The notes beneath the pieces are model-generated. The model ran no database searches. It worked only from the letters and a program-made list of their open reading frames with translations, and was not told where the DNA came from. A stretch of 64,000 nt of DNA, from IMG/VR virus record IMGVR_UViG_3300020056_000010; one strand, written 5' to 3'. Of this stretch, positions 1-64,000 are shown piece by piece; positions within the stretch are counted from its first letter, which is position 1; the number at the start of each line of letters is the position of its first letter. This stretch comes from an uncultured virus (IMG/VR IMGVR_UViG_3300020056_000010) (lineage: Duplodnaviria > Heunggongvirae > Uroviricota > Caudoviricetes). The position numbers and the translations under genes are program-made.

Positions 1-171
1 AGCGTATAGCGTACGTACTTCTGTCCCGGTAGAATCATATATTCTTAGAACGTTATCTTGAATTGCCACCGCATAATTGATAGATCCGCGTGTTGTGAGA
101 TCTGTATTGGCGATGTTTTGTAGGACAAGTGAATTTGTTATCACTGTCGTTGTGCTTACTTTAATTGCCAT
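1..171 (-). CDS. Phage virion/tail-associated protein, N-terminal part (runs off window)
   Basis: Hand-translated MAIKVSTTTVITNSLVLQNIANTD..., with an AAGGAG RBS upstream. This N-terminus type is common in T4-like virion proteins. Confidence 0.6.
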   Translation of the reverse strand, partial: MAIKVSTTTVITNSLVLQNIANTDLTTRGSINYAVAIQDNVLRIYDSTGTEVRTLYA

Positions 172-197
172 CTTCAACTCCTTTGGGTTTCAGGCTA

Positions 198-395
198 CTA
201 TCCACGGTCGTATCGGCGTAATCTCTCCTCTCGACCTATTCTCTTACCATAACCAAGATCTTTCATAATTCTCATACGCTCTTCTTCAGCGTAATTAGAC
301 CATTCAGAGATCTGTTCTTTCGTTCTACCACAGCCTATGCAATAACCCTTAGAAGGATCAATATAACAGATAGACATGCATGGTGTTACGTACAT
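198..395 (-). CDS. DUF1289-family small Cys protein
   Basis: TPCMSIC...CIGCGRT..QI.EW pattern. Confidence 0.8.
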   Translation of the reverse strand: MYVTPCMSICYIDPSKGYCIGCGRTKEQISEWSNYAEEERMRIMKDLGYGKRIGREERLRRYDRG

Positions 396-413
396 TATCG
401 ACCTCTTTATTTT

Positions 414-427
414 CTATTTATAAATAG
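414..427. promoter_or_regulatory. Bidirectional T4-type late promoter
   Basis: Palindrome CTATTTATAAATAG gives TATAAATA on both strands, between divergent genes. Confidence 0.8.
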
Positions 428-478
428 TATTGTGAACTCTTCGGCATGAATTTGAACTTAATTATATAGGAGATTAAG

Positions 479-790
479 ATGGCTGAAGACAACGGTTACC
501 ATCCAGCGGATACAAACGGCGACGGTGTTGTAGATGATATCGAACGCGAAATGTATCTTGAATTTAAAAGAAAAGAATTAGAAGACAAGGACGCACAGCG
601 TGATGCAATGCGTGGGATGACTTGGTTTGCTTTATTCGGCATGCTACTTTATCCATTTGCAATTGTCTTAACATCATATTTTGGACTAGATACTGCAGCA
701 GGAATCGTTGGTGATATTGCACCGACATATTTTGTTGCTATTTCTGCTTTGGTTGCAGCATTCTTTGGTGCTGACGCTATCCGTAAGTAG
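479..790 (+). CDS. EF-hand-containing two-TM membrane protein (holin-like)
   Basis: DTNGDGVVDDIE loop, two hydrophobic helices, GGAG RBS. Confidence 0.6.
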   Translation: MAEDNGYHPADTNGDGVVDDIEREMYLEFKRKELEDKDAQRDAMRGMTWFALFGMLLYPFAIVLTSYFGLDTAAGIVGDIAPTYFVAISALVAAFFGADAIRK

Positions 791-798
791 ATAAATCA

Positions 799-828
799 AA
801 AGGGAGGCCTTCCTAGGTGCCTCCCTTT
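799..828. terminator. Bidirectional intrinsic terminator
   Basis: AAAGGGAGGC / GCCTCCCTTT stem with T-runs on both strands. Confidence 0.85.
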
Positions 829-1192
829 CTATCTGTTTGTTTCGATGTACAGCACCCGGCTAGCTTTCCATTCGGTACTAGCGACTCACCGACCATCCAA
901 AAGCTGCAGACTTATGGATGGATTTTTTTGGGTACGTTCGCGTAATTGCAGGCTTTCCCCGTGCGCCATAAGTAACGAGGACTGAGTTCTTACTGCCTGG
1001 TCGAGTTTTCCTCAGTCCTCGCTAATTCTGGTTTTCACGTCACCGGTATTTCACGGGCGGTATATTCACCAGAATGTTCTTGCCCGACCTTGTTTACTCA
1101 CGACGCGCAGGCTACGTCAGGCAATATATCTCTTTAATCCATTTTTGCCACTTTAGCGGCTGAGGGTTTGGAACCTCTCAATATTGCCTTGA
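829..1192 (-). ncRNA. Candidate large structured non-coding RNA, family unknown
   Basis: ORF-free and GC-richer than its flanks. Several 7-11 bp stems, with a sigma70 promoter upstream and a terminator downstream. Confidence 0.7.
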
Positions 1193-1199
1193 TACTATT

Positions 1200-1227
1200 A
1201 ATATATACTTTTTCTAGTAAATGTCAA
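1200..1227 (-). promoter_or_regulatory. sigma70-type early promoter driving the ncRNA
   Basis: TTGACA-16-TATATT preceded by GGG. Confidence 0.75.
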
Positions 1228-1247
1228 CCCTTTTATTGAATTTTTTT

Positions 1248-1448
1248 TCAAATTTCTTCTACCGTTACCTTATACAACTTACCGTTGAAGTCTTCCATAG
1301 TAATGGTTTTCTTCGTTGACAGCATGTAACCATCGATAGGATGCAAATCCATTTTTACTCTACCAACCTGAGTAATCTTATTTTCTGGTTTATCATTGTT
1401 GAAAGCGGTACTGATCACGTGTGCGATATAGTCGCAATAAGCCAACAT
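1248..1448 (-). CDS. Hypothetical phage protein
   Basis: ORF with GAGG RBS in a tightly packed early cluster. Confidence 0.65.
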   Translation of the reverse strand: MLAYCDYIAHVISTAFNNDKPENKITQVGRVKMDLHPIDGYMLSTKKTITMEDFNGKLYKVTVEEI

Positions 1449-1462
1449 AACAAAAATTCCTC

Positions 1463-1675
1463 TTAACGCATTGTAGCGTTATCTACATAGACTCCATCGT
1501 CGTTTTCGCCGACATAAACGCGGTTGATATTTGAACCATATGCTATCTTATAAACCCACTCGCCACTGGCATTGCGGATATCGTCGGTAACACATACAGT
1601 AACGGGATCTCCATCCCAGCCTTGATCTGCTAGGAGGGTGTTCATTTGTTCAACTGTAATATTTGCAGGATCCAT
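1463..1675 (-). CDS. Hypothetical phage protein
   Basis: ORF abutting its neighbours. Confidence 0.6.
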   Translation of the reverse strand: MDPANITVEQMNTLLADQGWDGDPVTVCVTDDIRNASGEWVYKIAYGSNINRVYVGENDDGVYVDNATMR

Positions 1676-1888
1676 TTAAGCCTCTTTCATATATTCTACG
1701 ATAAGTTGCAGATCTTCTTTGGAAAAATCTGATTTACGAGTACCCCAAGTAGCGCCGAAGCGAGTAAGCTTGTCACCGACAACTGCAAGATGATTAGATT
1801 TTGCATCATCTTTTTCTGTGGCTGCACAGTTCATCATGTAACGACCGATAACACCAAGCTTTTTCTGGTTAGGAGTAGTTTCCATCAT
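1676..1888 (-). CDS. Hypothetical phage protein (start moved to MMETTP)
   Basis: GAGG RBS before the ATG at 1888. The upstream part of the ORF is occupied by a promoter. Confidence 0.6.
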   Translation of the reverse strand: MMETTPNQKKLGVIGRYMMNCAATEKDDAKSNHLAVVGDKLTRFGATWGTRKSDFSKEDLQLIVEYMKEA

Positions 1889-1916
1889 ATTTATATTCCT
1901 CATTGATTGTAGAACT

Positions 1917-1945
1917 ATTATATCAAAGTTTGAAAGAGCTGTCAA
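1917..1945 (-). promoter_or_regulatory. sigma70-type early promoter
   Basis: Perfect TTGACA-17-TATAAT. Confidence 0.85.
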
Positions 1946-2169
1946 CCCTTTTTTTGAAAAAACTTTACGAAATCTAAAAATAATTCGTAAGCTACTTCCT
2001 CAACATAGTCGATTGGAGTATGACACAACAAAGGCTCAGCTGCATATGCATCCAAAACGATTTGTTTGTAAGCAGGGAATGATGTAACGTTCTCATTCTC
2101 AGCTTGTTCATCGATCACACCTACGATGCGTTCTTCCATTTCCATTACTAATTCTTTCATTTGACCCAT
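1942..2169 (-). CDS. Hypothetical early protein
   Basis: AAGGAG RBS, directly downstream of a promoter. Confidence 0.65.
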   Translation of the reverse strand: MGQMKELVMEMEERIVGVIDEQAENENVTSFPAYKQIVLDAYAAEPLLCHTPIDYVEEVAYELFLDFVKFFQKKG

Positions 2170-2196
2170 ATTGGTCTCCTTTCATCTTATATTAAT

Positions 2197-2225
2197 AATA
2201 TAGTACTTTCAGAATGCAATGTCAA
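2197..2225 (-). promoter_or_regulatory. sigma70-type early promoter
   Basis: GGGTTGACA-17-TATATT with AAAGTAC before the -10. Confidence 0.8.
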
Positions 2226-2228
2226 CCC

Positions 2229-2660
2229 CTAAAGTGAAAAATTTAGTGTTTTTATGCATTTTAATGCAAGTTTTTCTTCCATTCTGAATGCTTGTAACTC
2301 CCAAGGTGCCTTAGAGTAAGGCGTTTTGCTGTGATCTTTGGTTTTCCACTTAGTTTTACCGTTAACGTCACGTAATTCTTTCTTAGCATACTGTTTTACG
2401 TGAATCATCTCATGAACGATAGTGGATACTAGATCGTAAAATGGCAAACCTTTTTTGATTGTAAGCGTAAACTCACGACCTTTGAAGTCTTCATTCATAC
2501 AATACCCATAAGCCTCGATTTTTCCATCGAATTCTAAGGATATGTCAAGTGTACGAATACGAGGCATCATTTCTTTGATGCACCAGTCAACAACAAGGGC
2601 GGCAAGCTCGCGTTCCTTAGCTTTACCGCCCCTAAAGTATACTTCGTTTGCCATATGCAT
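2229..2660 (-). CDS. Zincin-like metallopeptidase domain protein
   Basis: HEMIH (HExxH) motif and downstream PWE.QA. Confidence 0.7.
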   Translation of the reverse strand: MHMANEVYFRGGKAKERELAALVVDWCIKEMMPRIRTLDISLEFDGKIEAYGYCMNEDFKGREFTLTIKKGLPFYDLVSTIVHEMIHVKQYAKKELRDVNGKTKWKTKDHSKTPYSKAPWELQAFRMEEKLALKCIKTLNFSL

Positions 2661-2744
2661 TTCCTTTCATTTGATATATCTATTATATCACAGTGGAAAG
2701 TAATGTCAACAAGAACGTTTCTTTTGAAATCAATGGCTTAGAAA

Positions 2745-3239
2745 TTATTTTTTCTCGTTTGCCTCTTCAATGACCATTTTTTCGTACTCGGCACGATCTA
2801 CAACACCTTCAGCAAGTAAACGTTCGCGGTTTGCCATATGCTGTGCTTGAACGTCTTCTTTAGATCCGCCAAAGTAAGCCACACAATGACCTTCTTCGAT
2901 CATAATGTCAGTCACCAAACGACCATCCGCTGCACGGAAATCACCAAGGATACGACCAAACTTACCCTTCATATCTTCGCCTGATTTATCTTCTGTGGTA
3001 ATGAGTTTTGCGTCTTTTTCTAGCAGAGAATAGAGTCTATCCTTTGCTGCAAGACCAAAGAGTTTTTCTACTCTGTCTGAAGTTCTACTTTCAGGAGTGT
3101 CAATACCCATGATTCGAACTCTTTCGTCTTTAAGGCAGATACCGAAACCTAGATCAATGTCTACATCTACAGTATCACCATCAACTACTTTAATGACGTG
3201 AACGTCGTATTCATTTTGCGTTGCCATGTGTTCCTCCAC
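2745..3239 (-). CDS. Thermonuclease (SNase-like) family protein
   Basis: VVDGDT, RIMGIDTPE and KFGRILG motifs. Confidence 0.85.
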   Translation of the reverse strand: MEEHMATQNEYDVHVIKVVDGDTVDVDIDLGFGICLKDERVRIMGIDTPESRTSDRVEKLFGLAAKDRLYSLLEKDAKLITTEDKSGEDMKGKFGRILGDFRAADGRLVTDIMIEEGHCVAYFGGSKEDVQAQHMANRERLLAEGVVDRAEYEKMVIEEANEKK

Positions 3240-3281
3240 CTGAGCGTTATTGTTATCATGGTAAAGAAATCACAATAATAT

Positions 3282-4472
3282 TTATAGTTCTTTTAGTTGT
3301 GGATGCAGTTCATATATGTTTATGTTTCTTTTTAAATTCATAAACGAAGCAAACATGTGCATTCGACTGCGCCAATTGTTATAATCTTCTATGGTCGGTA
3401 TGATCGGATCGTTACTCATAAATTCTTCATTTTTAATAAACATGTGCCTATGCAAATTATCTGGCCATTTCTTATAGTTATTTCGCCAATCTTCTAGTTC
3501 TTTAAAAGTTAGAATTCTTTGAGGTGCAGCGTATTTTGGTTCGTGAACCCATCCCATCTGTGTAAAGCTTACTTGAGTGTCGTTTACTCTTTGATTCCAG
3601 TAATCAAGCACTTCATTGTAGTTCCACATATTAAAAATATTTAAGCGATGATTGATATTAATCCATCCAGTAATTCCAGATGATTTCCATCTTTCAATAT
3701 TTTCTATTGTTTGCTCAAAAGGAGTAGATCTTACCCATTCGTATGTTTTACCAATACCATCCATTGAAACGGATATCTTTACTGGATTTGAAGCTTTAGA
3801 TAGTAAGTCGATATATCGCTGTGGAACCTTTGACATGTTTGTTGTCATATCAATCAAGCACTTATCATTTACTTTTACGAGTTCTTCTAAGATGTAATAG
3901 TTGTTATTGTCAGCGAAAGGCTCACCGCCTTTTACAACGATCTGTTCTAAGTTAGGAAGTATAGGTAAGATCTTTTCAATGTCTGAATCCGACATTCTGT
4001 ATAACGAAGCACCAAAGTCATTGAAGCCTGGTTCACCGGGATTCTTCCAGGATTCTAAGTCAAGTGACATTTCAGTCGCTTCCTGCTCTAACCCAATCCA
4101 TTTAGAACTATAATAACTTGAACATGTCACGCAGGTTTGATTGCATAGATTTGAAGTTGTAAATTCTAGAAAGCGTATCGTCTTATCTGTTGGAATACTC
4201 GCTCTACGAGATTCACCTTTTACATTTGCGTGAAACCATGAATTCTTCATGCCAAGTTTAGCGTTGTTTAAACAGTATCCACAAACTTTACTCACCAAAG
4301 GCTCTTTATCTTGACGCAGAGATTCAAGATCTGAATGGTTGCCCCATAATTCAGCAATATTATCTACATTACTAATATGGTTGAAAGACCAAGTTCTTTC
4401 TGCTGCACAGCATATAGAAAGATTACCGTCTGGTTGAATTGTTAGTGAATTGTGAGGAGCAGTACAATACAT
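3282..4472 (-). CDS. Radical SAM protein with N-terminal SPASM/twitch-like domain
   Basis: CNQTCVTC (CxxxCxxC), GGEP, and N-terminal YC..P...G...CC...CxxC. Confidence 0.85.
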   Translation of the reverse strand: MYCTAPHNSLTIQPDGNLSICCAAERTWSFNHISNVDNIAELWGNHSDLESLRQDKEPLVSKVCGYCLNNAKLGMKNSWFHANVKGESRRASIPTDKTIRFLEFTTSNLCNQTCVTCSSYYSSKWIGLEQEATEMSLDLESWKNPGEPGFNDFGASLYRMSDSDIEKILPILPNLEQIVVKGGEPFADNNNYYILEELVKVNDKCLIDMTTNMSKVPQRYIDLLSKASNPVKISVSMDGIGKTYEWVRSTPFEQTIENIERWKSSGITGWININHRLNIFNMWNYNEVLDYWNQRVNDTQVSFTQMGWVHEPKYAAPQRILTFKELEDWRNNYKKWPDNLHRHMFIKNEEFMSNDPIIPTIEDYNNWRSRMHMFASFMNLKRNINIYELHPQLKEL

Positions 4473-4576
4473 AGTAACCTTTTATTATCCTTTGTTACAT
4501 TGTCAAAACTTTGACACTTTTTAACATATGTCAAAATATGTTACATGTCAATTCTATATTTATGGAGTTTAGTTTG

Positions 4577-4584
4577 TATAAATA
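4577..4584 (+). promoter_or_regulatory. T4 late promoter of the envelope operon
   Basis: TATAAATA. Confidence 0.75.
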
Positions 4585-4630
4585 AGAATGAATAGAAGTG
4601 ACTTCACATAATGAATTCTTGGAGGATACA

Positions 4631-5194
4631 ATGAGAATTTTAATATTACTTTGCGTGTTATTTCTTGGGTCTGCTGCAGCGGCTCAGGAAGCGCCTGAAT
4701 GTCCGGAAGGCTACGTTTGTACTCAATCGGGCACAGACAGTACTATTAGGTCTGAAGGCAATATGACGACTACGATCGTTCAACCGCCGCCGTCTGCAGT
4801 TTCACCACAATTTAGCGCCGGCAGTAACAGCGATCTGTGTACAATTGGTGTTGCCGCTGCGGTGCAAACTCAGATATTAGGTATTTCTGGTGGCGCAACA
4901 TTTACTGAAGAAAATTGTAAGCGATTGAAGAACGCTAAAGTATTGTATGATATGGGAATGAAAGTTGCGGCTGTATCTGTAATGTGTCAAGATGAGAATG
5001 TTTTTGACGCGATGATGCAAGCTGGAACGCCTTGCCCTTATGACGGACAAATCGGCGATGCTGCAAAGCTTGGCTGGGAAACGCACAAAGAAAAAATAAG
5101 AGAGGAAACAGGTGGCGGAAATCTTAAAGAAAATGCTAAGAACGCAGCTCCTTTTGCTGGCCTTGGTATTTTGGCCTTCTTACTCTTCCTCTGA
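4631..5194 (+). CDS. Exported Cys-containing protein with C-terminal hydrophobic anchor
   Basis: GGAGG RBS at 4621, signal peptide MRILILL...AAAA, paired Cys, hydrophobic tail. Confidence 0.7.
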   Translation: MRILILLCVLFLGSAAAAQEAPECPEGYVCTQSGTDSTIRSEGNMTTTIVQPPPSAVSPQFSAGSNSDLCTIGVAAAVQTQILGISGGATFTEENCKRLKNAKVLYDMGMKVAAVSVMCQDENVFDAMMQAGTPCPYDGQIGDAAKLGWETHKEKIREETGGGNLKENAKNAAPFAGLGILAFLLFL

Positions 5195-6041
5195 GAGTAT
5201 TAAGCCTTACTACGGAGCTACTCCGAACGCTGCTGCAAACGGACTTTCTTGGTCTATGGGCAATGTATTGCCGACTCCTCCAGGATTAGATATTCAGAAC
5301 GTGTTGTATAGTTATACCATTATTAAAGAAAACGGTGAAGCTGTTACAGTATACGTTCAAAACAAATTAGCTGGCTCAGATAATGAGTACATTTTTAGAG
5401 ATCGCGAAGACTGGTCTCCTACATCGCCATCAGGACAAGAAGTGCGTAAAGTAATTCCTGTTGGTAACTTACATAGAGATCTATGGGGTGATGGGGAGAT
5501 AGATGTACAAGGAAACGGATCTGTGGAAAATCCTAGTGTGATTTATACATATCGTGTAGATCCATGTTATAATCCGCAGTTCGATCCTAACTGCCCCGGC
5601 TATGAGGTTCCATACGTAGAGCCTCCAGAAATTGATTACGAAATTTACGACGCTTATGCAGAAGGCGACGCTCAACGTGATCAATACCGTTATGAAGATG
5701 ATGATGAACTGCAAGAAGAGGAAGATGAAGAGAAAAGACTGGCAGAACTTGAAGACGAAGAACGTGAGAGGGAAGACCGTTTAGAAAAGGCAATGTTTGA
5801 AGCAAGCAGAGCAGAGCTTTTTGCATTGGCTTTTGCGAGAGGTCAAATGAAAGACTCAATTAATCTTAATATGAACTCTTATTATGATGCAAACATTCCA
5901 GGTGGTACTTATAATGACTCGCTTGTTTTATTAGATACCAAACTTCCTGAAAACCAAAGTGGTTTACGCAATGGACTTGCACAACAATTACTACACCAAC
6001 AAATGGTTGATATGCAATATAATTTAAGTACAGGACAATAA
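5133..6041 (+). CDS. Exported protein with DPC..P....CPGY motif and acidic region
   Basis: Signal-peptide-like MLRTQLLLLALVFW, beta-rich domain, acidic coiled coil. Confidence 0.65.
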   Translation: MLRTQLLLLALVFWPSYSSSESIKPYYGATPNAAANGLSWSMGNVLPTPPGLDIQNVLYSYTIIKENGEAVTVYVQNKLAGSDNEYIFRDREDWSPTSPSGQEVRKVIPVGNLHRDLWGDGEIDVQGNGSVENPSVIYTYRVDPCYNPQFDPNCPGYEVPYVEPPEIDYEIYDAYAEGDAQRDQYRYEDDDELQEEEDEEKRLAELEDEEREREDRLEKAMFEASRAELFALAFARGQMKDSINLNMNSYYDANIPGGTYNDSLVLLDTKLPENQSGLRNGLAQQLLHQQMVDMQYNLSTGQ

Positions 6042-6052
6042 GGAGGACTTCA

Positions 6053-6562
6053 ATGTTCAAATCAACTATCATAGGTGCCACTATCGCTCTTATCGCTTCA
6101 TGCGGAGTTGCGGTTGCTGCTGACACTCCTATAAACGGCTCAGTACAGTCGCGTTGTATTATTCAAACAGATACATCAGGTACTTATGCTAACCCCAATG
6201 CTTACACACTTACAACATCGTCAACTGATGGCGGCGAGAAAGCACGCATTCGTGTAGATATTTCTCTGGCAAATGCTTATTATGTTGAGATTACAGCGCC
6301 TACGGAATTCTCATCTTCACCTAACCTCCCTGATGTGGTAAGCTGGACTGGAGATACTACAGTAGATGCTGTTTCAGATGCTACCAATATGGGTGATTAT
6401 GAAACAAATAAAGTAGAACTTGGAATGATGGACCGTTACGACATGACAGCGACTGGATCAACGTGGTTTGTAACCTCGTCGGTTGCTACTATGGGAGGCA
6501 ATAAAGCATTTCCAGGCGGTAACTATACTGCTGTAGTGCAAGCGGAATGCATCGCTCAATAA
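6053..6562 (+). CDS. Fimbrial/pilin-subunit-like exported protein
   Basis: Signal peptide, INGSVQSRC N-strand, C-terminal GNYTAVVQAEC. Confidence 0.55.
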   Translation: MFKSTIIGATIALIASCGVAVAADTPINGSVQSRCIIQTDTSGTYANPNAYTLTTSSTDGGEKARIRVDISLANAYYVEITAPTEFSSSPNLPDVVSWTGDTTVDAVSDATNMGDYETNKVELGMMDRYDMTATGSTWFVTSSVATMGGNKAFPGGNYTAVVQAECIAQ

Positions 6563-6578
6563 AAAAGGTTTATACATC

Positions 6579-6968
6579 ATGAAGTATTTGTTTATGCTGG
6601 TTTTTCTCGTATTTACGAGTAAAGCTTATGCACATGAGATGGTACCTACCTATCCTGTGTTAAAGCAATCTTATATGGATGGGCTCCTCGTTACTACAAT
6701 GACGATGTTTAATAAACGGCCGGAAGTAGATTATTATGAGATCGGCGTTTATGACGACAACTGGGAGCCCATTCGTTTTGTTTCCAATTATAAGATATGG
6801 AAAATTCCGTATTTAAGTACGGTATCTTTTGATATCTATATACGCTCTGATGATAAATATAAGGTTAGATATATATGCTCAAAATCTAAACTTCGTAAGA
6901 GCAACATGACAAGGACCGCAGTTTCATCTAGAATTTGTTCTAAAGTGAAAAAGCCGGGTGAAGAGTGA
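6579..6968 (+). CDS. Fimbrial-chaperone-like exported protein
   Basis: AYA|HEM signal peptide, alternating beta strands, C-terminal Cys pair. Confidence 0.45.
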   Translation: MKYLFMLVFLVFTSKAYAHEMVPTYPVLKQSYMDGLLVTTMTMFNKRPEVDYYEIGVYDDNWEPIRFVSNYKIWKIPYLSTVSFDIYIRSDDKYKVRYICSKSKLRKSNMTRTAVSSRICSKVKKPGEE

Positions 6969-7390
6969 TGAAAAGATATATAATATTAGCAGCTTTGCTT
7001 TTTAGCTCGCCAGGACTGGCAGATAATATTGGCCTACAGCTACCCAATATGGGGCAGGCTTATGGCCAAGATAGCATTCGCTCAGGTGAGATTGATTGTA
7101 AGAATTCAATCGGTGGTTCAACAAATCTTGAGTTTGGAGTAACCGGTATAATTGATAATTATAATAGCCCGTTTAGTGGTGGCAATAATATGGATACGAG
7201 TCGAGATATAGGTGTTTATGCTCGTATTATTATTCCACTAGATGGACCTAAAGAAAGAATTAATTGTAACGATTTGTATGAACTTGAATTGAGAAAGAAG
7301 AGACTTGAGGTCTTAAAGCTACAACAAGAACTTGAGCAACTTCGTCGTTTGAATGAGAATAGTGAGGGAGAAATCTCATTTGAAAACTAA
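6965..7390 (+). CDS. Exported protein with beta-hairpin and C-terminal coiled coil
   Basis: Signal peptide, Cys-flanked amphipathic strands, heptad tail. Confidence 0.6.
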   Translation: MMKRYIILAALLFSSPGLADNIGLQLPNMGQAYGQDSIRSGEIDCKNSIGGSTNLEFGVTGIIDNYNSPFSGGNNMDTSRDIGVYARIIIPLDGPKERINCNDLYELELRKKRLEVLKLQQELEQLRRLNENSEGEISFEN

Positions 7391-7402
7391 ATAGGAGTTT
7401 CT

Positions 7403-8044
7403 ATGGCCGATAAAGACCTAGGGGATGGCCTTGAACAACTTGACGAAGAAGTAGAAAAGTTAAAGAATACCAAGTTTAAGTTATTTGGTATTTCTATGAC
7501 ACCAACTACTATTGGTGCAGCTTTTGCCTTGCTTGGGGCAATCGGCGGATCCTTATATGGATCCTTTGAAGTCTATAAAGACTATATGGACATGAAAGAA
7601 ATTGTTCAAAATATTGATGTTGACTCAATAACAACACGCAATAATGAAATTGAAGTATCGGTCGAGAATGCAAAGGCTGAACTGATAATTCAAATAGCTT
7701 CCATCCAAAAACAAATAGACGACTTAGAAAAACGCACACGAGAAAATAAAGTTGATACGAGAGATCAAATAAACACTATGGACTCGCAAGTTCGCCGTGT
7801 CGAAAAGCTCGTGCGTGATACTGAATCAGACGTAAGACAAATAATTCAAAATGCTGAGGAGCGTTTTGATAATAAAAGGGATGCGCTACAGAATCAGTAT
7901 GATACAAAAGCTTCTCAATTAAGAGAATCTAGTGACACTCGGATGACTGATTTAGAAAACAAAGTTGAACGAGACATGCGTAATCTAGAAACAGAACTCA
8001 TGAATAAACTACAAAAGGCCTTAGACAACCCACTAGCAAACTAG
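7403..8044 (+). CDS. Single-TM long coiled-coil protein
   Basis: One TM helix followed by ~150 aa of heptads; GGAG RBS. Confidence 0.7.
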   Translation: MADKDLGDGLEQLDEEVEKLKNTKFKLFGISMTPTTIGAAFALLGAIGGSLYGSFEVYKDYMDMKEIVQNIDVDSITTRNNEIEVSVENAKAELIIQIASIQKQIDDLEKRTRENKVDTRDQINTMDSQVRRVEKLVRDTESDVRQIIQNAEERFDNKRDALQNQYDTKASQLRESSDTRMTDLENKVERDMRNLETELMNKLQKALDNPLAN

Positions 8045-8053
8045 GAGTGATAC

Positions 8054-8221
8054 ATGATCGGACCAAAACGTACTTGTAAAAATTGCGGACATAAGTGTCA
8101 CTGTTATCAACCGGATTGCGATGATTGTCATAACGACGTTTGCATTAAATGCGATTGCAAAACACCAGACGAAAAACAAACAAATACGGATGCACGATCA
8201 TGGGATGGCTATTTAAAGTAG
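8054..8221 (+). CDS. Cys/His-rich 55-aa metallothionein-like protein (not in ORF track)
   Basis: AGGAG RBS; MIGPKRTCKNCGHKCHCYQPDCDDCHNDVCIKCDCK... Confidence 0.7.
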   Translation: MIGPKRTCKNCGHKCHCYQPDCDDCHNDVCIKCDCKTPDEKQTNTDARSWDGYLK

Positions 8222-8451
8222 AGAAAGAAGACGACGATGCAGAACTTGCCAAACGGTTGGAATTTGATATTAAAATTCGAGACATCCGCAGAAGAATTGA
8301 AAAGCTCAGGGAGAATTTTCATACCCCACGACGAGTACGAGTGGAAGAGCCACATGAAGTGGATGAACAGGCACAAAAAAATAGACAACAACGCGACAAA
8401 GATAATGAAATTAATGAGATCAAGGCAAAACTCTTAGGGAGGAAAAAATGA
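8200..8451 (+). CDS. Hypothetical charged protein
   Basis: Likely start MGWLFKV; overlaps neighbours in operon fashion. Confidence 0.55.
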   Translation: MGWLFKVEKEDDDAELAKRLEFDIKIRDIRRRIEKLRENFHTPRRVRVEEPHEVDEQAQKNRQQRDKDNEINEIKAKLLGRKK

Positions 8452-9158
8452 TTTGTAACAAAATGGCTAGGCTAGCTGAATTGGCTTACTTAGATGGTAA
8501 AGAAGCTAAGAGCAAAATGAAAGCTCTCGGTTACACCGGACACAAGTTCTTTGAGAACGATGGAGCTCAGTGTCACGCGGTATGGAATAAAGAAGAATAT
8601 GTTCTTGCATTTCGTGGTACAGAACCAACCGAGATCTCAGATGTTCTTGCAGATCTAAATGCTATTCCACGTGGAGCAATGACACATGGTTTAGTTCATT
8701 CAGGTTTTAGAGGTGAATGCGATAAAATATGGGATGAGATTGTAGCACATCACGGTAAAGGACACCAAGATAAAAAGCTTTGGATCACAGGGCACTCTCT
8801 TGGCGCTGCTATGGCTACTATTGCAACTTCAAGATTCGAAGAAACTCAGAAGGTTGAGCAACTTACAACGTTTGGCTCACCTAGAGTTGGTACTCGTAGT
8901 TTTGTGAAACATATTGAAACAAAACATATGCGGTTTGTTAACAATAACGATATCGTCACAAAGGTTCCACTTATGCTGATGGGTTACAAACACCACGGCG
9001 AATTAAAGTATATTAACTTTTATGGTAATGTCCGCAAAATGACTCCTTGGCAGATGCTCAAGGATCGTTGGCGCGGTTGGAAATCAGGTTTACTAGATGG
9101 TGCAAAAGATCATGGTATGGATAACTATGTTCGTTGCACTGATAAATTGGAGTACTAA
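8448..9158 (+). CDS. Lipase class 3 (alpha/beta hydrolase)
   Basis: AFRGT, VHSGF, GHSLG, TFGSPRVG and DIVTKVP motifs. Confidence 0.9.
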   Translation: MICNKMARLAELAYLDGKEAKSKMKALGYTGHKFFENDGAQCHAVWNKEEYVLAFRGTEPTEISDVLADLNAIPRGAMTHGLVHSGFRGECDKIWDEIVAHHGKGHQDKKLWITGHSLGAAMATIATSRFEETQKVEQLTTFGSPRVGTRSFVKHIETKHMRFVNNNDIVTKVPLMLMGYKHHGELKYINFYGNVRKMTPWQMLKDRWRGWKSGLLDGAKDHGMDNYVRCTDKLEY

Positions 9159-9161
9159 ACT

Positions 9162-9473
9162 ATGTGGGAAATGATAACAAGAATGTTCGGCGATACGCTA
9201 TGGATTTATACGGCTATCGCTGGCTCTTTGGTTGGTGCAGCATTTTTAGCATGGTTTCGTAATACACACGCAGCACTTTATTTGATGGGAAAATTTGATG
9301 GTTTCTTAGATTATTTGGTCGATAGATTCGGTTGGGATTGGCTGCAAGATGATCCCGAAGCATGGCGTAAACGTTATCCAAAGGTCACGAAAAAAATCGA
9401 CGATCTGGAGCTTCGTATAAAAAATCTAGAAGCTCAAGCTAAAACTAAAGTCATTAGACAAAAGGAGAAATAG
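9162..9473 (+). CDS. Membrane-anchored hypothetical protein
   Basis: N-terminal TM helix and C-terminal coiled coil. Confidence 0.65.
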   Translation: MWEMITRMFGDTLWIYTAIAGSLVGAAFLAWFRNTHAALYLMGKFDGFLDYLVDRFGWDWLQDDPEAWRKRYPKVTKKIDDLELRIKNLEAQAKTKVIRQKEK

Positions 9474-9474
9474 G

Positions 9475-9540
9475 ATGTCTTGTAACAATCCTAATTGCAA
9501 ATGTGGTCCTACGTGTGACTGTCAGGATTGCAATTGCTAA
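9475..9540 (+). CDS. 21-aa metallothionein-like peptide (not in ORF track)
   Basis: AGGAG RBS 7 nt upstream; MSCNNPNCKCGPTCDCQDCNC with 7 Cys. Confidence 0.7.
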   Translation: MSCNNPNCKCGPTCDCQDCNC

Positions 9541-9740
9541 ACGTCTACTTAGAATTTATCATAGATCAAACTTTACACAACATTTCAACATACGACAAAG
9601 CTTTAGGGACTAATCTTGCTAGAGATTATAAAAGATTTGTATGGTGGAATATGAGAGAACTTCAGAAACCTATGCTGAATTCTCTATTCAAAAACGGTAG
9701 AGTGTGGCGTCTATTAATGGACAAACACTTATCCCTATAG
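9528..9740 (+). CDS. Hypothetical protein
   Basis: TTG-start ORF filling the gap; RBS unclear. Confidence 0.4.
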   Translation: MQLLNVYLEFIIDQTLHNISTYDKALGTNLARDYKRFVWWNMRELQKPMLNSLFKNGRVWRLLMDKHLSL

Positions 9741-9755
9741 TAAAAGGAGACTAAT

Positions 9756-9908
9756 ATGAACTGGTTAATGTCAAGACTAAAAGAGCGTACTTCATGGGAT
9801 GGAGCAGCTCTTATCGGTGTTGGCCTAGTAGGCTTGCTTATGCCACTAGACCTCGTATCTTACGCGGCGATCGCGTGGGGTGTTATTACGCTACTAAAGT
9901 CTGAGTAG
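9756..9908 (+). CDS. Small two-TM holin-like protein (50 aa, not in ORF track)
   Basis: AAGGAG RBS; MNWLMSRLKERTSWDG followed by two hydrophobic segments. Confidence 0.7.
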   Translation: MNWLMSRLKERTSWDGAALIGVGLVGLLMPLDLVSYAAIAWGVITLLKSE

Positions 9909-10176
9909 CATAGTACTTTTTATATAGCTCGGCGATCTTATCAAGCTCAGGATGGTTGTGAATCCACTGACCGGTGGATGGATCAAATTCTTTCTTGAAA
10001 AAATCGTCGAGCTTTTTATTGCCGGTATCAAGTTGAGGATCTATAGCAAGACAAAGCTTATCGAACTCTCCATCAGAAATAACTGATTCGTTCTCTTTCT
10101 CATATGCATACGCGTATATACAGAGTTTAATACGATTACGTATTTCTTTCTCCGCTACAGATCCCCAGCTCATCAC
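9886..10176 (-). CDS. Stand-alone protein resembling the N-terminal (Ia) domain of NAD-dependent DNA ligase
   Basis: YAYAYE...SVISDGEFDKL resembles Y..YY...P.ISD.EYD.L. Confidence 0.6.
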   Translation of the reverse strand: MMSWGSVAEKEIRNRIKLCIYAYAYEKENESVISDGEFDKLCLAIDPQLDTGNKKLDDFFKKEFDPSTGQWIHNHPELDKIAELYKKYYATQTLVA

Positions 10177-10313
10177 CCTCGCCCTTGTCCTCTATATTTC
10201 TTCATACTTGCTTTTTTACTTTTATTCATAGAAGATAACTTAAGGTTTCGTTTACCAATCGAAGTCTTCTTATAACTTTTTTGCTTTACAGCAACACCTA
10301 CTGTTTTTGCCAT
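10173..10313 (-). CDS. Small basic phage protein with KKYRGQG tail (46 aa, not in ORF track)
   Basis: GAGGAG RBS; MAKTVG...KKTSIG...MNK...KKYRGQGRG. Confidence 0.7.
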   Translation of the reverse strand: MAKTVGVAVKQKSYKKTSIGKRNLKLSSMNKSKKASMKKYRGQGRG

Positions 10314-10316
10314 ACT

Positions 10317-11141
10317 TTACTCCTCAATTTTAAATAAATTACCAAATGTTTGGCCAGTATTTTTAGGACAACACCAATCGTAATCAAATAGCTGATCTAA
10401 CGTTGCGTGTTCTCCCTTTAAGTTCCACCAGTTACGAACATACTCAAAAGAAACTTGAGCAACTCTTGCTAGCTTAGCATCTGAGTGATCGTGAACTGTA
10501 GTTGGAAATCTTTCTACATTGTGATTAAACAATGGATGAATATGAGTAATACCCAAGCCATATATGATATTCTCGATGGTTGGTTTCATTCTCACGGTTT
10601 TCTCTTTATCAAGTCTTAGAAGCAAAGGCATCCTAAAACGAATATGATTATCATCTAGAAAATAATAATCTACAATTTTCTTAGCATAGCCACGCTTAAT
10701 AATATAACATTGTAAGCCATGATCCCATCCAACTCTATGCCGTGGAGCCATCACTGCCCACCCTTCGTGCATTACACAAAGCTGCAAAGCATCCCATAGA
10801 ACACCATGTTTTTTTACATAGTCTTCCCATACGAATGGCCATTGGTCTATTTGATTGAAAAGGCAGTCATCCTCAAAGATAGCAACCATATCTTCATCTG
10901 TTTCTTCATACCATTTTTTGATTGTAAGTAGATGAGATGATGTCGCACCAAAAGGTAAGATTTGGCACTCAGGTGTGCCAGTGATCTTGAGATTAGAATC
11001 TTCTAATCGAGGATAAGAACATATTCTATAGTTGGTTATTCCTAGCTTCTCAAATTCACCAATCATATATTCTCGGCGGTCTTTACTCTCTTCAAGATTG
11101 ACCACCCAACAGCTGGGAAACCCCTTCAATTTTGGATGCAT
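10317..11141 (-). CDS. Glycosyltransferase family 25
   Basis: VVNLEESKDRR, GATSSHL and IFEDD motifs. Confidence 0.8.
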   Translation of the reverse strand: MHPKLKGFPSCWVVNLEESKDRREYMIGEFEKLGITNYRICSYPRLEDSNLKITGTPECQILPFGATSSHLLTIKKWYEETDEDMVAIFEDDCLFNQIDQWPFVWEDYVKKHGVLWDALQLCVMHEGWAVMAPRHRVGWDHGLQCYIIKRGYAKKIVDYYFLDDNHIRFRMPLLLRLDKEKTVRMKPTIENIIYGLGITHIHPLFNHNVERFPTTVHDHSDAKLARVAQVSFEYVRNWWNLKGEHATLDQLFDYDWCCPKNTGQTFGNLFKIEE

Positions 11142-11419
11142 TATTTAATTCCGTTGTTATACTCACTAACTAGTTCTTGTACACTATCAATTGCCATATC
11201 TAATTGAATATCGGTAATTGGCGGCAATTCTTTCTTGTACATTGCAATGATGACTTCGTCTTCAATCTTATCGCGATTTACTTTACCATTTTTAATAGGC
11301 AAATGAAAACCATTTTGCATAATGTCAATCGCGAGTTCGCATGATATCATTACATCTTTGTCCATACTTTTTCTCCGTGTATATATCTGTAAATATATTA
11401 CATAATGAAGAAATGTCAA
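11141..11419 (-). CDS. Hypothetical protein (probable start MDKDV)
   Basis: ORF with a GGAG RBS before the internal Met. Confidence 0.55.
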   Translation of the reverse strand: MTFLHYVIYLQIYTRRKSMDKDVMISCELAIDIMQNGFHLPIKNGKVNRDKIEDEVIIAMYKKELPPITDIQLDMAIDSVQELVSEYNNGIK

Positions 11420-11422
11420 CCC

Positions 11423-11905
11423 TTAATCCCACAAATTTTCATAATATTTTCCAAATAATCTGAAGCCGTTGCTCATTCGTTCCTGATGCGCCTTCAAGCC
11501 GTCACGATCAATCCATTCAAAATCGCCAATGCCACTATCACTTGGAATATGTGGTCCATAATACTCATCTTCCCAATTGTCTTTTACCTTTTGTTCAAAG
11601 GCCCAGATCATTTCATCCATAATCCAATCCCAACGATCAAAAAACTTAGGATCAGCTGTACCGTCACCTTCGTATGCACGTTTCCATTTAGCAGTAGGAC
11701 GCAACTCTTTTGGTACATCACTTGGATCTGTATTAGGAGCGCCGTGCTTTGTTTCTTTCAACTGTTTTAGCATAGGCAAGATAATCGGTGCAAGAGTATA
11801 ATCCATGCTCCAAGTATCATAATCGTGTATTGCGACTTCTATCTTTTGCGGCCTATCATCTTTATAAGGCCCTATATAAACTTTCATTATATAAACAACT
11901 CCCAA
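11423..11905 (-). CDS. Conserved hypothetical phage protein
   Basis: YDTWSMD.TLA.II.PML..LK...HG and RWDWIMDEMIWAF motifs. Confidence 0.7.
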   Translation of the reverse strand: MGVVYIMKVYIGPYKDDRPQKIEVAIHDYDTWSMDYTLAPIILPMLKQLKETKHGAPNTDPSDVPKELRPTAKWKRAYEGDGTADPKFFDRWDWIMDEMIWAFEQKVKDNWEDEYYGPHIPSDSGIGDFEWIDRDGLKAHQERMSNGFRLFGKYYENLWD

Positions 11906-12396
11906 CTTGGATGTTTGATTGTAAATTCCATTTGTTTACGTTTACGAACTAATTCCCAGTAACCAGGTCTATATGGTTTATATTTAGGCTTCCAGTCCAT
12001 CCTGTTTCCTTTAATAGAATTACAAGGATTGCAGGCTGCTACTATATTGGTCCACTCTGTTTTACCACCACGGCTGAGTGGAACAACGTGATCCATAGTC
12101 AAATGCGATCTACTGAACTTATATCCGCAATACAAACATTTGTACTGATCACGTAAATAAAGGTTAGATTTTGAAAACCTAACCTCTGACTTGGATTTGA
12201 TATATTGTTTCATCATAATCACAGCGGGAACTTTGGTTTCCCAAGAGGGGCTCCGGACTAGCCAATCGTCATACCATTCTAACACATCACATTTATCGTG
12301 ATAAATGTACCGTATGGCTTCTTTCCAATTAATAACGCTGAGAGGGAGATAGTTGACGGGTTGAGCATTTGCATTAAGAATCAAAACGTCGGACAT
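11887..12396 (-). CDS. HNH endonuclease
   Basis: RD.Y.C.YCG, TMDHVVP.SRGG, N....C..CN. Confidence 0.9.
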   Translation of the reverse strand: MSDVLILNANAQPVNYLPLSVINWKEAIRYIYHDKCDVLEWYDDWLVRSPSWETKVPAVIMMKQYIKSKSEVRFSKSNLYLRDQYKCLYCGYKFSRSHLTMDHVVPLSRGGKTEWTNIVAACNPCNSIKGNRMDWKPKYKPYRPGYWELVRKRKQMEFTIKHPSWELFI

Positions 12397-12416
12397 CTAT
12401 CTCTCCTTTGCTGCTT

Positions 12417-13295
12417 TTAACTATTTATCTCCAATCTGTACTGATCTTCACACATTTGGTAGATATCTTTCGTGAGTACACAATATTCTGATAATTCATC
12501 AACTACTGAAGCAGTAGCATCACCTTCTCTACGATCTTCGAAAACTCGTTTCATTTCTTTGCCGGTAACTTTATCCATAGCATCTAAGACTTCAAGAACA
12601 CTGAATCCTGTATTACTACCAAGGCATTCATACGGAGTATTACGAGGACCTTCTTCTACAGCCTTTACTATAGCAGCACTAAGATCACAGACGTGTATAT
12701 AATCGCGAATGCAAGTACCGTCCCTAGTATCATAATCGTTACCAAAGATGCTAATGTGGGGATATTTTTCAGCAGCCACCATAGCAGCAACACGAATAAG
12801 ATGGGTTGGAGCACCCAATTGCCGATTAACGCCATCAGTACCAGAGACATTAAAAAAGCGAAAAATAGTATAACCATTGGCTTTCTCCTTAATAATATCT
12901 TCAGCAGCCACCTTACTGCGAGCATAAGGTGAAGCCATCTCCCATGCTGATGATGTACTTGCAAAGATAAAGTTTGGAGTTTTTACTTTGTCAAGCATAT
13001 TTGATGTGCCCATAGCATTTACACGGTAATACTCCGTGGGCTCTTTAAGTGACTGAGGTACTACACTGCGACCAGCCAAATGAACTACAGCATCATATGT
13101 ACCATGTACAGCAAAGGGATCTGTGACATCTACAGGCTCAAACATGTTTACATATTTAGATATATCATTATGCTCGCCGTGGATGTTTGTATCCCAGCCA
13201 TCAACATAGTGGCCATACTCTTTAAGTAGTTTACATACATGGCTGCCAATATAACCCGTGGCACCAGTTACTAATACTTTCATGCATACCTCCAA
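12417..13295 (-). CDS. galE: UDP-glucose 4-epimerase
   Basis: GATGYIG, YARSK (YxxxK), DGTCIRDYIHV. Confidence 0.85.
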   Translation of the reverse strand: MEVCMKVLVTGATGYIGSHVCKLLKEYGHYVDGWDTNIHGEHNDISKYVNMFEPVDVTDPFAVHGTYDAVVHLAGRSVVPQSLKEPTEYYRVNAMGTSNMLDKVKTPNFIFASTSSAWEMASPYARSKVAAEDIIKEKANGYTIFRFFNVSGTDGVNRQLGAPTHLIRVAAMVAAEKYPHISIFGNDYDTRDGTCIRDYIHVCDLSAAIVKAVEEGPRNTPYECLGSNTGFSVLEVLDAMDKVTGKEMKRVFEDRREGDATASVVDELSEYCVLTKDIYQMCEDQYRLEINS

Positions 13296-13356
13296 TTATT
13301 ACAAAATTATTAATATTCTATACTGTATTTAGCCAAATGTCAACTATAAATAAAAC

Positions 13357-13875
13357 ATGAAACATTTACTATTACTTCCACTGATTATATATCTAACAGC
13401 ATGCTCGAGTGATACCGACTATGCTCTTTCTCGCAAATTGCCAGAATCAAAACAAACTCTAGCTCACAAGGCGTATTTCTGGTATGGCTTGTCAGAAGAA
13501 AAAGATCGCCAAACAATCAAAGATATTACGGGAGTGGATCCAGTAACTACTGAGTGGTGTGCTGCTTTCGTGAATATGGTGTTGCTTGAGAATGAACTTC
13601 CAACATCAAGATCTGTAAGTGCTTTCCCACTTATGGCCAGATCATTTGTAACTTACGGTCAAGAAGTTACAACTCCCGAAAAGGGAGATATTTTAGTCTT
13701 TGAAAGAGGCGAAGCCGGATGGCAAGGCCACGTTGGTTTTTATGTCAGTCAAACCAAAGATATGTCGACCGGTCAAATTTGGTATAACGTAATTGGCGGA
13801 AATCAAAATGATAGTGTTTCCATACAAAAATACCCAGCCGATAAATTAATCACAATACGTAGAGTTTCACTTTAA
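13357..13875 (+). CDS. TIGR02594-family (NlpC/P60/CHAP-like) peptidase, lipoprotein
   Basis: LTAC lipobox, WCAAFV, GHVGF, GGNQ; late promoter at 13345-13352. Confidence 0.8.
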   Translation: MKHLLLLPLIIYLTACSSDTDYALSRKLPESKQTLAHKAYFWYGLSEEKDRQTIKDITGVDPVTTEWCAAFVNMVLLENELPTSRSVSAFPLMARSFVTYGQEVTTPEKGDILVFERGEAGWQGHVGFYVSQTKDMSTGQIWYNVIGGNQNDSVSIQKYPADKLITIRRVSL

Positions 13876-14088
13876 AGTTCTAGGATCAAATTCTAGTGGT
13901 ATACATACCGCTTGAGTGTTTGGCGGGTAATAACCAGATGGCATTTCAAAAAGAGCTGAAGCTAAACTTTCTCTTGCTTTAAAACAATCTACGTTCGTTG
14001 TAAAAAAGCCCATATTTTGTGCGTTAACGTGTAAGGCTTCTTTAGTTGGTAATAACATGACAAGTACTAGTACAAAGACTTGAGTCAT
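13867..14088 (-). CDS. Small exported hypothetical protein
   Basis: Hydrophobic N-terminus and a Cys pair. Confidence 0.55.
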   Translation of the reverse strand: MTQVFVLVLVMLLPTKEALHVNAQNMGFFTTNVDCFKARESLASALFEMPSGYYPPNTQAVCIPLEFDPRTLK

Positions 14089-14111
14089 AGTACTGCCTTT
14101 CAGTTGTTAAA

Positions 14112-14187
14112 TGGTGCCCCCACACGGACTCGAACCGCGGACCCACAGATTACAAATCTGTTGCTCTACCAGCTGAGCTATAAGGGC
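14112..14187 (-). tRNA. tRNA-Thr(UGU)
   Basis: 76-nt cloverleaf, ACAGA-TT-TGT-AA-TCTGT arm, GGTTCGAG T-arm, encoded CCA. Confidence 0.95.
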
Positions 14188-14192
14188 ATTAT

Positions 14193-14327
14193 CTATTTAT
14201 TAGACTGGCGATATTTATACAACTTTACATAGTATGCAAACGACCTAGGGTAGTTTCGAGGATTCGGTAAAGTGATTCCTCGACTACCCCAGTACTGTAA
14301 AAATAAAACTATTTGTTTGTCTGTCAT
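14193..14327 (-). CDS. Small hypothetical protein between the tRNAs (44 aa)
   Basis: Hand-translated MTDKQIVLFLQYWGSRGITLPNPRNYPRSFAYYVKLYKYRQSNK. Confidence 0.5.
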   Translation of the reverse strand: MTDKQIVLFLQYWGSRGITLPNPRNYPRSFAYYVKLYKYRQSNK

Positions 14328-14334
14328 AATAAAC

Positions 14335-14411
14335 TGGCCTGCGCTGAGGGATTCGAACCCCCGACCTAGTGCTTAGAAGGCACTTGCTCTATCCAGCTGA
14401 GCTAAGCGCAG
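14335..14411 (-). tRNA. tRNA-Arg(UCU)
   Basis: 77-nt cloverleaf, AGTGC-CT-TCT-AA-GCACT arm, encoded CCA. Confidence 0.95.
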
Positions 14412-14520
14412 ATTCTTTAAGCGTTATCAATAAAACGCTGGAAAATTTTCTCTGGTATCATACAAAGCTGTATATAAACAGCCCAGAAACCAATATTCCA
14501 AATGATGATTTCAGGCCAGT

Positions 14521-14979
14521 TCATTTACGAAACTCCAATTGATACCACTTGCCATCATGCTTGAATTTGATGATGCTGTGAGAATAAACTGATGTATTTT
14601 GATTTTCATACAGTGTTTTAGTCTCACATTTCTCTTGAAGGCGGTAGCCAACAATTTTGTCACTACCTTTTTGTGCTTTGTCAGCTCCAATAATACCACC
14701 AATTACTGCACCTGCTGCAGCACCTTGGTCATTACCAGAAGCGCCTTTACCAAGTAAGCCACCAATAATCATACCCATCAAGGCACCGCCTGCAGCATCA
14801 CCTTGTTCATTAGCGTATACGGGTACTTCTACCTCATAACACTCAGTATGTTGAAAAGGAACTCGTTTACTTACGTAACGATATTCGTCAGTGATAGTAG
14901 CTTGCACTTTGTCAGCATAGGCTGGTGCTGCCACTAATAGAGCTAGAGCACTAACTCCAATCTTTGATATCATAGACAT
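14521..14979 (-). CDS. Glycine-zipper 2TM exported protein
   Basis: Signal peptide and GALMGMIIGGLLG...GAVIGGIIG zipper. Confidence 0.8.
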   Translation of the reverse strand: MSMISKIGVSALALLVAAPAYADKVQATITDEYRYVSKRVPFQHTECYEVEVPVYANEQGDAAGGALMGMIIGGLLGKGASGNDQGAAAGAVIGGIIGADKAQKGSDKIVGYRLQEKCETKTLYENQNTSVYSHSIIKFKHDGKWYQLEFRK

Positions 14980-15239
14980 CTTTATAAACCTTTTCTGTGT
15001 CATTGTGGCCGTGGCGATATCCCACAACATATCCAATTACTCCACCAAGGATTGTACAAATTAAAGCCATTTCTGTTACAATACTCATGATGCTCACCAT
15101 TCCAGGGATTGTTGAATAAAGTTTGGTTGAATGCTACTACAACCATTGCAGTATTCAAATGGATCTGAGTATCCAAAAACAGCTAGCATGCCGTCGTATT
15201 CTTGTTCTATCATGTTTGATTCCTTCTTATTATTATATT

Positions 15240-15267
15240 AATATAGTACTTTCTTGGAGAATGTCAA
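15240..15267 (-). promoter_or_regulatory. sigma70-type early promoter
   Basis: GGGTTGACA-16-TATATT with AAAGTAC. Confidence 0.75.
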
Positions 15268-15644
15268 CCCTTTCTTTGAAATTTTTTCACAAATTCTAAA
15301 AGAATTTTCTCCGATCGTTCTCTGGCTTCTTGTTCCCACCAACAAGTGTCATAGTTGTAACCCTTGTCAAGAAGCTCTCCAAGATTATCATACATGAACT
15401 GCTTCACATGAACCATTTCGTGGGCTATACTAGTATATATCTGGCTTATGTTCTTGTTCTTCTTAGAAATCAAAATTAAATAGTTATCTTCATCAATATC
15501 AATACACAGACCAGACTTGTCGTTTACGATCTTATCTTCTGCAACAATCTCAATACTCTTTGGCCAAGCTGGCAAATTCTCGCAGCAAAAACGAGTAAAG
15601 TGAGTTGTGAGTTTTGGATCTAATCCTTTTACCTTAACTTTCAT
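15264..15644 (-). CDS. Zincin-like metallopeptidase domain protein (similar to 2229-2660)
   Basis: AHEMVHVKQ...WE.EA. Confidence 0.7.
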   Translation of the reverse strand: MKVKVKGLDPKLTTHFTRFCCENLPAWPKSIEIVAEDKIVNDKSGLCIDIDEDNYLILISKKNKNISQIYTSIAHEMVHVKQFMYDNLGELLDKGYNYDTCWWEQEARERSEKILLEFVKKFQRKG

Positions 15645-15885
15645 CTCTGTACAACGTAGTTCTGCTATTGATTGCTTGATGAATGATTTGCCACTTTACC
15701 CATGCTTCCATGCAGTGTTCTATTTCTTTATAGAAGATAGCATTGAGCAACCAAACTATATGCCATTTACCATTTCTTTTCCTTTCCCACTGAGCTGCAG
15801 AAAAAGATTGATTTAACCTGCCACCAATTATAACATTAAAAAGAATAGAAGTGGCAATAATTATTCTTTTAAAGTACATTTTCAT
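15634..15885 (-). CDS. Hypothetical phage protein
   Basis: ORF translationally coupled to gp52. Confidence 0.6.
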   Translation of the reverse strand: MKMYFKRIIIATSILFNVIIGGRLNQSFSAAQWERKRNGKWHIVWLLNAIFYKEIEHCMEAWVKWQIIHQAINSRTTLYRDES

Positions 15886-17226
15886 TTAATCTAATCCCTG
15901 TAGATCACTCTCATATTGTTTTGCGGGTGTTGTTTTATTCCAGAAATTTAATTCTGCTTGAGTTGATTTAATTTCCTTGGCTAGTTCCTTTACCATTTCA
16001 TCTGTCAAGCTCATGATATTGATACGTAGCAATCTATCAACGTCAGATTCAATAGCATGTGTATTTTGTAGTATCTGATCGCCAACATCTTTCTTCTTAC
16101 GGTTTTTAAACACGATGCGATCGTCAAGTACTGCTTGAATAAATTGCATCTTCACATTAAGCCAACGAAGATCTTCTTGAGCTTCTTCTCTACGCTTCTC
16201 AATTCGTTGTTGTAGTATACCAAGACGATAGTCGACAAAGTCTTTGATTAAAAGACGCTCGTCATCATACTCACGAAGCTTTCCATCTGGTCCAATCACC
16301 GTTAAGTTTTCAGACAACGGCTTACTCAACTTAAACTTAGAAATGATCTTAGCATCATTCCAGTTTGCTGAAGTGTTTTGCTTTAATTTGATTTCAAAAG
16401 AGAAACCAGTCTTATCACAAAGATCTTCATATGATACGATGTCACCATCATCTTCAAGCTTATCAAGTACCTTAACATATGATTCACGATCAAAACCATA
16501 TGGAACTTCAGTAATCATCATTACTGTTTTGGTTTTCTTATGGTATTTACCATAAACAATGTGGCGATCTTCAACCGGATCATAGTCGACTCGTCCTTTG
16601 AACTCAGGAAATGACACTGGAGCCTTGTTGGTTATATTACCATCCGACAAGTATTCACGAACGAGGCGAGAGAGGTCTTCTACTGATCGTGGAAGAATGT
16701 TTGTGGCAAAACCAGTGGCAATACCCTTAGTTCCATTAGCCAATACCAAAGGAAGTACTGGTAGATAGAATGCAGGTGGCTCGTGTTCAGGGTCATCGTG
16801 TGCGGGGGCCAGGTCAACATCGCGAATATACTTCTCAAAGTTTTCGCTTAGGCGCGTATAGACATAACGTGGTGCGCCTGCTTCTTGAACTAGTCGAGTA
16901 CCAAAGGAACCACGACCCTCGACTAGGCAGACATTGTTATTCCACGTTGCAGCCATCAGTTGCCCGGCCCCCGCGGCAGAAGCCTCTCCATGATTGTACC
17001 CATAGTCTGATATAATACCTGCAACGGCGGATACTTTCTTGAAGTCACGCTTTGAGTTGAGGATACTGCTATAAAGGTAGAACCTTTGGACAGGCTTTAA
17101 CCCGTCAATCATATTAGGAATCGCTCGTGATTCCACGGTGTACATTGCAAAGGATTTCCACTCATTGGCTGCAACCTTTGAGATCGGATATTCATTTGCT
17201 TCAACTGTAAATTCCATCAATGACAT
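15886..17226 (-). CDS. gp52: DNA topoisomerase II medium subunit
   Basis: DGLKPVQR, YNHGE, GAPRY catalytic Tyr. Confidence 0.95.
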   Translation of the reverse strand: MSLMEFTVEANEYPISKVAANEWKSFAMYTVESRAIPNMIDGLKPVQRFYLYSSILNSKRDFKKVSAVAGIISDYGYNHGEASAAGAGQLMAATWNNNVCLVEGRGSFGTRLVQEAGAPRYVYTRLSENFEKYIRDVDLAPAHDDPEHEPPAFYLPVLPLVLANGTKGIATGFATNILPRSVEDLSRLVREYLSDGNITNKAPVSFPEFKGRVDYDPVEDRHIVYGKYHKKTKTVMMITEVPYGFDRESYVKVLDKLEDDGDIVSYEDLCDKTGFSFEIKLKQNTSANWNDAKIISKFKLSKPLSENLTVIGPDGKLREYDDERLLIKDFVDYRLGILQQRIEKRREEAQEDLRWLNVKMQFIQAVLDDRIVFKNRKKKDVGDQILQNTHAIESDVDRLLRINIMSLTDEMVKELAKEIKSTQAELNFWNKTTPAKQYESDLQGLD

Positions 17227-17279
17227 GACGAACCCTTTTTCAATTTATAAGACTATTCTATCACAGTTTTTGGTATATG

Positions 17280-17489
17280 TCAACCAAAATATTTTTCAAG
17301 CATGTCTAAAACGTCTTGATATTTAGCCATTTCAAGGATTTCTGTTTCCATTGCTTCAAAAACATCTGGATGCTCGCCAATTCCTGCTGGATTATTAAGA
17401 TATACCTCAACATTCATTCTATGTTTTTGAATATGTCCGTGGGCATGAGCCTTCATTGCTTTAATCATTACTTCTTGTTCTAGTGCCAT
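17280..17489 (-). CDS. Conserved T4-like hypothetical protein
   Basis: NVEVYL.NPAGIGEHPD motif. Confidence 0.75.
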   Translation of the reverse strand: MALEQEVMIKAMKAHAHGHIQKHRMNVEVYLNNPAGIGEHPDVFEAMETEILEMAKYQDVLDMLEKYFG

Positions 17490-17500
17490 TATTTTTCTCC

Positions 17501-19321
17501 TTATTGGAACATGTAGTCTTTACGTAATTGCGAATCTTTTCCAAACATCATTTGGAACATACCAGCATCATCAACCGTAACTGTGTCGTACACTGGTTTA
17601 TTGATAATAGTATCATATTCTTCTTCCGTCAAACTTCCTAAACCTTTGATGTAGCGATGTTTCCACCCATCTTTGCTTGACTTAAATTCATTCGCCTCTT
17701 CATATGTATAAAACCACTTGATTTGAGATCCTTTTGTAGAAATCATAATTGGTGTACGAGTGATTTTAACTTTCTTTTCAAGAAGAAGACGAGGCCAAAA
17801 CTTATAAAAGAATGCAATAAGCAATGGACTAATGTGGCCGATACCATCGTGGTCAGCATCAGTCAGTGTTGCAATATGTTCATATGTCATATCATCAACT
17901 GAGTTTGGATTTGTAATATCCAATCCAAGAACTGAGATCAATTCTGAGAGCTCTTTGTTCTTAAGAACATCAGCAGGTTTCATATCCCATGTGTTCATAA
18001 TAACACCACGAAGAGGATAAGCACCCACCTTATTTGGATCACGTACTTTGAGAAGGAAGCCCATCGCTGAGTCACCCTCCACGATTTTCAAAGTGGCATC
18101 ATCCTTATTTGCTGCAATATGCTTAGCCACCTTAACCTTACGCAATTTCTTTTGAGCAAGAGTAGCAGCTCGTTTGTCTGCAGCGATTTTCTTTGCAAGC
18201 TGAGCCTCAATAATCGGATCAATAATAGATGGAGTATTCAGGATCTTACGAGCAAAGAAATCAGCCTCACGAATGCCAGACGCAATCGCATGTTCTTTCA
18301 CATTACCCATTGGATTCGTCAGTCTTTCTTTTGTCTGCGAGTCAAATTTTGGGTTAGTAAAGTTCTTAGCGAACATGACAAACGTAAGACCGTTCTTGAT
18401 CGTTGATTTTACAACTTCAATCTTATGCTTGCGCTTAATCATAGTTGTAAGTTCTTCAACAATACCATTCACGATAAAGTCTACATATGTACCACCTTGT
18501 CGTGTATTCACACCATTTACAAATGAGTTGGTACGGAAACCATCTTCAGATGTAGTGATGAAGAATGAAAGATCTTCAGTTTTCTCTATGATTGCTTCTT
18601 CACCAAAAAGCTCAGCATACTTTTTCAGGTTGTTGACCTTGATGCGTCGCTTATTAAAAGAGAATGCAATTTCAGGGAATGCCATTTGAAGCGAAGACAA
18701 ACGATCTTCAACTAAAGCAACTGTATCTAGTTCTTGTAAACTGTCGACTTCGAACAAATCGAAATCAGGAGTAAACCAGACTTCAGTTCCGTTTCCGTCT
18801 TTTGGAGTTTGCTTTTCACGAATATCCTCTGCACCATTCTTACATTCAACTGTAAGCATATTGCCGTTAGACCAAGTCTTACCGACAAACTTAGATGATA
18901 AGAAGTTAGTAGCAGCTGAGCCAACACCGTTGGTACCAATAGTTACTCGTTCATCGTCAAAACTTGTACCCGCATTAACACGTGTCCAAGCTGCAGTCGC
19001 ACGAGCAATCTTGCTGTCTGTTGTCTCATCATAAACAAGCTCTTGCGGAATACCACGGCCATTGTCCGTGATCGTCACCTTATTATTATCTATAGACACG
19101 TTGATTTTGTTCGCATACTCAAAGTTTGTGCGAATGGCTTCGTCTATAGAGTTGTCAAGAATCTCGTCAATCATTTTCGATAGCGCTGGAACATACCGTG
19201 AGGTTTTCCATTCACCCATCACAAAACGCTCGACCTGTTCTTGAGCACTAGAGCCCATATACATACCAATACGTTCTCTGACGTGTTGGCGAGCTGTTAA
19301 GATTTTGAACTGTTCAGTCAA
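17501..19321 (-). CDS. gp39: DNA topoisomerase II large subunit (gp39+gp60 fused)
   Basis: EILDNSIDE, DNGRGIP, EGDSA, PLRG, DADHDG, YIKGLG. Confidence 0.95.
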   Translation of the reverse strand: MTEQFKILTARQHVRERIGMYMGSSAQEQVERFVMGEWKTSRYVPALSKMIDEILDNSIDEAIRTNFEYANKINVSIDNNKVTITDNGRGIPQELVYDETTDSKIARATAAWTRVNAGTSFDDERVTIGTNGVGSAATNFLSSKFVGKTWSNGNMLTVECKNGAEDIREKQTPKDGNGTEVWFTPDFDLFEVDSLQELDTVALVEDRLSSLQMAFPEIAFSFNKRRIKVNNLKKYAELFGEEAIIEKTEDLSFFITTSEDGFRTNSFVNGVNTRQGGTYVDFIVNGIVEELTTMIKRKHKIEVVKSTIKNGLTFVMFAKNFTNPKFDSQTKERLTNPMGNVKEHAIASGIREADFFARKILNTPSIIDPIIEAQLAKKIAADKRAATLAQKKLRKVKVAKHIAANKDDATLKIVEGDSAMGFLLKVRDPNKVGAYPLRGVIMNTWDMKPADVLKNKELSELISVLGLDITNPNSVDDMTYEHIATLTDADHDGIGHISPLLIAFFYKFWPRLLLEKKVKITRTPIMISTKGSQIKWFYTYEEANEFKSSKDGWKHRYIKGLGSLTEEEYDTIINKPVYDTVTVDDAGMFQMMFGKDSQLRKDYMFQ

Positions 19322-19385
19322 GATTTTATCCCTTTTGGAAACATTATTAAGCTATTCTATACTATTTCTTTTGTTATGTCAACCC

Positions 19386-19460
19386 TTAAATTTCTCCAAT
19401 CCAGTGGGTACAGTCATCGCAAGGATCATCGAATTGATAACACCGATAGTCTTCGGCCAT
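19386..19460 (-). CDS. 24-aa Cys-containing micro-ORF
   Basis: AAAGGA RBS; MAEDYRCYQFDDPCDDCTHWIGEI; promoters upstream. Confidence 0.5.
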   Translation of the reverse strand: MAEDYRCYQFDDPCDDCTHWIGEI

Positions 19461-19486
19461 GCAGTTCCTTTCGGTTGTTGGCTCAT

Positions 19487-19498
19487 TATTTATAAATA
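19487..19498. promoter_or_regulatory. Bidirectional T4 late promoter
   Basis: TATTTATAAATA between divergent genes. Confidence 0.75.
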
Positions 19499-19537
19499 CT
19501 ATCATAGAGTTTCAGAAATGTCAACAGGAAATTTCAT

Positions 19538-20020
19538 ATGATTACAAATTATCTGTCTCCAGTTGGCTTTGTGGTGTCAATTCAACGACTACCAAATGTA
19601 GAATTTTTCACACAAAGAGCCACGATTCCAGGAGTCAACATTACACCTGCACCTCAGGCTGCTCCCATCCATCAGTTGTATGCTGTTGGTGATCGCCTTG
19701 AGTACCAAGAACTCGACATGAATTTTATCGTGGACGAGTCTATGAATAATTATAATGAGATCCTTGCATGGATGGAAGGTATTGGTACTCCAGAAAAGTC
19801 GACACAGTTCAGAGATCTTGAGAAAGGTGACGGCACTACATCAGACATCCGCATCGTGATTTCAAACTCTAACAAGAATCCAAACATTGAGTTTACTTTC
19901 TTCGATTGCTTTCCAACTAGCCTCAGCCCAGTCTCTTTAGATGTGACAGGAACTGACGTCATCTACCCTGAATGCTCAGTAACTTTCAGGTATACTCGTT
20001 TCGAATACAGAAAAATGTAG
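19538..20020 (+). CDS. gp3: Tail completion / sheath stabiliser
   Basis: NYLSP.GF, VEFF.Q...IPG, F.VDE...NY.EI..W; lies upstream of uvsY-uvsW as in marine T4-like phages. Confidence 0.8.
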   Translation: MITNYLSPVGFVVSIQRLPNVEFFTQRATIPGVNITPAPQAAPIHQLYAVGDRLEYQELDMNFIVDESMNNYNEILAWMEGIGTPEKSTQFRDLEKGDGTTSDIRIVISNSNKNPNIEFTFFDCFPTSLSPVSLDVTGTDVIYPECSVTFRYTRFEYRKM

Positions 20021-20049
20021 TTGACATTTCTATCAAAGTGTGATAGAAT
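20021..20049 (+). promoter_or_regulatory. sigma70-type promoter for uvsY-uvsW
   Basis: TTGACA-17-TAGAAT. Confidence 0.75.
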
Positions 20050-20079
20050 GTATTATAAAATGGTTTTGAAAGGTATGAA

Positions 20080-20517
20080 ATGAGTACTGATGATATAAGT
20101 GAGATTTGGGCAAAAGATGCAAACATCGACGAAACGAATCTCGTCGGTGAGTCTAAGAAAATCCCTTCATTACATAGCAAGTACTATAACATGTACTTCC
20201 GAGAAGCGCTTAAAGTGAAGAAGCTTCGTTATGATTACAAGCAACTTGAGCTTGCAAAGAGAGAGTGGTATGATGGATCTATGGCTGAAGAAGATCTTCG
20301 TGAACGCGGATGGAAACCATACCAGAAAAAAATCATTCGTCAGGATATAGATAAATATATCCAAGCAGACAAGGATATTGTAAATCTAAGTTTAAAGATC
20401 GACTATCATACAGCTCGAGCAGATTACTTAGAAGACATTGTGAAAACTATTCATAGTAGAAACTTCATTATTAAATCAATGATTGATGTGTTGAAGTTTC
20501 AAGCAGGAGAGTACTAG
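20080..20517 (+). CDS. uvsY: Recombination mediator
   Basis: W.KD..ID, IP.LHSKY, R.F.IK motifs. Confidence 0.9.
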   Translation: MSTDDISEIWAKDANIDETNLVGESKKIPSLHSKYYNMYFREALKVKKLRYDYKQLELAKREWYDGSMAEEDLRERGWKPYQKKIIRQDIDKYIQADKDIVNLSLKIDYHTARADYLEDIVKTIHSRNFIIKSMIDVLKFQAGEY

Positions 20518-20520
20518 ATT

Positions 20521-22011
20521 ATGAGTGATGTGGTGAATGTTGAGGAAGGAAATGCGGTACACCTGAAGGTGACGGCCGATCCCGGCACTCGCCAAGAAAT
20601 CGCTGAATACTTTTCTTTCAAGCCATCCGGCTACCAGTTCTCTCCAGCATATAAAAATAGAGTGTGGGATGGTACCATTCGTTTGTATCAACCTATGCGC
20701 CCAGTACTTTATGTTGGTTTGTTTCCAAGACTGAAAAAGTTTTGCGAAGATCGTGGTTATGAGTTAAATGCACCAGCACATCTAATGCATGGAGAGGAGA
20801 TTCCTGATGACTACGGTTATGAATTGGCTAAAGAGATTGGTTGTAAGTTTGAACCACGCGATTACCAAAACCAATACGTTGTTGATGCAATCCGGGATTC
20901 AAGATCACTCTCCTTGTCTCCTACTAGTTCTGGCAAATCGTTAATCATCTATCTGATACAACAACACTATTGGAGAGTTTATGAGCACAGAACACTTATC
21001 ATCGTCCCAACAATCTCACTGGTTCATCAGATGGCTGGAGACTTTAGGGACTATGGATGCGAAGACGACATATACACGATTCAGGGCGGTGTAGATAAGA
21101 ATACAGATGCTTCAATCGTTATCTCAACTTGGCAGTCACTCATCAAACAACCAAAGGATTGGTTCTCTCAGTTTGGTGTCGTACTTGGCGACGAAGCTCA
21201 TTTGTTCCAGGCCAAAAGCCTTCAAAAAATTATGGAAGGTTTAGATCAGTGTTACTATCGACATGGCTTTACTGGTACTTTAAAATCAGAAGAAAGCAAG
21301 ACACATCGGCTGGTACTAGAAGGTTGCTTTGGCGGCGTAAGAAGGCACGTGACGACTAAAGACTTGATGGATTCAGGTACTGTTGCAGACTTTAACGTTA
21401 AAGCAATCGTATTGTCACATCAACAGGATGTAAGAAAAAGCTTTAAGAAAGCGATTGGTCAGATACAGGTAGCAAGTAAAAAGTATCCTGCTGAAAGAGA
21501 ATTCATTGTCAACAATCACAAGCGAAACATTTTTATTAGAAATTTGCTTTGGTCTCTCAAAGATCAGAACAATTTGGTTTTGTTTGATTTGGTTGAAAAG
21601 CATGGCAAGATCCTAGAGCCGATGCTAAAGAAAGATGATCGCCAACTCCATTTTATATATGGTGCTACAAAAGGCGACGAGAGAGAACGTATCAGACATC
21701 TCGTTGAGAATGATCCCATCAAACAACATGATATCCTTGCATCATATGGTGTTTTCTCAACGGGTGTAAATTTAAAAAAACTTGATAACGTAATCTTCGC
21801 TTCTGGTTCTAAATCTGAAATCAAAGTATTGCAATCAATTGGTCGTGCCCTTCGAAAGGGCAACGACGCCGATAAGGCGACTCTGTATGATATTGCTGAC
21901 GATCTTTCGGTGGGGACTTACCAGAACTATACTCTCCAGCATTTCCGGAAACGGATTGAGATCTACGGTCAGGAACAGTTTGCTGTCAAGATATACACAG
22001 TAGAAATCTAA
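20521..22011 (+). CDS. uvsW: DNA helicase UvsW
   Basis: WDG.IRL, SPTSSGKS, DEAH, QSIGR.LR. Confidence 0.95.
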   Translation: MSDVVNVEEGNAVHLKVTADPGTRQEIAEYFSFKPSGYQFSPAYKNRVWDGTIRLYQPMRPVLYVGLFPRLKKFCEDRGYELNAPAHLMHGEEIPDDYGYELAKEIGCKFEPRDYQNQYVVDAIRDSRSLSLSPTSSGKSLIIYLIQQHYWRVYEHRTLIIVPTISLVHQMAGDFRDYGCEDDIYTIQGGVDKNTDASIVISTWQSLIKQPKDWFSQFGVVLGDEAHLFQAKSLQKIMEGLDQCYYRHGFTGTLKSEESKTHRLVLEGCFGGVRRHVTTKDLMDSGTVADFNVKAIVLSHQQDVRKSFKKAIGQIQVASKKYPAEREFIVNNHKRNIFIRNLLWSLKDQNNLVLFDLVEKHGKILEPMLKKDDRQLHFIYGATKGDERERIRHLVENDPIKQHDILASYGVFSTGVNLKKLDNVIFASGSKSEIKVLQSIGRALRKGNDADKATLYDIADDLSVGTYQNYTLQHFRKRIEIYGQEQFAVKIYTVEI

Positions 22012-22036
22012 TATTGGTTTGTAACTGATAAATCAG

Positions 22037-22065
22037 ATTATACCAGGCTTTGATAGTGATGTCAA
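22037..22065 (-). promoter_or_regulatory. Perfect sigma70 promoter antisense to uvsW
   Basis: TTGACA-17-TATAAT on the minus strand. Confidence 0.65.
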
Positions 22066-22098
22066 CAGTTTTTTTCACAATATAGTAACTTTTTACAG

Positions 22099-22127
22099 TT
22101 GACATTTCAGTCAATATGTACTATATT
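22099..22127 (+). promoter_or_regulatory. sigma70-type promoter for gp55
   Basis: TTGACA-17-TATATT. Confidence 0.8.
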
Positions 22128-22163
22128 ATATCTAAGCAACATTAGGAGGCGCAAAGAAATGCT

Positions 22164-22670
22164 ATGGCTAAAAGAGCAACCCGCAATTACGTAAACAACA
22201 AAGATCTTCTTGAAGCACTCATCAAGTACAAAGAAGAGTGTAGAGAAGCAGAGGATGCAGGAGATCCGTTGCCACGAGTGCCAGACTACATTGGAAAGTG
22301 TATCTATCAGATCGCTACTCGGCTTGCAACAAAACCAAACTTCTCTGGATATTCTTATAAAGAAGATATGATTTCAGATGGAATTGAGAACTGCCTACTT
22401 TATATCGGTAACTTCAATCCTGAGAAATCTCAGAATCCATTCGCTTACTTCACTCAAATTATTTGGTACGCGTTCCTGCGCCGTATTCAAAAAGAAAAGA
22501 AGCAGATGTACATTCGATTTAAGTCATCTCAGAACATGTTAGCAACAGGTGATACTTATTCTGGAGGTGAAGAGGTTAATTTGAATCTTACAACAAGTGC
22601 AGATTATATGAATACATTTATTGAAGATTTTGAAGATAAGCTGAAGAAAGATAAGGAAAAGAAAAAGTGA
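22164..22670 (+). CDS. gp55: Late-transcription sigma factor
   Basis: YVNNK, NFSGYSYKEDMI.DG.E, NPFAYFTQI...AF.RRI.KEK. Confidence 0.95.
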   Translation: MAKRATRNYVNNKDLLEALIKYKEECREAEDAGDPLPRVPDYIGKCIYQIATRLATKPNFSGYSYKEDMISDGIENCLLYIGNFNPEKSQNPFAYFTQIIWYAFLRRIQKEKKQMYIRFKSSQNMLATGDTYSGGEEVNLNLTTSADYMNTFIEDFEDKLKKDKEKKK

Positions 22671-23731
22671 AGATAGCAATCGTAACAGATATGCATATCG
22701 GAGTCCGTGGTGATTCCAAAGTTTTTGCAGATCATCAAGAGAAGTTCTTCTTAGAATGTTTCTTTCCATATCTTGACGAGCATGGGATTGATACTGTATT
22801 TGATCTAGGCGATACATTCGATCGTCGTAAGTTCATCAACTATGTATCACTTAAGCGTGGTAAAGAGTTCTTCTTTGATCAGCTTGCAAAACGAAACATT
22901 GAGTATCATGCTCTGGTTGGAAATCATACGACATACTACACTAATACGAATGAAGTGAATAGTATGGATCTTCTTCTAAAAGAGTATGACAACTTTCACA
23001 TCTATCAGCACGAAACAAAAGAGTTGACATTTGGATCAACTAAGTTTATAATGGTACCGTGGATTACAAAAGACAATAATCAGCATTGCTTTGATAGCAT
23101 CAAGAACTCAGATGCTCATGTCCTTGCTGGTCACCTCGAGCTTAAAGGCTTTGAGATGATGAAAGGTCAAGTTTGTACTCACGGTATGGATAAAGATCTG
23201 TTCAGTCATTACGAGCAGGTTTGGTCTGGTCACTTCCATCATCCTTCTAAGTATGGTAACATCGAGTACCTTGGTGCACCCTACGAGATGACTTGGTCAG
23301 ACTATCAGGGAAAGCGTGGCTTCCATGTTTTTGATACAGAAACAAGAGAGCTTACTCGAATTGATAATCCATTCCAGATATTCCACAAAATTGAATACGA
23401 TGATAGTGATATGACAATTGAAGATATTGCTCATCTTGATACCACAAACATCAAAGATGCGTATATCAAAGTGATTGTAAAGAACAGAACAAATCCTTAC
23501 ATTCACGATTTGTTTATCAACAAACTTACAGATGCTGGTGCCACTGATGTTAAATCAATCGAAGACACCTTGAATATTGAAAGTGAGGGAATGGATGAAA
23601 TCCTTGATGAAACCCAAGATACGAAGGACATACTTCATGCCTTTATCGATTCTATGGAAACAAAGGTAGATAAAGTGAGTGTAAAGAGAGTTATTGATGA
23701 TTTATATATTGAGGCACAAAGTATTGCATGA
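22667..23731 (+). CDS. gp47: Recombination endonuclease subunit (Mre11-like)
   Basis: DMH.G, GD.FD, GNH, SGHFH. Confidence 0.95.
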   Translation: MKIAIVTDMHIGVRGDSKVFADHQEKFFLECFFPYLDEHGIDTVFDLGDTFDRRKFINYVSLKRGKEFFFDQLAKRNIEYHALVGNHTTYYTNTNEVNSMDLLLKEYDNFHIYQHETKELTFGSTKFIMVPWITKDNNQHCFDSIKNSDAHVLAGHLELKGFEMMKGQVCTHGMDKDLFSHYEQVWSGHFHHPSKYGNIEYLGAPYEMTWSDYQGKRGFHVFDTETRELTRIDNPFQIFHKIEYDDSDMTIEDIAHLDTTNIKDAYIKVIVKNRTNPYIHDLFINKLTDAGATDVKSIEDTLNIESEGMDEILDETQDTKDILHAFIDSMETKVDKVSVKRVIDDLYIEAQSIA

Positions 23732-25440
23732 AGATATTATTTAAGGAATTGCGTTATAAGAATATTCTATCTACGGGAAATTCTTTTACAACAATTCATT
23801 TAAACAAACAGACAAACACTCTAGTGAGTGGTACGAATGGCGCAGGCAAATCTACAATGCTTGACGCCATTGTATTTTCTTTATATGGTAAACCTTTCCG
23901 TAAGATTAATAAGCCACAGCTTATCAACTCTATCAATCAAAAAGAATTACTTGTTGAGATTGATTTTGTAATTGGCCAAGCTCAGTATATGGTACGCCGC
24001 GGTATCAGACCAAACTTGTTTGAAATCTTTAAGAATGGTGAGCTTATCAATCAAGATGCGGCAGCTCGTGACTATCAAACATATCTTGAGAAAAACATTT
24101 TAAGATTAAATTATAAGTCATTTACTCAGATCGTTGTACTTGGTAGCGCTACATATGTACCATTTATGGAATTGCCAGCACATGGCAGACGAGAAGTTAT
24201 TGAAGATCTTCTTGATATTCAAGTCTTTAGTACAATGAATACTCTTCTCAAAGAACGTTTGATCGAGAACAAAGAACAGATCTCTGAAAACAACTATCAA
24301 AAAGATTTGACAAAATCTAAGATTGAATCTGCTGAAGCTCATAATGCTTCTATTCGCCAGATTCGCCAAGATGAAGTTGACAAAATCAAGGAAAAAATGA
24401 ATGAGCACATATCTAAGATTGAGGCAGAGAAAGCAGAAATTGAAAGCACTCAAGAAGCTATTGAAGAACTCATCAAAACAATCTCAGATAAATCAGACGT
24501 CAAGTCAAAAATCGACAAAGCTCGAAACCTAAATCAAGAACTTAATTCTAATCTTCGTAATTATATGAAAGAGCTTGCTTTCTATCATGATAACGATAGT
24601 TGTCCTACATGTAAACAAGGTATTGCTCATGAATTCAAACAAGAACAAATTATTACCAAAGATCAAAAAGTAGCAGAGCTTGAGAAAGGTATCGAAGAGT
24701 TAGCAGCAAAGGTTACTACATATGAAAACCGCATCAATGAAATATCTTCGATTGAGGATAAAACTGCATCTCTTAACGTGCAAATTAGTGAGCATCGAGC
24801 AACGATTAAAATCTCAAAAAATGCACTTGTATCTTATAAAAAAGAGCTTGACAAAGCTGAAGAAGAAGTCGAAGCGGTAGATCAAACTCAACTCAATCTT
24901 TTACGAGAAACAATGCAGTCTATCGAGACTCAACAAACCGATCTCTTTAATCATAAAGAAGTCTTGTCTGTGGTGTCAACTATGCTTAAAGATGGAGGCA
25001 TCAAATCAAAAATCATTCGTCAGTATATCCCAGTGATGAACAAACTCATCAATAAATACTTGAGTGCTTTTGATTTGTTCGTTGACTTTCAACTTGACGA
25101 GAACTTCAATGAGGTGATTAAGTCTCGTTTCAGAGATGCTTTCTCATACTCTTCATTCTCAGAAGGCGAGAAGCTTCGCATCACTCTATCAATTATGCTA
25201 TCATGGAGAACCGTAGCAAAGCTTCGTAACTCAGTATCAACAAACTTATTGGTACTTGACGAAACTCTTGATGGCGCAATGGATGGTGTAGGTGTTGAAA
25301 ACTTGATTGAAACTCTACAAAATCTAAATGCAGAAGATAACATCTTCGTTATTAGCCACCGTGGCGACCAGTTTGGTGACAAGTTTGAAGGCCATATTAA
25401 ATTTCAAAAGGTTAAAAACTTCAGTGAAATAGCGGCCTAG
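23728..25440 (+). CDS. gp46: Recombination ATPase subunit (Rad50-like)
   Basis: GTNGAGKST, CPTC hook, FSEGE, LDE, ISH. Confidence 0.95.
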   Translation: MKILFKELRYKNILSTGNSFTTIHLNKQTNTLVSGTNGAGKSTMLDAIVFSLYGKPFRKINKPQLINSINQKELLVEIDFVIGQAQYMVRRGIRPNLFEIFKNGELINQDAAARDYQTYLEKNILRLNYKSFTQIVVLGSATYVPFMELPAHGRREVIEDLLDIQVFSTMNTLLKERLIENKEQISENNYQKDLTKSKIESAEAHNASIRQIRQDEVDKIKEKMNEHISKIEAEKAEIESTQEAIEELIKTISDKSDVKSKIDKARNLNQELNSNLRNYMKELAFYHDNDSCPTCKQGIAHEFKQEQIITKDQKVAELEKGIEELAAKVTTYENRINEISSIEDKTASLNVQISEHRATIKISKNALVSYKKELDKAEEEVEAVDQTQLNLLRETMQSIETQQTDLFNHKEVLSVVSTMLKDGGIKSKIIRQYIPVMNKLINKYLSAFDLFVDFQLDENFNEVIKSRFRDAFSYSSFSEGEKLRITLSIMLSWRTVAKLRNSVSTNLLVLDETLDGAMDGVGVENLIETLQNLNAEDNIFVISHRGDQFGDKFEGHIKFQKVKNFSEIAA

Positions 25441-25451
25441 AAAGGATTACA

Positions 25452-25679
25452 ATGCAACACTCTATAGAAGATCTTATTAAAAGAATAAACGCTATGAAAG
25501 ATAAAGCGATTCAAGTTCATCGACTTCGAAACGAATTTGCTGAAATTTCTGGTAAAGAATATGATAAGGAATCCTGTAAGAGGTTGATTGAAGATATTCA
25601 AACACTGGCCTTGGGTATTGCTATGGACCGAGAAGGTGATGACATAATTACAGAGATGGATTCTTGGAAAGAAAAATGA
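25452..25679 (+). CDS. Hypothetical protein
   Basis: AAGGA RBS, in operon. Confidence 0.65.
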   Translation: MQHSIEDLIKRINAMKDKAIQVHRLRNEFAEISGKEYDKESCKRLIEDIQTLALGIAMDREGDDIITEMDSWKEK

Positions 25680-26371
25680 AGCTTCTTGATCCTAAAAGAT
25701 ACATTACAACTCACTTACATGACAGAGATACTTATGCTACTATGGTGCACGAGTTTTTCAATCTCGACACGTACGGTTGGTGGTATCAAGTAAAGCCAGG
25801 TGATATTGTAATGGATATTGGTTCTTGCATTGGAATGTTTACTTGTAAAGCACTCGAACAGGGTGCTAAACATGTTTATTCAGTAGAACCAAACATTAAA
25901 CTTCTTCACACTACTATGGTCAATGCTATGCCTGCTATCTCAAGATCGGCAGAGCAAAGAGTAACTCCTATTAATGCCTTCATCGGCCACTCAGATCACG
26001 GGTTTGGTGTTAAAGGAGATGAAGCACCACATAAATCATTTAAAGAGATTATAGAAGAATACGAAATAGATCATCTTGATTTCTTAAAAGTCGATTGTGA
26101 AGGTGGTGAGTATGATATCTTTATGAAAGAAAACTATGACTTCTTATTCAATAAGGTACATCATATTGCTATGGAAGTACATCTTGACGTATATCCCGAA
26201 GCGCCCGAACGATTTATCAAGATGAGAGATAAATTTATACGAAGATGGCCAGGCCATATTCGGTTTTTAAAGTTAGAACATAGAAAGAAAACATGGGACG
26301 ACAACTACATAAGAGGAGACTGGCCAATAGGCTGGGGAAGCTCTTGGATGATCTATCTAACACGCATTTAA
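25664..26371 (+). CDS. FkbM-family methyltransferase
   Basis: DIGSCIG, VEP, LKVDCEGGE. Confidence 0.85.
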   Translation: MERKMKLLDPKRYITTHLHDRDTYATMVHEFFNLDTYGWWYQVKPGDIVMDIGSCIGMFTCKALEQGAKHVYSVEPNIKLLHTTMVNAMPAISRSAEQRVTPINAFIGHSDHGFGVKGDEAPHKSFKEIIEEYEIDHLDFLKVDCEGGEYDIFMKENYDFLFNKVHHIAMEVHLDVYPEAPERFIKMRDKFIRRWPGHIRFLKLEHRKKTWDDNYIRGDWPIGWGSSWMIYLTRI

Positions 26372-26374
26372 TGG

Positions 26375-26403
26375 TTTACAAAATGAACATTATGTGTTAT
26401 AAT
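26375..26403 (+). promoter_or_regulatory. sigma70-type promoter for gp43
   Basis: TTTACA-17-TATAAT. Confidence 0.65.
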
Positions 26404-26425
26404 GTAAAATATATGATACAAACAG

Positions 26426-28963
26426 GTGAACATGTCTAAATTCTATACATCAGTCGAACGCTTTATCAACGACATTCTAGTTCGTGGTTATGAAAACGGC
26501 AGACCATTCCAACGCAAAGTCAAATTCAAGCCAACATTATATGTTCGTGCTCGTGATAACGCCACTCACAAATCATTGATTGGTGATGTGCCTCTCGGTG
26601 CTACTCGTTTCAATAGCATGATCGAAGCTCGTGATTTCATTACTCAATACAAAGATGTACATGGTTTCGATATCTGTGGCACTATGAATTACGTCACTCA
26701 ATTTATTCAAGAAGAATATCCTGGCGAGATCAATTTTGACATGTCTAAGATCAACATCTGTTCTTTTGACATCGAGGTTGATATCTCGAATGGATATGCA
26801 GACATCAATACCGCTGACAAAGAAATCACTTCGATTGCATACAAATCTTCTAAGTCTAGTACATATCATCTTCTCGGTCGTAAAGATTTCGATAAGACAA
26901 AAACAATTACAGGTATCAATCCAGACGATATATCGTTTATGAAGTTTGATACCGAGGTGGCACTGCTTGAAAGATTTATTCAGATCTGGCAGATGGAATA
27001 TCCCGAAGTTGTTACAGGTTGGAACGTCGAGTACTTCGACATCCAATATATTGTCACTCGAATCATTCGACTTATGGGTGAAGAAAAGGCTAAGAAGCTT
27101 TCGCCTTGGGGTCGTATCTCACCACACTCAATCACCAAATTTGGTAAAGAACAGAAATCATATATCATATCTGGCCTGACCATCATTGACTATATGGATG
27201 CTTTCAAGAAGTTTGGTTACAAGTACGGTCCACAGGAATCTTATAAACTCGATCATATCGCCCATGTAGTACTCGGCGAGAAGAAATTGGACTACTCTGA
27301 ATATGGAAATCTTAACGCACTTTATGAACAAAATCCTCAGTTATATCTTGATTATAACCTTAAGGATACTCAGCTCATTCAAAGAATGGAAGACGAATCT
27401 GGACTTCTTTCGCTTGTACTTACTGTTGCTTATGGCGGTGGGGTTAACTTCAGCGATGCATTTGGTACAGTAGGAATTTGGGAAACAACAATATATCGCC
27501 GTTTGATGAAAGACAAAATTGTTCCACATCTTAAAGGTGGACCCGGCGAGCGAGCTGGTGAACTTGTCGGTGGTTATGTTAAAGATCCAAAAGTCGGCAT
27601 GCATCCTTGGGTTGTATCGTTTGATTTGAACTCTCTGTATCCACACCTGATGCTACAATATAATCTATCTCCTGAAACTTATGTCGAAGGCGAACGTGAA
27701 TATGTATCTCAAGAAATGGTACTCGACGGCTCATATCAAAACAAAACTGATTATGCAGTATGCGCAAACGGTGCATGTTTCCGTAAAGACAAACTCGGCA
27801 TCATTCCTGAGATCATTGATGAATATTATAATCGTCGTTCTGGTATCAAGAAAGAAATGCTTGCAGTAGAACAAGCTATTGAGAATGAAACCGATCCTGC
27901 TAAGAAACGGCAACTTCAATCTCAACAAACACAGCTTCATAACAACCAGATGGCTATAAAAATTGCTATGAACTCTCTTTATGGCGCAACTGCTAATATC
28001 TACTTCCTCTACTATATTAACGATATGGCTGAAGCTATTACGACATCCGGTCAGCTTTCAATTCGTTATGCTCAAAAGTCCGTGAACGAGTATCTTAACA
28101 AGATTCTCAAGACTGACGGTAAAGACTATATCATCTATATCGATACAGACAGTATCTATGTTGATTTTGGTCCTCTTGTTAAAGCTTCATTTGGTACTGT
28201 TGACATCGATCGTAAGAAAGGTGAAGAATTCCTCGATAAGATCTGTAAGATGAAGATCGAGGAAGTAATCGAAAATGGTTATAAAGATCTTGCTTCGAAA
28301 ATGGGTGCATATCGTCAAGCTATGGTAATGAAACGTGAAAAGATTACTGATAAGTCAGTATTCATTGCTAAGAAGCGTTACATCATGAATACTCTCAACT
28401 CAGAAGGTGTTCATTATGAAGTTCCAAAGATCTCTGTAACCGGCCTTGAATCTGTAAGATCATCGACACCGGAAGTCTGCCGTGATAAACTCAAAGAATC
28501 GTTCAAGGTTATCATGAATGAAGGCGAAGAAGCAATCCAGCAATTCATTGCTCAATTCAAATCTGAGTTCTTTAATCTTCCACCAGAAGATGTTGGTCGT
28601 AACTCAGGTACTGATAACATCGAGAAGTATACAGTTCGTGGTACTTACAAGAAAGGTTGCCCAATGCATGTTCGTGGTTGCATCCTCTACAATAAGTATC
28701 TCAAAGAAAATGGCCTGTCGAATCGTTATGAATCGATTACGTCAGGTGATAAGATTAAATTTGTATATCTCAAAGTACCGAATCCAATCAAAGAAAATAT
28801 CATATCGTTCCCAGCGGTTCTACCTAATGAATTCAATCTCAAACCGTATGTGGATTATGAAACTCAATTCAATAAAGTCTTCCTCAGTCCTCTTGAGTCT
28901 ATTCTTGAAGCTCTCGGATGGTCTGCTGAGAAGACAAACACAATAGAGGATTTTTTCGCATGA
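26426..28963 (+). CDS. gp43: DNA polymerase family B
   Basis: FDIEV exonuclease, [10 protein letters not shown]...NSLYG, YIDTDS. Confidence 0.97.
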
Positions 28964-29142
28964 CTCAAAAAAGACTTGCCCAACTTGAAGCCGCATGGCG
29001 TTATCAAAACACAGTTGTAGAAGCCTTGGAAGCTGAACGAGCACCTGACAAATACGTTACTAAAGCTAAAAAAGAACGTCTGCGTATTAAAGATATGATC
29101 GCACACTTAAAGGGAAATATAGAAAATGATGATAGCAAATAG
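28960..29142 (+). CDS. DUF465/YdcH-like small coiled-coil protein
   Basis: [10 protein letters not shown] motif. Confidence 0.65.
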
Positions 29143-29383
29143 GGAAAAACTTGAAGTACTTACCATTACAATGGAAGAGTGTGCAGAAGTAATTAAAGAA
29201 TGCGCTAAAATACAGCGATATGGCATACAAGGGAATAAAGAAAAACTTGAAACAGAAATTGGAGATCTAGGATGTATGTTTGACATTCTAGCAGAATATG
29301 ATATAATCGACTTGGGTAAAGTTAAAGAAGCCGCTAAGAATAAACGTGAAAAACTTAAAAAATGGAGTGATTTAGATGTCTGA
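29126..29383 (+). CDS. MazG-like NTP pyrophosphohydrolase
   Basis: EECAE...K..R.G...E.EIGD. Confidence 0.75.
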   Translation: MMIANREKLEVLTITMEECAEVIKECAKIQRYGIQGNKEKLETEIGDLGCMFDILAEYDIIDLGKVKEAAKNKREKLKKWSDLDV

Positions 29384-29822
29384 TTGGGCAAATGATATTT
29401 ACATGATGCATAACAAATTTGGTGTGCGTGATTGGTTTGAAGCAAATAAAGATAACAAGGAACTAATGCGTAAGTATCTTATGTTCCGTGCTCTAATGTG
29501 TCAGGAGGAATTGAGTGAAACATTGGCTGCAATCAATAATGGAGATGCTGAAGAAATCGTTGACGGTCTTATTGATCTTTGTGTTTTTGCTATTGGCACT
29601 CTCGACGTATTTGGTGTTGATGCTAATGACGCTTGGGATCGTGTTTATAGTGCTAACATGGCAAAAAGTCCTGGAATTAAGCCGGGCCGCCCTAACCCGT
29701 TTGGGCTTCCAGATCTTTTAAAGCCAAGTGGATGGACACCACCAACTCATGATGGTAATCACGGCGAGTTTGAAAAAGCTCTAGATGTTTTACCTCAGCC
29801 AAAACCCGAAGGTGGCTGGTAA
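29376..29822 (+). CDS. All-alpha NTP pyrophosphohydrolase (MazG/PRA-PH-like)
   Basis: EELSE, EIVDGLID, V..ANMAK, LKP.GW.PP. Confidence 0.8.
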   Translation: MSDWANDIYMMHNKFGVRDWFEANKDNKELMRKYLMFRALMCQEELSETLAAINNGDAEEIVDGLIDLCVFAIGTLDVFGVDANDAWDRVYSANMAKSPGIKPGRPNPFGLPDLLKPSGWTPPTHDGNHGEFEKALDVLPQPKPEGGW

Positions 29823-29833
29823 CAAAATGTTTC

Positions 29834-29890
29834 ATGTTACCGTTATCATTTTTTGTTAGCGGTAACATTTATCAACCTTCTGTATAAATA
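29834..29890 (+). promoter_or_regulatory. Two LacI-family-like operators plus a late promoter
   Basis: ATGTTACCGTTATCAT, TTGTTAGCGGTAACAT, then TATAAATA. Confidence 0.55.
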
Positions 29891-29933
29891 CGGTTATATT
29901 GTTATGCTGTACTTGCAAAAAGGAGGTCCCACC

Positions 29934-30176
29934 ATGTGCAGTTCATTTGTACGTAAAGAAGCCAACCGAATGAATTGGATCGTTAAAGGTAAACTTATAG
30001 ATCCATCCTGGTCCGACAGAGACGTCGAAGCTACCTATAATTCATACATGAAGCGATTATGGGGAAACAACGAAAACTATGTTCATGAAATTGGATTTGA
30101 ACAAGCCTGGAAGGCTAGAGAAGCAGAACAATTATCAAAAGAGTTAGAATCAGTCGCTGTCCTAGGATACGATTGA
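29934..30176 (+). CDS. Hypothetical protein (start MCSSFV)
   Basis: AGGAGG RBS before 29934. Confidence 0.7.
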   Translation: MCSSFVRKEANRMNWIVKGKLIDPSWSDRDVEATYNSYMKRLWGNNENYVHEIGFEQAWKAREAEQLSKELESVAVLGYD

Positions 30177-30247
30177 TTTTTTTTTCAACTTTTTTATAAG
30201 CCATTGATTTCATTACAAACGTTTTTTCATTTTATTTGAAAAAGGGG

Positions 30248-30276
30248 TTGACATTGCCCTGCAAAAGTACTATATT
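30248..30276 (+). promoter_or_regulatory. sigma70-type early promoter
   Basis: GGGGTTGACA-17-TATATT with AAAGTAC and an A/T-tract UP element. Confidence 0.85.
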
Positions 30277-30307
30277 ATTAATATAAGGAAAAACAAAGGA
30301 AATCAAA

Positions 30308-30577
30308 ATGCTACTACCAAACGGTTCAATGATCAAAAACGACGTAATCGAATGCTTTAACGCGGCGGTTGCAGACGAATTCAATACACGTCCTGGTGTT
30401 GGTACAACTGACTTCTGGAACTTTGTTGAGTCTGACATGTATCAAGGTCTTCGTATGTTCTACAACTCAGAATACATCGACGAGTGCTTCGAAGTATTGG
30501 CTGACGAATTCGAAGGTAATCTAAACCTTGAGCGTATCGAAATCTTGAAAAAAGATTTTCTAGGTATGGAGGCGTAA
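30308..30577 (+). CDS. Hypothetical early protein
   Basis: AAGGA RBS after the promoter. Confidence 0.7.
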   Translation: MLLPNGSMIKNDVIECFNAAVADEFNTRPGVGTTDFWNFVESDMYQGLRMFYNSEYIDECFEVLADEFEGNLNLERIEILKKDFLGMEA

Positions 30578-30579
30578 TT

Positions 30580-30720
30580 ATGGAAAAGCTACTTACAGCT
30601 GAAGAATACGCCACATACGAAGATTACTGCAAGCCTCGTCGTGAACTTGGCTTGGGCGTCATTCCCCTCTCTCTTTTCAAAGCTTTAAAAGCAAATCCAA
30701 TTCCAGCATCGGAGAAGTAA
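30580..30720 (+). CDS. Small hypothetical early protein (46 aa)
   Basis: GGAGG RBS; MEKLLTAEEY... Confidence 0.6.
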   Translation: MEKLLTAEEYATYEDYCKPRRELGLGVIPLSLFKALKANPIPASEK

Positions 30721-30721
30721 T

Positions 30722-30928
30722 ATGAAATATGATGAAAGACATGGTGGTCCATTCGATCGTGGTTCTGCAGACAGCTACTATGGCCGTGGATTAAATCCTC
30801 ACTATTATAAAGGTGCAACATACAGTTCTGAACGTGTTGAACGCGATCAAATGACTGCTGAAGAAATAGAAGCATATTATGCTGGTTATGATGAGAACGA
30901 AGAATCCGGTAATAAAAAAGAGTGGTAG
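30722..30928 (+). CDS. Conserved hypothetical phage protein
   Basis: HGGPFDRGSADSYYGR...PHYY motif. Confidence 0.75.
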   Translation: MKYDERHGGPFDRGSADSYYGRGLNPHYYKGATYSSERVERDQMTAEEIEAYYAGYDENEESGNKKEW

Positions 30929-31030
30929 AATTTACGTAATCAATGGGCGTAAATTTGACTGTGTTTTAGATGCAATTGAGTATCGGGATCATCTCGATGC
31001 TCATTATATACGTGTAGAATGGCACGAATA

Positions 31031-31074
31031 TGTTACAAAAGTGTCATAAAACTTTTACGTAGCATTCATAAATA
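31031..31074 (+). promoter_or_regulatory. Pho-box-like repeats plus late promoter variant
   Basis: TGTTAC/TGTCAT/TTTTAC at 11-bp period, then CATAAATA. Confidence 0.6.
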
Positions 31075-31151
31075 TTGTAGGCAGAGGGTAAAGCTCTGCC
31101 TTTTTTATGTGAGCGACGGGGTAAATCCGTCAAACAAGAAGGAGAAGTTTA

Positions 31152-32117
31152 ATGGAACTACTCACATTATGGAGCCTTGTCGGCTTCCTGCTTGCTGCAT
31201 ATGCGGTTATAGCGAACGATTCAGTGCAAACTCTCGGCACGTGGATGGCATCTAACAATGAGAGATTTAACTATAAAGTACTATGGGCAGCGGCTTCTGC
31301 TGTTCTTCTAGCAACACTCTGGTACGGTTGGAGTGTTAATGGTGGCGACATTAGTTATGGTCGTTTGAATAAGATCCCGTGGCAAGAAGTACAATGGTAC
31401 CACGCCGCAGCACCAGCTATTCTTGTTGCTTTAACACGAATTGGTGTACCAGTTTCAACATCATTCTTAGTTCTATCAGTATTTGCTTCAACCTTTGTGT
31501 TGGAAAAAATGTTGATGAAATCTATTATGGGTTATGGCGTAGCAGCCTTATTTGCTTACTCAGTATGGTTTGCCATTAATAAGTTTGCTCATAAATGGTT
31601 TGATGAAACTCAACCAGTAAGTGAAGGCAATAAACGTTTTTGGCGGATTGCTCAGTGGGTTGCTACTGGCGGATTGTGGTGGACTTGGTTGTCACATGAC
31701 ATGGCAAACATTGCGGTATTCCTCCCGCGTCAAGTACCTGTAGATCTTATGATTTTGATCTCATTTGTATTTGTCGGTGGTTTGTTCTTTATGTTTAGAG
31801 AACGTGGTGGTAAGATCCAACAAATCGTTTTGGAAAAACATAACACAAGATATGTTCGTTCAGCTACGTTGATTGACTTATTCTATTGGTTGTGTTTATA
31901 CTTCTTTAAAGAGCTAAACGATATTCCTATGAGTACAACTTGGGTATTCGTTGGTTTGCTAGCAGGTCGTGAACTTGCGATGGCTACATACTTTGGTAAG
32001 AAGAAAACAAAATCTGTATTTCCTCTTGTAGCGAAAGACTTTGGAAAGATGATGGTAGGACTTGGAGCTTCAGTTGCTCTTGTACTAATGGTACATTACA
32101 TTATCAATCCAGTGTGA
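31152..32117 (+). CDS. PiT/PHO4-like inorganic phosphate transporter
   Basis: Multi-TM, with duplicated ANDS/HDMAN and PVSTS/PMSTT signature-like motifs. Confidence 0.65.
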   Translation: MELLTLWSLVGFLLAAYAVIANDSVQTLGTWMASNNERFNYKVLWAAASAVLLATLWYGWSVNGGDISYGRLNKIPWQEVQWYHAAAPAILVALTRIGVPVSTSFLVLSVFASTFVLEKMLMKSIMGYGVAALFAYSVWFAINKFAHKWFDETQPVSEGNKRFWRIAQWVATGGLWWTWLSHDMANIAVFLPRQVPVDLMILISFVFVGGLFFMFRERGGKIQQIVLEKHNTRYVRSATLIDLFYWLCLYFFKELNDIPMSTTWVFVGLLAGRELAMATYFGKKKTKSVFPLVAKDFGKMMVGLGASVALVLMVHYIINPV

Positions 32118-32152
32118 CATTTTTGTCAAGTAAAAAAATTTTACAGAAGGGG

Positions 32153-32181
32153 TTGACATTTAACTCCTTTTGTGTTATATA
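32153..32181 (+). promoter_or_regulatory. sigma70-type promoter of the tmRNA
   Basis: GGGGTTGACA-17-TATATA. Confidence 0.7.
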
Positions 32182-32185
32182 TAAG

Positions 32186-32586
32186 AAGTGGACGTTGAAA
32201 CAAAATAAAAACGGATCGGACCGCGGGGCAGTACCGCGCACCTCCACCATAAACACATGAGGATATAATGAATTGGGATTGGCACTGGATTAGTTGGTTT
32301 AAAGGAACACCTTTTCAATGGGGTGATTTTAGATTCAATAGTGGCAAGCCATATAAAAGTTATAGACTTGGACCATTACTTATTCGTGTGTTTATGTAAG
32401 CACATGTGTTTATGATGGGGGTGAACAAGGATCGACGGACGGAATAGTTGAGTGGAGTTCACCGTGTTGACCTACGTTATTCGGTCAAACAAACTAAATG
32501 CAAACGATAACTTTGCACCATCTGGTTACGCACTAGCTGCATAACACAGGGGGCTGGCCACTTGCCTAGCAACAGAAAAGTGGCAC
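32186..32586 (+). ncRNA. ssrA: Circularly permuted two-piece tmRNA
   Basis: Acceptor piece ends CACCTCCACCA (32239-32249). Coding piece starts GGGGGTG (32417), giving a G3.U70 pair. Tag ANDNFAPSGYALAA* at 32500-32544. Confidence 0.92.
32268..32399 (+). CDS. Trp-rich 43-aa ORF inside the tmRNA intervening segment
   Basis: GAGGA RBS; MNWDWHWISWFKGTPFQWGDFRFNSGKPYKSYRLGPLLIRVFM. Confidence 0.6.
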   Translation: MNWDWHWISWFKGTPFQWGDFRFNSGKPYKSYRLGPLLIRVFM

Positions 32587-32623
32587 ATAACACATTTAAT
32601 AAAAGTAATAAGAAAGGGACAGG

Positions 32624-33403
32624 ATGTTTAATAAACTACTAATTACAACAGCATTGGTCTGCGCAGCAGGCTCAGCAATGGCCGCAGACGTTGGCGGTGA
32701 AATTACAACTGAGATTGCAGAAAACGCAGCAGGCAACTGGGGTGCAACAACATCCTTCGACCTAGGTATCGCATCAATGGGTACAGCAGTACCTGCATTT
32801 GCTGCTATTGATTTGGACATGAACACAGACGGTGATATTACCCTTGATGAATGGCAAATTGGTACAGTAGTAAATGGAGATGCAATGATCTCATTCGGAG
32901 ATCAAGGTAATGTTTGGATCGATTCAGAAGACGGTTCAACATTGGCAGATCCAGCCATGAAAGAATCTATTGCAGTTAAAGCCCTTGGAGCAAAAATGGG
33001 TATTAGCTGGAAAGATATCGAAGCGGATGTAACAGAAATCGAAACAGTAGCCGGTATGTACGAAATGAATCTTGGTCTTGTTAATCTACAAGCCGCAGGT
33101 TCATACAACATGGTTACTGAAAACTTTGCGATTGGTTCTCGCAGTGATTATCTGTTGAACGACAATATTGGTCTTGGTGCTGCAATCACTTATGATTCAG
33201 GATCAGAAGATATTGGTTTTGAAGTAGATGCTGGCGCTTACGGTGCTACAGTATTCGTAAACGGCGATCAGGATGAAATGCTTCAAAACGTAGGTGGTTC
33301 TTACACTTACGGCTTCATCGGGCTTGAGCTCGAAGCAGGAGCGTCATACAACCTAGACAGCGAAGAATTGACACCTACTGCATCTGTTTCGTTCAGCTTC
33401 TAA
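32624..33403 (+). CDS. Outer-membrane porin-like beta-barrel (alphaproteobacterial type)
   Basis: AMA|A signal peptide, amphipathic strands, C-terminal SVSFSF. Confidence 0.75.
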   Translation: MFNKLLITTALVCAAGSAMAADVGGEITTEIAENAAGNWGATTSFDLGIASMGTAVPAFAAIDLDMNTDGDITLDEWQIGTVVNGDAMISFGDQGNVWIDSEDGSTLADPAMKESIAVKALGAKMGISWKDIEADVTEIETVAGMYEMNLGLVNLQAAGSYNMVTENFAIGSRSDYLLNDNIGLGAAITYDSGSEDIGFEVDAGAYGATVFVNGDQDEMLQNVGGSYTYGFIGLELEAGASYNLDSEELTPTASVSFSF

Positions 33404-33433
33404 GCTGAGATAAACTTGCAGAAAAAACTTAGT

Positions 33434-33457
33434 AGAGGGGCCTTTCGGGGCCCCTTT
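33434..33457 (+). terminator. Intrinsic terminator with UUCG loop
   Basis: AGGGGCCT-TTCG-GGGCCCCTTT. Confidence 0.8.
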
Positions 33458-33503
33458 GGTCATTATAAATAAAAATGAAAACTTTCATCAGCGGAGGCTT
33501 ATA

Positions 33504-34055
33504 ATGTCACTAAAATTGAAAGAGCTTACATGGGCTCACCACCAATCTGCTGAACGGCGTAAGTTCGCTAAACATCTTATTAGCGGCAAAATTGAGCCTA
33601 AACTCTATCACAAATTTTTATGTTGCCAGTACTTAAACTATGAAGCACTGGAATCTAAAGTAATCATTCCCCCAAATTTACAACCAATTAAAAGGTCCAA
33701 TCGCATTTGGACTGATATTCGTGAGCTTGAAAACGAATATGGATTAGAGCCAGATGGTAACTATCCGCCTTCTGTAGAGAAGTACACCAATCATATACAT
33801 GCACTTGCGGAGTGGGATGCTAACGACAGACTGTTGGCTCATATGTACGTAAGACATTTTGGTGAACTACATGGCGGGCAGATCATCAAAAAGAAAGTGC
33901 CTGGCTCAGGCAAGATGTATGAGTTTGAAGGAGATACTAAGATCCTTATTGAGGAATTCCGCAAACTCTTGCATGATGATATGGCAGATGAAGCTAAGAT
34001 CTGTTTTGACTTTGCATCAGAGTTATTTGATGAGTTGTCTGAAGAAATTAGTTGA
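33504..34055 (+). CDS. hemO: Heme oxygenase
   Basis: LKELT...HQSAE, AHMYVRHFGELHGGQII; late promoter at 33464-33471; GGAGG RBS. Confidence 0.88.
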   Translation: MSLKLKELTWAHHQSAERRKFAKHLISGKIEPKLYHKFLCCQYLNYEALESKVIIPPNLQPIKRSNRIWTDIRELENEYGLEPDGNYPPSVEKYTNHIHALAEWDANDRLLAHMYVRHFGELHGGQIIKKKVPGSGKMYEFEGDTKILIEEFRKLLHDDMADEAKICFDFASELFDELSEEIS

Positions 34056-34114
34056 CATTTACCCATATCTTGATATAATATAATTGTTAATAGCCAAACG
34101 TAGGAGGTATCCTT

Positions 34115-34285
34115 ATGCATAAAGAAGTTGCATTCGAAGAAGTAGCCACTAAACCACTTACACGTCAATTTCGAATGGGTAAGAGTGAATCTGCTAGAAA
34201 GCGACGAAGATCCTTGAAAGAGGTTCGTGAAACTAGGCTAATGAATACTTTTGCAAAAGCACGTAGAGCAAGAAAGCGTAAATAA
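34115..34285 (+). CDS. Small Arg/Lys-rich protein (56 aa, not in ORF track)
   Basis: AGGAGG RBS, sigma70 promoter upstream; MHKEVAFEE...RRARKRK. Confidence 0.65.
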   Translation: MHKEVAFEEVATKPLTRQFRMGKSESARKRRRSLKEVRETRLMNTFAKARRARKRK

Positions 34286-34461
34286 TGGAAACTTTAACTG
34301 TTCACGAAGATCCCCAATCCGGGGATCTTTACTTACAATTCACAGACGATCTTCTAGAAAAATTAGGATGGGAACCAGGTGACAGCCTTGCTTGGATTGA
34401 TAACGAGGACGGAACTTGGACACTAACAAAGCATGACACATCCACTATGGAAGAGACTTAA
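34285..34461 (+). CDS. AbrB/MazE-like DNA-binding protein (58 aa, not in ORF track)
   Basis: GDLYLQFTDDLLEKLGWEPGD.L.W....DG...L.K; TAATG coupling. Confidence 0.7.
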   Translation: METLTVHEDPQSGDLYLQFTDDLLEKLGWEPGDSLAWIDNEDGTWTLTKHDTSTMEET

Positions 34462-35119
34462 TCAGTACTCTGATTTTATATTTAATCAATTTGATGAGCA
34501 CTTCGAGCGCTGGGACAATCCTAGTTACACCGAAGATATGCACTTCAAAGGTTGGACCGATACCTTTTGGCATTCCGATGAAGTGTATAAAGCTCATCTA
34601 AAAACAATCATTCCTGAAGATGGCAAGGGCCTCTGGTTGATGCACGTTAACGTGTTCCCAGAGAGATACATTGAACTGCCTATCTTAGGATTTGATATTG
34701 TAGCGGGGCCAAGAAAGATCACCGGATCTTTTATGGACTATAGTCCTTTACATGGAGTTCCGCACCCTTACTTAGATTTTATGGCTCGAACAGTAGAAGG
34801 ATTGGAGTGGAACAAACAAAGAGAACTTCCACCTTGGGCGCAAGAAATATTTTCAGAAAACATGATCGCCGTTGGTAACATAAACACCGACGAAGAATTA
34901 GATCAGTTTATAGATGTAACTTCACAACTTCTAGAACACTATTTAGAAAACTTAGAAGCTAACGCGTTTGCGTCACATCGAGATACTTTACCAGCACTAA
35001 ACAAATACTGCAAGAACCAAAAAATGAATCCTCACTTGCACAGATCTATCGAAGCTATGGGCATATCAAAAGCCGATAAAAATCGATACGTCGACAATGT
35101 TTTATTTGAGGAAAGATAA
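34433..35119 (+). CDS. Ferredoxin-dependent bilin reductase (PcyX/PcyA-like)
   Basis: MHVNVFP, PILGFDIV, DYSP, RELP.WA.EIFS, YC.NQK.NPH. Confidence 0.85.
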   Translation: MTHPLWKRLNQYSDFIFNQFDEHFERWDNPSYTEDMHFKGWTDTFWHSDEVYKAHLKTIIPEDGKGLWLMHVNVFPERYIELPILGFDIVAGPRKITGSFMDYSPLHGVPHPYLDFMARTVEGLEWNKQRELPPWAQEIFSENMIAVGNINTDEELDQFIDVTSQLLEHYLENLEANAFASHRDTLPALNKYCKNQKMNPHLHRSIEAMGISKADKNRYVDNVLFEER

Positions 35120-35475
35120 TGGATTTATTCTTTGGACTGTTACTTAGTGCACACGTTGGTTTGGAAAATGAATACAATTGGATCCATCCTCATGTAGGAG
35201 CTTACTTAAATGAAGATCGTACTATAAGTGTCGGTACATACTTCAATAGTGAAAAGAAAATGAGTACATATGCTGCTTACACGTATGATTTTGGACCGCG
35301 GTTCTTTATGGAAGTTGGAGCAGTTACTGGATATACGGGTGCAGATGTAAAGCCAATGGTGAAGTTAAACTATAACAATTATTTCATTGCGCCCACCGTT
35401 GAAACGTTTCTACGAAACGGAGATATCGATAGACAAAACGCTGGGCTCATATTCGGATTAGAATGGAGACAATAA
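35119..35475 (+). CDS. Small beta-barrel outer-membrane-like protein
   Basis: N..HP..G, GTYFNS, GAVTGY, alternating strands. Confidence 0.55.
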   Translation: MDLFFGLLLSAHVGLENEYNWIHPHVGAYLNEDRTISVGTYFNSEKKMSTYAAYTYDFGPRFFMEVGAVTGYTGADVKPMVKLNYNNYFIAPTVETFLRNGDIDRQNAGLIFGLEWRQ

Positions 35476-36120
35476 ATGGCTTTCTTAGTTCACCCTTTGC
35501 CACCTGTTAATGTTTATGTACGAAAAGAATACTTGTATGATTTAGAGAAGGGGCACGGTGAATATACTCCAGGAATCTGGATTAGTGTTAAAAGCACAAT
35601 GCACAAAGCTCTTTATTTCGAAACACTCTTAACTGATTATGGAGCGCTATATGACAAACTTCCTATATCGGCATTTGTTTGGAAAATACCGCACGGCGAG
35701 ATTCTTCCGCTTGATGTGCTACAGCTTTGGGATTGTTTTGATTACGACATTACCGTTGTCCAAAAACCCATCTTGTCTAGATGTGAATTTTTTGGAAAGG
35801 ACAAACGTATGCATGCCGGTGAGTATGAGTTCACCATCGATAATTGTCACCGCGATTCTTCCATCATCGACACAAATTTCAGTGAACACGACCCCGAACA
35901 CAAGTCTTTCAACGTTATACGACTTGACAACGGTCAATTCGCTGCTCAGCCTAACAATCGGGTTATCTGGCGTGATAGCTCCTTAACTCCTGATAAACTA
36001 TTACGTCCTGACTTTAAAGTATGCACTCAAAACTATGCGGTTGAAACAGAACCTAAATGGTCTGTTGGCCACACTGATGAATGGCAATATAAAACTAAGG
36101 AAGAAAGCGAAATGGAATGA
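35476..36120 (+). CDS. Conserved hypothetical protein
   Basis: VRKEYLYD...GHGE, LQLWDCF, GQFAAQPNNR. Confidence 0.75.
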   Translation: MAFLVHPLPPVNVYVRKEYLYDLEKGHGEYTPGIWISVKSTMHKALYFETLLTDYGALYDKLPISAFVWKIPHGEILPLDVLQLWDCFDYDITVVQKPILSRCEFFGKDKRMHAGEYEFTIDNCHRDSSIIDTNFSEHDPEHKSFNVIRLDNGQFAAQPNNRVIWRDSSLTPDKLLRPDFKVCTQNYAVETEPKWSVGHTDEWQYKTKEESEME

Positions 36121-36401
36121 TATTAACTATTACGGAAAATGCTAAAGCTTATCTAAAAAAGGTTGGCAAACCTAACGTATCACTTACGGTAAAAGGTGGA
36201 GGCTGTTCTGGTTTTCAATATGAGTGGGGAACCACGGAAGAAAGTCCAACTATTGAAAATTTATGGTTAGATCCAATGGCTGAAATGTTTGTTTTTGGCT
36301 GCACAATAGATTATGTGGAAGAGCTTGGTGGTTCTTATTTAAAAGTAATTAACCCTAATGCCACTGCTTCATGTGGCTGCGGAGAAAGTTTTGCTGTCTA
36401 G
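36117..36401 (+). CDS. iscA: A-type Fe-S carrier (HesB/IscA)
   Basis: GGGCSGFQY and CGCGESF. Confidence 0.92.
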   Translation: MILTITENAKAYLKKVGKPNVSLTVKGGGCSGFQYEWGTTEESPTIENLWLDPMAEMFVFGCTIDYVEELGGSYLKVINPNATASCGCGESFAV

Positions 36402-36412
36402 GGAGATTTCAA

Positions 36413-36574
36413 ATGGACATAAAACCTCACTATTACATAGAAGACCAAGAATGGAAACATTTTCAAGAAGTACAACGACTGCAATATATCACAAAAATTA
36501 AAGAACATGAGGCGAACAGAACTAGCACAGACGATCGTAACAAATATTGGAAGGAGAACAAGTATGGAAAATAA
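36413..36574 (+). CDS. Hypothetical protein
   Basis: GGGAG RBS before MDIKPH. Confidence 0.5.
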   Translation: MDIKPHYYIEDQEWKHFQEVQRLQYITKIKEHEANRTSTDDRNKYWKENKYGK

Positions 36575-36767
36575 ACCGTTGACAATAAATGGTTGTTGTG
36601 ATAATATTAATATAACAAGTGGAAGTACATACGTTATGTTCGGTAAGCATAAGTACATGGTTTACGTTTCCTTTTGTAAAAACTGTGGATCTCATAAGGC
36701 CACGTCTAATATTCAACATGTGAGGGAGAATAGAGATGAGCACGTTCGTCAATCAGTTTCTCGGTGA
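36564..36767 (+). CDS. Small Zn-ribbon-like protein
   Basis: AAGGAG RBS; CC...CKNCG. Confidence 0.5.
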   Translation: MENKPLTINGCCDNINITSGSTYVMFGKHKYMVYVSFCKNCGSHKATSNIQHVRENRDEHVRQSVSR

Positions 36768-36942
36768 GCGAGAAGGGAATCAGCTTCGAGCAGAGATTTA
36801 TGAAGCAGATCAAGGTTACACAATTCGTTATCATATTAACGGTAATTTCGTTAAAGAAGAAACTATTAAGGGCCATAGCATTCATTATATTGAAGATGCT
36901 GCAACCAACTGGTTGGATGGTATTAAGGTACTAAACGGCTAA
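36736..36942 (+). CDS. Conserved T4-like hypothetical protein
   Basis: HS..Y.EDAA.NW..G motif upstream of gp33. Confidence 0.7.
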   Translation: MSTFVNQFLGEREGNQLRAEIYEADQGYTIRYHINGNFVKEETIKGHSIHYIEDAATNWLDGIKVLNG

Positions 36943-37175
36943 TGATTACACCAAGAACTCCTGAAAAAGTGCATCATGATATATCAGAGATGCTAGCGCG
37001 CGGTGTTAACTATATTGACGCTTTAGTAGAATACGCGCGTCAAAATGAATTAGAAATTGAAACAGTCGCAGATATTGTAAAGAAGTCTTCTATTCTAAAA
37101 GAGAAGGTTCGCAGTGAAGCGATTGGCTTGAGAATGGTTAAACAAGATGATCAAACACTCGACGAGTTTTGCTAA
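36942..37175 (+). CDS. gp33: Late-transcription coactivator
   Basis: YIDA.V.Y.....E.E......LKEK...EA; gp33-59-32 synteny. Confidence 0.85.
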   Translation: MITPRTPEKVHHDISEMLARGVNYIDALVEYARQNELEIETVADIVKKSSILKEKVRSEAIGLRMVKQDDQTLDEFC

Positions 37176-37746
37176 CGAAGAGTCGTTTAAGTATTATGTG
37201 ATGTTCTTGGCAATGAAGAAACACTTCGGCAGCCAATACGACTATCACAAATATCATGGGAAAATCAAGGCTTCTTTTGACAAGTTTCGTACTAGTCAGT
37301 ATGCATACTTCTTTGAGAAGCTTTCCCATAAAGAAGATCCTGAGAATCTCATACTTGCAAACATGATTGTAAAGCCTGACGTTTGGATACGTGAGATTCT
37401 GGATGATGAAGGTGAGGAACGTTATTTGCAATGGAAGATTAAGATGAATTCTATGAGTCGTCTTTTCAAAGCAGATCTAGAAAAACTAGATGATAACTAC
37501 CAAGCCAACTTTGCTGTACATAACGGTCAACATCCTTATGTAATGACTCTGTACAGCCAAAAGCAGATATCACTTGAAACTTTTACTATACTTACTCACA
37601 TGGCTAATATTTTTGGCTATTGGGAGCAAAATATAGTTGACAAAATCATAGCAAGTGATATAATAAAACTATCAAAGAAGTACAAACCTTTTTTGAATCT
37701 CAACGAAAAAAAGTTGAAAGACCTTGTCAGAAATCGGTTTTTCTGA
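37147..37746 (+). CDS. gp59: Helicase loader
   Basis: A.K.HF...YDY.KY.GK, ISLET. Confidence 0.9.
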   Translation: MIKHSTSFANEESFKYYVMFLAMKKHFGSQYDYHKYHGKIKASFDKFRTSQYAYFFEKLSHKEDPENLILANMIVKPDVWIREILDDEGEERYLQWKIKMNSMSRLFKADLEKLDDNYQANFAVHNGQHPYVMTLYSQKQISLETFTILTHMANIFGYWEQNIVDKIIASDIIKLSKKYKPFLNLNEKKLKDLVRNRFF

Positions 37747-37821
37747 TATAAATATATGGTCGGTCCGCCGATACATATTTCGCAATACAAACATACAACG
37801 CAATATTAAGGAGATACGCAT

Positions 37822-38745
37822 ATGTCATTTGATGCACTCAAAAAAAATCGTTCAAGCTCACTTCAGAAATTGAACGCCCAGCTCGAAAAAGTATCACAGA
37901 AGAGCTACTCAGATCCCAACGAAGGTAAATTTTGGAAACCAACCCGCGATCAAGCTGGTAATGGTTTTGCTATTATTCGCTTCTTGCCTGCTCCAGCCGG
38001 CGAGGAAATGCCATTCGTTCGTATCTGGGATCACGGTTTCCAAGGTCCAACAGGCTTATGGTATATTGAGAACTCTCTAACTACCATTAATCAAGATGAT
38101 CCAGTATCAGAATACAACTCAAAGTTGTGGAATTCTGGTCTTGATTCAGATAAAGAAATTGCTCGTAAGCAGAAGCGCCGTCTAAAGTACGTTGCAAATA
38201 TCATGGTCATTAAAGACTCTGGTAATCCTGCTAACGAAGGTAAAGTCTTCATGTATCAATTTGGTAAGAAGATCTTCGACAAACTAAACGATCTAATGAA
38301 TCCACAGTTTGAAGATGAGGATCCAGTAAACCCATTTGATCTATGGGAAGGTGCTAACTTCCGTCTGAAGATTCGTCAGTTTGAAGGCTATCCAAACTAT
38401 GATAAGTCTGAGTTTGATGCTCCTTCAGCATTGTCTACAGATGATGCAGAACTGGAACGTATCTATAACCAAGAGCATTCTTTGCAAGAATTGATTGATC
38501 CTAAGAACTTCAAGTCTTATGCAGAGTTGAAAGCAAAACTTTATCGTGTACTTGCTCTCGATGAAGAGCCTTCCACGCCAACTACTGCTGAAGATGATGA
38601 TGAGTTTGATCTAAGCAGCATGGGTAATACCCAACAAGCTGCGCCCCAGCCAACTATGCCAGCTGCGGCACCAGAACCAGCGTCTAATCTATCTATGGAT
38701 GATGACGACGATCTATCAATCTTTAAGGAACTAGCGAATGGCTAA
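37822..38745 (+). CDS. gp32: Single-stranded DNA-binding protein
   Basis: GNGFAIIRFLP, WYIENSLTT, NYDKSEF, acidic tail. Confidence 0.95.
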   Translation: MSFDALKKNRSSSLQKLNAQLEKVSQKSYSDPNEGKFWKPTRDQAGNGFAIIRFLPAPAGEEMPFVRIWDHGFQGPTGLWYIENSLTTINQDDPVSEYNSKLWNSGLDSDKEIARKQKRRLKYVANIMVIKDSGNPANEGKVFMYQFGKKIFDKLNDLMNPQFEDEDPVNPFDLWEGANFRLKIRQFEGYPNYDKSEFDAPSALSTDDAELERIYNQEHSLQELIDPKNFKSYAELKAKLYRVLALDEEPSTPTTAEDDDEFDLSSMGNTQQAAPQPTMPAAAPEPASNLSMDDDDDLSIFKELANG

Positions 38746-39064
38746 TAAAACCTACGAAGAGGTTTTAGATTTCGACTTCGGCTTCAGCTTCATTGATGAA
38801 GAGCTTCAAGAAAAAGAAGCTGCGGCCGAAGAAACTATTCAGAACATCAGCTCTGAAAAGCAATCACTGGAGGACCAACTCACAGATGCTAAAGTCAAAG
38901 CTGATGATCTGGAGTATCGACTCGAACTCCTCTATAAATCAATTACTCCGTTCTTAACAAACCTTTGTAAGAATCCGGATAAATCAACAATCTATTGGCC
39001 TGATCGAGTTGGAAAGATCGAGGCCTATAAGGCTAAATTGCTTACAATCGTGGAAGGTACATAA
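38738..39064 (+). CDS. Conserved hypothetical protein
   Basis: DFDFGFS...NL.KNPDK..I.WPDR. Confidence 0.75.
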   Translation: MANKTYEEVLDFDFGFSFIDEELQEKEAAAEETIQNISSEKQSLEDQLTDAKVKADDLEYRLELLYKSITPFLTNLCKNPDKSTIYWPDRVGKIEAYKAKLLTIVEGT

Positions 39065-40140
39065 TGAGTCTACTAGACAAACTTGTAAAAAATAGTACCA
39101 TCAAGATGACTGCACCGATTACTGATTCTAAAGTATTCGGTAAGAAAGAAATGGCACCGACACCAGTTCCTATGGTAAACGTTGCACTATCTGGTAGCAT
39201 CGATGGAGGATTAACGCCAGGTCTCCTTGTCCTGGCTGGTCCGTCAAAACACTTCAAATCTGCTTTTGCTCTACTTATGGCAGCAGCATATTTGAAAAAG
39301 AACCCTGATGCGGTTCTTCTATTCTATGACTCAGAGTTTGGTACTCCTACCTCATACTTTGAGTCTTTCGGCATTGATATGGATCGTACTGTACACACCC
39401 CGATTACCAATGTTGAAGAACTAAAATTTGATATTGTTCAGCAAATGGATAATATTGACAAGGGCGACAAGGTTGTTGTCGTTATTGATTCGGTAGGTAA
39501 CCTCGCATCTAAGAAAGAAGTGGAAGACGCACTCGATGGTAAGTCTGTTGCTGATATGTCTCGTGCGAAAGCTCTTAAATCTTTGTTCCGGATTGTTACG
39601 CCACATCTTAACCTTAAAGACATTCCTCTTATCGCTGTTAACCACACCTACAAAGAGATTGGTCTATTCCCTAAAGATGTCGTGTCTGGTGGTACTGGCA
39701 TTTATTATAGTGCTGATTCTATTTGGATTATTGGTCGTCAACAAGATAAGGTTGGCACTGAGATTCAAGGCTACCACTTCGTAATCAATATCGAGAAATC
39801 TCGTCATGTAAAAGAAAAATCTAAGATTCCAATTAGTGTTTCTTGGGACGGCGGTATCGTCAAGTGGTCAGGCTTGATGGAGATCGCTGAAAAAGGTGGG
39901 TACATAACCAAACCCAAAGTAGGCTGGTATGAAGCCATCGATCCAGCCACGGGTGAAGTTTTATCAGAAAAACTGCTTCGAGCAAAAGAAATTGTTGACA
40001 ATTCTCAGTTTTGGGATATGATATTTAATAAGACAGACTTTGCAAATTATGTGAAGAATGCTTTCTCTGTCGGAGGCAGTATTATTATTCCAGATGAAGA
40101 CAACAATGAAGTGCTAGAAGAAGTGGTTGAGAATGATTGA
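39064..40140 (+). CDS. uvsX: RecA-like recombinase
   Basis: AGPSKHFKS, FYDSEFG, DMSRAK. Confidence 0.95.
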   Translation: MSLLDKLVKNSTIKMTAPITDSKVFGKKEMAPTPVPMVNVALSGSIDGGLTPGLLVLAGPSKHFKSAFALLMAAAYLKKNPDAVLLFYDSEFGTPTSYFESFGIDMDRTVHTPITNVEELKFDIVQQMDNIDKGDKVVVVIDSVGNLASKKEVEDALDGKSVADMSRAKALKSLFRIVTPHLNLKDIPLIAVNHTYKEIGLFPKDVVSGGTGIYYSADSIWIIGRQQDKVGTEIQGYHFVINIEKSRHVKEKSKIPISVSWDGGIVKWSGLMEIAEKGGYITKPKVGWYEAIDPATGEVLSEKLLRAKEIVDNSQFWDMIFNKTDFANYVKNAFSVGGSIIIPDEDNNEVLEEVVEND

Positions 40141-41554
40141 AAAGACGGTACTATCACACCTAATATTTAATGAAGACTATTATCGCAGAGTGTTCCCCTA
40201 CATCAAAGGGGAATACTTTGATGATAACAACTTGAAAAAGATATTTGCAACATATTCAGATTATGTAGCAGATTACAAAGAGCCTCCTTCTATCGAGGCT
40301 CTTAAAATTACTTTAGATAAACGTAAAGATCTCAATGAAGATTCATATAAACAGGTGATGTCTACTGTTGATGATTTATCCGTTGACAAAGCAACTGATA
40401 TCGATTGGCTTGTATCTGAAACCGAAAAGTTCTGTCAGGATAAGGATCTATTCAACTCGATTCGTAAAGCCATCTTAGTTATTGATGGCGAAGATAAAGA
40501 AATGGATAAGGGTGCGTTGCCAGAACTCTTATCGAATTCTTTGTCTATCAGTTTCGATACATCGATCGGCCACGACTTCCTTGATGATGCAGATTCTCGT
40601 TATGACTTCTATCATCGTAAAGAAGAACGTCTGCCGTTTGATATCGAACTTCTAAACAAAGTTACCAAGGGTGGCTTACCCCGCAAATCTATGTCTGTTC
40701 TCCTTGCTACTACCGGCGGTGGTAAGTCACTCGTTAAATGTCATATGGCAGCAAACTATCTTACACAGGGTAAGAATGTCGTTTATATCACTATGGAAAT
40801 GGCTGAAGAACGCATCTCAGAACGCATCGATGCTAACCTGATGGATGTAACTCTTGACGATCTCAAGATCATGCCACGAGATGTTTATCAAAAGCGTATT
40901 GAACGTATTACATCTAAATCGCCCGGCAAACTTATCGTTAAAGAATATCCAACAGGCTCGGCTCATGCCGGACACTTCAGACATCTACTCAATGAACTCA
41001 AAATGAAACGAGGATTTGTTCCTGATGTTGTCTTTATCGATTACCTTAACATTTGTGCTTCAGCTCGCGTTAAAGGTGCTGCTGCAGCAAATAGTTACAC
41101 ATTAGTAAAATCAATCGCGGAGGAAATACGTGGACTGGCTATGGAGTTTAATTGTGCAATTGTTACTAGCTCTCAGTTTAATCGTGATGGTTACGGTAAT
41201 TCTGATGTTGATCTTACAAATACCTCCGAATCAATGGGTATCACTCATACTGCAGACTGTATTCTTGGATTGATATCATCAGAAGAACTAGATAATCTTG
41301 GCCAACTTATGATTAAGCAGCTTAAGAATCGCTGGGGCGATCTTGGTTATTATCGTCGATTCGTTGTAGGTATTGATCGTGCTAAAATGCAAATCTATGA
41401 TCTAGAACCTGGAGCTCAGCAAACTATAAGTAGGGATACAGCTCAAGTTGCTAATTCATCGCCAAGAAGTGTACTTGATCTGAAACCAGATGATGATATG
41501 CCAGTATTCGATAAAGGTAAGAAGAAACTTTTTGCAGCAGGAGATTTCACATGA
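40127..41554 (+). CDS. gp41: Replicative DNA helicase
   Basis: TGGGKS, EMAEE.I.ERID, IDYLNI, KQLKNR. Confidence 0.95.
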   Translation: MRMIEKTVLSHLIFNEDYYRRVFPYIKGEYFDDNNLKKIFATYSDYVADYKEPPSIEALKITLDKRKDLNEDSYKQVMSTVDDLSVDKATDIDWLVSETEKFCQDKDLFNSIRKAILVIDGEDKEMDKGALPELLSNSLSISFDTSIGHDFLDDADSRYDFYHRKEERLPFDIELLNKVTKGGLPRKSMSVLLATTGGGKSLVKCHMAANYLTQGKNVVYITMEMAEERISERIDANLMDVTLDDLKIMPRDVYQKRIERITSKSPGKLIVKEYPTGSAHAGHFRHLLNELKMKRGFVPDVVFIDYLNICASARVKGAAAANSYTLVKSIAEEIRGLAMEFNCAIVTSSQFNRDGYGNSDVDLTNTSESMGITHTADCILGLISSEELDNLGQLMIKQLKNRWGDLGYYRRFVVGIDRAKMQIYDLEPGAQQTISRDTAQVANSSPRSVLDLKPDDDMPVFDKGKKKLFAAGDFT

Positions 41555-41742
41555 GTTACATTGTAAAACAATACGCAGAGAGATCTTATAGAATCTACGA
41601 CACATCAAAGGATGAGTACATCAACATAGATCTGTCTCGCCATCGAGCAAATCAAATTGCAAGAAAAATGAATCTAGGTTCAGGGTTCGACGGGTTTATT
41701 CCAGACTTCTTCAATAAGGAATACGTCATTCCTTATAAATAA
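41551..41742 (+). CDS. Conserved hypothetical protein
   Basis: NLGSGFDGF.P.FF motif. Confidence 0.7.
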   Translation: MSYIVKQYAERSYRIYDTSKDEYINIDLSRHRANQIARKMNLGSGFDGFIPDFFNKEYVIPYK

Positions 41743-41769
41743 CAATAAAACAATTACCGGAAAAAGACA

Positions 41770-42558
41770 ATGAAATCCTTTAAGAGTTTTATTGGTGAAG
41801 AGCTGGAGCTATTGCTTATGTCTGCAAGATCTGATAAATACGAAGCCGATGTAGCAGACTATATTAATAGCATGAACGGTGTCACCGCATCTCGTCCTAA
41901 AGTTAGCACAAAATATGCAGACGTAAAAACAGAATTCAATCGTAAGAAAACATGGATTGAAGTCAAGATGAATCATACAGACAATCTTGGCAATACTCGT
42001 GTTTCTTATATTGATGGTAAGTGGACTGCAGCAGCACCTCTAGATCCTGTTAAACAGTTTGCTATAGAGTATCTTTCTAAAGATCGCCAGACGCAACAAT
42101 TCCTTAAAGACGTTGCAGAATTTGCCGGTGTTAAGAACTGGAAAGATATGACCGTTCCTTCTACTCAAGGTCCTTTGAAAAATAAGAATGCTGTTTCATA
42201 TGAAAAGATGAAAGAGTATATGAGTAAAAGAACACAGTATATTCTTGACGTTAAGAATGTAGATCTAGGTGAGCTTGTTACTCGTCACTATCTAGAAGGT
42301 AAAGCAGAGCCTGCACACTATATGCAAGCGGGTGATGACTTCTATATGATCGGTAAAAAGAATCCTCTTGGCCTACCAGTTGATATTCCGGAGCTAGGTA
42401 GAAAAGGTCAGTGCATGGGTTCATTTAGAATGCGTATTGGTATTCGTGGTAGCAAACCTTATTACGAAATTCAACCTGAAATAAAAATCAATAATATGCC
42501 AACATCGGCGTATTCAATCAAACCAGGAACTCGTAAGAAGAATCCATTCGCGGTGTAA
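41770..42558 (+). CDS. Putative PD-(D/E)xK nuclease-like internal virion protein
   Basis: MKSFKSFI.E N-terminus, ADV....WIEVK; TATAAATA upstream. Confidence 0.5.
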   Translation: MKSFKSFIGEELELLLMSARSDKYEADVADYINSMNGVTASRPKVSTKYADVKTEFNRKKTWIEVKMNHTDNLGNTRVSYIDGKWTAAAPLDPVKQFAIEYLSKDRQTQQFLKDVAEFAGVKNWKDMTVPSTQGPLKNKNAVSYEKMKEYMSKRTQYILDVKNVDLGELVTRHYLEGKAEPAHYMQAGDDFYMIGKKNPLGLPVDIPELGRKGQCMGSFRMRIGIRGSKPYYEIQPEIKINNMPTSAYSIKPGTRKKNPFAV

Positions 42559-42559
42559 T

Positions 42560-43789
42560 ATGCTTAGATTTAAACAATATCTTTCCGAATCAAAAAACGT
42601 CCACATGGAACACCTCGAAGATTCTATCTTGAATCTCGGTGTTGATGGTACTCGTACTGCTATTAACTTTCTAAGAGCATTGAGAGATATGCTCGATGGT
42701 ACATCAGCAAAGGCTGTTAATGTAACAGTAAAGTGGGATGGTGCTCCTGCTGTATTTGCCGGTAAAGATCCAAGCGATGGTAAATTCTTCGTCGCTAAGA
42801 AAGGTATTTTTAATAAGAATCCAAAGGTCTATAAGACCAATGCTGATATTGACGCCGATACAAAAGGCGACTTAAATGTGAAGTTGAAACTGGCCCTTGC
42901 TGAACTACCAAAGCTCGGTATAGAGGGTGTAGTACAGGGTGATTTTCTATATGCGAAAGAAGATATTAAAGAAACTACAATTGATGGAGAGCCGTATATT
43001 ACTTTTCATCCTAACACGATTGTTTACGCGGTACCTAAAAACTCGGACCTCGCAAAACAGATTCTCGGATCCAAGATCGGAGTGGTCTGGCATACTACAT
43101 ACCGAGGATCAAGCTTTGAAGAAATGTCTGCAAGTTTTGGAGAGGAGATTGCATCTGGCCTCAATCAAACAAAATCGGTCTGGTCGGTAGATGCAGTCTA
43201 TAAAGATGTTTCCGGTACTGCAACATTTACCAAGAAAGAAAGTGCAGAAGTAACTAAACTACTATCTGCTGCTGGTAAGAAATTCAATACAATTAAAGCG
43301 CCAACACTTAATGGTATCGCTAAGAATGAAGATACCTTAATTAAAATCAAAACCTTTGTCAATAGTAAAGTAAGAGCCGGTGAAAGAATCAGAGATCCAA
43401 AAAGATTTGCTAAGGATCTGGTTCAATACATCGATGACTATTACGAGAAGCAGGCTGCGGGTCGTAAGACTGAAAAAGGTAAAGCCGGACAAAGAGCCAA
43501 GAAAGACGCAACACTAGAGTACTTTAATAGAACGCCAGAGTCTCAGATTGTTGCAGTATTCGAATTATATAATCTACTTATCGACGCAAAACATTTAATC
43601 ATTCGTAAACTAGATAAAGCAAAGCGTATCGGTACATTTTTGAAAACTGCTGATGGATATGAAGTAACAGAGCAAGAAGGTTTTGTTGCAATCGATCATA
43701 CGGGTAAAAACTCTGTTAAGCTTGTTGATCGTCTTGAGTTTAGTAATGCTAACTTCTCAGACAAATATATCAAAGGGTGGCAGAAATAA
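42560..43789 (+). CDS. Ligase-like nucleotidyltransferase (DUF6267-like)
   Basis: HMEHLED, KWDG, QGD, EGFV, KLVDR. Confidence 0.6.
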   Translation: MLRFKQYLSESKNVHMEHLEDSILNLGVDGTRTAINFLRALRDMLDGTSAKAVNVTVKWDGAPAVFAGKDPSDGKFFVAKKGIFNKNPKVYKTNADIDADTKGDLNVKLKLALAELPKLGIEGVVQGDFLYAKEDIKETTIDGEPYITFHPNTIVYAVPKNSDLAKQILGSKIGVVWHTTYRGSSFEEMSASFGEEIASGLNQTKSVWSVDAVYKDVSGTATFTKKESAEVTKLLSAAGKKFNTIKAPTLNGIAKNEDTLIKIKTFVNSKVRAGERIRDPKRFAKDLVQYIDDYYEKQAAGRKTEKGKAGQRAKKDATLEYFNRTPESQIVAVFELYNLLIDAKHLIIRKLDKAKRIGTFLKTADGYEVTEQEGFVAIDHTGKNSVKLVDRLEFSNANFSDKYIKGWQK

Positions 43790-44169
43790 TGGCAAATATT
43801 CATTATCTTAAAAGAGCAGCAGGTGAAGCTGTAGTTAAAATTTACACCACAGAGTCTGCGGGAGAAACCATTGACTTAGACATAGCAAACCTAGCAGCTG
43901 CTGACGAAACATTTGATGCTAATACGGCTCACGTTGCATTTCGCGAAATATTTTGGGGTGCTAAGAAAGATAAGCAAATAGATATTTCTCGTAAACAGCG
44001 CGGAGGATCTGACGTTCATGGTCATTATTATTTCACAGATTCAGGTTCGTATGACTACACTGGATTTGTAGATGATGTCTATCCAGATTGGGATGTTCGA
44101 GTAGTGTTAGATGGTCCAGGCCACGTTATTCTTAAACTTATTAAGAAAGAAGGCTACACTACAAGCTAG
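43789..44169 (+). CDS. Hypothetical beta-rich protein, probably virion
   Basis: TAATG coupling; MANIHYLKR. Confidence 0.6.
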   Translation: MANIHYLKRAAGEAVVKIYTTESAGETIDLDIANLAAADETFDANTAHVAFREIFWGAKKDKQIDISRKQRGGSDVHGHYYFTDSGSYDYTGFVDDVYPDWDVRVVLDGPGHVILKLIKKEGYTTS

Positions 44170-44308
44170 TCACTTTCTGCATAGCGGGTTTACCAAATTG
44201 GTAACCCTTATTTACCAATTTTCCTAATAAATATATTTGTAAAAGGGCTAAAGCTAAGCGGTCGCTTAGAGCCGGATCACATACATACATATACATTAGG
44301 AGAATCAA

Positions 44309-44551
44309 ATGACACAAGCTATCTTGGCAGCAAGTCATGCGCTCCACATAGACGCACTATTCGATTGGGTTCGTGATCTAAGTAGAGCATATGTCAGGCA
44401 GAGAAATATTCAAATCACTAAGAAAGAACTGGGTGCTCTTACCGACAGAGAGTTGTGGGATATTGGAATTAGCCGCGGCGAAATTCACGATATCGCTGTA
44501 TCATCTTTTCCGAAAGCAAAATCAAACGACAATTTGAAGGGATGGGTCTAA
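44309..44551 (+). CDS. DUF1127 (YjiS-like) protein
   Basis: ELGALTDRELWDIGISRGEI. Confidence 0.88.
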   Translation: MTQAILAASHALHIDALFDWVRDLSRAYVRQRNIQITKKELGALTDRELWDIGISRGEIHDIAVSSFPKAKSNDNLKGWV

Positions 44552-44727
44552 TGACAGCAGCAGTAATGAAATACACTTTCGCGCCACTACAAGGATTTTG
44601 GACAGGCTTTAGTAATTTCTGCGAAGTAGCAGGATATTCAAGAGCAGCAGCACACCTTGCTTCACTAGGTTATTACGACGAAGCAAAGAATTGCATGATG
44701 CAAATTGAGAAGATTAAGAACAGATAA
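44542..44727 (+). CDS. Small hypothetical protein coupled to DUF1127
   Basis: GYSRAA..L...GY..EAK; overlapping start. Confidence 0.65.
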   Translation: MGLMTAAVMKYTFAPLQGFWTGFSNFCEVAGYSRAAAHLASLGYYDEAKNCMMQIEKIKNR

Positions 44728-44749
44728 GTTCTATAAAAGTTGAATAAAT

Positions 44750-44772
44750 AAAGGGGCTGCGGCCCCTTTTTT
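44750..44772 (+). terminator. Intrinsic terminator
   Basis: AAAGGGGC-TGCG-GCCCCTTTTTT. Confidence 0.8.
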
Positions 44773-44791
44773 AATATGATGAGGCTATATA

Positions 44792-45439
44792 ATGTACATA
44801 CCTAAATTTAATTCTTATTTCATTCATATACCTAAGTGTGGTGGTTCTTCTATAGAGCAATACTTCTTTAATCTAGATGGACTATATCCTAATATGGAAA
44901 ACGTATTTGGATCTCTTGGTAGGGAAGTAGGAAGTAAGTATCATTTTGGTAATTATGTACGTGGACTTCAACATTCAGAAACTCAGCATCTGAGTGTATG
45001 GGATTGCAGAAGATATCAAGTAAACGATTTTTTAAACTCAAATTATAAGTTTGCTTTTGTAAGAAATCCTTGGCATCGATTTGTATCCGAGGTTCATTGG
45101 AAAAGAAAGCATTTGCGCATGACAAATCACTCATTCCAGGATCAAATAGAAATGCAAAAGCGTTTCGCCGATAATAACCTAAGCAACAATCTTAGGCCTC
45201 ACAACACTCCCCAATGGAAATTTGTATTCAATGAAGAAGGTAAGCTTGCCGTTGATGACGTATTCAAATTAGAAGAAATAGATAAAGCTGAAAAGAGACT
45301 ATCAGAGGTATTCGGGGTAGAAGTAAAATTTCCGCATGTAAATAAAACAGAAAAGAAAAATTACGAAATCGATCAAGGAATAAAAAATCAACTTCTTCCT
45401 TTGATCAAAACAGATTTGGAGGTATTCGGATATGAATAA
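44792..45439 (+). CDS. Sulfotransferase family 2
   Basis: FIHIPKCGGSSI and FVRNPW.RFVS. Confidence 0.85.
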   Translation: MYIPKFNSYFIHIPKCGGSSIEQYFFNLDGLYPNMENVFGSLGREVGSKYHFGNYVRGLQHSETQHLSVWDCRRYQVNDFLNSNYKFAFVRNPWHRFVSEVHWKRKHLRMTNHSFQDQIEMQKRFADNNLSNNLRPHNTPQWKFVFNEEGKLAVDDVFKLEEIDKAEKRLSEVFGVEVKFPHVNKTEKKNYEIDQGIKNQLLPLIKTDLEVFGYE

Positions 45440-46133
45440 AACTATCTGGATGTACTGGCACGACGGGTTTGAAAACTCACCAGCAATTACTCAAGAATGT
45501 TTAAAGAGTTGGAAGAAATGGAATCCTGATTATGAAGTGGTTGAATTGAATAATGAAAATTTAAAAGATTATATTGATTATCCAATTGCTCAGCCAAAAT
45601 CGCTAGCAGCAAGATCTGATATTATAAGAATTAATTTACTTAAAGAGCACGGTGGTATCTGGTCAGATGCTACCGTTTTATGTAATAGGCCGTTGAAGGA
45701 ATGGGTGCATATGTATGATAAACAAGGATTCTGGGCCTTCTCAGATCCTACACCAGCCAATATGATATGCAGTTGGTTTCTCGTAGGTGATAAAGATAAC
45801 CATATAGTTAAAACCTTCTGTGATGAAGTCAATAAATATTGGGACAACGGTAGACAAAAGCCAGATGTGTATCTTTGGTTTCATGGTATATTCGATCATC
45901 TATTTCATGTTGATCCGATATTTAAAGATCAATGGGTACTAGCTTCTAAGTATAAAGCTAACTGGCAGCCAATGGCAAAGGATGGAACAAATCCACATTA
46001 CTTTGCACCTTATATAAAGGAAAGATTAGATCAACTACCATTTAAAGACATGACGGCTCCTCTTTACAAATTAACAAGAGGCCAGTCTAATATGTTAATG
46101 AACAACAAACTGATAAAGGGATTATTGATATGA
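45432..46133 (+). CDS. Capsular-polysaccharide synthesis glycosyltransferase (GT32-like)
   Basis: IWMYW.DG, SDIIR..LL..HGGIW.DA. Confidence 0.85.
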   Translation: MNKTIWMYWHDGFENSPAITQECLKSWKKWNPDYEVVELNNENLKDYIDYPIAQPKSLAARSDIIRINLLKEHGGIWSDATVLCNRPLKEWVHMYDKQGFWAFSDPTPANMICSWFLVGDKDNHIVKTFCDEVNKYWDNGRQKPDVYLWFHGIFDHLFHVDPIFKDQWVLASKYKANWQPMAKDGTNPHYFAPYIKERLDQLPFKDMTAPLYKLTRGQSNMLMNNKLIKGLLI

Positions 46134-46852
46134 AGGTTGAAAAGACCTATATTGTGAGAATTGACACCGAGATGTCAAAACGTTACGCAGCAGATACTGC
46201 AAAGTCGTGTGACAATCTCGGTATTGAATGGGAATATTATGATGGCTATAACGTAAGAACTGGCCAGCAAGAAATCTATCAATGGCAAAACTTTGCAGAG
46301 ACTGCAGGAGTTAGAGTTGAAAAAGTAAAACGCATGCAGCCAGGCGCTGCCGGTTGCACTATGAGCCATCTTGCTTTGTGGAAAAAGATTGCTGATAATC
46401 ATGAATGTGCTGTAATCTTAGAACATGATGCTATAATGCTTCATCCATTGACATTGGATATTCCAGATGGTAAGATTATCCATATGGGTTATAAGTATCC
46501 AGACTATGAAAAATATAATGCGAAGGTAGCTGGTCCTCCCAAACGTATTGTTGATATGGCGTTTGCTCCTGGTTCTCATGCCTATGCACTTACTTGGAGA
46601 ACTGCTCAGAAACTCGTACAAGATTGTGAGAGGGAAGGTATTACAGAAGCAATTGATAATCGACACTTTATGCATACAAGAGCAAACTATACAAAGGTTC
46701 CTATTGCTATGACTGATCCAATTTGTGCTATGGGATGGCTAAGAGATTCTACTATCTGGGGTAGAAGTGCAATTCACAACAACACTGGTCAAATGTTAGA
46801 ATCATTCAAGACCAACTTTGCGGCATCGGTAATGCCTCATGATTATAAATAG
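46130..46852 (+). CDS. Glycosyltransferase family 25-like
   Basis: GCTMSHL.LW, ILEHDA, G.HAY.L. Confidence 0.8.
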   Translation: MKVEKTYIVRIDTEMSKRYAADTAKSCDNLGIEWEYYDGYNVRTGQQEIYQWQNFAETAGVRVEKVKRMQPGAAGCTMSHLALWKKIADNHECAVILEHDAIMLHPLTLDIPDGKIIHMGYKYPDYEKYNAKVAGPPKRIVDMAFAPGSHAYALTWRTAQKLVQDCEREGITEAIDNRHFMHTRANYTKVPIAMTDPICAMGWLRDSTIWGRSAIHNNTGQMLESFKTNFAASVMPHDYK

Positions 46853-46884
46853 AAAAAAGCTTTACATGAAAACAAGGTAGACTC

Positions 46885-49626
46885 ATGTCTGACAAGGCAA
46901 AAGATAAAAAGAAAAAGGTGAAAGGCTTTAAGGAATTTGATCCTGGCCAATACATCGACGTAGAACCAAGACTAGATGAAGCAAAGAAAGGCACTGCAGT
47001 ATTTGCATGGGGTCGTATGAATCCTATGACTGCAGGTCACGAGAAACTGGTGCAGAAAGTAATCTCAGTTGCTCGTTCAGAAAAAGGCATGCCTCATATC
47101 TTTCTAACACATTCATTTGATAAAAAGAAGAATCCTCTTGCTTATGGCGACAAGATTAGATTTGCTCAGAAAGCATTCGGTCCTATTGTAAAAAAATCAG
47201 ATGCTAAAACAATCTTTCAACTTATGAAGCAACTTGAAAGAAACTTCAATAGAGTTGTATTGATTGCTGGATCAGATAGAGTAAAAGAGTTCGAGTCTGT
47301 CTTAAGCAAATACAACGGCAAAGAATATAATTTCGATGAGATTAAAGTAGTCTCAGCCGGCGCTAGAGATCCAGATGCAGACGACGTCTCAGGTATCTCA
47401 GGTACTAAAATGCGTGAATATGCGGCATCAGATATGAAAAAATTTCAATCCAATTTACCAGCTAAACTCAAAGGCGACGCAGAAGAGATTGCAAAAGCCG
47501 TTAGAAAAGGTATGAACATGTCAGAAGATAACGAATCATTTGAAGGCGAACAACTAGACGAAATCCTAAATCGTCAACAACGCCGTAAGCGTGCATTGCT
47601 CATGAAACGCATGAAACATAAAATCAAGCGTGGACAAGAGAAAGCAAAGCATAGAACTGCTACTATGGAGACTCTGAAGAAGAGAGCACGTAAACAAGCT
47701 ATTATGAATCTAAAGCAAAGATTCTCAAAGAATAGAAGATTCGCTGAGTTATCAGCTGGCGAAAAAGAAGTAATCGAAAAGCGCATTTCAAAGATCTCAA
47801 AGAAAAGAATTGAGATGATGGCTCGTAAACTTCTACCTAAGGTAAAACAAAATGAAAGAGATCGTCGTAAGGCTATGGTTAAAAAAGAGGATGTCGATCT
47901 AAACTCTCGTTTTGAAACATTCATGGAAGATTATTATAAAGGTGTTCCAAAGGATAAGAAAGACGACCGCGAAGCGCACTTTAAAAAGTATGCTGAGAAG
48001 CCAGGTGACAAAGGAGCGGACAAAGATTCTAACTATAAGGATGCACCGGGCGACATTGGTAAAGATGGCGAAAGAGTAAAAACAAAAGTTTCTAAGCATA
48101 CTAAAAAATATCAACAAATGTATGGTGAAGATCTAAACGAGTGGGTATGTGGTGTATGTCATGCCGAGCCATGCATGTGTGAAGGTGATGGCTCAGAGCC
48201 ATTGCATGAAATGTGGGGATCATATGTAACTAAACGTCCTCATATGCTAATGGATAAGAATGGTAAAGTTAAGTTCGACAAACGCTTTAAGATGTATAAA
48301 CAAAAGCCAGACCTTACAGAAGAGTTGGTAAATCTAGTTGAATCTACAGAAGATTTTGCTCTTGAGCTTAATGAAGATCCTACAGCATCATTGAAGAAAA
48401 AAGCTGAGAAGACAGGAATGCCAATGGATGTTCTTCGTCAAGTTTACAACCGTGGTGTAGCAGCTTGGAAATCGGGCCATCGTCCTGGTACAACTCCAGA
48501 GCAATGGGGACATGCTCGTGTAAACTCATTTGTAACTAAGTCATCTGGTACATGGGGCAAGGCTGACTCTGACTTAGCAGCTAAGGTTCGTGGTTCTAAG
48601 AAAGAAGAAGTAGAACAAGTTGATGAAGTACTAGATACTCCAAAGGCAATGGATAGTTATAGAAATAAAGCAAAGGCCAGCAAAGATAGAGCAACTAATT
48701 CTGCAGTTGCAAATATTCTACGCAAAGGCGATCATTCATCAGATCTAAAAACAATGTCTAAGCGTGAAAAAGGTTTGAAGATGGCTGATCGTAACGCTAC
48801 TAAGAAAACATTTAAAGCTTTACGTGGTGCTAAGACAGAAGATTTTGATTCAGAACATGCTCATCATTCTCAAGGATTGAAAGATGCTCATGCAGATATG
48901 TCTCGTGCAAGAACACATGACGATATGATTAAAGCTATGAATAAGAAAGCTCGCCATGAAAGAGCTTTAAGCAAAATGAATCGCATGAAAGAAGAAGTAG
49001 AACTAGATGAAGCCGAAATGAGCCTATATGATAAAATAAAGGCAGCAAGAGCAAACCCATCGCCAGACAAGCCTGTAAGAGGTCGTGGATCAAAAAATCG
49101 TAATCCAAAAACTTATGACCCACGCAAAGCACTAGATAAAGAAGATGATCGTATTCAAGGTATGGTAAAGAAAAAATTGAAAAAAGAAGAAGTAGAAATC
49201 GAAGAATCAACTTCTGTAGAACAAATTGATGAGAAGGCACCAAAAATTGGTGTTGATAGCGTAGCACAACAACGTAAGATGGATGCTGCCCATGCAAAAG
49301 CTATGGGACGCTCAGTAAGAACGGGACGTAAGCTTCCAAAGAAATCAATGACATCTACTCAAAAGTCTTTAGCTTCAATGAGCGAAACTGTTTCTGAAGA
49401 AGAAACTCTAGCAACTAATGCTAATAAAGAATTGCAAGATCGTGAAAAGAAAGAAAAGATCGTAAAGCGTTCTAAAAGAGAAATGAAAAAGAAAGACGAT
49501 GCTGAGATTGAATCAAAGGCACGTCGTGATGGTGGTCCAGCTGATGTATCAGAAGAAGGTGGCGCAGGCGACCAAGGTACTGATAAATTGGTGAACAAAT
49601 ATAAAAAGGATACACCAAATTGTTAA
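46885..49626 (+). CDS. Cytidylyltransferase-like domain fused to a multidomain putative internal polyprotein
   Basis: GRMNP.TAGH, GSDR, ISGTKMR; L.QVYNRG.AAW..GHRPG domain; repeated (L/I/V)xE linkers. Confidence 0.75.
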   Translation: MSDKAKDKKKKVKGFKEFDPGQYIDVEPRLDEAKKGTAVFAWGRMNPMTAGHEKLVQKVISVARSEKGMPHIFLTHSFDKKKNPLAYGDKIRFAQKAFGPIVKKSDAKTIFQLMKQLERNFNRVVLIAGSDRVKEFESVLSKYNGKEYNFDEIKVVSAGARDPDADDVSGISGTKMREYAASDMKKFQSNLPAKLKGDAEEIAKAVRKGMNMSEDNESFEGEQLDEILNRQQRRKRALLMKRMKHKIKRGQEKAKHRTATMETLKKRARKQAIMNLKQRFSKNRRFAELSAGEKEVIEKRISKISKKRIEMMARKLLPKVKQNERDRRKAMVKKEDVDLNSRFETFMEDYYKGVPKDKKDDREAHFKKYAEKPGDKGADKDSNYKDAPGDIGKDGERVKTKVSKHTKKYQQMYGEDLNEWVCGVCHAEPCMCEGDGSEPLHEMWGSYVTKRPHMLMDKNGKVKFDKRFKMYKQKPDLTEELVNLVESTEDFALELNEDPTASLKKKAEKTGMPMDVLRQVYNRGVAAWKSGHRPGTTPEQWGHARVNSFVTKSSGTWGKADSDLAAKVRGSKKEEVEQVDEVLDTPKAMDSYRNKAKASKDRATNSAVANILRKGDHSSDLKTMSKREKGLKMADRNATKKTFKALRGAKTEDFDSEHAHHSQGLKDAHADMSRARTHDDMIKAMNKKARHERALSKMNRMKEEVELDEAEMSLYDKIKAARANPSPDKPVRGRGSKNRNPKTYDPRKALDKEDDRIQGMVKKKLKKEEVEIEESTSVEQIDEKAPKIGVDSVAQQRKMDAAHAKAMGRSVRTGRKLPKKSMTSTQKSLASMSETVSEEETLATNANKELQDREKKEKIVKRSKREMKKKDDAEIESKARRDGGPADVSEEGGAGDQGTDKLVNKYKKDTPNC

Positions 49627-49913
49627 GATTTACTCAGTATCTTGCTGAAGGTATCAAGCTTAAATTGATCCGAGGCAAAGATCAAGATGTACTTAAGATG
49701 TGGGATACGAAGGAAAAGAGTTGGGTCGAGCTGAGAGGTAAACCCGGTTTTGAAAGAAAATACGACGCCAAAGATCCGTTACATAAAGCAATTGCTGCTT
49801 TGGGGAAGTCTGCTAATATATCTGACTTCGTAAATGGAGATGAGGTAAGTATTAATCCAAACCATCCTGATGGTAAGAAGGCACTAAAAACAATAAAAGG
49901 TCTGATGAAATGA
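49620..49913 (+). CDS. Putative internal head protein
   Basis: MLRFTQYLAE N-terminus. Confidence 0.6.
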   Translation: MLRFTQYLAEGIKLKLIRGKDQDVLKMWDTKEKSWVELRGKPGFERKYDAKDPLHKAIAALGKSANISDFVNGDEVSINPNHPDGKKALKTIKGLMK

Positions 49914-50155
49914 TTAGTTTTAAACAGTTTTTAGAAGAAGGCACACTAGATGAAGGCTCCGAATCATGGGAAGCCGGATATAAAAGACGTGTCGTAAAAA
50001 CTACAAAACCTGAGCATAAAGCAAAAGGACACAATTGGCGTATCAAAGGTAAAGATCGTCCTGAGATCTCAATTAAGCTTTATAAAGAAAAACCTTCACA
50101 GGCTGAGTTTAATAAACAGATGCGCAGAGTAGCGGGGCACGAGTTCGGTGGATAG
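49910..50155 (+). CDS. Putative internal head protein
   Basis: MISFKQFLEE N-terminus. Confidence 0.6.
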   Translation: MISFKQFLEEGTLDEGSESWEAGYKRRVVKTTKPEHKAKGHNWRIKGKDRPEISIKLYKEKPSQAEFNKQMRRVAGHEFGG

Positions 50156-50504
50156 ATTTAGTAAATATACAGAAGATCGTATCGATGCTATTTGCGAAGA
50201 GTGCGATCTATATGAAGATCTAGAGATTACAGAGTCAGAGTTTGAAGGAAAGAAAGTCAAACTCAATGATCCTATTCGTACTTCTGAGAACCCTAATAAG
50301 AAATTTAAGGTTTACGTTAAGAACGACAAAGGTAACGTTGTGGTAGTTCGCTTCGGCGATCCAAACATGGAGATCAAAAGAGATGATCCTGCTAGACGTA
50401 AAAGCTTTAGAGCTCGACACGGTTGTGACAATCCTGGCCCTAAGTGGAAAGCCAAGTATTGGTCATGTTACCAGTGGAGAGCCGGCGCAAGTGTCGATAA
50501 CTAA
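50148..50504 (+). CDS. Conserved basic viral protein (DUF6321-like)
   Basis: VRFGDPNM.IK...P.RRKSFRARH.C....YWSC. Confidence 0.7.
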   Translation: MDRFSKYTEDRIDAICEECDLYEDLEITESEFEGKKVKLNDPIRTSENPNKKFKVYVKNDKGNVVVVRFGDPNMEIKRDDPARRKSFRARHGCDNPGPKWKAKYWSCYQWRAGASVDN

Positions 50505-50536
50505 TAAATATCAATAAAACTACAAAGGGTAAACCT

Positions 50537-51265
50537 ATGAGACGTTTCAAAAATCATATTGAGCTTGACAAAGGTATGAAAGAAGAAGTTGAACTAAATG
50601 AAGCTTCTTTTTCTGCTGATGTTACTTCTGAACCAGGACCTTTAAAAAGATATGTTAACACTGCTTTGAAAAAAGGCTTAAAAACTAAAGTAGTTAGACA
50701 CGGTGGTGCAACTGAAGTTATTTTAACTGGTGATAGAGATGTTATTACCAAGTTTTTGAAAAGTCAAAGATTTTCTGCTAAAGAAATCGAGCGCGGCTTT
50801 GCTAAAATGTCAGAAGCTTACAGACCTCCTACAGCAGCTGAAATCAAAAAAGATAAAGAGCGTGAAAACGCTGGCAAAAAACGTCCAAGTATGGATCATA
50901 AATCTGTATCTAATAAGCTGTATGTAAACATGCGTCCAAAGCTTAAAGAAGAAGAAATTGCAGAAGCTATTAAGGCTTATTGCTTAGAAGAAAACATTTC
51001 TGCCGACGATTTGGCTGATATGAACGAAGAACAACTTGATGAAATCATCGGTAAAGTTGTAGGTGGCGCTGTTAAGATGGCAGCAAAAGGTGCTTATAGA
51101 GCAGCTGTGAATAAGCAAGGTAATTTTAGATTATCTAGTGCAGGCAGAGCAGATAGAGCTGAAAAAAGAGCTGCTGCTATGGAAAAGAAAAATAAAGATC
51201 GTGAACGCATTAGAGCAGCTCAAAAGAGATTACAAGCTGCTAAGCAAAAAGCACGACAAAAATAA
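50537..51265 (+). CDS. Putative internal head polyprotein
   Basis: MRRFKNHIE, EEVELNE, EEQLDE. Confidence 0.6.
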   Translation: MRRFKNHIELDKGMKEEVELNEASFSADVTSEPGPLKRYVNTALKKGLKTKVVRHGGATEVILTGDRDVITKFLKSQRFSAKEIERGFAKMSEAYRPPTAAEIKKDKERENAGKKRPSMDHKSVSNKLYVNMRPKLKEEEIAEAIKAYCLEENISADDLADMNEEQLDEIIGKVVGGAVKMAAKGAYRAAVNKQGNFRLSSAGRADRAEKRAAAMEKKNKDRERIRAAQKRLQAAKQKARQK

Positions 51266-51300
51266 TAAATAAACCATAAGAGCTTATAAGGAGAACAAAA

Positions 51301-51618
51301 ATGGCATCTTGGGGTAAAACTGACAGCGCAGCGGACGCACCAAAGTATTTGGAAGACGATGCGAACAACACTAACAAGTCACATGACAAAGACAACGCAA
51401 TCTTTGTAGACTTGACAGAGGCAGGAGTAGCAGCTAACCGTGCAAAAGGTATTAAAACACCTGGTTGGAACCTGTATAATACTTACACAACAGCTGACGG
51501 CCGTACACGTCACATTGTAGAACCATTGGTAACAATGAAAGTTTCTGCAACTGACGCAGGCGACGCTGGTGTAACAGGTAATACAGCGGTTGAAGATACT
51601 ATCGTGGCTGACAGCTAA
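51301..51618 (+). CDS. Conserved T4-like virion protein
   Basis: M.SWG..D...PK, G...PGW, R...E.LV; AATAAATA upstream. Confidence 0.7.
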   Translation: MASWGKTDSAADAPKYLEDDANNTNKSHDKDNAIFVDLTEAGVAANRAKGIKTPGWNLYNTYTTADGRTRHIVEPLVTMKVSATDAGDAGVTGNTAVEDTIVADS

Positions 51619-51635
51619 TACTTGGTTGATATAGA

Positions 51636-52010
51636 ATGAAATTGACAGAATCAACCTTTCTGTTATTTGCTTCCAAATATTATGATAATCCTCACTGCTC
51701 TGATATTGTAGAGTTTGAGGAAGATCTGAAAAGATTTCAATATTTGCGCAAACTATTTGGAAGGTATAGACAAGATAATGATTTAAAAGAAAGGTTGATT
51801 CTAAACCACTTAATAATCATTTATAATGTATTTGGACATGAAGCTACTAATATGTTGTTTATGAAGCTTCACGAGTATCATGAATATTTAAAACCATTCG
51901 TTGAGTATTTAAATTTTATGCCTCGTGAAATTATCTACGACGATATTCGTATTCATAAAGATAATATTAAGAGCGATCAAATAATCAAGGATAAACTCGA
52001 AGGAATCTGA
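51636..52010 (+). CDS. Conserved T4-like hypothetical protein
   Basis: YDNP.C...EF.EDL.RF.Y, ERLILNH.I..YNVF. Confidence 0.8.
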   Translation: MKLTESTFLLFASKYYDNPHCSDIVEFEEDLKRFQYLRKLFGRYRQDNDLKERLILNHLIIIYNVFGHEATNMLFMKLHEYHEYLKPFVEYLNFMPREIIYDDIRIHKDNIKSDQIIKDKLEGI

Positions 52011-52013
52011 CCT

Positions 52014-53264
52014 ATGGTCGTTGACTTATTTTTAGTATACCAATTCATACGACGTCTCGCCACACCGTTTGATAAGTGGGATGCGTATAAGGAAGGTATC
52101 ATTGACGATAAAGGTAAAGTCCTAATTAAAAAGAAAGACTTTACTAATAGCCGCCAGCGTAAAGCTTGGGGGATCTTTGATATTATGATTGCAAATCTTA
52201 AGAAGATTCTCGGTAAAGTTCCAGGCGGACAATCTCGTCTTGCTTCATACGCTGCAGCACTCTTTCTAATTAAAGAATACAAAGCATTTACTGATGAGTC
52301 TATGCTTACAGAAGATCTTACTGAAGAAGATCTAGAAGAATCATTACTATTATTTAATGACCGATATGTCAATTATATCACAGAAGAAAGCGATGTCAAG
52401 GATTTATTGATAGAAAAGCTTAAAAAGTCTGATGATATGGGTACATGGATTAAAGATTTCTATGACTCAGATGCTCCTCAATTCAAAGGCAAATCAAAAG
52501 AAAAACGTCGTAAGATGGCGGTTGCTGCAAAGCTAGCTGCTATGGATGAAGAGATCCATCCAGATGTAGTAAAAGCTTATAAGAAAACTCGAGACGCTGA
52601 GCATAAGCACGGAGAGTATAGCACAACTGCTACTAAGAGAGCTGTTACAAGAACTGCAAATACTTTATCTAAAAAGATTAAACAGCATCATCCAGGTCTT
52701 GATATGCAAGGTAATATTAAGCTTCGCACTCAATTGCAAAATATGAAAGAAGAAGCAGATTTAGATGAACTATCAATGTCACTTAAAGATATTCAAAAAA
52801 CTGGCCTTAATAAAAAAGCATACGGCACTGATAAAGATAAGCTAAAGAAAGATCTTGAAAGACTTAGAAAAGGTTTGAAGAAAGAAAGTCTTGAAGAAGC
52901 TGCCGCACCTCGCTGGAAACGTGCAGGCCCTAACGGCGAGATTCAAGCTACCGTCAATGGTAAGAAATATCAAATTGAAAAATCATTAGATCATAACGAG
53001 CGCCATAGAGGCGAGTGGAAAGTTATGGTGTGGGACAAGCGCAGAAGCAGCTGGGAATGGGAAACAACTGAATACGGTAAAGCCAATGCTAAGGCATGGA
53101 TTATGGATAGATTACAAGAAGAGCCTGCAAACAATGTAAGTTCTGGTAATATTGCAGGTATGGACGGATCTGCATTTTCTAAGGAAGCGCAAAAGCGCTG
53201 GACATCACAAAATAAATCATCTAAAAAGAAAAGACTGAGAGATATAATGGGAGATCGTAAATGA
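52014..53264 (+). CDS. Conserved T4-like protein with polyprotein-like extension
   Basis: YQFIRRL.TPF.KW.AYK.GIID.KG followed by LxE-linked modules. Confidence 0.7.
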   Translation: MVVDLFLVYQFIRRLATPFDKWDAYKEGIIDDKGKVLIKKKDFTNSRQRKAWGIFDIMIANLKKILGKVPGGQSRLASYAAALFLIKEYKAFTDESMLTEDLTEEDLEESLLLFNDRYVNYITEESDVKDLLIEKLKKSDDMGTWIKDFYDSDAPQFKGKSKEKRRKMAVAAKLAAMDEEIHPDVVKAYKKTRDAEHKHGEYSTTATKRAVTRTANTLSKKIKQHHPGLDMQGNIKLRTQLQNMKEEADLDELSMSLKDIQKTGLNKKAYGTDKDKLKKDLERLRKGLKKESLEEAAAPRWKRAGPNGEIQATVNGKKYQIEKSLDHNERHRGEWKVMVWDKRRSSWEWETTEYGKANAKAWIMDRLQEEPANNVSSGNIAGMDGSAFSKEAQKRWTSQNKSSKKKRLRDIMGDRK

Positions 53265-54118
53265 TTACTTTAGAACAATTCAGTGCTATGATTCCTAAAA
53301 ATAAAGATCCTGAATCATGGTACGAAGCTGCAACTGAACTATTTGAAGCTTATGAAATTAATACACCAAACCGTATTGCTGGTTTTATGGCACAGTGTGC
53401 TCATGAATCACTTGACTTTACTCGGTTGGAAGAAAACCTTAATTATAGCGAAAAGGCATTGAACTCAGTGTTTGGTCGTTACTTTGGCGCGGGGAAAAGA
53501 GATGCTAAAGATTATGCAAGGAATCCAGAGAAGATTGCGAACTATGTTTACCAAGATGAATTCAGAAGTAAGCGAGGAGCAATGGGTAATGTTCATGACG
53601 GCGATGGGTGGCTCTTCAGGGGCCGTGGAATCAAGCAGCTTACTGGCCGCAACAATTACACAGCGTTTGGCAAAACAGTCGGAATGTCAGCAGAAGAAGC
53701 AGCAGAATATGTAGCAACACCTAAAGGTGCTATCGAATCTGCATGTTGGTTCTGGAAAACAAATAAACTTGAAAAATGGGCCGATAAGGGTGACAATGTA
53801 GGGTTGACAAAAAAGATTAATGGTGGTACTATAGGATTAGATGATAGAAATCGTCGTTGGGAAGAAGCATTGGCTATTCTTGGAGGTGAAGTACCAGCAC
53901 CGGCACCAAAGGCTGCACCTAAGGCAGCAGGTAGCCGTACATTGCGCAAAGGCATGCAGGGTGATGACGTTAAGCGCATGCAAGAAGTTCTTGGTATTGC
54001 TGCAGATGGAGACTTTGGTTTCGGCACATTGACAGCAGTAAAGAAATGGCAGAAGCTAAATGGTCTTGCAGCAGATGGGATCGTAGGTCCTGCAACACAA
54101 GCCAAGATGTTTGGATGA
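53261..54118 (+). CDS. Endolysin: GH19 domain plus C-terminal peptidoglycan-binding domain
   Basis: AQ.AHES, RGRG.KQLTGR.NY, INGG..GL.DR, DG.VGP.T. Confidence 0.9.
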   Translation: MITLEQFSAMIPKNKDPESWYEAATELFEAYEINTPNRIAGFMAQCAHESLDFTRLEENLNYSEKALNSVFGRYFGAGKRDAKDYARNPEKIANYVYQDEFRSKRGAMGNVHDGDGWLFRGRGIKQLTGRNNYTAFGKTVGMSAEEAAEYVATPKGAIESACWFWKTNKLEKWADKGDNVGLTKKINGGTIGLDDRNRRWEEALAILGGEVPAPAPKAAPKAAGSRTLRKGMQGDDVKRMQEVLGIAADGDFGFGTLTAVKKWQKLNGLAADGIVGPATQAKMFG

Positions 54119-54156
54119 ATAAATAGATAAACAAATCACTAAAAAGGAGAGCTACT

Positions 54157-54360
54157 ATGGCTTTGGAAGATATTGTAAAAGCGGCTATGGAAAGAGAGCC
54201 ACTTAAAATTAAAGAAGCGTTTGAGTCTGAAATGGAAACTCGCATCATGGCTGCTTTGGAAGAAAAGTACAAAACTGCTCTGAAAGAAGCAGATGAAGAT
54301 GAGGATGAAGACGACGACGAAGATGATGAAGACGAAGATGAGGATGAGGACGACGACTAA
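54157..54360 (+). CDS. gp67-like acidic prohead core protein
   Basis: Short helical N-part with a D/E tail, the same layout as T4 gp67; late promoter upstream. Confidence 0.55.
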   Translation: MALEDIVKAAMEREPLKIKEAFESEMETRIMAALEEKYKTALKEADEDEDEDDDEDDEDEDEDEDDD

Positions 54361-54375
54361 GTCTCCTTACAAACA

Positions 54376-54879
54376 TTGATGTTTGCATCGATTAAAATTG
54401 CTATCGTAGTAGTGGTGCTAGCCACCGGCGGTGTTGGATATATGTATGTCCAAAAGTTACAATCAGATTTAGAAACTGCACGCGCAAATGTTGCTAAAAT
54501 GGAAGTAGCTGTACAAACTGCCGAGGCTAGCATTGCTACGTTAAGAGCAGATCAAGCACAAATGCAACAATTAAATCAGACTCTGCAAGCCGATTTGCAG
54601 AAAGCAGAAGCATACGGCGATGATCTTCGTGGTAAACTTCAAAGACATAATTTAACAAACCTAGCTTTAAAAGAGCCAGGTAAACTTGAAGGAAAGATGA
54701 ATGGCGCTACAGCAAAACTTTGGCGCGAGCTTGAGCAAGAAACTGGCGGCGATGGGTCTGACCCTCTTCCTAGCTGGTTGCGCCCTCGGGAGACCGGAAC
54801 CGGAGATACAAGTGGTGACGGAAATCCAGAAGACGACGGTGCCGACAGTAGCTCGACCGAAGCCAATCAATCTGACTGA
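54376..54879 (+). CDS. Inner-membrane spanin (Rz-like)
   Basis: N-terminal TM helix and coiled coil; overlaps a lipoprotein gene. Confidence 0.75.
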   Translation: MMFASIKIAIVVVVLATGGVGYMYVQKLQSDLETARANVAKMEVAVQTAEASIATLRADQAQMQQLNQTLQADLQKAEAYGDDLRGKLQRHNLTNLALKEPGKLEGKMNGATAKLWRELEQETGGDGSDPLPSWLRPRETGTGDTSGDGNPEDDGADSSSTEANQSD

Positions 54880-55084
54880 TACACGATTATACGTAGTTAA
54901 TGAAGATAACTTAGAGGATTTCCTCAAAGAGTTTGAAGAAGTTAACGGCAATCGTGCATTTGTAGCATTTAGTGTGAAAGATTATGAGAACTTAGCTTTA
55001 AACATAGCTGAGATGAGAAGATATATCCAACAGCAAGGCGAAATAATTGTATACTATGAAGGGGCTGTTACTAAGCCGGAATAA
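54701..55084 (+). CDS. Outer-membrane spanin (Rz1-like lipoprotein)
   Basis: LAGC lipobox; overlaps the i-spanin in a shifted frame. Confidence 0.75.
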   Translation: MALQQNFGASLSKKLAAMGLTLFLAGCALGRPEPEIQVVTEIQKTTVPTVARPKPINLTDTRLYVVNEDNLEDFLKEFEEVNGNRAFVAFSVKDYENLALNIAEMRRYIQQQGEIIVYYEGAVTKPE

Positions 55085-55108
55085 ATATTCCAAAGTATAC
55101 AAGAGGAC

Positions 55109-55597
55109 ATGCAGTTGGACGAATTAAGAACAGACGTCGCACTTATTAAAAAAGACATTAAAACTATCGAAAGATATTTCGGTAAGTTTGATTCTGCATT
55201 AGAACAAATGGCAGAGATGTCTGAGCGAGTTGCAGTTCAAGGCGAGATGCTTAAGAATTGCCACGACAAGATCGAAGATCTTGAAGAAAGAATAGATATT
55301 CACAAACAAGAAGATGTTGCTCGCGCCGCTGTAATGACAGATCGCTTGGAGCAATATCGCATTTCTTCTAAGGAAGATCATCAAAGATTATCTGACCAAA
55401 ACGCTCTTAACAGGGCCGAACGTAATCGTGAGATTATGGAAGCTCTTGCTAAGCTAAACGGAGCGTTAGATCAAAGAATCAAAGATCAAGAAGGTCGAAT
55501 CAAGACTCTTGAAAACTGGAAATATTACATGATGGGTATAGGCGCGGTCGTAATGTTTATTGCGATGAAAATACAGTGGCCTACACTTTTTGGTTGA
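55109..55597 (+). CDS. Coiled-coil protein with C-terminal TM (possible lysis-related)
   Basis: Heptads, then LENWKYY and a hydrophobic tail. Confidence 0.6.
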   Translation: MQLDELRTDVALIKKDIKTIERYFGKFDSALEQMAEMSERVAVQGEMLKNCHDKIEDLEERIDIHKQEDVARAAVMTDRLEQYRISSKEDHQRLSDQNALNRAERNREIMEALAKLNGALDQRIKDQEGRIKTLENWKYYMMGIGAVVMFIAMKIQWPTLFG

Positions 55598-55649
55598 CAT
55601 TGTGTTGCACTAGTATATAATTATACTATACGTGAACACTGGATATATT

Positions 55650-56651
55650 ATGGTAGATTTTGTAGACATTCAATATGCTCAAATGTTGTCGGGCCGCCTC
55701 GACAACTTTCGAATACGGCATACTTCCCCTTATAAAATTAATTTTAGATGTCCAATTTGTGGTGACTCTCAAAAGTCCCGCTCTAAGGCCCGTGGTTGGC
55801 TTCTAGAAAAGGATAACAGGTTCACCTATTATTGCCATAACTGTGGCGCTTCACAGGGCTTCCAGTACTTTCTAAAGTCTATCGATCCACTACTCTATAA
55901 TGATTATGTTGCTGAGAAGTTTGTAAATAAAGCAAACAATACTATCAAAGATGACGTTACTCAGTTTCAAACTAAAAAGCCAGTCTTTCAGAAAGATCCT
56001 CTAAAAAAATTAAAAAAAGTGAGCCAACTCGCTCATAATCACGCGATCGTAAGATATATAAAGAAGAGGGGTATTCCACCTCATCATCATTATCGTCTTT
56101 ACTATGCACCAAAATTCAAAACTTGGATTAATGAAATTATCCCAAATAAGTTTGAACATGTCGGTAAAGATGAACCCCGTCTGGTGATCCCTTTCTTAGA
56201 TGAGAAAGGTAAAGTCTTCGGCGTTTCTGCTCGTGGGTTTAATCCTGACGGGATCAGATATATAACTATTATGTTTGATGAAAGGCCAAAGATCTTTGGT
56301 CTCGACAAAGTCAATTTTAACGAGCCTTACTATATAGTTGAAGGTGCGATTGACTCTTTCTTTTTGTCTAATGCCATCGCTATGAATGGCGCAGAAGGAA
56401 ACGGTAATGCTGCAAATGAACGTGCAATATACGTATTTGATGCTGAACCACGTAATAAAGAAATCCATAAACGTATGGATAAAGTGATTAAGAACGGTCA
56501 TAAGATTTGTATATGGCCAACCGATGTACCTGGCAAGGACATCAATGAAATGTATCTAAACGGTCTTAATGACATTGAAAAGATTATCGAAGATAATACT
56601 TATCAGGGTTTGCAAGCCGAATTGAAGTTTGCCGCATGGCGCAAAGTATAG
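55650..56651 (+). CDS. gp61: DNA primase
   Basis: CPICGDS...CHNCG, EG.IDS, FD.EPRN, KDINEM. Confidence 0.95.
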   Translation: MVDFVDIQYAQMLSGRLDNFRIRHTSPYKINFRCPICGDSQKSRSKARGWLLEKDNRFTYYCHNCGASQGFQYFLKSIDPLLYNDYVAEKFVNKANNTIKDDVTQFQTKKPVFQKDPLKKLKKVSQLAHNHAIVRYIKKRGIPPHHHYRLYYAPKFKTWINEIIPNKFEHVGKDEPRLVIPFLDEKGKVFGVSARGFNPDGIRYITIMFDERPKIFGLDKVNFNEPYYIVEGAIDSFFLSNAIAMNGAEGNGNAANERAIYVFDAEPRNKEIHKRMDKVIKNGHKICIWPTDVPGKDINEMYLNGLNDIEKIIEDNTYQGLQAELKFAAWRKV

Positions 56652-56663
56652 GAGTATTGAATT

Positions 56664-57350
56664 TTGCATGCACGACTTATTTCCCATAGCCAACCCGCAG
56701 GTCGTATCTACGCAGGAGAACCTGCATTCAAAGGATTGGAAAACATCCAGGACCTCATCGCATATTGCGCCCGTGTCTCGAATCCATCCAACCAAGCTAA
56801 CACCAAGACAACTCCAAAGTTACTTGGATATCTCATCAAACACAAACACTGGTCACCATTCGAAATGGCAAGCGCCTGCATCGAAGTCGAAACAACCAGA
56901 GACATCGCAAGACAGCTCCTCAGACACCGTTCGTTTTCATTTCAAGAGTTTTCTCAGCGGTATGCTGACGTTCGCGATCTTGGCGATGATTTTGTTCTAA
57001 GAGAGGCTCGTCTACAGGATACTAAGAATCGTCAAAATAGTATTGATGTAGATGATCCAAAGCTATCAGCAGAATGGAGAATGAGACAACAAGATGTAAT
57101 CGACAAGGCAAAAGAACATTACAATTGGGCTATTGCAAATGGTATTGCAAAGGAACAAGCAAGAGCTGTTTTGCCAGAAGGATTAACTAAATCACGTTTA
57201 TATGTTAATGGTACTATTCGTTCTTGGATTCATTTCATTGAATTGCGTTCAGGTAATGGAACACAAAAAGAACACATGGAGTTGGCTCGTGCAATTGCAG
57301 AAGCTATATCCAAAATTTATCCAGAAATAACCAATTTTGTTCAAGAATAA
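56664..57350 (+). CDS. thyX: Flavin-dependent thymidylate synthase
   Basis: HWSPFE, RHRSFSFQEFSQRY. Confidence 0.95.
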   Translation: MHARLISHSQPAGRIYAGEPAFKGLENIQDLIAYCARVSNPSNQANTKTTPKLLGYLIKHKHWSPFEMASACIEVETTRDIARQLLRHRSFSFQEFSQRYADVRDLGDDFVLREARLQDTKNRQNSIDVDDPKLSAEWRMRQQDVIDKAKEHYNWAIANGIAKEQARAVLPEGLTKSRLYVNGTIRSWIHFIELRSGNGTQKEHMELARAIAEAISKIYPEITNFVQE

Positions 57351-57394
57351 CTACATATAGTTAAAAAATACGTAATAAATACTACATGTTGAGA
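57348..57394 (+). promoter_or_regulatory. Tandem NrdR-box-like sites flanking a late promoter
   Basis: TAACTACATATAGTTA and ATACTACATGTTGAGA, starts 31 bp apart; AATAAATA at 57374-57381. Confidence 0.65.
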
Positions 57395-57411
57395 GAGAAG
57401 GAAAATGAAGC

Positions 57412-59709
57412 ATGCTGCAGGTCGTAAAGCGTGACGGGTCAAAAGAAGAATTAAATATCGAAAAACTACACAAGGTTGTCTTTTTTGCTTGTGATGGAAT
57501 TTCAGGAGTAAGCCCGTCAGAAGTTGAAATCAAAAGTCAAATTCAGTTTTTTAATGGTATGACGACAAAGGAAATTCAAGAAACCTTAATTAAAGCAGCA
57601 GCTGACTTAATTTCTGAAGAAACACCAAACTATCAATATGTTGGCGGTCGCTTAGTAAACTATGCGCTTCGTAAAGAAGTGTACGATCATTACGAGCCTT
57701 GTCACGTAAAAGAACTTGTCGAGCGTAATATTGAGATGGGATTTTACGATCCTGAATTGATTACATATTACGATGATGATGAGTGGGACAAGATTAACGG
57801 ATTCATCAAGCACCAGCGAGATGAGAATCTTACATACGTTGCTATGGAACAGTTGCGCGGCAAGTACCTTTGTCAAAACAGAGTAACTGGCGAAATTTTT
57901 GAAACACCACAAATGTGTTACATTTTGATTGCTGCTACTCTTTTCAATAACTACCCAAAAGAAACCCGTTTGAAATGGATTAAGGACTATTATGACGCTA
58001 TCTCTCTTCACGATATCAGCCTTCCTACTCCTGTTATGGCAGGTGTACGTACTCCTCAACGACAGTTTAGCTCCTGTGTTCTTATCGAGACTGATGACTC
58101 TCTTGACAGCATTAATGCTACTTCTAGTAGCATCGTTAAGTACGTATCCCAAAAAGCAGGAATCGGTATTGGGGCTGGTTCAATCCGCGCTATTGGATCA
58201 CCTATCCGCAAGGGCGACGCCTATCACACAGGAGTAATTCCTTTCTATAAGCACTTCCAATCCGCAACCAAGTCTTGTTCTCAAGGCGGTGTTCGTGGAG
58301 GTGCTGCAACATTGTACTATCCAATCTGGCACTATGAAGTAGAAGATCTTCTTGTATTGAAAAACAATAAAGGTACTGAAGATAATCGTGTTCGACATAT
58401 GGATTACGGAGTACAGTTTAACAAGCTAATGTACGAGCGTTTGATTACAGGCGGCGAGATTACTTTGTTCTCTCCTGCAGATGTTCCCGGCTTGTATGAA
58501 GCCTTCTTTGCAGACCAAGATAAGTTTCGTGAACTATATGAAACTGCTGAGCGCAACACTCGCCTTCGTAAGAAGTCTATTCCTGCTGCTCAACTCTTTT
58601 CTATGTTTATGGAAGAACGTAAAAACACAGGTCGTATCTATCTACAAAACGTTGATAATGCAAACGATCATGGATCATTTATTCCAGAAGTTGCACCTAT
58701 TCGCCAATCAAATCTTTGTGCTGAGATCGACTTGCCAACTAAACCATTGAATGATATCAATGATCCGGACGGTGAGATTAGTCTATGTACATTGTCTGCA
58801 ATTAACTGGGGTAACGTAAAATCTCCAGAAGATTTTGAAAAAGCATGTACACTTGCTGTCCGCGGTCTAGATGCTTTGCTTTCATATCAAAACTATCCAA
58901 TCCTAGCTGCTCAGTTGTCTACTGAAAAACGCCGTCCTATTGGTGTTGGTATTATTAACTTTGCTTATTGGATGGCCAAGCATGATCTATCCTATCAAGA
59001 CATCACTCCAGAGGGGCTAGAATTGGTCGATGAGTACGCTGAGGCATGGTCATACTATTTAATTAAGGCTTCTGCTGATTTAGCTGTTGACATGGGATCT
59101 ATTCCTGGTATTATGGAAACTAAGTATGGACATGGAATCACTCCTAACCAAACTTATAAGAAAGATCTTGACGAACTTGTTAAGCATAAAGAACGCATGG
59201 ATTGGAAAGGATTACGTAAACAGCTCAAAAATACAGGTATTCGTAACTCTACACTTATGGCTCTTATGCCTTCGGAAACATCTGCTCAGGTGGCAAATGC
59301 AACAAACGGTATTGAACCGCCTCGTAGTTTGATTTCTGTAAAACAATCTAAACACGGTGTATTGAAGCAAGTTGTGCCTCAGTACTTCCACTTTAAAAAT
59401 AAGTATGATCTACTATGGGATCAAAAATCTCCTCAAGGTTATCTAAAGATTATGGCAGTATTGCAAAAGTATATTGATCAAGGTATCTCAGTCAATACTA
59501 GTTACAACCCACAATTCTTTGAGGACGAGAAAATTCCAATGAGTGTTCTTCTACAAGACCTACTTATGTTCTATAAGTATGGTGGAAAGCAACTCTATTA
59601 CTTTAATACTTATGATGGCCAAGGCGAGCTTGACGTTGACAAGATGACTGAAGAAGCTTTACCACAAGGTGAACTAGACGACGCAGACTGCGAAAGCTGC
59701 ACTATTTAA
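57412..59709 (+). CDS. nrdA: Ribonucleotide reductase class Ia alpha subunit
   Basis: ATP cone VVKRDG, FSSC, SNLCAEI, LYY, CESC. Confidence 0.97.
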   Translation: MLQVVKRDGSKEELNIEKLHKVVFFACDGISGVSPSEVEIKSQIQFFNGMTTKEIQETLIKAAADLISEETPNYQYVGGRLVNYALRKEVYDHYEPCHVKELVERNIEMGFYDPELITYYDDDEWDKINGFIKHQRDENLTYVAMEQLRGKYLCQNRVTGEIFETPQMCYILIAATLFNNYPKETRLKWIKDYYDAISLHDISLPTPVMAGVRTPQRQFSSCVLIETDDSLDSINATSSSIVKYVSQKAGIGIGAGSIRAIGSPIRKGDAYHTGVIPFYKHFQSATKSCSQGGVRGGAATLYYPIWHYEVEDLLVLKNNKGTEDNRVRHMDYGVQFNKLMYERLITGGEITLFSPADVPGLYEAFFADQDKFRELYETAERNTRLRKKSIPAAQLFSMFMEERKNTGRIYLQNVDNANDHGSFIPEVAPIRQSNLCAEIDLPTKPLNDINDPDGEISLCTLSAINWGNVKSPEDFEKACTLAVRGLDALLSYQNYPILAAQLSTEKRRPIGVGIINFAYWMAKHDLSYQDITPEGLELVDEYAEAWSYYLIKASADLAVDMGSIPGIMETKYGHGITPNQTYKKDLDELVKHKERMDWKGLRKQLKNTGIRNSTLMALMPSETSAQVANATNGIEPPRSLISVKQSKHGVLKQVVPQYFHFKNKYDLLWDQKSPQGYLKIMAVLQKYIDQGISVNTSYNPQFFEDEKIPMSVLLQDLLMFYKYGGKQLYYFNTYDGQGELDVDKMTEEALPQGELDDADCESCTI

Positions 59710-59732
59710 CATTTAAACATAAAGGAATTCAA

Positions 59733-60878
59733 ATGAGCGTTTTTGACGTACAAAACCGTGTTGACCATACATCTGTCGCATCTTTTCTAGATCCCAGCGG
59801 TGGCCCAACGATTCAACGTTATGACACTTTGAAGTACAAACAGTTTGATCAGTTGACTGACAAACAACTAGGATTCTTTTGGCGCCCTGAAGAAGTAGAC
59901 ATCTATCAGGATGCTAAGGATTTTAAAGCACTTACATCACACGAGCAACACATCTTTACTTCAAACTTGAAGCGTCAAATTTTGCTCGATTCTGTACAAG
60001 GCCGTGCTCCGGCTGAAAGCTTTGGTAGTATTGTTTCATTGCCTGAGCTTGAGAACTGGATCATTACTTGGACATTCTCTGAAACAATTCATAGCCGTTC
60101 ATACACTCATATTATTCGCAATGTATATTCTAACCCATCTAAAATCTTTGATGAGATGCTAGACATTCAAGAAATTATCGATTGTGCTGACGATATTTCT
60201 AAACACTACGACGATCTCATTCAGATGGCGGGGTGGTATAATCTTCTTGGTGAAGGTACCTTTGAATTGAATCAAAAGGGTATGAAAGAAGGTACTGAAG
60301 TTAAGGTTGATTTGTATGAACTTAAGAAAAAGCTTTGGCTAACTCTTATGAGTGTTAACATTCTAGAGGGAGTACGATTCTATGTCTCTTTTGCTTGCTC
60401 TTGGGCTTTTGCGGAACTTAAGAAGATGGAAGGAAACGCGAAAATTATCAAACTAATTGCTCGCGATGAGAATCTACACCTTGCATCTACTCAAATGATG
60501 TTGAAACTACTTCGTAAGGAAGATCCAGACTTTGAGAAGATTGCTGCAGAAACAGAACAAGAATGTATTCAAATGTTTGTAGACGCCGTAGATCAAGAGA
60601 AAGCTTGGGCAGAGTATTTGTTTAAAGATGGCTCAATGATTGGTTTGAATACGGAACTTCTAAGTCAATACATTGAATTCATTGCATCAAAACGAATGAC
60701 AAATGTAAAGTTAGAGTCTCCATACGGTAAACCTCAAAATCCGTTGCCGTGGACTCAAAAATGGATTTCAGGAGCAGAGGTACAGGTTGCACCTCAAGAA
60801 ACTGAAATTACTAGTTATGTACAAGGTGGAACTAAACAGGACGTATCAACAGACACATTCAAAGGATTCAGCTTATGA
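59733..60878 (+). CDS. nrdB: Ribonucleotide reductase class Ia beta subunit
   Basis: FFWRPEE, ETIHSRSY, EGVRFY, RDENLH. Confidence 0.97.
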   Translation: MSVFDVQNRVDHTSVASFLDPSGGPTIQRYDTLKYKQFDQLTDKQLGFFWRPEEVDIYQDAKDFKALTSHEQHIFTSNLKRQILLDSVQGRAPAESFGSIVSLPELENWIITWTFSETIHSRSYTHIIRNVYSNPSKIFDEMLDIQEIIDCADDISKHYDDLIQMAGWYNLLGEGTFELNQKGMKEGTEVKVDLYELKKKLWLTLMSVNILEGVRFYVSFACSWAFAELKKMEGNAKIIKLIARDENLHLASTQMMLKLLRKEDPDFEKIAAETEQECIQMFVDAVDQEKAWAEYLFKDGSMIGLNTELLSQYIEFIASKRMTNVKLESPYGKPQNPLPWTQKWISGAEVQVAPQETEITSYVQGGTKQDVSTDTFKGFSL

Positions 60879-61126
60879 TTTACATATGGGGAAAGGCAGC
60901 ATGCCCTAGCTGCGAAAAAGCAAAACGTACACTAGATACGCATAACATCAAATATGAATATCGCCAACTCGGTGTAGACTTTGAACGAGAAGATGTCATT
61001 GCAGAGTTTCCAGAAGCTCGTACATTTCCGCAAATTGTTATCAACGGTCAAAAGATTGGTGGCTATGAACAAATGGTGAAATATATCGAGGATACTGGAT
61101 ATACAGGAACTGGATATTCATTATAA
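60875..61126 (+). CDS. nrdC: Glutaredoxin
   Basis: CPSC, TFPQI, IGGY. Confidence 0.9.
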   Translation: MIYIWGKAACPSCEKAKRTLDTHNIKYEYRQLGVDFEREDVIAEFPEARTFPQIVINGQKIGGYEQMVKYIEDTGYTGTGYSL

Positions 61127-61156
61127 ATACTTAAAAACAATTAAGAGTATTTGTAA
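61121..61156 (+). promoter_or_regulatory. Late promoter embedded in a hairpin covering the hemA initiation region
   Basis: TTATAAATACT pairs with AGTATTTGTAA. Confidence 0.6.
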
Positions 61157-62358
61157 TGGACCGCGACCTACTACATTATTTTGAGCAGACTATTGGTGAC
61201 TTCAAAGAAGATGGTCGCTATCGTGTATTTAACGATATTATAAGAGAAAGGGGGCAGTTTCCAAAAGCCATTTGGTATGGGAAATATGCCCCTAAAAACA
61301 TTGTGAACTGGTGTTCTAATGACTATCTTGGCATGGGCCAAAATGAATACGTCATTAGTGCAATGCATACAGCATTAGATCAAACCGGCGCTGGTTCTGG
61401 TGGCACTCGTAACATTGGTGGTACATCTCAGTATCATGTTACACTTGAAAGAGAGCTTGCAACATTACATAATAAAGAAGCAGCTCTCTTGTTTTCTTCG
61501 GCATATGTAGCCAACGAATGGGCCCTTGTTGCTCTGAGTAGAATAATTCCAAACATTTGTTTTATCTCTGATAATAAAAATCATGCTTCTATTATTATGG
61601 GAGTGAAACACAGCAGAGCTGACAAGATTATCTTTCCACACAATGATATGGATGAACTTGAGTTAGCTTTGCAAACCGCAACAATGTCTAATCAGACACC
61701 TGTTATTGTTTTTGAATCAGTTTATAGTATGGATGGAGACGTAGCACCAATTGAAGATATTTGCGACCTTGCAGACAAGTATGGCGCAATCACCTATATA
61801 GATGAGGTACACGCAGTAGGAATGTATGGCGATACGGGAGCAGGATACTGCGAATGGTTAGGCGTACAACATAGGATTGATATAATCAATGGAACATTGG
61901 GAAAAGCCTTTGGGGTTCAAGGTGGTTATATTGCTGGCAATAGTGCTGTTATTGACGCTATTCGGTCCGTGGCTTCTGGGTTCATCTTTACAACAAGTAT
62001 CTCGCCCGTCCTCTGCGCAGGAGCAATCGCCGCCATCAAATATCTCCGTGACGCTACCGGATTAAGAAAACAGCACCAGAAAAAGGCGGAACAATTAAAA
62101 TATATGTTAGGAGCTGCTGAGATTCCAGTTCATCAAAATGCTTGCACCCATATTGTACCAGTGATGGTAAATGATGCATTTAGATGTAAAACTGCGAGTG
62201 ACCGTCTATTGAATGAGTTTGGAATTTATATACAACCTATAAATAGTCCGACAGTTGAAGTTGGTACAGAAAGATTGCGTATAGCTCCTACTCCATATCA
62301 TACTGATGTTATGATGGTAGAACTAGTGACAGCTTTGAAAAAGGTATTACATAAATGA
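61156..62358 (+). CDS. hemA: 5-aminolevulinate synthase
   Basis: [46 protein letters not shown]. Confidence 0.93.
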
Positions 62359-62831
62359 ATCAACTTGAAGCCGCATTTTTCGGCAAAACATTATGGAAGA
62401 AAGAGAGTAAAATGACTAAATTGAAAAAAGCATTCTGGTTCGTATGTGGAATGCTATGTTTAGGTATTGCATATCTAGGCGTAATTCTACCAGGTATTCC
62501 GTGGAGTACTCCGATCCTTGGCGCAGCATTCTGCTTTGCTAAGTCGAGCGAAAAGTTCCACAACTGGATTATGAACCACAAAACATTTGGCCCATTCATT
62601 ACAGAATGGCAAACATATAAAGTATATCCACAAAAAGCAAAGTATATTATGATGGCAGTCATGTCGACTTCGTTGGCTGTGATGTACTTTGGAACTGGCA
62701 ATCCTATGGCAACATTATACTTGTTTATTTTGTTTGCTTTGATTGTCACTTGGGCATGGAGATTTCCAGGCTCGAAAGAAGAAGCACAGCGTCGTATTGA
62801 TGCGGGAGAGAAGCTTGGCTGGTTAAAGTAA
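62355..62831 (+). CDS. ybaN: YbaN/DUF454 inner-membrane protein
   Basis: G..LPG.P.STP...AA.CFAKSS..FH.W...HK.FGP.I. Confidence 0.85.
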
Positions 62832-63397
62832 TGCATTGGACTCTAGATACACATAAGAACATGTACCCAAACAATTTCAATGATGGGATGAATCGTTGGG
62901 TAGTTGAAAATCTTAAACCGACAACGGTTTTAGAATTTGGCTGTGGAATTGGTTGGTATTGCGAGTTCTTTGCTAATCATGGAGTCCAAACAGTACATGG
63001 CATCGAACCGGCTCCTATGGATCCTGAGAAGTTTTCACATGAAAATGCTACTCAGTTTACTTGGGATGCTACAGTAGATCCCGAACCAGAAGGTATCCTG
63101 CCAGAGTATGACATGATTTTTTCTGTAGAAGTAATGGAACATGTCGCTCGTCAGTATCATACAAAGATTATCGATTGGATGCATTCTAAAAATCCTCGCG
63201 TAGTGGTTTTCTCGGCAGCAACACCAGGCCAAGGTGGTCACGGTCATATTGCTGAGAGACCACAGGCCGAGTGGGTAGGAGAATGGACCAGCAGAGGATA
63301 TGCCGTAGATACTGAGCTTACGAAACAAATTAAGGCTTCTTGCAATAGAAGAAATATTAATCACGTTAAGAATTTACACGTGTACAAACCGATATAA
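62831..63397 (+). CDS. Class I SAM-dependent methyltransferase
   Basis: LEFGCGIG, EVMEH, SAA.PGQGG.GH. Confidence 0.85.
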   Translation: MHWTLDTHKNMYPNNFNDGMNRWVVENLKPTTVLEFGCGIGWYCEFFANHGVQTVHGIEPAPMDPEKFSHENATQFTWDATVDPEPEGILPEYDMIFSVEVMEHVARQYHTKIIDWMHSKNPRVVVFSAATPGQGGHGHIAERPQAEWVGEWTSRGYAVDTELTKQIKASCNRRNINHVKNLHVYKPI

Positions 63398-63433
63398 ATA
63401 AAAGTATATTATGACTTTGATGAAGGAGATATT

Positions 63434-64000
63434 ATGGCAAAGCGCATTCTCATTACGGGTGGCGGTGGTTTCATTGCGCACCACCTAATTAACCAAGTAC
63501 TTATCCGAACAGACTGGGATGTTGTTACACTAGATCGTCTAGATTATAGTGGCAATCTAAATCGTTTGCATGATCTTCTTCAAGATCGTACCCCAGCTGA
63601 ACGCAAACGAGTTCGTACAATTTACCACGATTTGAAAGCAGAAATCAACCCAATGCTCGAAGCAGACATTGGCCCAGTTGATATTGTTGCACACCTTGCA
63701 GCAGGTTCTCATGTGGATCGTTCTATTGAACGTCCTATGGAATTTGTAATGGATAACGTCGTAGGTACATGTAATATTCTAGACTATGCTCGCCGTCAGG
63801 ATAACCTAGAAAGATTCTTGTATTTCTCAACAGACGAAGTATTCGGTCCTGCCCCTGAAGGTGTCAAGTATGATGAGTATGATCGTTATAACTCAACAAA
63901 CCCATACTCAGCATCTAAAGCAGGTGGTGAGGAACTCGCCGTAGCATATCAGAACACTTATAATATGCCAATCTATATTACGCATACTATGAACGTGTTC
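63434..64000 (+). CDS. rfbB: dTDP-glucose 4,6-dehydratase-like SDR (partial)
   Basis: GGGGFIA, HLAAGSHVDRS, STDEV.G, PYSASKA. Confidence 0.88.
   Translation, partial: MAKRILITGGGGFIAHHLINQVLIRTDWDVVTLDRLDYSGNLNRLHDLLQDRTPAERKRVRTIYHDLKAEINPMLEADIGPVDIVAHLAAGSHVDRSIERPMEFVMDNVVGTCNILDYARRQDNLERFLYFSTDEVFGPAPEGVKYDEYDRYNSTNPYSASKAGGEELAVAYQNTYNMPIYITHTMNVF

Follow-up and report, generated by a model that had tools for sequence, protein, structure and literature searches.

What kind of molecule is encoded by an ORF-free, GC-richer stretch of an uncultured marine T4-like phage, and does it work as one RNA or as a series of separate RNA domains? The DNA analyzed here (hereafter the window) is 64,000 nt long, and the stretch in question occupies positions 795–1193 on its minus strand. 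It forms a transcription unit that is predicted to yield an RNA of ~400 nt, from promoter to terminator. The preliminary description of this locus as ORF-free, GC-richer than its surroundings, and bounded by a promoter (1227–1200) and a terminator (799–828) was confirmed on each of these points. The GC content was 0.46–0.51 over positions 701–1200, compared to 0.31–0.41 in the flanks. The longest ORFs in the RNA stretch encode 42 and 46 aa on the plus strand and 27 aa on the minus strand. When a conserved ORF was sought across the window and two related contigs, L006 and L009, none survived: the small ORFs of the window are reduced to 26, 18, and 20 aa in L006, at 87.5% DNA identity, and are cut up again in L009.

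The promoter on the minus strand (1227–1200, TTGACA-16-TATATT) is of the sigma-70, early type. It matches the consensus at 11 of 12 positions and places the predicted start near 1193. Early expression of the RNA is predicted solely from this promoter type. The promoter scan returned 23 promoter-like sites, compared to 15.6 ± 4.3 in shuffled sequences, and the site at 1227 is one of four near-consensus sites that lie on the minus strand within 1.6 kb (1227, 1945, 2225, and 2709). Each of the four has a GG(G) before it and a small ORF or the RNA studied here after it. The small ORFs of the 1200–2709 region (minus strand) matched no PHROG or Pfam family. This layout is reminiscent of the PeSL cassettes of T4-type phages, in which an early promoter joined to a stem-loop is described as bordering the variable genes of hyperplastic regions (PMC2839356, PMC4122927).

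At the other end, the unit is closed by a terminal hairpin that also serves as a two-way terminator (793–828, minus strand; stems 799–808/819–828), with a 10-nt loop (809–818) and a U-rich tail. An A-run precedes the hairpin 799–828 and a U-run follows it. The hairpin is shared with the convergent ORF 479–790 on the plus strand. The terminator scan (3 found, 2.9 expected) omitted this hairpin because its loop measures 10 nt and the scan accepts loops of 3–8 nt; a separate hairpin scan recovered it. When the unit was considered as a riboswitch or cis-acting leader, no regulated gene was found on the same strand, as the unit ends at 799–828 and the next gene (479–790) is on the opposite strand.

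The minus strand of the unit folds at −123.1 kcal/mol (z = −4.93), and none of 100 shuffled sequences folded as well; for the plus strand, z was −2.47. G-U pairs are common on the minus strand; in the first module described below (module A), for example, they account for 8, 5, 6, 9, and 10 cells of five different pairs. These would be A-C mismatches on the opposite strand, and the minus strand is therefore the RNA strand.

The replication genes in the window are of T4 type and code for a UvsW-like helicase, a family B DNA polymerase, a ribonucleotide reductase, and topoisomerase II subunits. Among cultured phages, the DNA polymerase has its best relatives in Synechococcus myoviruses, at an identity of only ~45%. 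By the type of these genes and the distance of this polymerase, the phage is classed here as an uncultured, deep-branching T4-like phage. Two tRNA genes are located at 14.1–14.4 kb, and a permuted two-piece tmRNA of the alphaproteobacterial type, with the tag ANDNFAPSGYALAA, is encoded at 32149–32635 (plus strand). This tmRNA type is no more than a hint at the host. The ORF that precedes the tmRNA (31152–32117) was considered as a gene 32 homologue, which PHROGs did not bear out.

No known RNA family was recognized in the unit. With Rfam 15 at the gathering score, positions 700–1350 gave no match, and this includes GOLLD, ROOL, RNase P, 6S, the group I intron, T-box, tmRNA, manA, and wcaG. At E ≤ 10, nine weak matches were obtained in the same interval, the best of which scored 21.1 bits vs a cut-off of 92. 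Six of them include the terminator hairpin, adjoin it, or fall in the ORF on its far side. Another two cover the promoter region, with one of these extending into the 5′ end of module A, and the ninth starts at the hairpin and continues into modules G and F. None of the modules was matched by Rfam in 16 related loci either. ARAGORN detected no tRNA-like part in the unit. A blastn search with the whole RNA, the 12 kb around it, and a type-I E-F-G unit gave no match in 50,697 phage records, from which the records nearest to the window are possibly absent. Exact or degenerate words of modules A and B, among them a 27-mer from the core of B, had no match in 185,579 prokaryote genomes; A and B are therefore not exact copies of host sequence in those genomes. 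Accordingly, mimicry of a CRISPR repeat by B was rejected, as no array-like matches were present in the same genome set. Taken with the covariation described below, in which both sides of helices change in modules A, E, and G, and with the lack of a conserved ORF, the Rfam result bears out the earlier view of a structured RNA without an assigned family.

Six metatranscriptome runs contain the RNA stretch. Contigs of all four runs that were aligned cover it, and their summed depth over 751–1200 exceeds that of the flanks, although strand, ends, and level are not readable from such contigs and their uncovered parts carry no meaning. The contigs of three runs end at 1173–1181, a short way downstream of the predicted start, with cover resuming in further contigs from 1230 on; contig X12 of the fourth run (866–1408) crosses the promoter. 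This cover is a weak hint of transcription and of a start near 1193, because the contigs reveal neither strand nor level. Contigs of two runs, X19 and X20, depart from the window sequence at 1074 and 1119 and continue unlike the window. The continuation at 1074 resembles the arrangement seen in contig L002, and other module orders may exist in the same RNA libraries.

The unit proved to be a lineage-specific chain of modules rather than one indivisible RNA of 360 nt. In the window, the order is promoter-A-B-D-E-F-G-terminal hairpin, with no tRNA gene between modules A, B, D, E, and F-G. Module A (1082–1189, minus strand) folds as a three-way junction with pseudoknots. The junction is closed by P1 (1181–1189/1119–1127) and holds the stems P2 (1174–1177/1162–1165) and P3 (1156–1160/1147–1151), and the loop of P2 pairs with a joining strand in pseudoknot 1 (1169–1172/1138–1141). 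The P4 hairpin (1114–1118/1102–1106) has a loop of 9 nt, and a second, putative pseudoknot between this loop and the 3′ tail (1108–1112/1082–1086) is invariant. The alignment of this module (A1) contained 27 distinct copies, after matches without an A body upstream had been dropped (12 loci, read by eye). In A1, 91.2% of the cells were paired, compared to 33–43% when the partners were slid. Both sides change at 15 of the 32 pairs, and the covariation score was 0.395 vs 0.06–0.09. The both-side changes were seen in P1, P3, P4, and pseudoknot 1. The P4 loop was fixed by the search pattern, so its invariance is by construction, and the register of pseudoknot 1 in the window, which is off by one column in A1, was read by eye. 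A match to the same promoter type is present just upstream of A in 14 of the 27 copies, and module D is found there in four more.

Module D (976–1021, minus strand) is a long hairpin with an 11-bp stem (976–986/1011–1021) and a conserved 24-nt loop. Nine distinct copies were found, and their location varies: directly behind a promoter, ahead of A or of E, or in the interval from a tRNA to F. Stem sequences are not the same in all copies and yet remain complementary, as read by eye. Module E (929–967, minus strand) is an H-type pseudoknot between the G-rich loop of a small hairpin and a downstream CCC, with a second hairpin in between. In its alignment (A4, 19 distinct copies), 99.5% of the cells were paired, compared to 3–57% with slid partners. 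The pair in the pseudoknot is G-C in 17 copies, A-U in 2, and discordant in none, and the second hairpin changes on both sides at two pairs. Core parts of E were fixed by the regular-expression search pattern.

Module F is a hairpin (893–921, minus strand; stem 893–899/915–921) with the self-complementary word CUGCAG (904–909) at its tip. Among 54 distinct F hairpins, the tip was read by eye as a perfect palindrome in 29 and as none in 25. Over F windows of 50 nt, a search for palindromes was uninformative (40 of 54 positive, compared to a mean of 28.3 in shuffled sequences). Module G (829–894, minus strand) is an H-type pseudoknot formed by stem 1 (888–891/873–876) and stem 2 (878–882/859–863), followed by a small hairpin (833–852). 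Its alignment (A2) included 42 distinct copies, namely 5 of the window's type and 37 of 38 others, with L233 left out. Here, 97.9% of the cells were paired vs 18–39% with slid partners, and 7 of the 15 pairs change on both sides. The informative pair of stem 1 is C-G in 36 copies and U-A in 6, and an alternative 3′ partner of stem 1 is broken in exactly those six U-A copies. Much of the invariance of stem 1 was imposed by the search pattern. The pair counts for all these modules come from related sequences, and several words were fixed by the search patterns; the support for the helices is therefore real but overstated.

The local stems of the preliminary description correspond to P1 of module A, to P3 and P2 (its hairpins 1147–1160 and 1161–1180), to the outer stem of B (1025–1032/1068–1075), to the D stem, to hairpin F, and to G stem 2. 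All of these helices are conserved in relatives, and the local stems recur in uncultured viral and metagenome contigs, mostly with compensatory changes.

The loop of the terminal hairpin (7–11 nt) holds a self-complementary 6-nt word in 54 of 54 distinct F-G units; in shuffled loops, the count averaged 2.6 and never exceeded 9 of 54. The word is CUGCAG in 32 units, CCUAGG in 20 (among them the window, at 812–817), and CUCGAG in 2. The three words differ from each other by paired changes only, and the word cannot pair within its own loop. This pattern hints that the terminal loops could pair between copies of the RNA through loop-loop contacts. The three words may represent as few as two changes among related sequences, and the palindrome could just as well have a role in the DNA or befit a two-way terminator. 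Among the 35 GC-rich hairpins in the window, such a loop was seen in only three, namely the terminal hairpin and two that are inside ORFs. One of these two, the hairpin 4661–4691 with CUGCAG in its loop, was considered as a second RNA element. It is located within an ORF that starts like a signal peptide, and it is therefore not a second RNA element.

The relatives show how freely these modules are combined. One viral contig is identical to the window across the whole unit, and L006, at 87.5% identity, differs by indels and swapped sub-modules. In three other contigs, which include L004 and L005, only the RNA pieces align (95%, 91%, and 100%), and they are reordered, whereas the flanking genes do not align. 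The fused order of the window is maintained in L003 and L006. In L009, the order is D-A-B-E-F-G, and in L004/L005 it is another hairpin, B-A, two tRNA genes, and F-G. L024, L026, and L065 have D-A followed by other RNAs and tRNAs. In L030, L031, and others, tRNA-Asn lies 8–9 nt after A, and in L045, A is followed by a small ORF and then by a two-piece tmRNA. Altogether, the modules were found in dozens of otherwise unrelated contigs. For 58 distinct F-G units, 250 nt or more of the preceding sequence was available. In this upstream part, E was present in 26, a tRNA within 250 nt in 12, and the C-terminus of a gene-32-like protein in 8; the gene-32-like label stems from a match of one of these eight to phrog_224 (E = 3e-10). 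A and B together were upstream of only 3 of the 58.

Several other features of these relatives were observed. The tmRNA of L045 (77–386), similar to that of the window, is on the same strand as A and the small ORF upstream of it, apparently in one operon. At L233 2–238, and also in seven further contexts, the F-G-terminal-hairpin unit is placed as the 3′ UTR of a gene-32-like gene for a single-stranded DNA-binding protein, after the stop codon and with no promoter in between. Downstream of A in L024, L026, L030, and L031, at least one copy per tRNA operon was found of a long-stem RNA module starting with CUCUGUUUUCACAUGCAC and ending in the complementary strand. Close to where some of these stable-RNA operons begin (L049 664, L057 208, L092 403, and L096 403), a hairpin precedes the word CGCUCUUUGAAAA. 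This combination resembles the hairpin-plus-boxA antitermination signal of rRNA operons and is absent from the unit in the window. Finally, L055 572–743 gave a sub-threshold match to manA (40.6 bits, cut-off 55.2; E = 7.6e-8). This stretch sits between two tRNA genes, in an operon headed by A.

From these data, the following course of events is proposed. The host RNA polymerase would start at the 1227–1200 promoter and stop at 799–828. The ~400-nt noncoding RNA would fold as beads on a string, namely A, B, D, E, F, G, and the terminal hairpin, with every domain being a separate evolutionary, and probably also functional, unit. In relatives, A heads stable-RNA operons (tRNAs, and in one case a tmRNA), the F-G-terminal-hairpin unit closes such operons or follows a gene-32-like gene, and B is grafted onto different RNA scaffolds; D is likewise an opening module and E a closing one. 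In the window, the modules may act in trans, as stable RNA domains that would either scaffold a partner, protein or RNA, or act as its decoy. The 3′ unit may shield the end of the RNA and pair with a second copy via the words in the terminal loop and the F loop. The fusion is free of tRNA genes and has been kept intact, and trans-acting domains are therefore favored over a mere leader and trailer. We give the reading of the unit as an array of trans-acting stable RNA domains about an even chance of being correct.

The modules could instead be cis-acting bookends, with A as a 5′ leader and E-F-G-terminal hairpin as a 3′ trailer that stabilize stable-RNA operons or guide their processing; the unit in the window would then have lost its tRNA cargo and be functionless. 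The positions of the modules fit this equally well, as the majority of A and F-G copies have tRNA genes next to them. A tRNA gene is present within 450 nt downstream of A in 18 of the 27 distinct copies, and in eight copies tRNA-Asn begins 8–9 nt past the stretch taken as A. Similarly, a tRNA precedes F-G in 12 of the 58 units and a gene-32-like ORF does so in 8, the terminal hairpin comes directly after F-G in all 54 units examined, and the tRNAs of L004/L005 lie between A and F-G. However, the cargo-less unit has remained intact in three diverged versions (window, L006, and L009), with compensatory changes, and A stands alone ahead of terminators in L028 and L084. Moreover, every module is single-copy within the 64-kb window, so these are not a general terminator or leader device, and the other terminators of the phage lack the special loop. 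We regard the cis-acting explanation as possible, though not probable. Processive antitermination by A was rejected because terminators directly follow A in L028 and L084; the unit in the window also ends at one. A Rho-specific effect of A would still be compatible with these arrangements.

The same modularity bears on the preliminary proposal of a single structured RNA of ~360 nt held together by long-range pairs. The part of this proposal that stood is a structured noncoding RNA with its own promoter and terminator; the single RNA with long-range pairing did not, as the modules are reordered or used singly. An integrated RNA of ~360–400 nt, forming a tertiary unit through long-range pairs and loop-loop contacts as large ornate RNAs do, would be consistent with the folding of the entire minus strand, which is better than that of shuffled sequences (see the z score above), and with the fused order shared by the window, L003, and L006. 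In addition, the P4 loop of A and module E both contain GCCUG, the complement of the D loop word CAGGC. This loop word varies, however, being CAGGA in L049 and UAGGA in L065, the modules are ordered differently in L009 and L004/L005, and A and B accompany only the three F-G units mentioned above. The long-range pairing suggested earlier (939–943/1103–1107) is unsupported because both of its sides belong to local helices that covary on their own, with which it competes, and because A and E occur apart in most relatives. An integrated tertiary unit is thus unlikely.

Module B raises a separate question, as two T-loop-like strings had been noted in this arm and led to the suggestion that the RNA binds tRNAs. 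B is a hairpin (1025–1075, minus strand; outer stem 1025–1032/1068–1075) with a nearly invariant 47-nt core. Both strings, GUGAAAUAC (1046–1054) and GUGAAAAC (1031–1038), are present, and the core holds three UGAAN words (UGAAU, UGAAA, and UGAAA), including those within the two strings. A 41-nt portion of the core is identical in eight viral contigs. A search pattern with free B stems returned the same 10 contigs, and the stems of B therefore do not vary. Only three variant forms of B were found, and their changes are in loops or lead to a wobble pair. The outer stem, read by eye across eight distinct flanking contexts, changes in step. B forms a hairpin of its own in the window, L009, and L069, and is placed between other modules in L002, L004, and L005. 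In L001, L007, and L008, it forms the tip of a hairpin in a different RNA of ~130–170 nt, and the hairpin that carries B in this RNA has a plain 4-nt loop in L055. This second RNA (~2950–3170 on the RNA strand of L001, and also in L007, L008, and L055) is conserved, structured, and closed by a 6-bp stem. In L007 and L008, the B-carrying RNA directly precedes the ribosome-binding site of an ORF that appears MazG-like by eye.

If B were a double T-loop that binds the tRNA elbow, the RNA could bind, shield, or sequester tRNAs, for example against tRNA-cutting defense systems. Read by eye, GUGAAAUAC is shaped like a T-loop closed by a G-C pair. The layout of B, in which a short helix is surrounded by an apical loop and two internal-loop strands that each hold a UGAAN word, is similar to the arrangements described for RNase P and T-box Stem I (PMC3664808), and RNAs with B sit among tRNA genes in L001, L002, L004/L005, L009, and L011. 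This proximity to tRNA genes is, however, common to all modules of the region and not particular to B. According to the same source, the double T-loop module that recognizes the tRNA elbow has the pattern AGNNA...UGNNA, invariant in all three known instances (PMC3664808). B shares with it the UGNNA-type words in the apical loop and the flanking internal-loop strands, as well as the vicinity of tRNA genes, but AGNNA, the partner word, is absent from the conserved core of B, where all of the words are U-first. B is therefore not a canonical member of the double T-loop group, and the earlier claim of paired T-loops fails this comparison. No Rfam match to T-box or RNase P was obtained. Binding of the tRNA elbow by B is accordingly improbable. 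A K-turn in the internal loop of B was also considered and rejected, since the GA dinucleotides that are needed beside the stems are missing (read by eye).

Finally, the run of early promoters and family-less small ORFs, which is of the kind described for PeSL cassettes (PMC2839356, PMC4122927), might suggest that there is no RNA gene here and that the stretch is a chance GC-rich spacer, a small-protein gene, or a regulatory promoter-terminator spacer of the PeSL type, which we consider very improbable in view of the strong covariation, the lack of a conserved ORF, and the presence of the modules in dozens of otherwise unrelated contigs.

With the unit read as an array of stable RNA domains, several known RNAs are available for comparison. 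In phages, GOLLD and ROOL are located next to tRNA genes. In one study, GOLLD, ROOL, and OLE are presented as RNA-only homo-oligomers that assemble partly via covarying kissing loops (PMC12286853). The RNA in the window resembles these ornate noncoding RNAs in that the loop words of the F-G family change only in step; it differs from them in being shorter, openly modular, and without an Rfam match. The T4 RNAs rnaC (species 1) and rnaD (species 2) are, according to PMC9697503, small stable RNAs of "yet unknown functions". They are encoded with tRNA genes, as annotated in the T4 record, and the F-G unit likewise closes tRNA operons in relatives. Unlike rnaC and rnaD, which lie in the tRNA cluster, the unit in the window is located 13 kb from its tRNA genes. 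Moreover, rnaC ends in a tRNA-like arm (read by eye), whereas the RNA in the window has no tRNA-like part. When homology to rnaC and rnaD was sought, blastn found none in the phage records, and model R1, which represents module A only, found none in the tRNA region of T4.

The unit also resembles tmRNA, as both are stable RNAs with a row of small H-type pseudoknots, and the same phage encodes a tmRNA. It differs from tmRNA by having no tRNA-like domain, no reading frame for a tag, and no match to the tmRNA model in 700–1350. In E. coli, a 3′ external transcribed spacer from a tRNA operon acts as an sRNA sponge and is thus a trans-acting by-product of a tRNA transcript, and the packaging RNA of phage phi29 multimerizes through loop-loop pairing. 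Neither of the two is homologous to the RNA in the window. The family of the phi29 RNA should presumably be in the Rfam library, and the Rfam scan of the unit gave no match. By analogy with ROOL, GOLLD, and OLE, the RNA could be a self-assembling particle, in which the CCUAGG word of the terminal loop and the CUGCAG word of the F loop would join copies into dimers or bigger assemblies of RNA alone, and the invariant B, grafted onto several scaffolds, would dock a tRNA or protein during host takeover. We put this idea forward tentatively, as a minority possibility.

Stable RNAs of unknown function have been a feature of phage tRNA regions since species 1 and 2 of T4. The present analysis indicates that an uncultured marine T4-like lineage carries a set of uncatalogued, pseudoknot-rich RNA domains, which are shuffled like protein domains and are kept even without tRNA genes. 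At 40–110 nt each, the modules are small enough for direct structural and binding work. Two features offer testable handles, namely the near-invariant 47-nt hairpin that has moved between scaffolds and the six-letter word of the terminal loop, which is always self-complementary. If self-pairing through this word is true, RNA-only quaternary assembly would extend to small modular phage RNAs.

Follow-up and report, generated by a model that had tools for sequence, protein, structure and literature searches.

In the circularly permuted tmRNA genes of Alphaproteobacteria such as Caulobacter (RF01849, RF04321), an acceptor piece with an encoded CCA is followed by a spacer and then by the coding piece. 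The locus described here lies in the window, which denotes the whole 64,000-nt stretch of DNA analysed, from an uncultured virus (IMGVR_UViG_3300020056_000010). It shares this arrangement, together with a G3-U pair, a T-arm and a tag ending in ...ALAA, but differs in that its spacer holds a protein gene under selection, whereas the sampled bacterial spacers are 3–83 nt long. Two-piece tmRNAs have been reported in marine and aquatic phages, among them pelagimyophages and the OM43 phage Melnitz, in a paper whose accessible part makes no mention of spacer ORFs (PMC9004378). The tmRNA database paper of 2025, with 79 phage sequences, names, in its available text, only a tRNA-Ala and a repetitive element among what spacers contain, and the terms 'ORF' and 'open reading' are absent from its main text, supplements aside (PMC11915505); a third paper, in its available portion, concerns only the tag frame (PMC10117765). 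No paper on protein genes in tmRNA spacers was found in the full-text literature, older subscription papers on two-piece tmRNA aside, which agrees with the original prediction, made from the sequence alone, that no example had been described.

Intervening sequences of 23S rRNA are cut out by RNase III, unlike the tmRNA spacer. The nearest published analogue found may be considered the one in the 23S rRNA of Coxiella burnetii, a stem-closed insert that bears the S23p ORF and is cut out at maturation (PMC4990558). In the accessible part of that paper the insert is viewed as a selfish element, and the abstract suggests that the S23p protein is not made; its host RNA is helix 45 of an rRNA and it has no sequence relation to the window ORF, which differs further in being under clear purifying selection and in having free-standing relatives. 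Group I introns in tmRNA genes, some of them with homing endonuclease genes, are also removable extra sequence that may include a protein gene (PMC11915505), but they are self-splicing, lie in the T-loop and leave a rejoined RNA, whereas the window tmRNA is unspliced and consists of two pieces. A group I intron or homing-endonuclease insert was tried as an identity for the spacer and rejected, as no intron family is among the four Rfam matches of the window and the insert separates the CCA from the 5' end, a junction that stays open in the two-piece form. A last comparison may be drawn with ArfA, which is regulated through a truncated, non-stop mRNA, in that the spacer ORF of 45 of 51 relatives would lose its stop codon upon processing; the window ORF has its own stop at 32397–32399, and the likeness would be one of resemblance only.

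The tmRNA gene and its spacer

The window comes from a T4-like aquatic myophage with its own two-piece (circularly permuted) tmRNA gene. The neighbourhood is a T4-like replication module containing DNA polymerase, a gp41-type helicase, UvsX, gp32, gp46/47, topoisomerase II and NrdAB. The nearest virus record (G001), a fragment of 58 kb, has a locus identical to that of the window, and no DNA match to window positions 31000–34000 was found among GenBank phages. ARAGORN calls a permuted tmRNA at 32157–32635 (+) with the tag ANDNFAPSGYALAA; among the Rfam covariance models, the gene gives full-model matches to RF04321 (tmRNA_permuted) at 117.6 bits (gathering score 47; 32188–32544, model positions 1–213) and to RF01849 (alpha_tmRNA) at 105.7 bits (gathering score 50; model positions 1–355), and both alignments leave the spacer as an unaligned insert between the two acceptor strands. 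As read from the sequence, the acceptor helix is formed by 5' GGGGGTG (32417–32423) and CACCTCC (32239–32245) with a G-U as its third pair, and the T-arm and encoded CCA lie upstream of the 5' acceptor strand, which is the permuted order. The tag frame found by ARAGORN at 32500–32544 starts without a start codon and ends with a hydrophobic ...LAA and a stop. With 32249 as the last base of the CCA and 32417 as the mature 5' G, the intervening segment (IVS) runs from 32250 to 32416, or 167 nt. The features of the locus are as follows.

32153–32181, plus strand: putative promoter, TTGACA (32153–32158), 17 nt and TATATA (32176–32181), read by eye
32188–32249, plus strand: acceptor piece of the tmRNA, with 5' pairing strand, T-arm, acceptor strand CACCTCC and ACCA (RF04321, ARAGORN)
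32248–32259, plus strand: 5' arm of the closing stem, CATAAACACATG, 12 nt, read from the sequence; paired with 32403–32414 in the centroid fold
32250–32416, plus strand: IVS, 167 nt, outside the mature two-piece tmRNA (Rfam insert)
32259–32263, plus strand: Shine-Dalgarno-like GAGGA, abutting the stem, 4 nt before the ATG, read from the sequence
32268–32399, plus strand: 43-aa ORF (P0001) by translation, Trp-rich (5 Trp) and basic, with its TAA stop at 32397–32399
32385–32396, plus strand: ancestral 3' arm, CGTGTGTTTATG, also the codons of the C-terminal R-V-F-M (from comparison with relatives)
32397–32414, plus strand: 18-nt add-on, TAAGCACATGTGTTTATG, with the ORF's stop codon and a second, perfectly matching 3' arm (32403–32414); missing in the 149-nt form
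32417–32587, plus strand: coding piece of the tmRNA, with acceptor strand GGGGGTG, tRNA-like domain and tag frame 32500–32544 (ARAGORN, Rfam)

The coordinates and the translation confirm the anatomy that had been proposed, namely the 167-nt IVS, its 12-bp closing repeat, the GAGGA and the 43-aa ORF with five Trp, which nearly fills the IVS. The same 167-nt IVS is found in four viral contigs, and an identical 32-nt stretch of T-arm and CCA in ten. The 5' part of the Rfam alpha_tmRNA model aligns over the promoter-like stretch, and a consensus promoter scan gave no call there because of the terminal A of the second hexamer. In the gap separating the upstream 321-aa gene from the tmRNA, a 15-pair hairpin with a T-rich tail (32142–32174) overlaps the promoter-like TTGACA and may serve as the terminator of the upstream gene. 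A 31-nt stretch of G001 (L012, C1:24396–24426) is 87% identical to window positions 32130–32160, just before the promoter-like site, and is possibly a repeated regulatory motif. Two phage tRNA genes, tRNA-Thr(TGT) and tRNA-Arg(TCT), are present at 14112–14411 on the minus strand of the window.

The 43-residue protein and its relatives

The preferred reading, which is held with high though not complete confidence, is that the ORF is a real gene for a 43-aa protein in an exchangeable spacer of a phage tmRNA gene, that it is expressed with the pre-tmRNA, and that the window also carries the collapsed remains of a second spacer. A protein search returned 19 clusters 77–93% identical to the ORF, and a scan of viral contigs located 62 loci that carry it, all metagenomic and many of them near-duplicates from a few phage populations, with 31 unique ORF sequences. 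Every one of the 61 complete copies has a start codon and no internal stop. Across the 31 unique nucleotide versions, the variable columns at codon positions 1, 2 and 3 number 9, 14 and 31, and the Nei-Gojobori method gives a pS of 0.396, a pN of 0.078 and a dN/dS of 0.146 in frame, compared with 1.61 and 0.99 in the other two frames. This pattern points to strong purifying selection on a 43-residue protein, acting on its sequence itself, beyond the act of translation.

A profile search of 1.84 billion representatives extended the family to 42 clusters at E ≤ 1e-3, almost all of 41–92 aa and down to about 35% identity. The proteins, of about 41–60 aa, have the motif W-F-x-G-x-P-F-x-W ... F-N-S-G-x-P-Y-x-S-Y-R-x-G-P-L-L-I-R-V, and the window protein conforms to the looser form W-F-x-G-x-P-F-x-W ... 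F-N-x-G-x-x-Y-x-x-Y-R-x-G-P-L-L-I-R-V. An alignment of 38 members (A2) shows G26 as invariant and a conservation of 90% or more for N24 and R33. Supplied with a diverse alignment, AlphaFold2 gives a predicted four-stranded beta-meander with a mean pLDDT of 94.6 and all five models above 92; a run with a shallow alignment of 20 near-identical sequences (pLDDT 57) was set aside. The intact copies, the in-frame dN/dS, the profile family and the predicted fold together bear out the proposal of a protein gene inside the IVS.

Outside this family, the ORF matched no family in Pfam or PHROGs, a sequence profile search of the PDB gave nothing below an E-value of 0.1, and the best E-value of a Foldseek fold search was 1.7. 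The ESM Atlas returned only unnamed clusters with scores of at most 0.80. A single WD40 blade was considered (best VIA Z 4.4) and rejected as a common arrangement, not a relation. No tblastn match to the protein was found among GenBank phages, where no cultured phage has the ORF, and 185,579 bacterial and archaeal genomes gave ten pattern matches, none of which was confirmed; a query with P0033 returned no relative in the search for related loci. As an unproven guess, the protein could be a small accessory protein that binds RNA or a membrane surface and is made early in infection.

It could be argued that there is no gene here, the conserved spacer being a structured RNA for processing in which the open frame is incidental. 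The spacer region does fold better than its shuffles (z -2.9), and the shorter spacers of relatives are non-coding hairpins. However, third codon positions vary and dN/dS is low in the ORF frame only, free-standing homologues lack the stem, and the AlphaFold2 model is confident. Further, the ORF of L072, which lies outside a spacer, keeps the residues R-V-F through synonymous changes that would break the stem, and these residues are therefore also selected as protein. This alternative is already disfavoured and must be rated as extremely improbable.

The preferred reading of a protein gene housed in the spacer can be followed through the genomic positions of the family. Both tmRNA flanks, the CCA piece and the mature 5' end, surround the ORF in 51 of the 62 loci, and 3 further loci, truncated at contig ends, agree with a spacer location. 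In 49 of the 51 IVS copies, a Shine-Dalgarno-like motif lies 4–16 nt before the start. Two IVS copies, L020 and L024, lack GAGGA (they read ...CACATGGATCAAATATG) and have a different T-arm, but match L022 in all other respects, which makes the tmRNA gene itself mosaic. In the window, the spacing from GAGGA to ATG is short (4 nt) and the site abuts the 12-bp stem, which could hinder translation initiation there.

In four loci (L048, L055, L056, L072) the ORF is preceded by an orphan or degenerate acceptor piece and has a separate tmRNA gene next to it. In L048 (1091–2111), a complete second tmRNA lies about 590 nt beyond the orphan acceptor piece and the Trp-rich ORF, and it matches the beta-type model (RF01850, 104.3 bits) as well as the permuted one. 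Another four (L027, L032, L038, L044) have no tmRNA within 1.5 kb of the ORF, which is there a free-standing small gene whose start or stop overlaps its neighbours (translational coupling). Two of the free-standing copies keep the first bases of a tmRNA 5' end and therefore probably came out of a tmRNA gene; the tmRNA bits retained are GGGG in L038 and GGGGGTCGAAC in L032 and L044. In L027 (785–1650), a partial copy of the 3' end of the ORF (788–812) and a full copy (1501–1647), each preceded by the same 18-nt stretch, flank a 239-aa gene; the small ORF seems to have served there as a recombination site for a gene cassette.

More distant relatives show both linkage to tmRNA and independence of it. 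In all 6 P0035-like loci the ORF lies directly before a permuted tmRNA, and its stop and the gene's first helix overlap; no tmRNA was found within 1 kb of any of 14 P0036-like or 19 P0043-like loci. In L209–L214, a diverged member of 42 aa occupies 998–1126 and the tmRNA begins at 1118, and the stop overlaps the first helix; this position in the 5' leader is a second, different linkage of the protein family to tmRNA genes. Given the free-standing copies and the relatives distant from any tmRNA, the protein needs no tmRNA in cis, though the linkage recurs.

Four salt-marsh metatranscriptome runs, no two from one study, yielded RNA-library contigs that span the T-arm through the ORF (for example 32225–32404 and 32231–32395), most of them derived from close ORF variants; these contigs are taken as presence only, since they carry no information on RNA ends, strand or translation and DNA may be present in the libraries, and uncovered stretches and differences in depth between spacer and neighbours were kept out of the evidence. 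Two contigs of run X4 skip 145–149 nt across the ORF and may derive from ORF-less relatives.

In the expression route proposed here, transcription would begin at the tmRNA promoter with the gene as part of the pre-tmRNA, and this precursor would serve as the template for translation, which would be easiest ahead of synthesis of the 3' arm and closure of the stem. RNase P and the enzymes that trim 3' ends would then cut the tmRNA pieces away from the spacer. In established tmRNA biology, RNase P reportedly forms the coding piece's 5' end, and the CCA end results from tRNA 3' trimming (Keiler et al. 2000, as cited in PMC9004378). The excised spacer may persist as a mini-mRNA, as originally suggested. 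The slot would be expressed, and it would tolerate insertions because the spacer is discarded.

The closing stem and its second 3' arm

The 5' arm of the closing stem has its perfect partner in CATGTGTTTATG at 32403–32414, with which it forms 12 bp. The near-copy at 32385–32396, originally put forward as an alternative pairing partner, does pair with the same arm at all 12 positions with one G-U, and a local hairpin at 32385–32406 competes with the two 3' arms. A survey of 52 unique phage IVSs of at least 36 nt found a terminal helix of at least 7 bp in 50, with a mean length of 10.2 bp versus 5.5 bp after the 3' end was shuffled; the helix starts at IVS base 0–2 and stops 4–5 nt before the mature G. 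The stem-bearing IVSs contain 49 distinct arm sequences, and covariation is therefore indicated. On the strength of this survey, the closing stem is more than chance; it extends the acceptor helix. The ORF sits in the loop of this terminal helix, with the codons of its last residues, R-V-F-M/L, serving as the 3' arm. The IVS ends in TGAT in 45 of 62 IVSs of at least 26 nt.

The window differs from most relatives in having two 3' arms. In 45 of the 51 IVS copies there is a single arm and the frame runs into the mature tmRNA, where its stop ends 8, 13 or 25 nt inside. The window type (four loci and the window) has 18 extra bases, TAAGCACATGTGTTTATG, whose origin is suggested by L017 and L023, in which the same TAAGCACA stands directly after the ORF and is followed by 57 more nt and then by GTGTGTTTATGAT. 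The ORF-less IVSs of L120 and L087 begin with TAAGCACAC and end with GTGTG(T/C)TTATGAT, that of L120 with GTGTGTTTATGAT. By this comparison, L017 and L023 hold two spacers in tandem, and the 18-nt add-on of the window is read as the collapsed ends of a second spacer, a recombination scar; of the earlier suggestions for the duplication, that of an insertion scar fits best, since the 18 bases match both ends of the second IVS in L017 and L023. The near-copy is the older, ancestral 3' arm, and the perfect copy is part of the later add-on. As the add-on supplies its own TAA and a fresh non-coding arm, the bases of the coding sequence and of the processing helix are no longer shared.

The anatomy of the stem invites a regulatory coupling, a wider version of the original suggestion that translation selects the pairing register, in which translation of the ORF and folding or processing of the tmRNA would be mutually exclusive, the ORF gating maturation; in the common 149-nt form, the RNase P cut would also remove the stop, turning the message into a non-stop substrate of tmRNA with ArfA-like feedback. 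Features that could serve such a mechanism are the 3' stem arm made of the last codons of the ORF, the two alternative 3' arms and competing hairpin of the window, the position of the stop inside the mature tmRNA in those 45 of 51 spacer copies, and the ribosome-binding sites of many cargo ORFs, which abut or lie in the 5' arm (AAGGACAC, TAAGGACACTA, AAGGAGATTAG), the Shine-Dalgarno-like motif being part of the arm in several. The argument rests on anatomy, however, and register selection finds no support in the 45 of 51 relatives that have a single 3' arm. Most phage tmRNA genes and all sampled bacterial ones mature without an ORF, the cargo varies from phage to phage, amino-acid sequence is conserved beyond the reading frame, and family members work far from any tmRNA. 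By sequence, processing would remove the stop in the 45 relatives; in the window the ORF's own stop lies 17 nt upstream of the RNase P site, and the non-stop idea is therefore inapplicable to it. A stop also occurs within about 35 nt of the junction in all three frames, so that a stop just inside the tmRNA is the chance expectation. Gating of maturation by the ORF is accordingly rated as unlikely.

Were a mechanism on the shared transcript to link the spacer gene with the tmRNA, as a self-sensing, ArfA-like feedback to which a similarly low probability is given, the placement of the ribosome-binding site at or in the 5' arm and of the last codons in the 3' arm would mean that the precursor is translated only briefly before it folds. 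A translating ribosome would hold back formation of the acceptor stem and cutting by RNase P, and the message of the 149-nt form would be a non-stop substrate of the tmRNA cut from the same transcript. In that case, a role in trans-translation would explain why the family recurs with tmRNA genes, both within the spacer and, in L209–L214, within the 5' leader. An obligatory regulatory role is made less likely by the variable cargo, by relatives that lack the ORF and by the free-standing members of the family, and the preferred reading remains that of a small gene carried in the spacer and expressed with the pre-tmRNA.

Probable exchange of spacers and their varied cargo

The spacer was examined across 80 viral loci with an alpha-type tmRNA 5' end, 75 of which have an upstream CCA piece and T-arm and yield 71 unique IVSs of 5–499 nt. 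Among the 19 unique IVSs of at least 140 nt, 18 have a sense ORF over at least 70% of their length and 2 have an antisense ORF at the same cover; in 10 of the 19 the observed cover is reached by at most 1% of shuffles. The Trp-rich ORF accounts for 3 of these 19, and the cargo of the others is unrelated to it. The unrelated-looking IVS ORFs of L096 and L118 (63 and 57 aa) both pass Pfam DUF6356, of unknown function (43.3 and 33.5 bits; cut-off 24.4), several others encode small hydrophobic peptides, and one encodes a very basic peptide. The longest IVS in the sample, the 499-nt one of L131, has two consecutive ORFs, the second of 120 aa with hydrophobic stretches. In four other pairs of homologous cargo, pN is below pS. 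A still longer spacer of 517 nt (1179–1696) occurs in L212, whose tmRNA is uncalled by Rfam; its 152-aa ORF (1236–1694) ends at the usual TGA-T before the mature G and has a weak HNH match (17.7 bits, below the 21.4 cut-off), and a Trp-rich family member lies in the 5' leader of the same tmRNA. With the same pattern, alphaproteobacterial spacers have a median of 28 nt and none of 70 reaches 100 nt (80 loci were sampled, and the 10 without a CCA piece within 700 nt were left out). The check proposed with the original prediction, which was to look for conservation of the ORF or for variable cargo in permuted phage tmRNAs, is thus positive on both counts, through the dN/dS and through the diversity of spacer ORFs. 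From these comparisons, tmRNA spacers in these phages form a general, exchangeable slot in which different small genes have been captured.

Exchange may be reflected in the mixture of similar and dissimilar segments between loci. Among contigs that share one identical 32-nt acceptor piece, spacer lengths of 9, 85, 105, 149 and 167 nt occur. Over 1 kb upstream, L008 and the window share 99% identity, against 87% in the tmRNA coding piece; for L004 and L010, whose 85-nt spacer lacks an ORF, identity to the window is 94% in the coding piece and about 90% downstream. For 26 unique loci among the 38 of 62 that pass a strict flank pattern, the median identity of the ORF is 0.83, versus 0.72 for the upstream and 0.65 for the downstream tmRNA flank, and the ORF exceeds both flanks in 282 of 325 pairs; this would fit exchange by recombination, and selection alone could also give the same pattern.

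These observations could instead reflect a selfish or hitch-hiking cassette, in which the ORF and its stem arms form a small mobile unit that passes between the tmRNA genes of co-infecting phages, by recombination at conserved acceptor or stem sequences or by homing through endonucleases acting in trans. The ORF would then persist because the spacer is harmless and not because the phage benefits. Such a cassette would account for the ORF being more alike between loci than the surrounding tmRNA, for identical acceptor pieces with spacers of 9–167 nt, and for the change in L008 from near-identity upstream to lower identity in the coding piece; it is also consistent with the tandem spacers of L017 and L023 and the collapsed spacer of the window, with the tmRNA bits kept by the non-tmRNA copies (L038, L032/L044) and with the HNH-like ORF, albeit below the cut-off, that fills the L212 spacer. 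On the other hand, passive hitch-hiking calls for neither strong purifying selection nor a confidently predicted compact fold, nuclease or recombinase activity would be improbable for a 43-aa beta-meander, and the higher conservation of the ORF is obtainable by selection alone. Examined as a MITE or insertion sequence, the insert has inverted arms, but these are the tmRNA processing stem and are common to ORF-less spacers; no direct repeats or target-site duplications are present at tmRNA sites, and flanking repeats of 10 and 14 nt are found at the non-tmRNA sites L027 and L038. A cassette of this kind is a tangible possibility, judged to have somewhat less than an even chance. It is compatible with the preferred account of what the ORF is, and the sole difference concerns who benefits.

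Two-piece tmRNA spacers are regarded as RNA to be discarded, and here the spacer encodes a protein under selection with a predicted fold, so that one transcript is both a messenger and the precursor of a stable RNA. Small genes recur in the spacers of aquatic T4-like phages, including those for DUF6356 proteins, hydrophobic and basic peptides and an HNH-like nuclease. These make up a hidden class of phage small proteins that standard annotation misses, as gene callers and tmRNA annotators skip the spacer and the longest such tmRNA genes, like that of L212, escape Rfam. The locus also offers a compact natural system for the competition of translation and RNA processing on one molecule.
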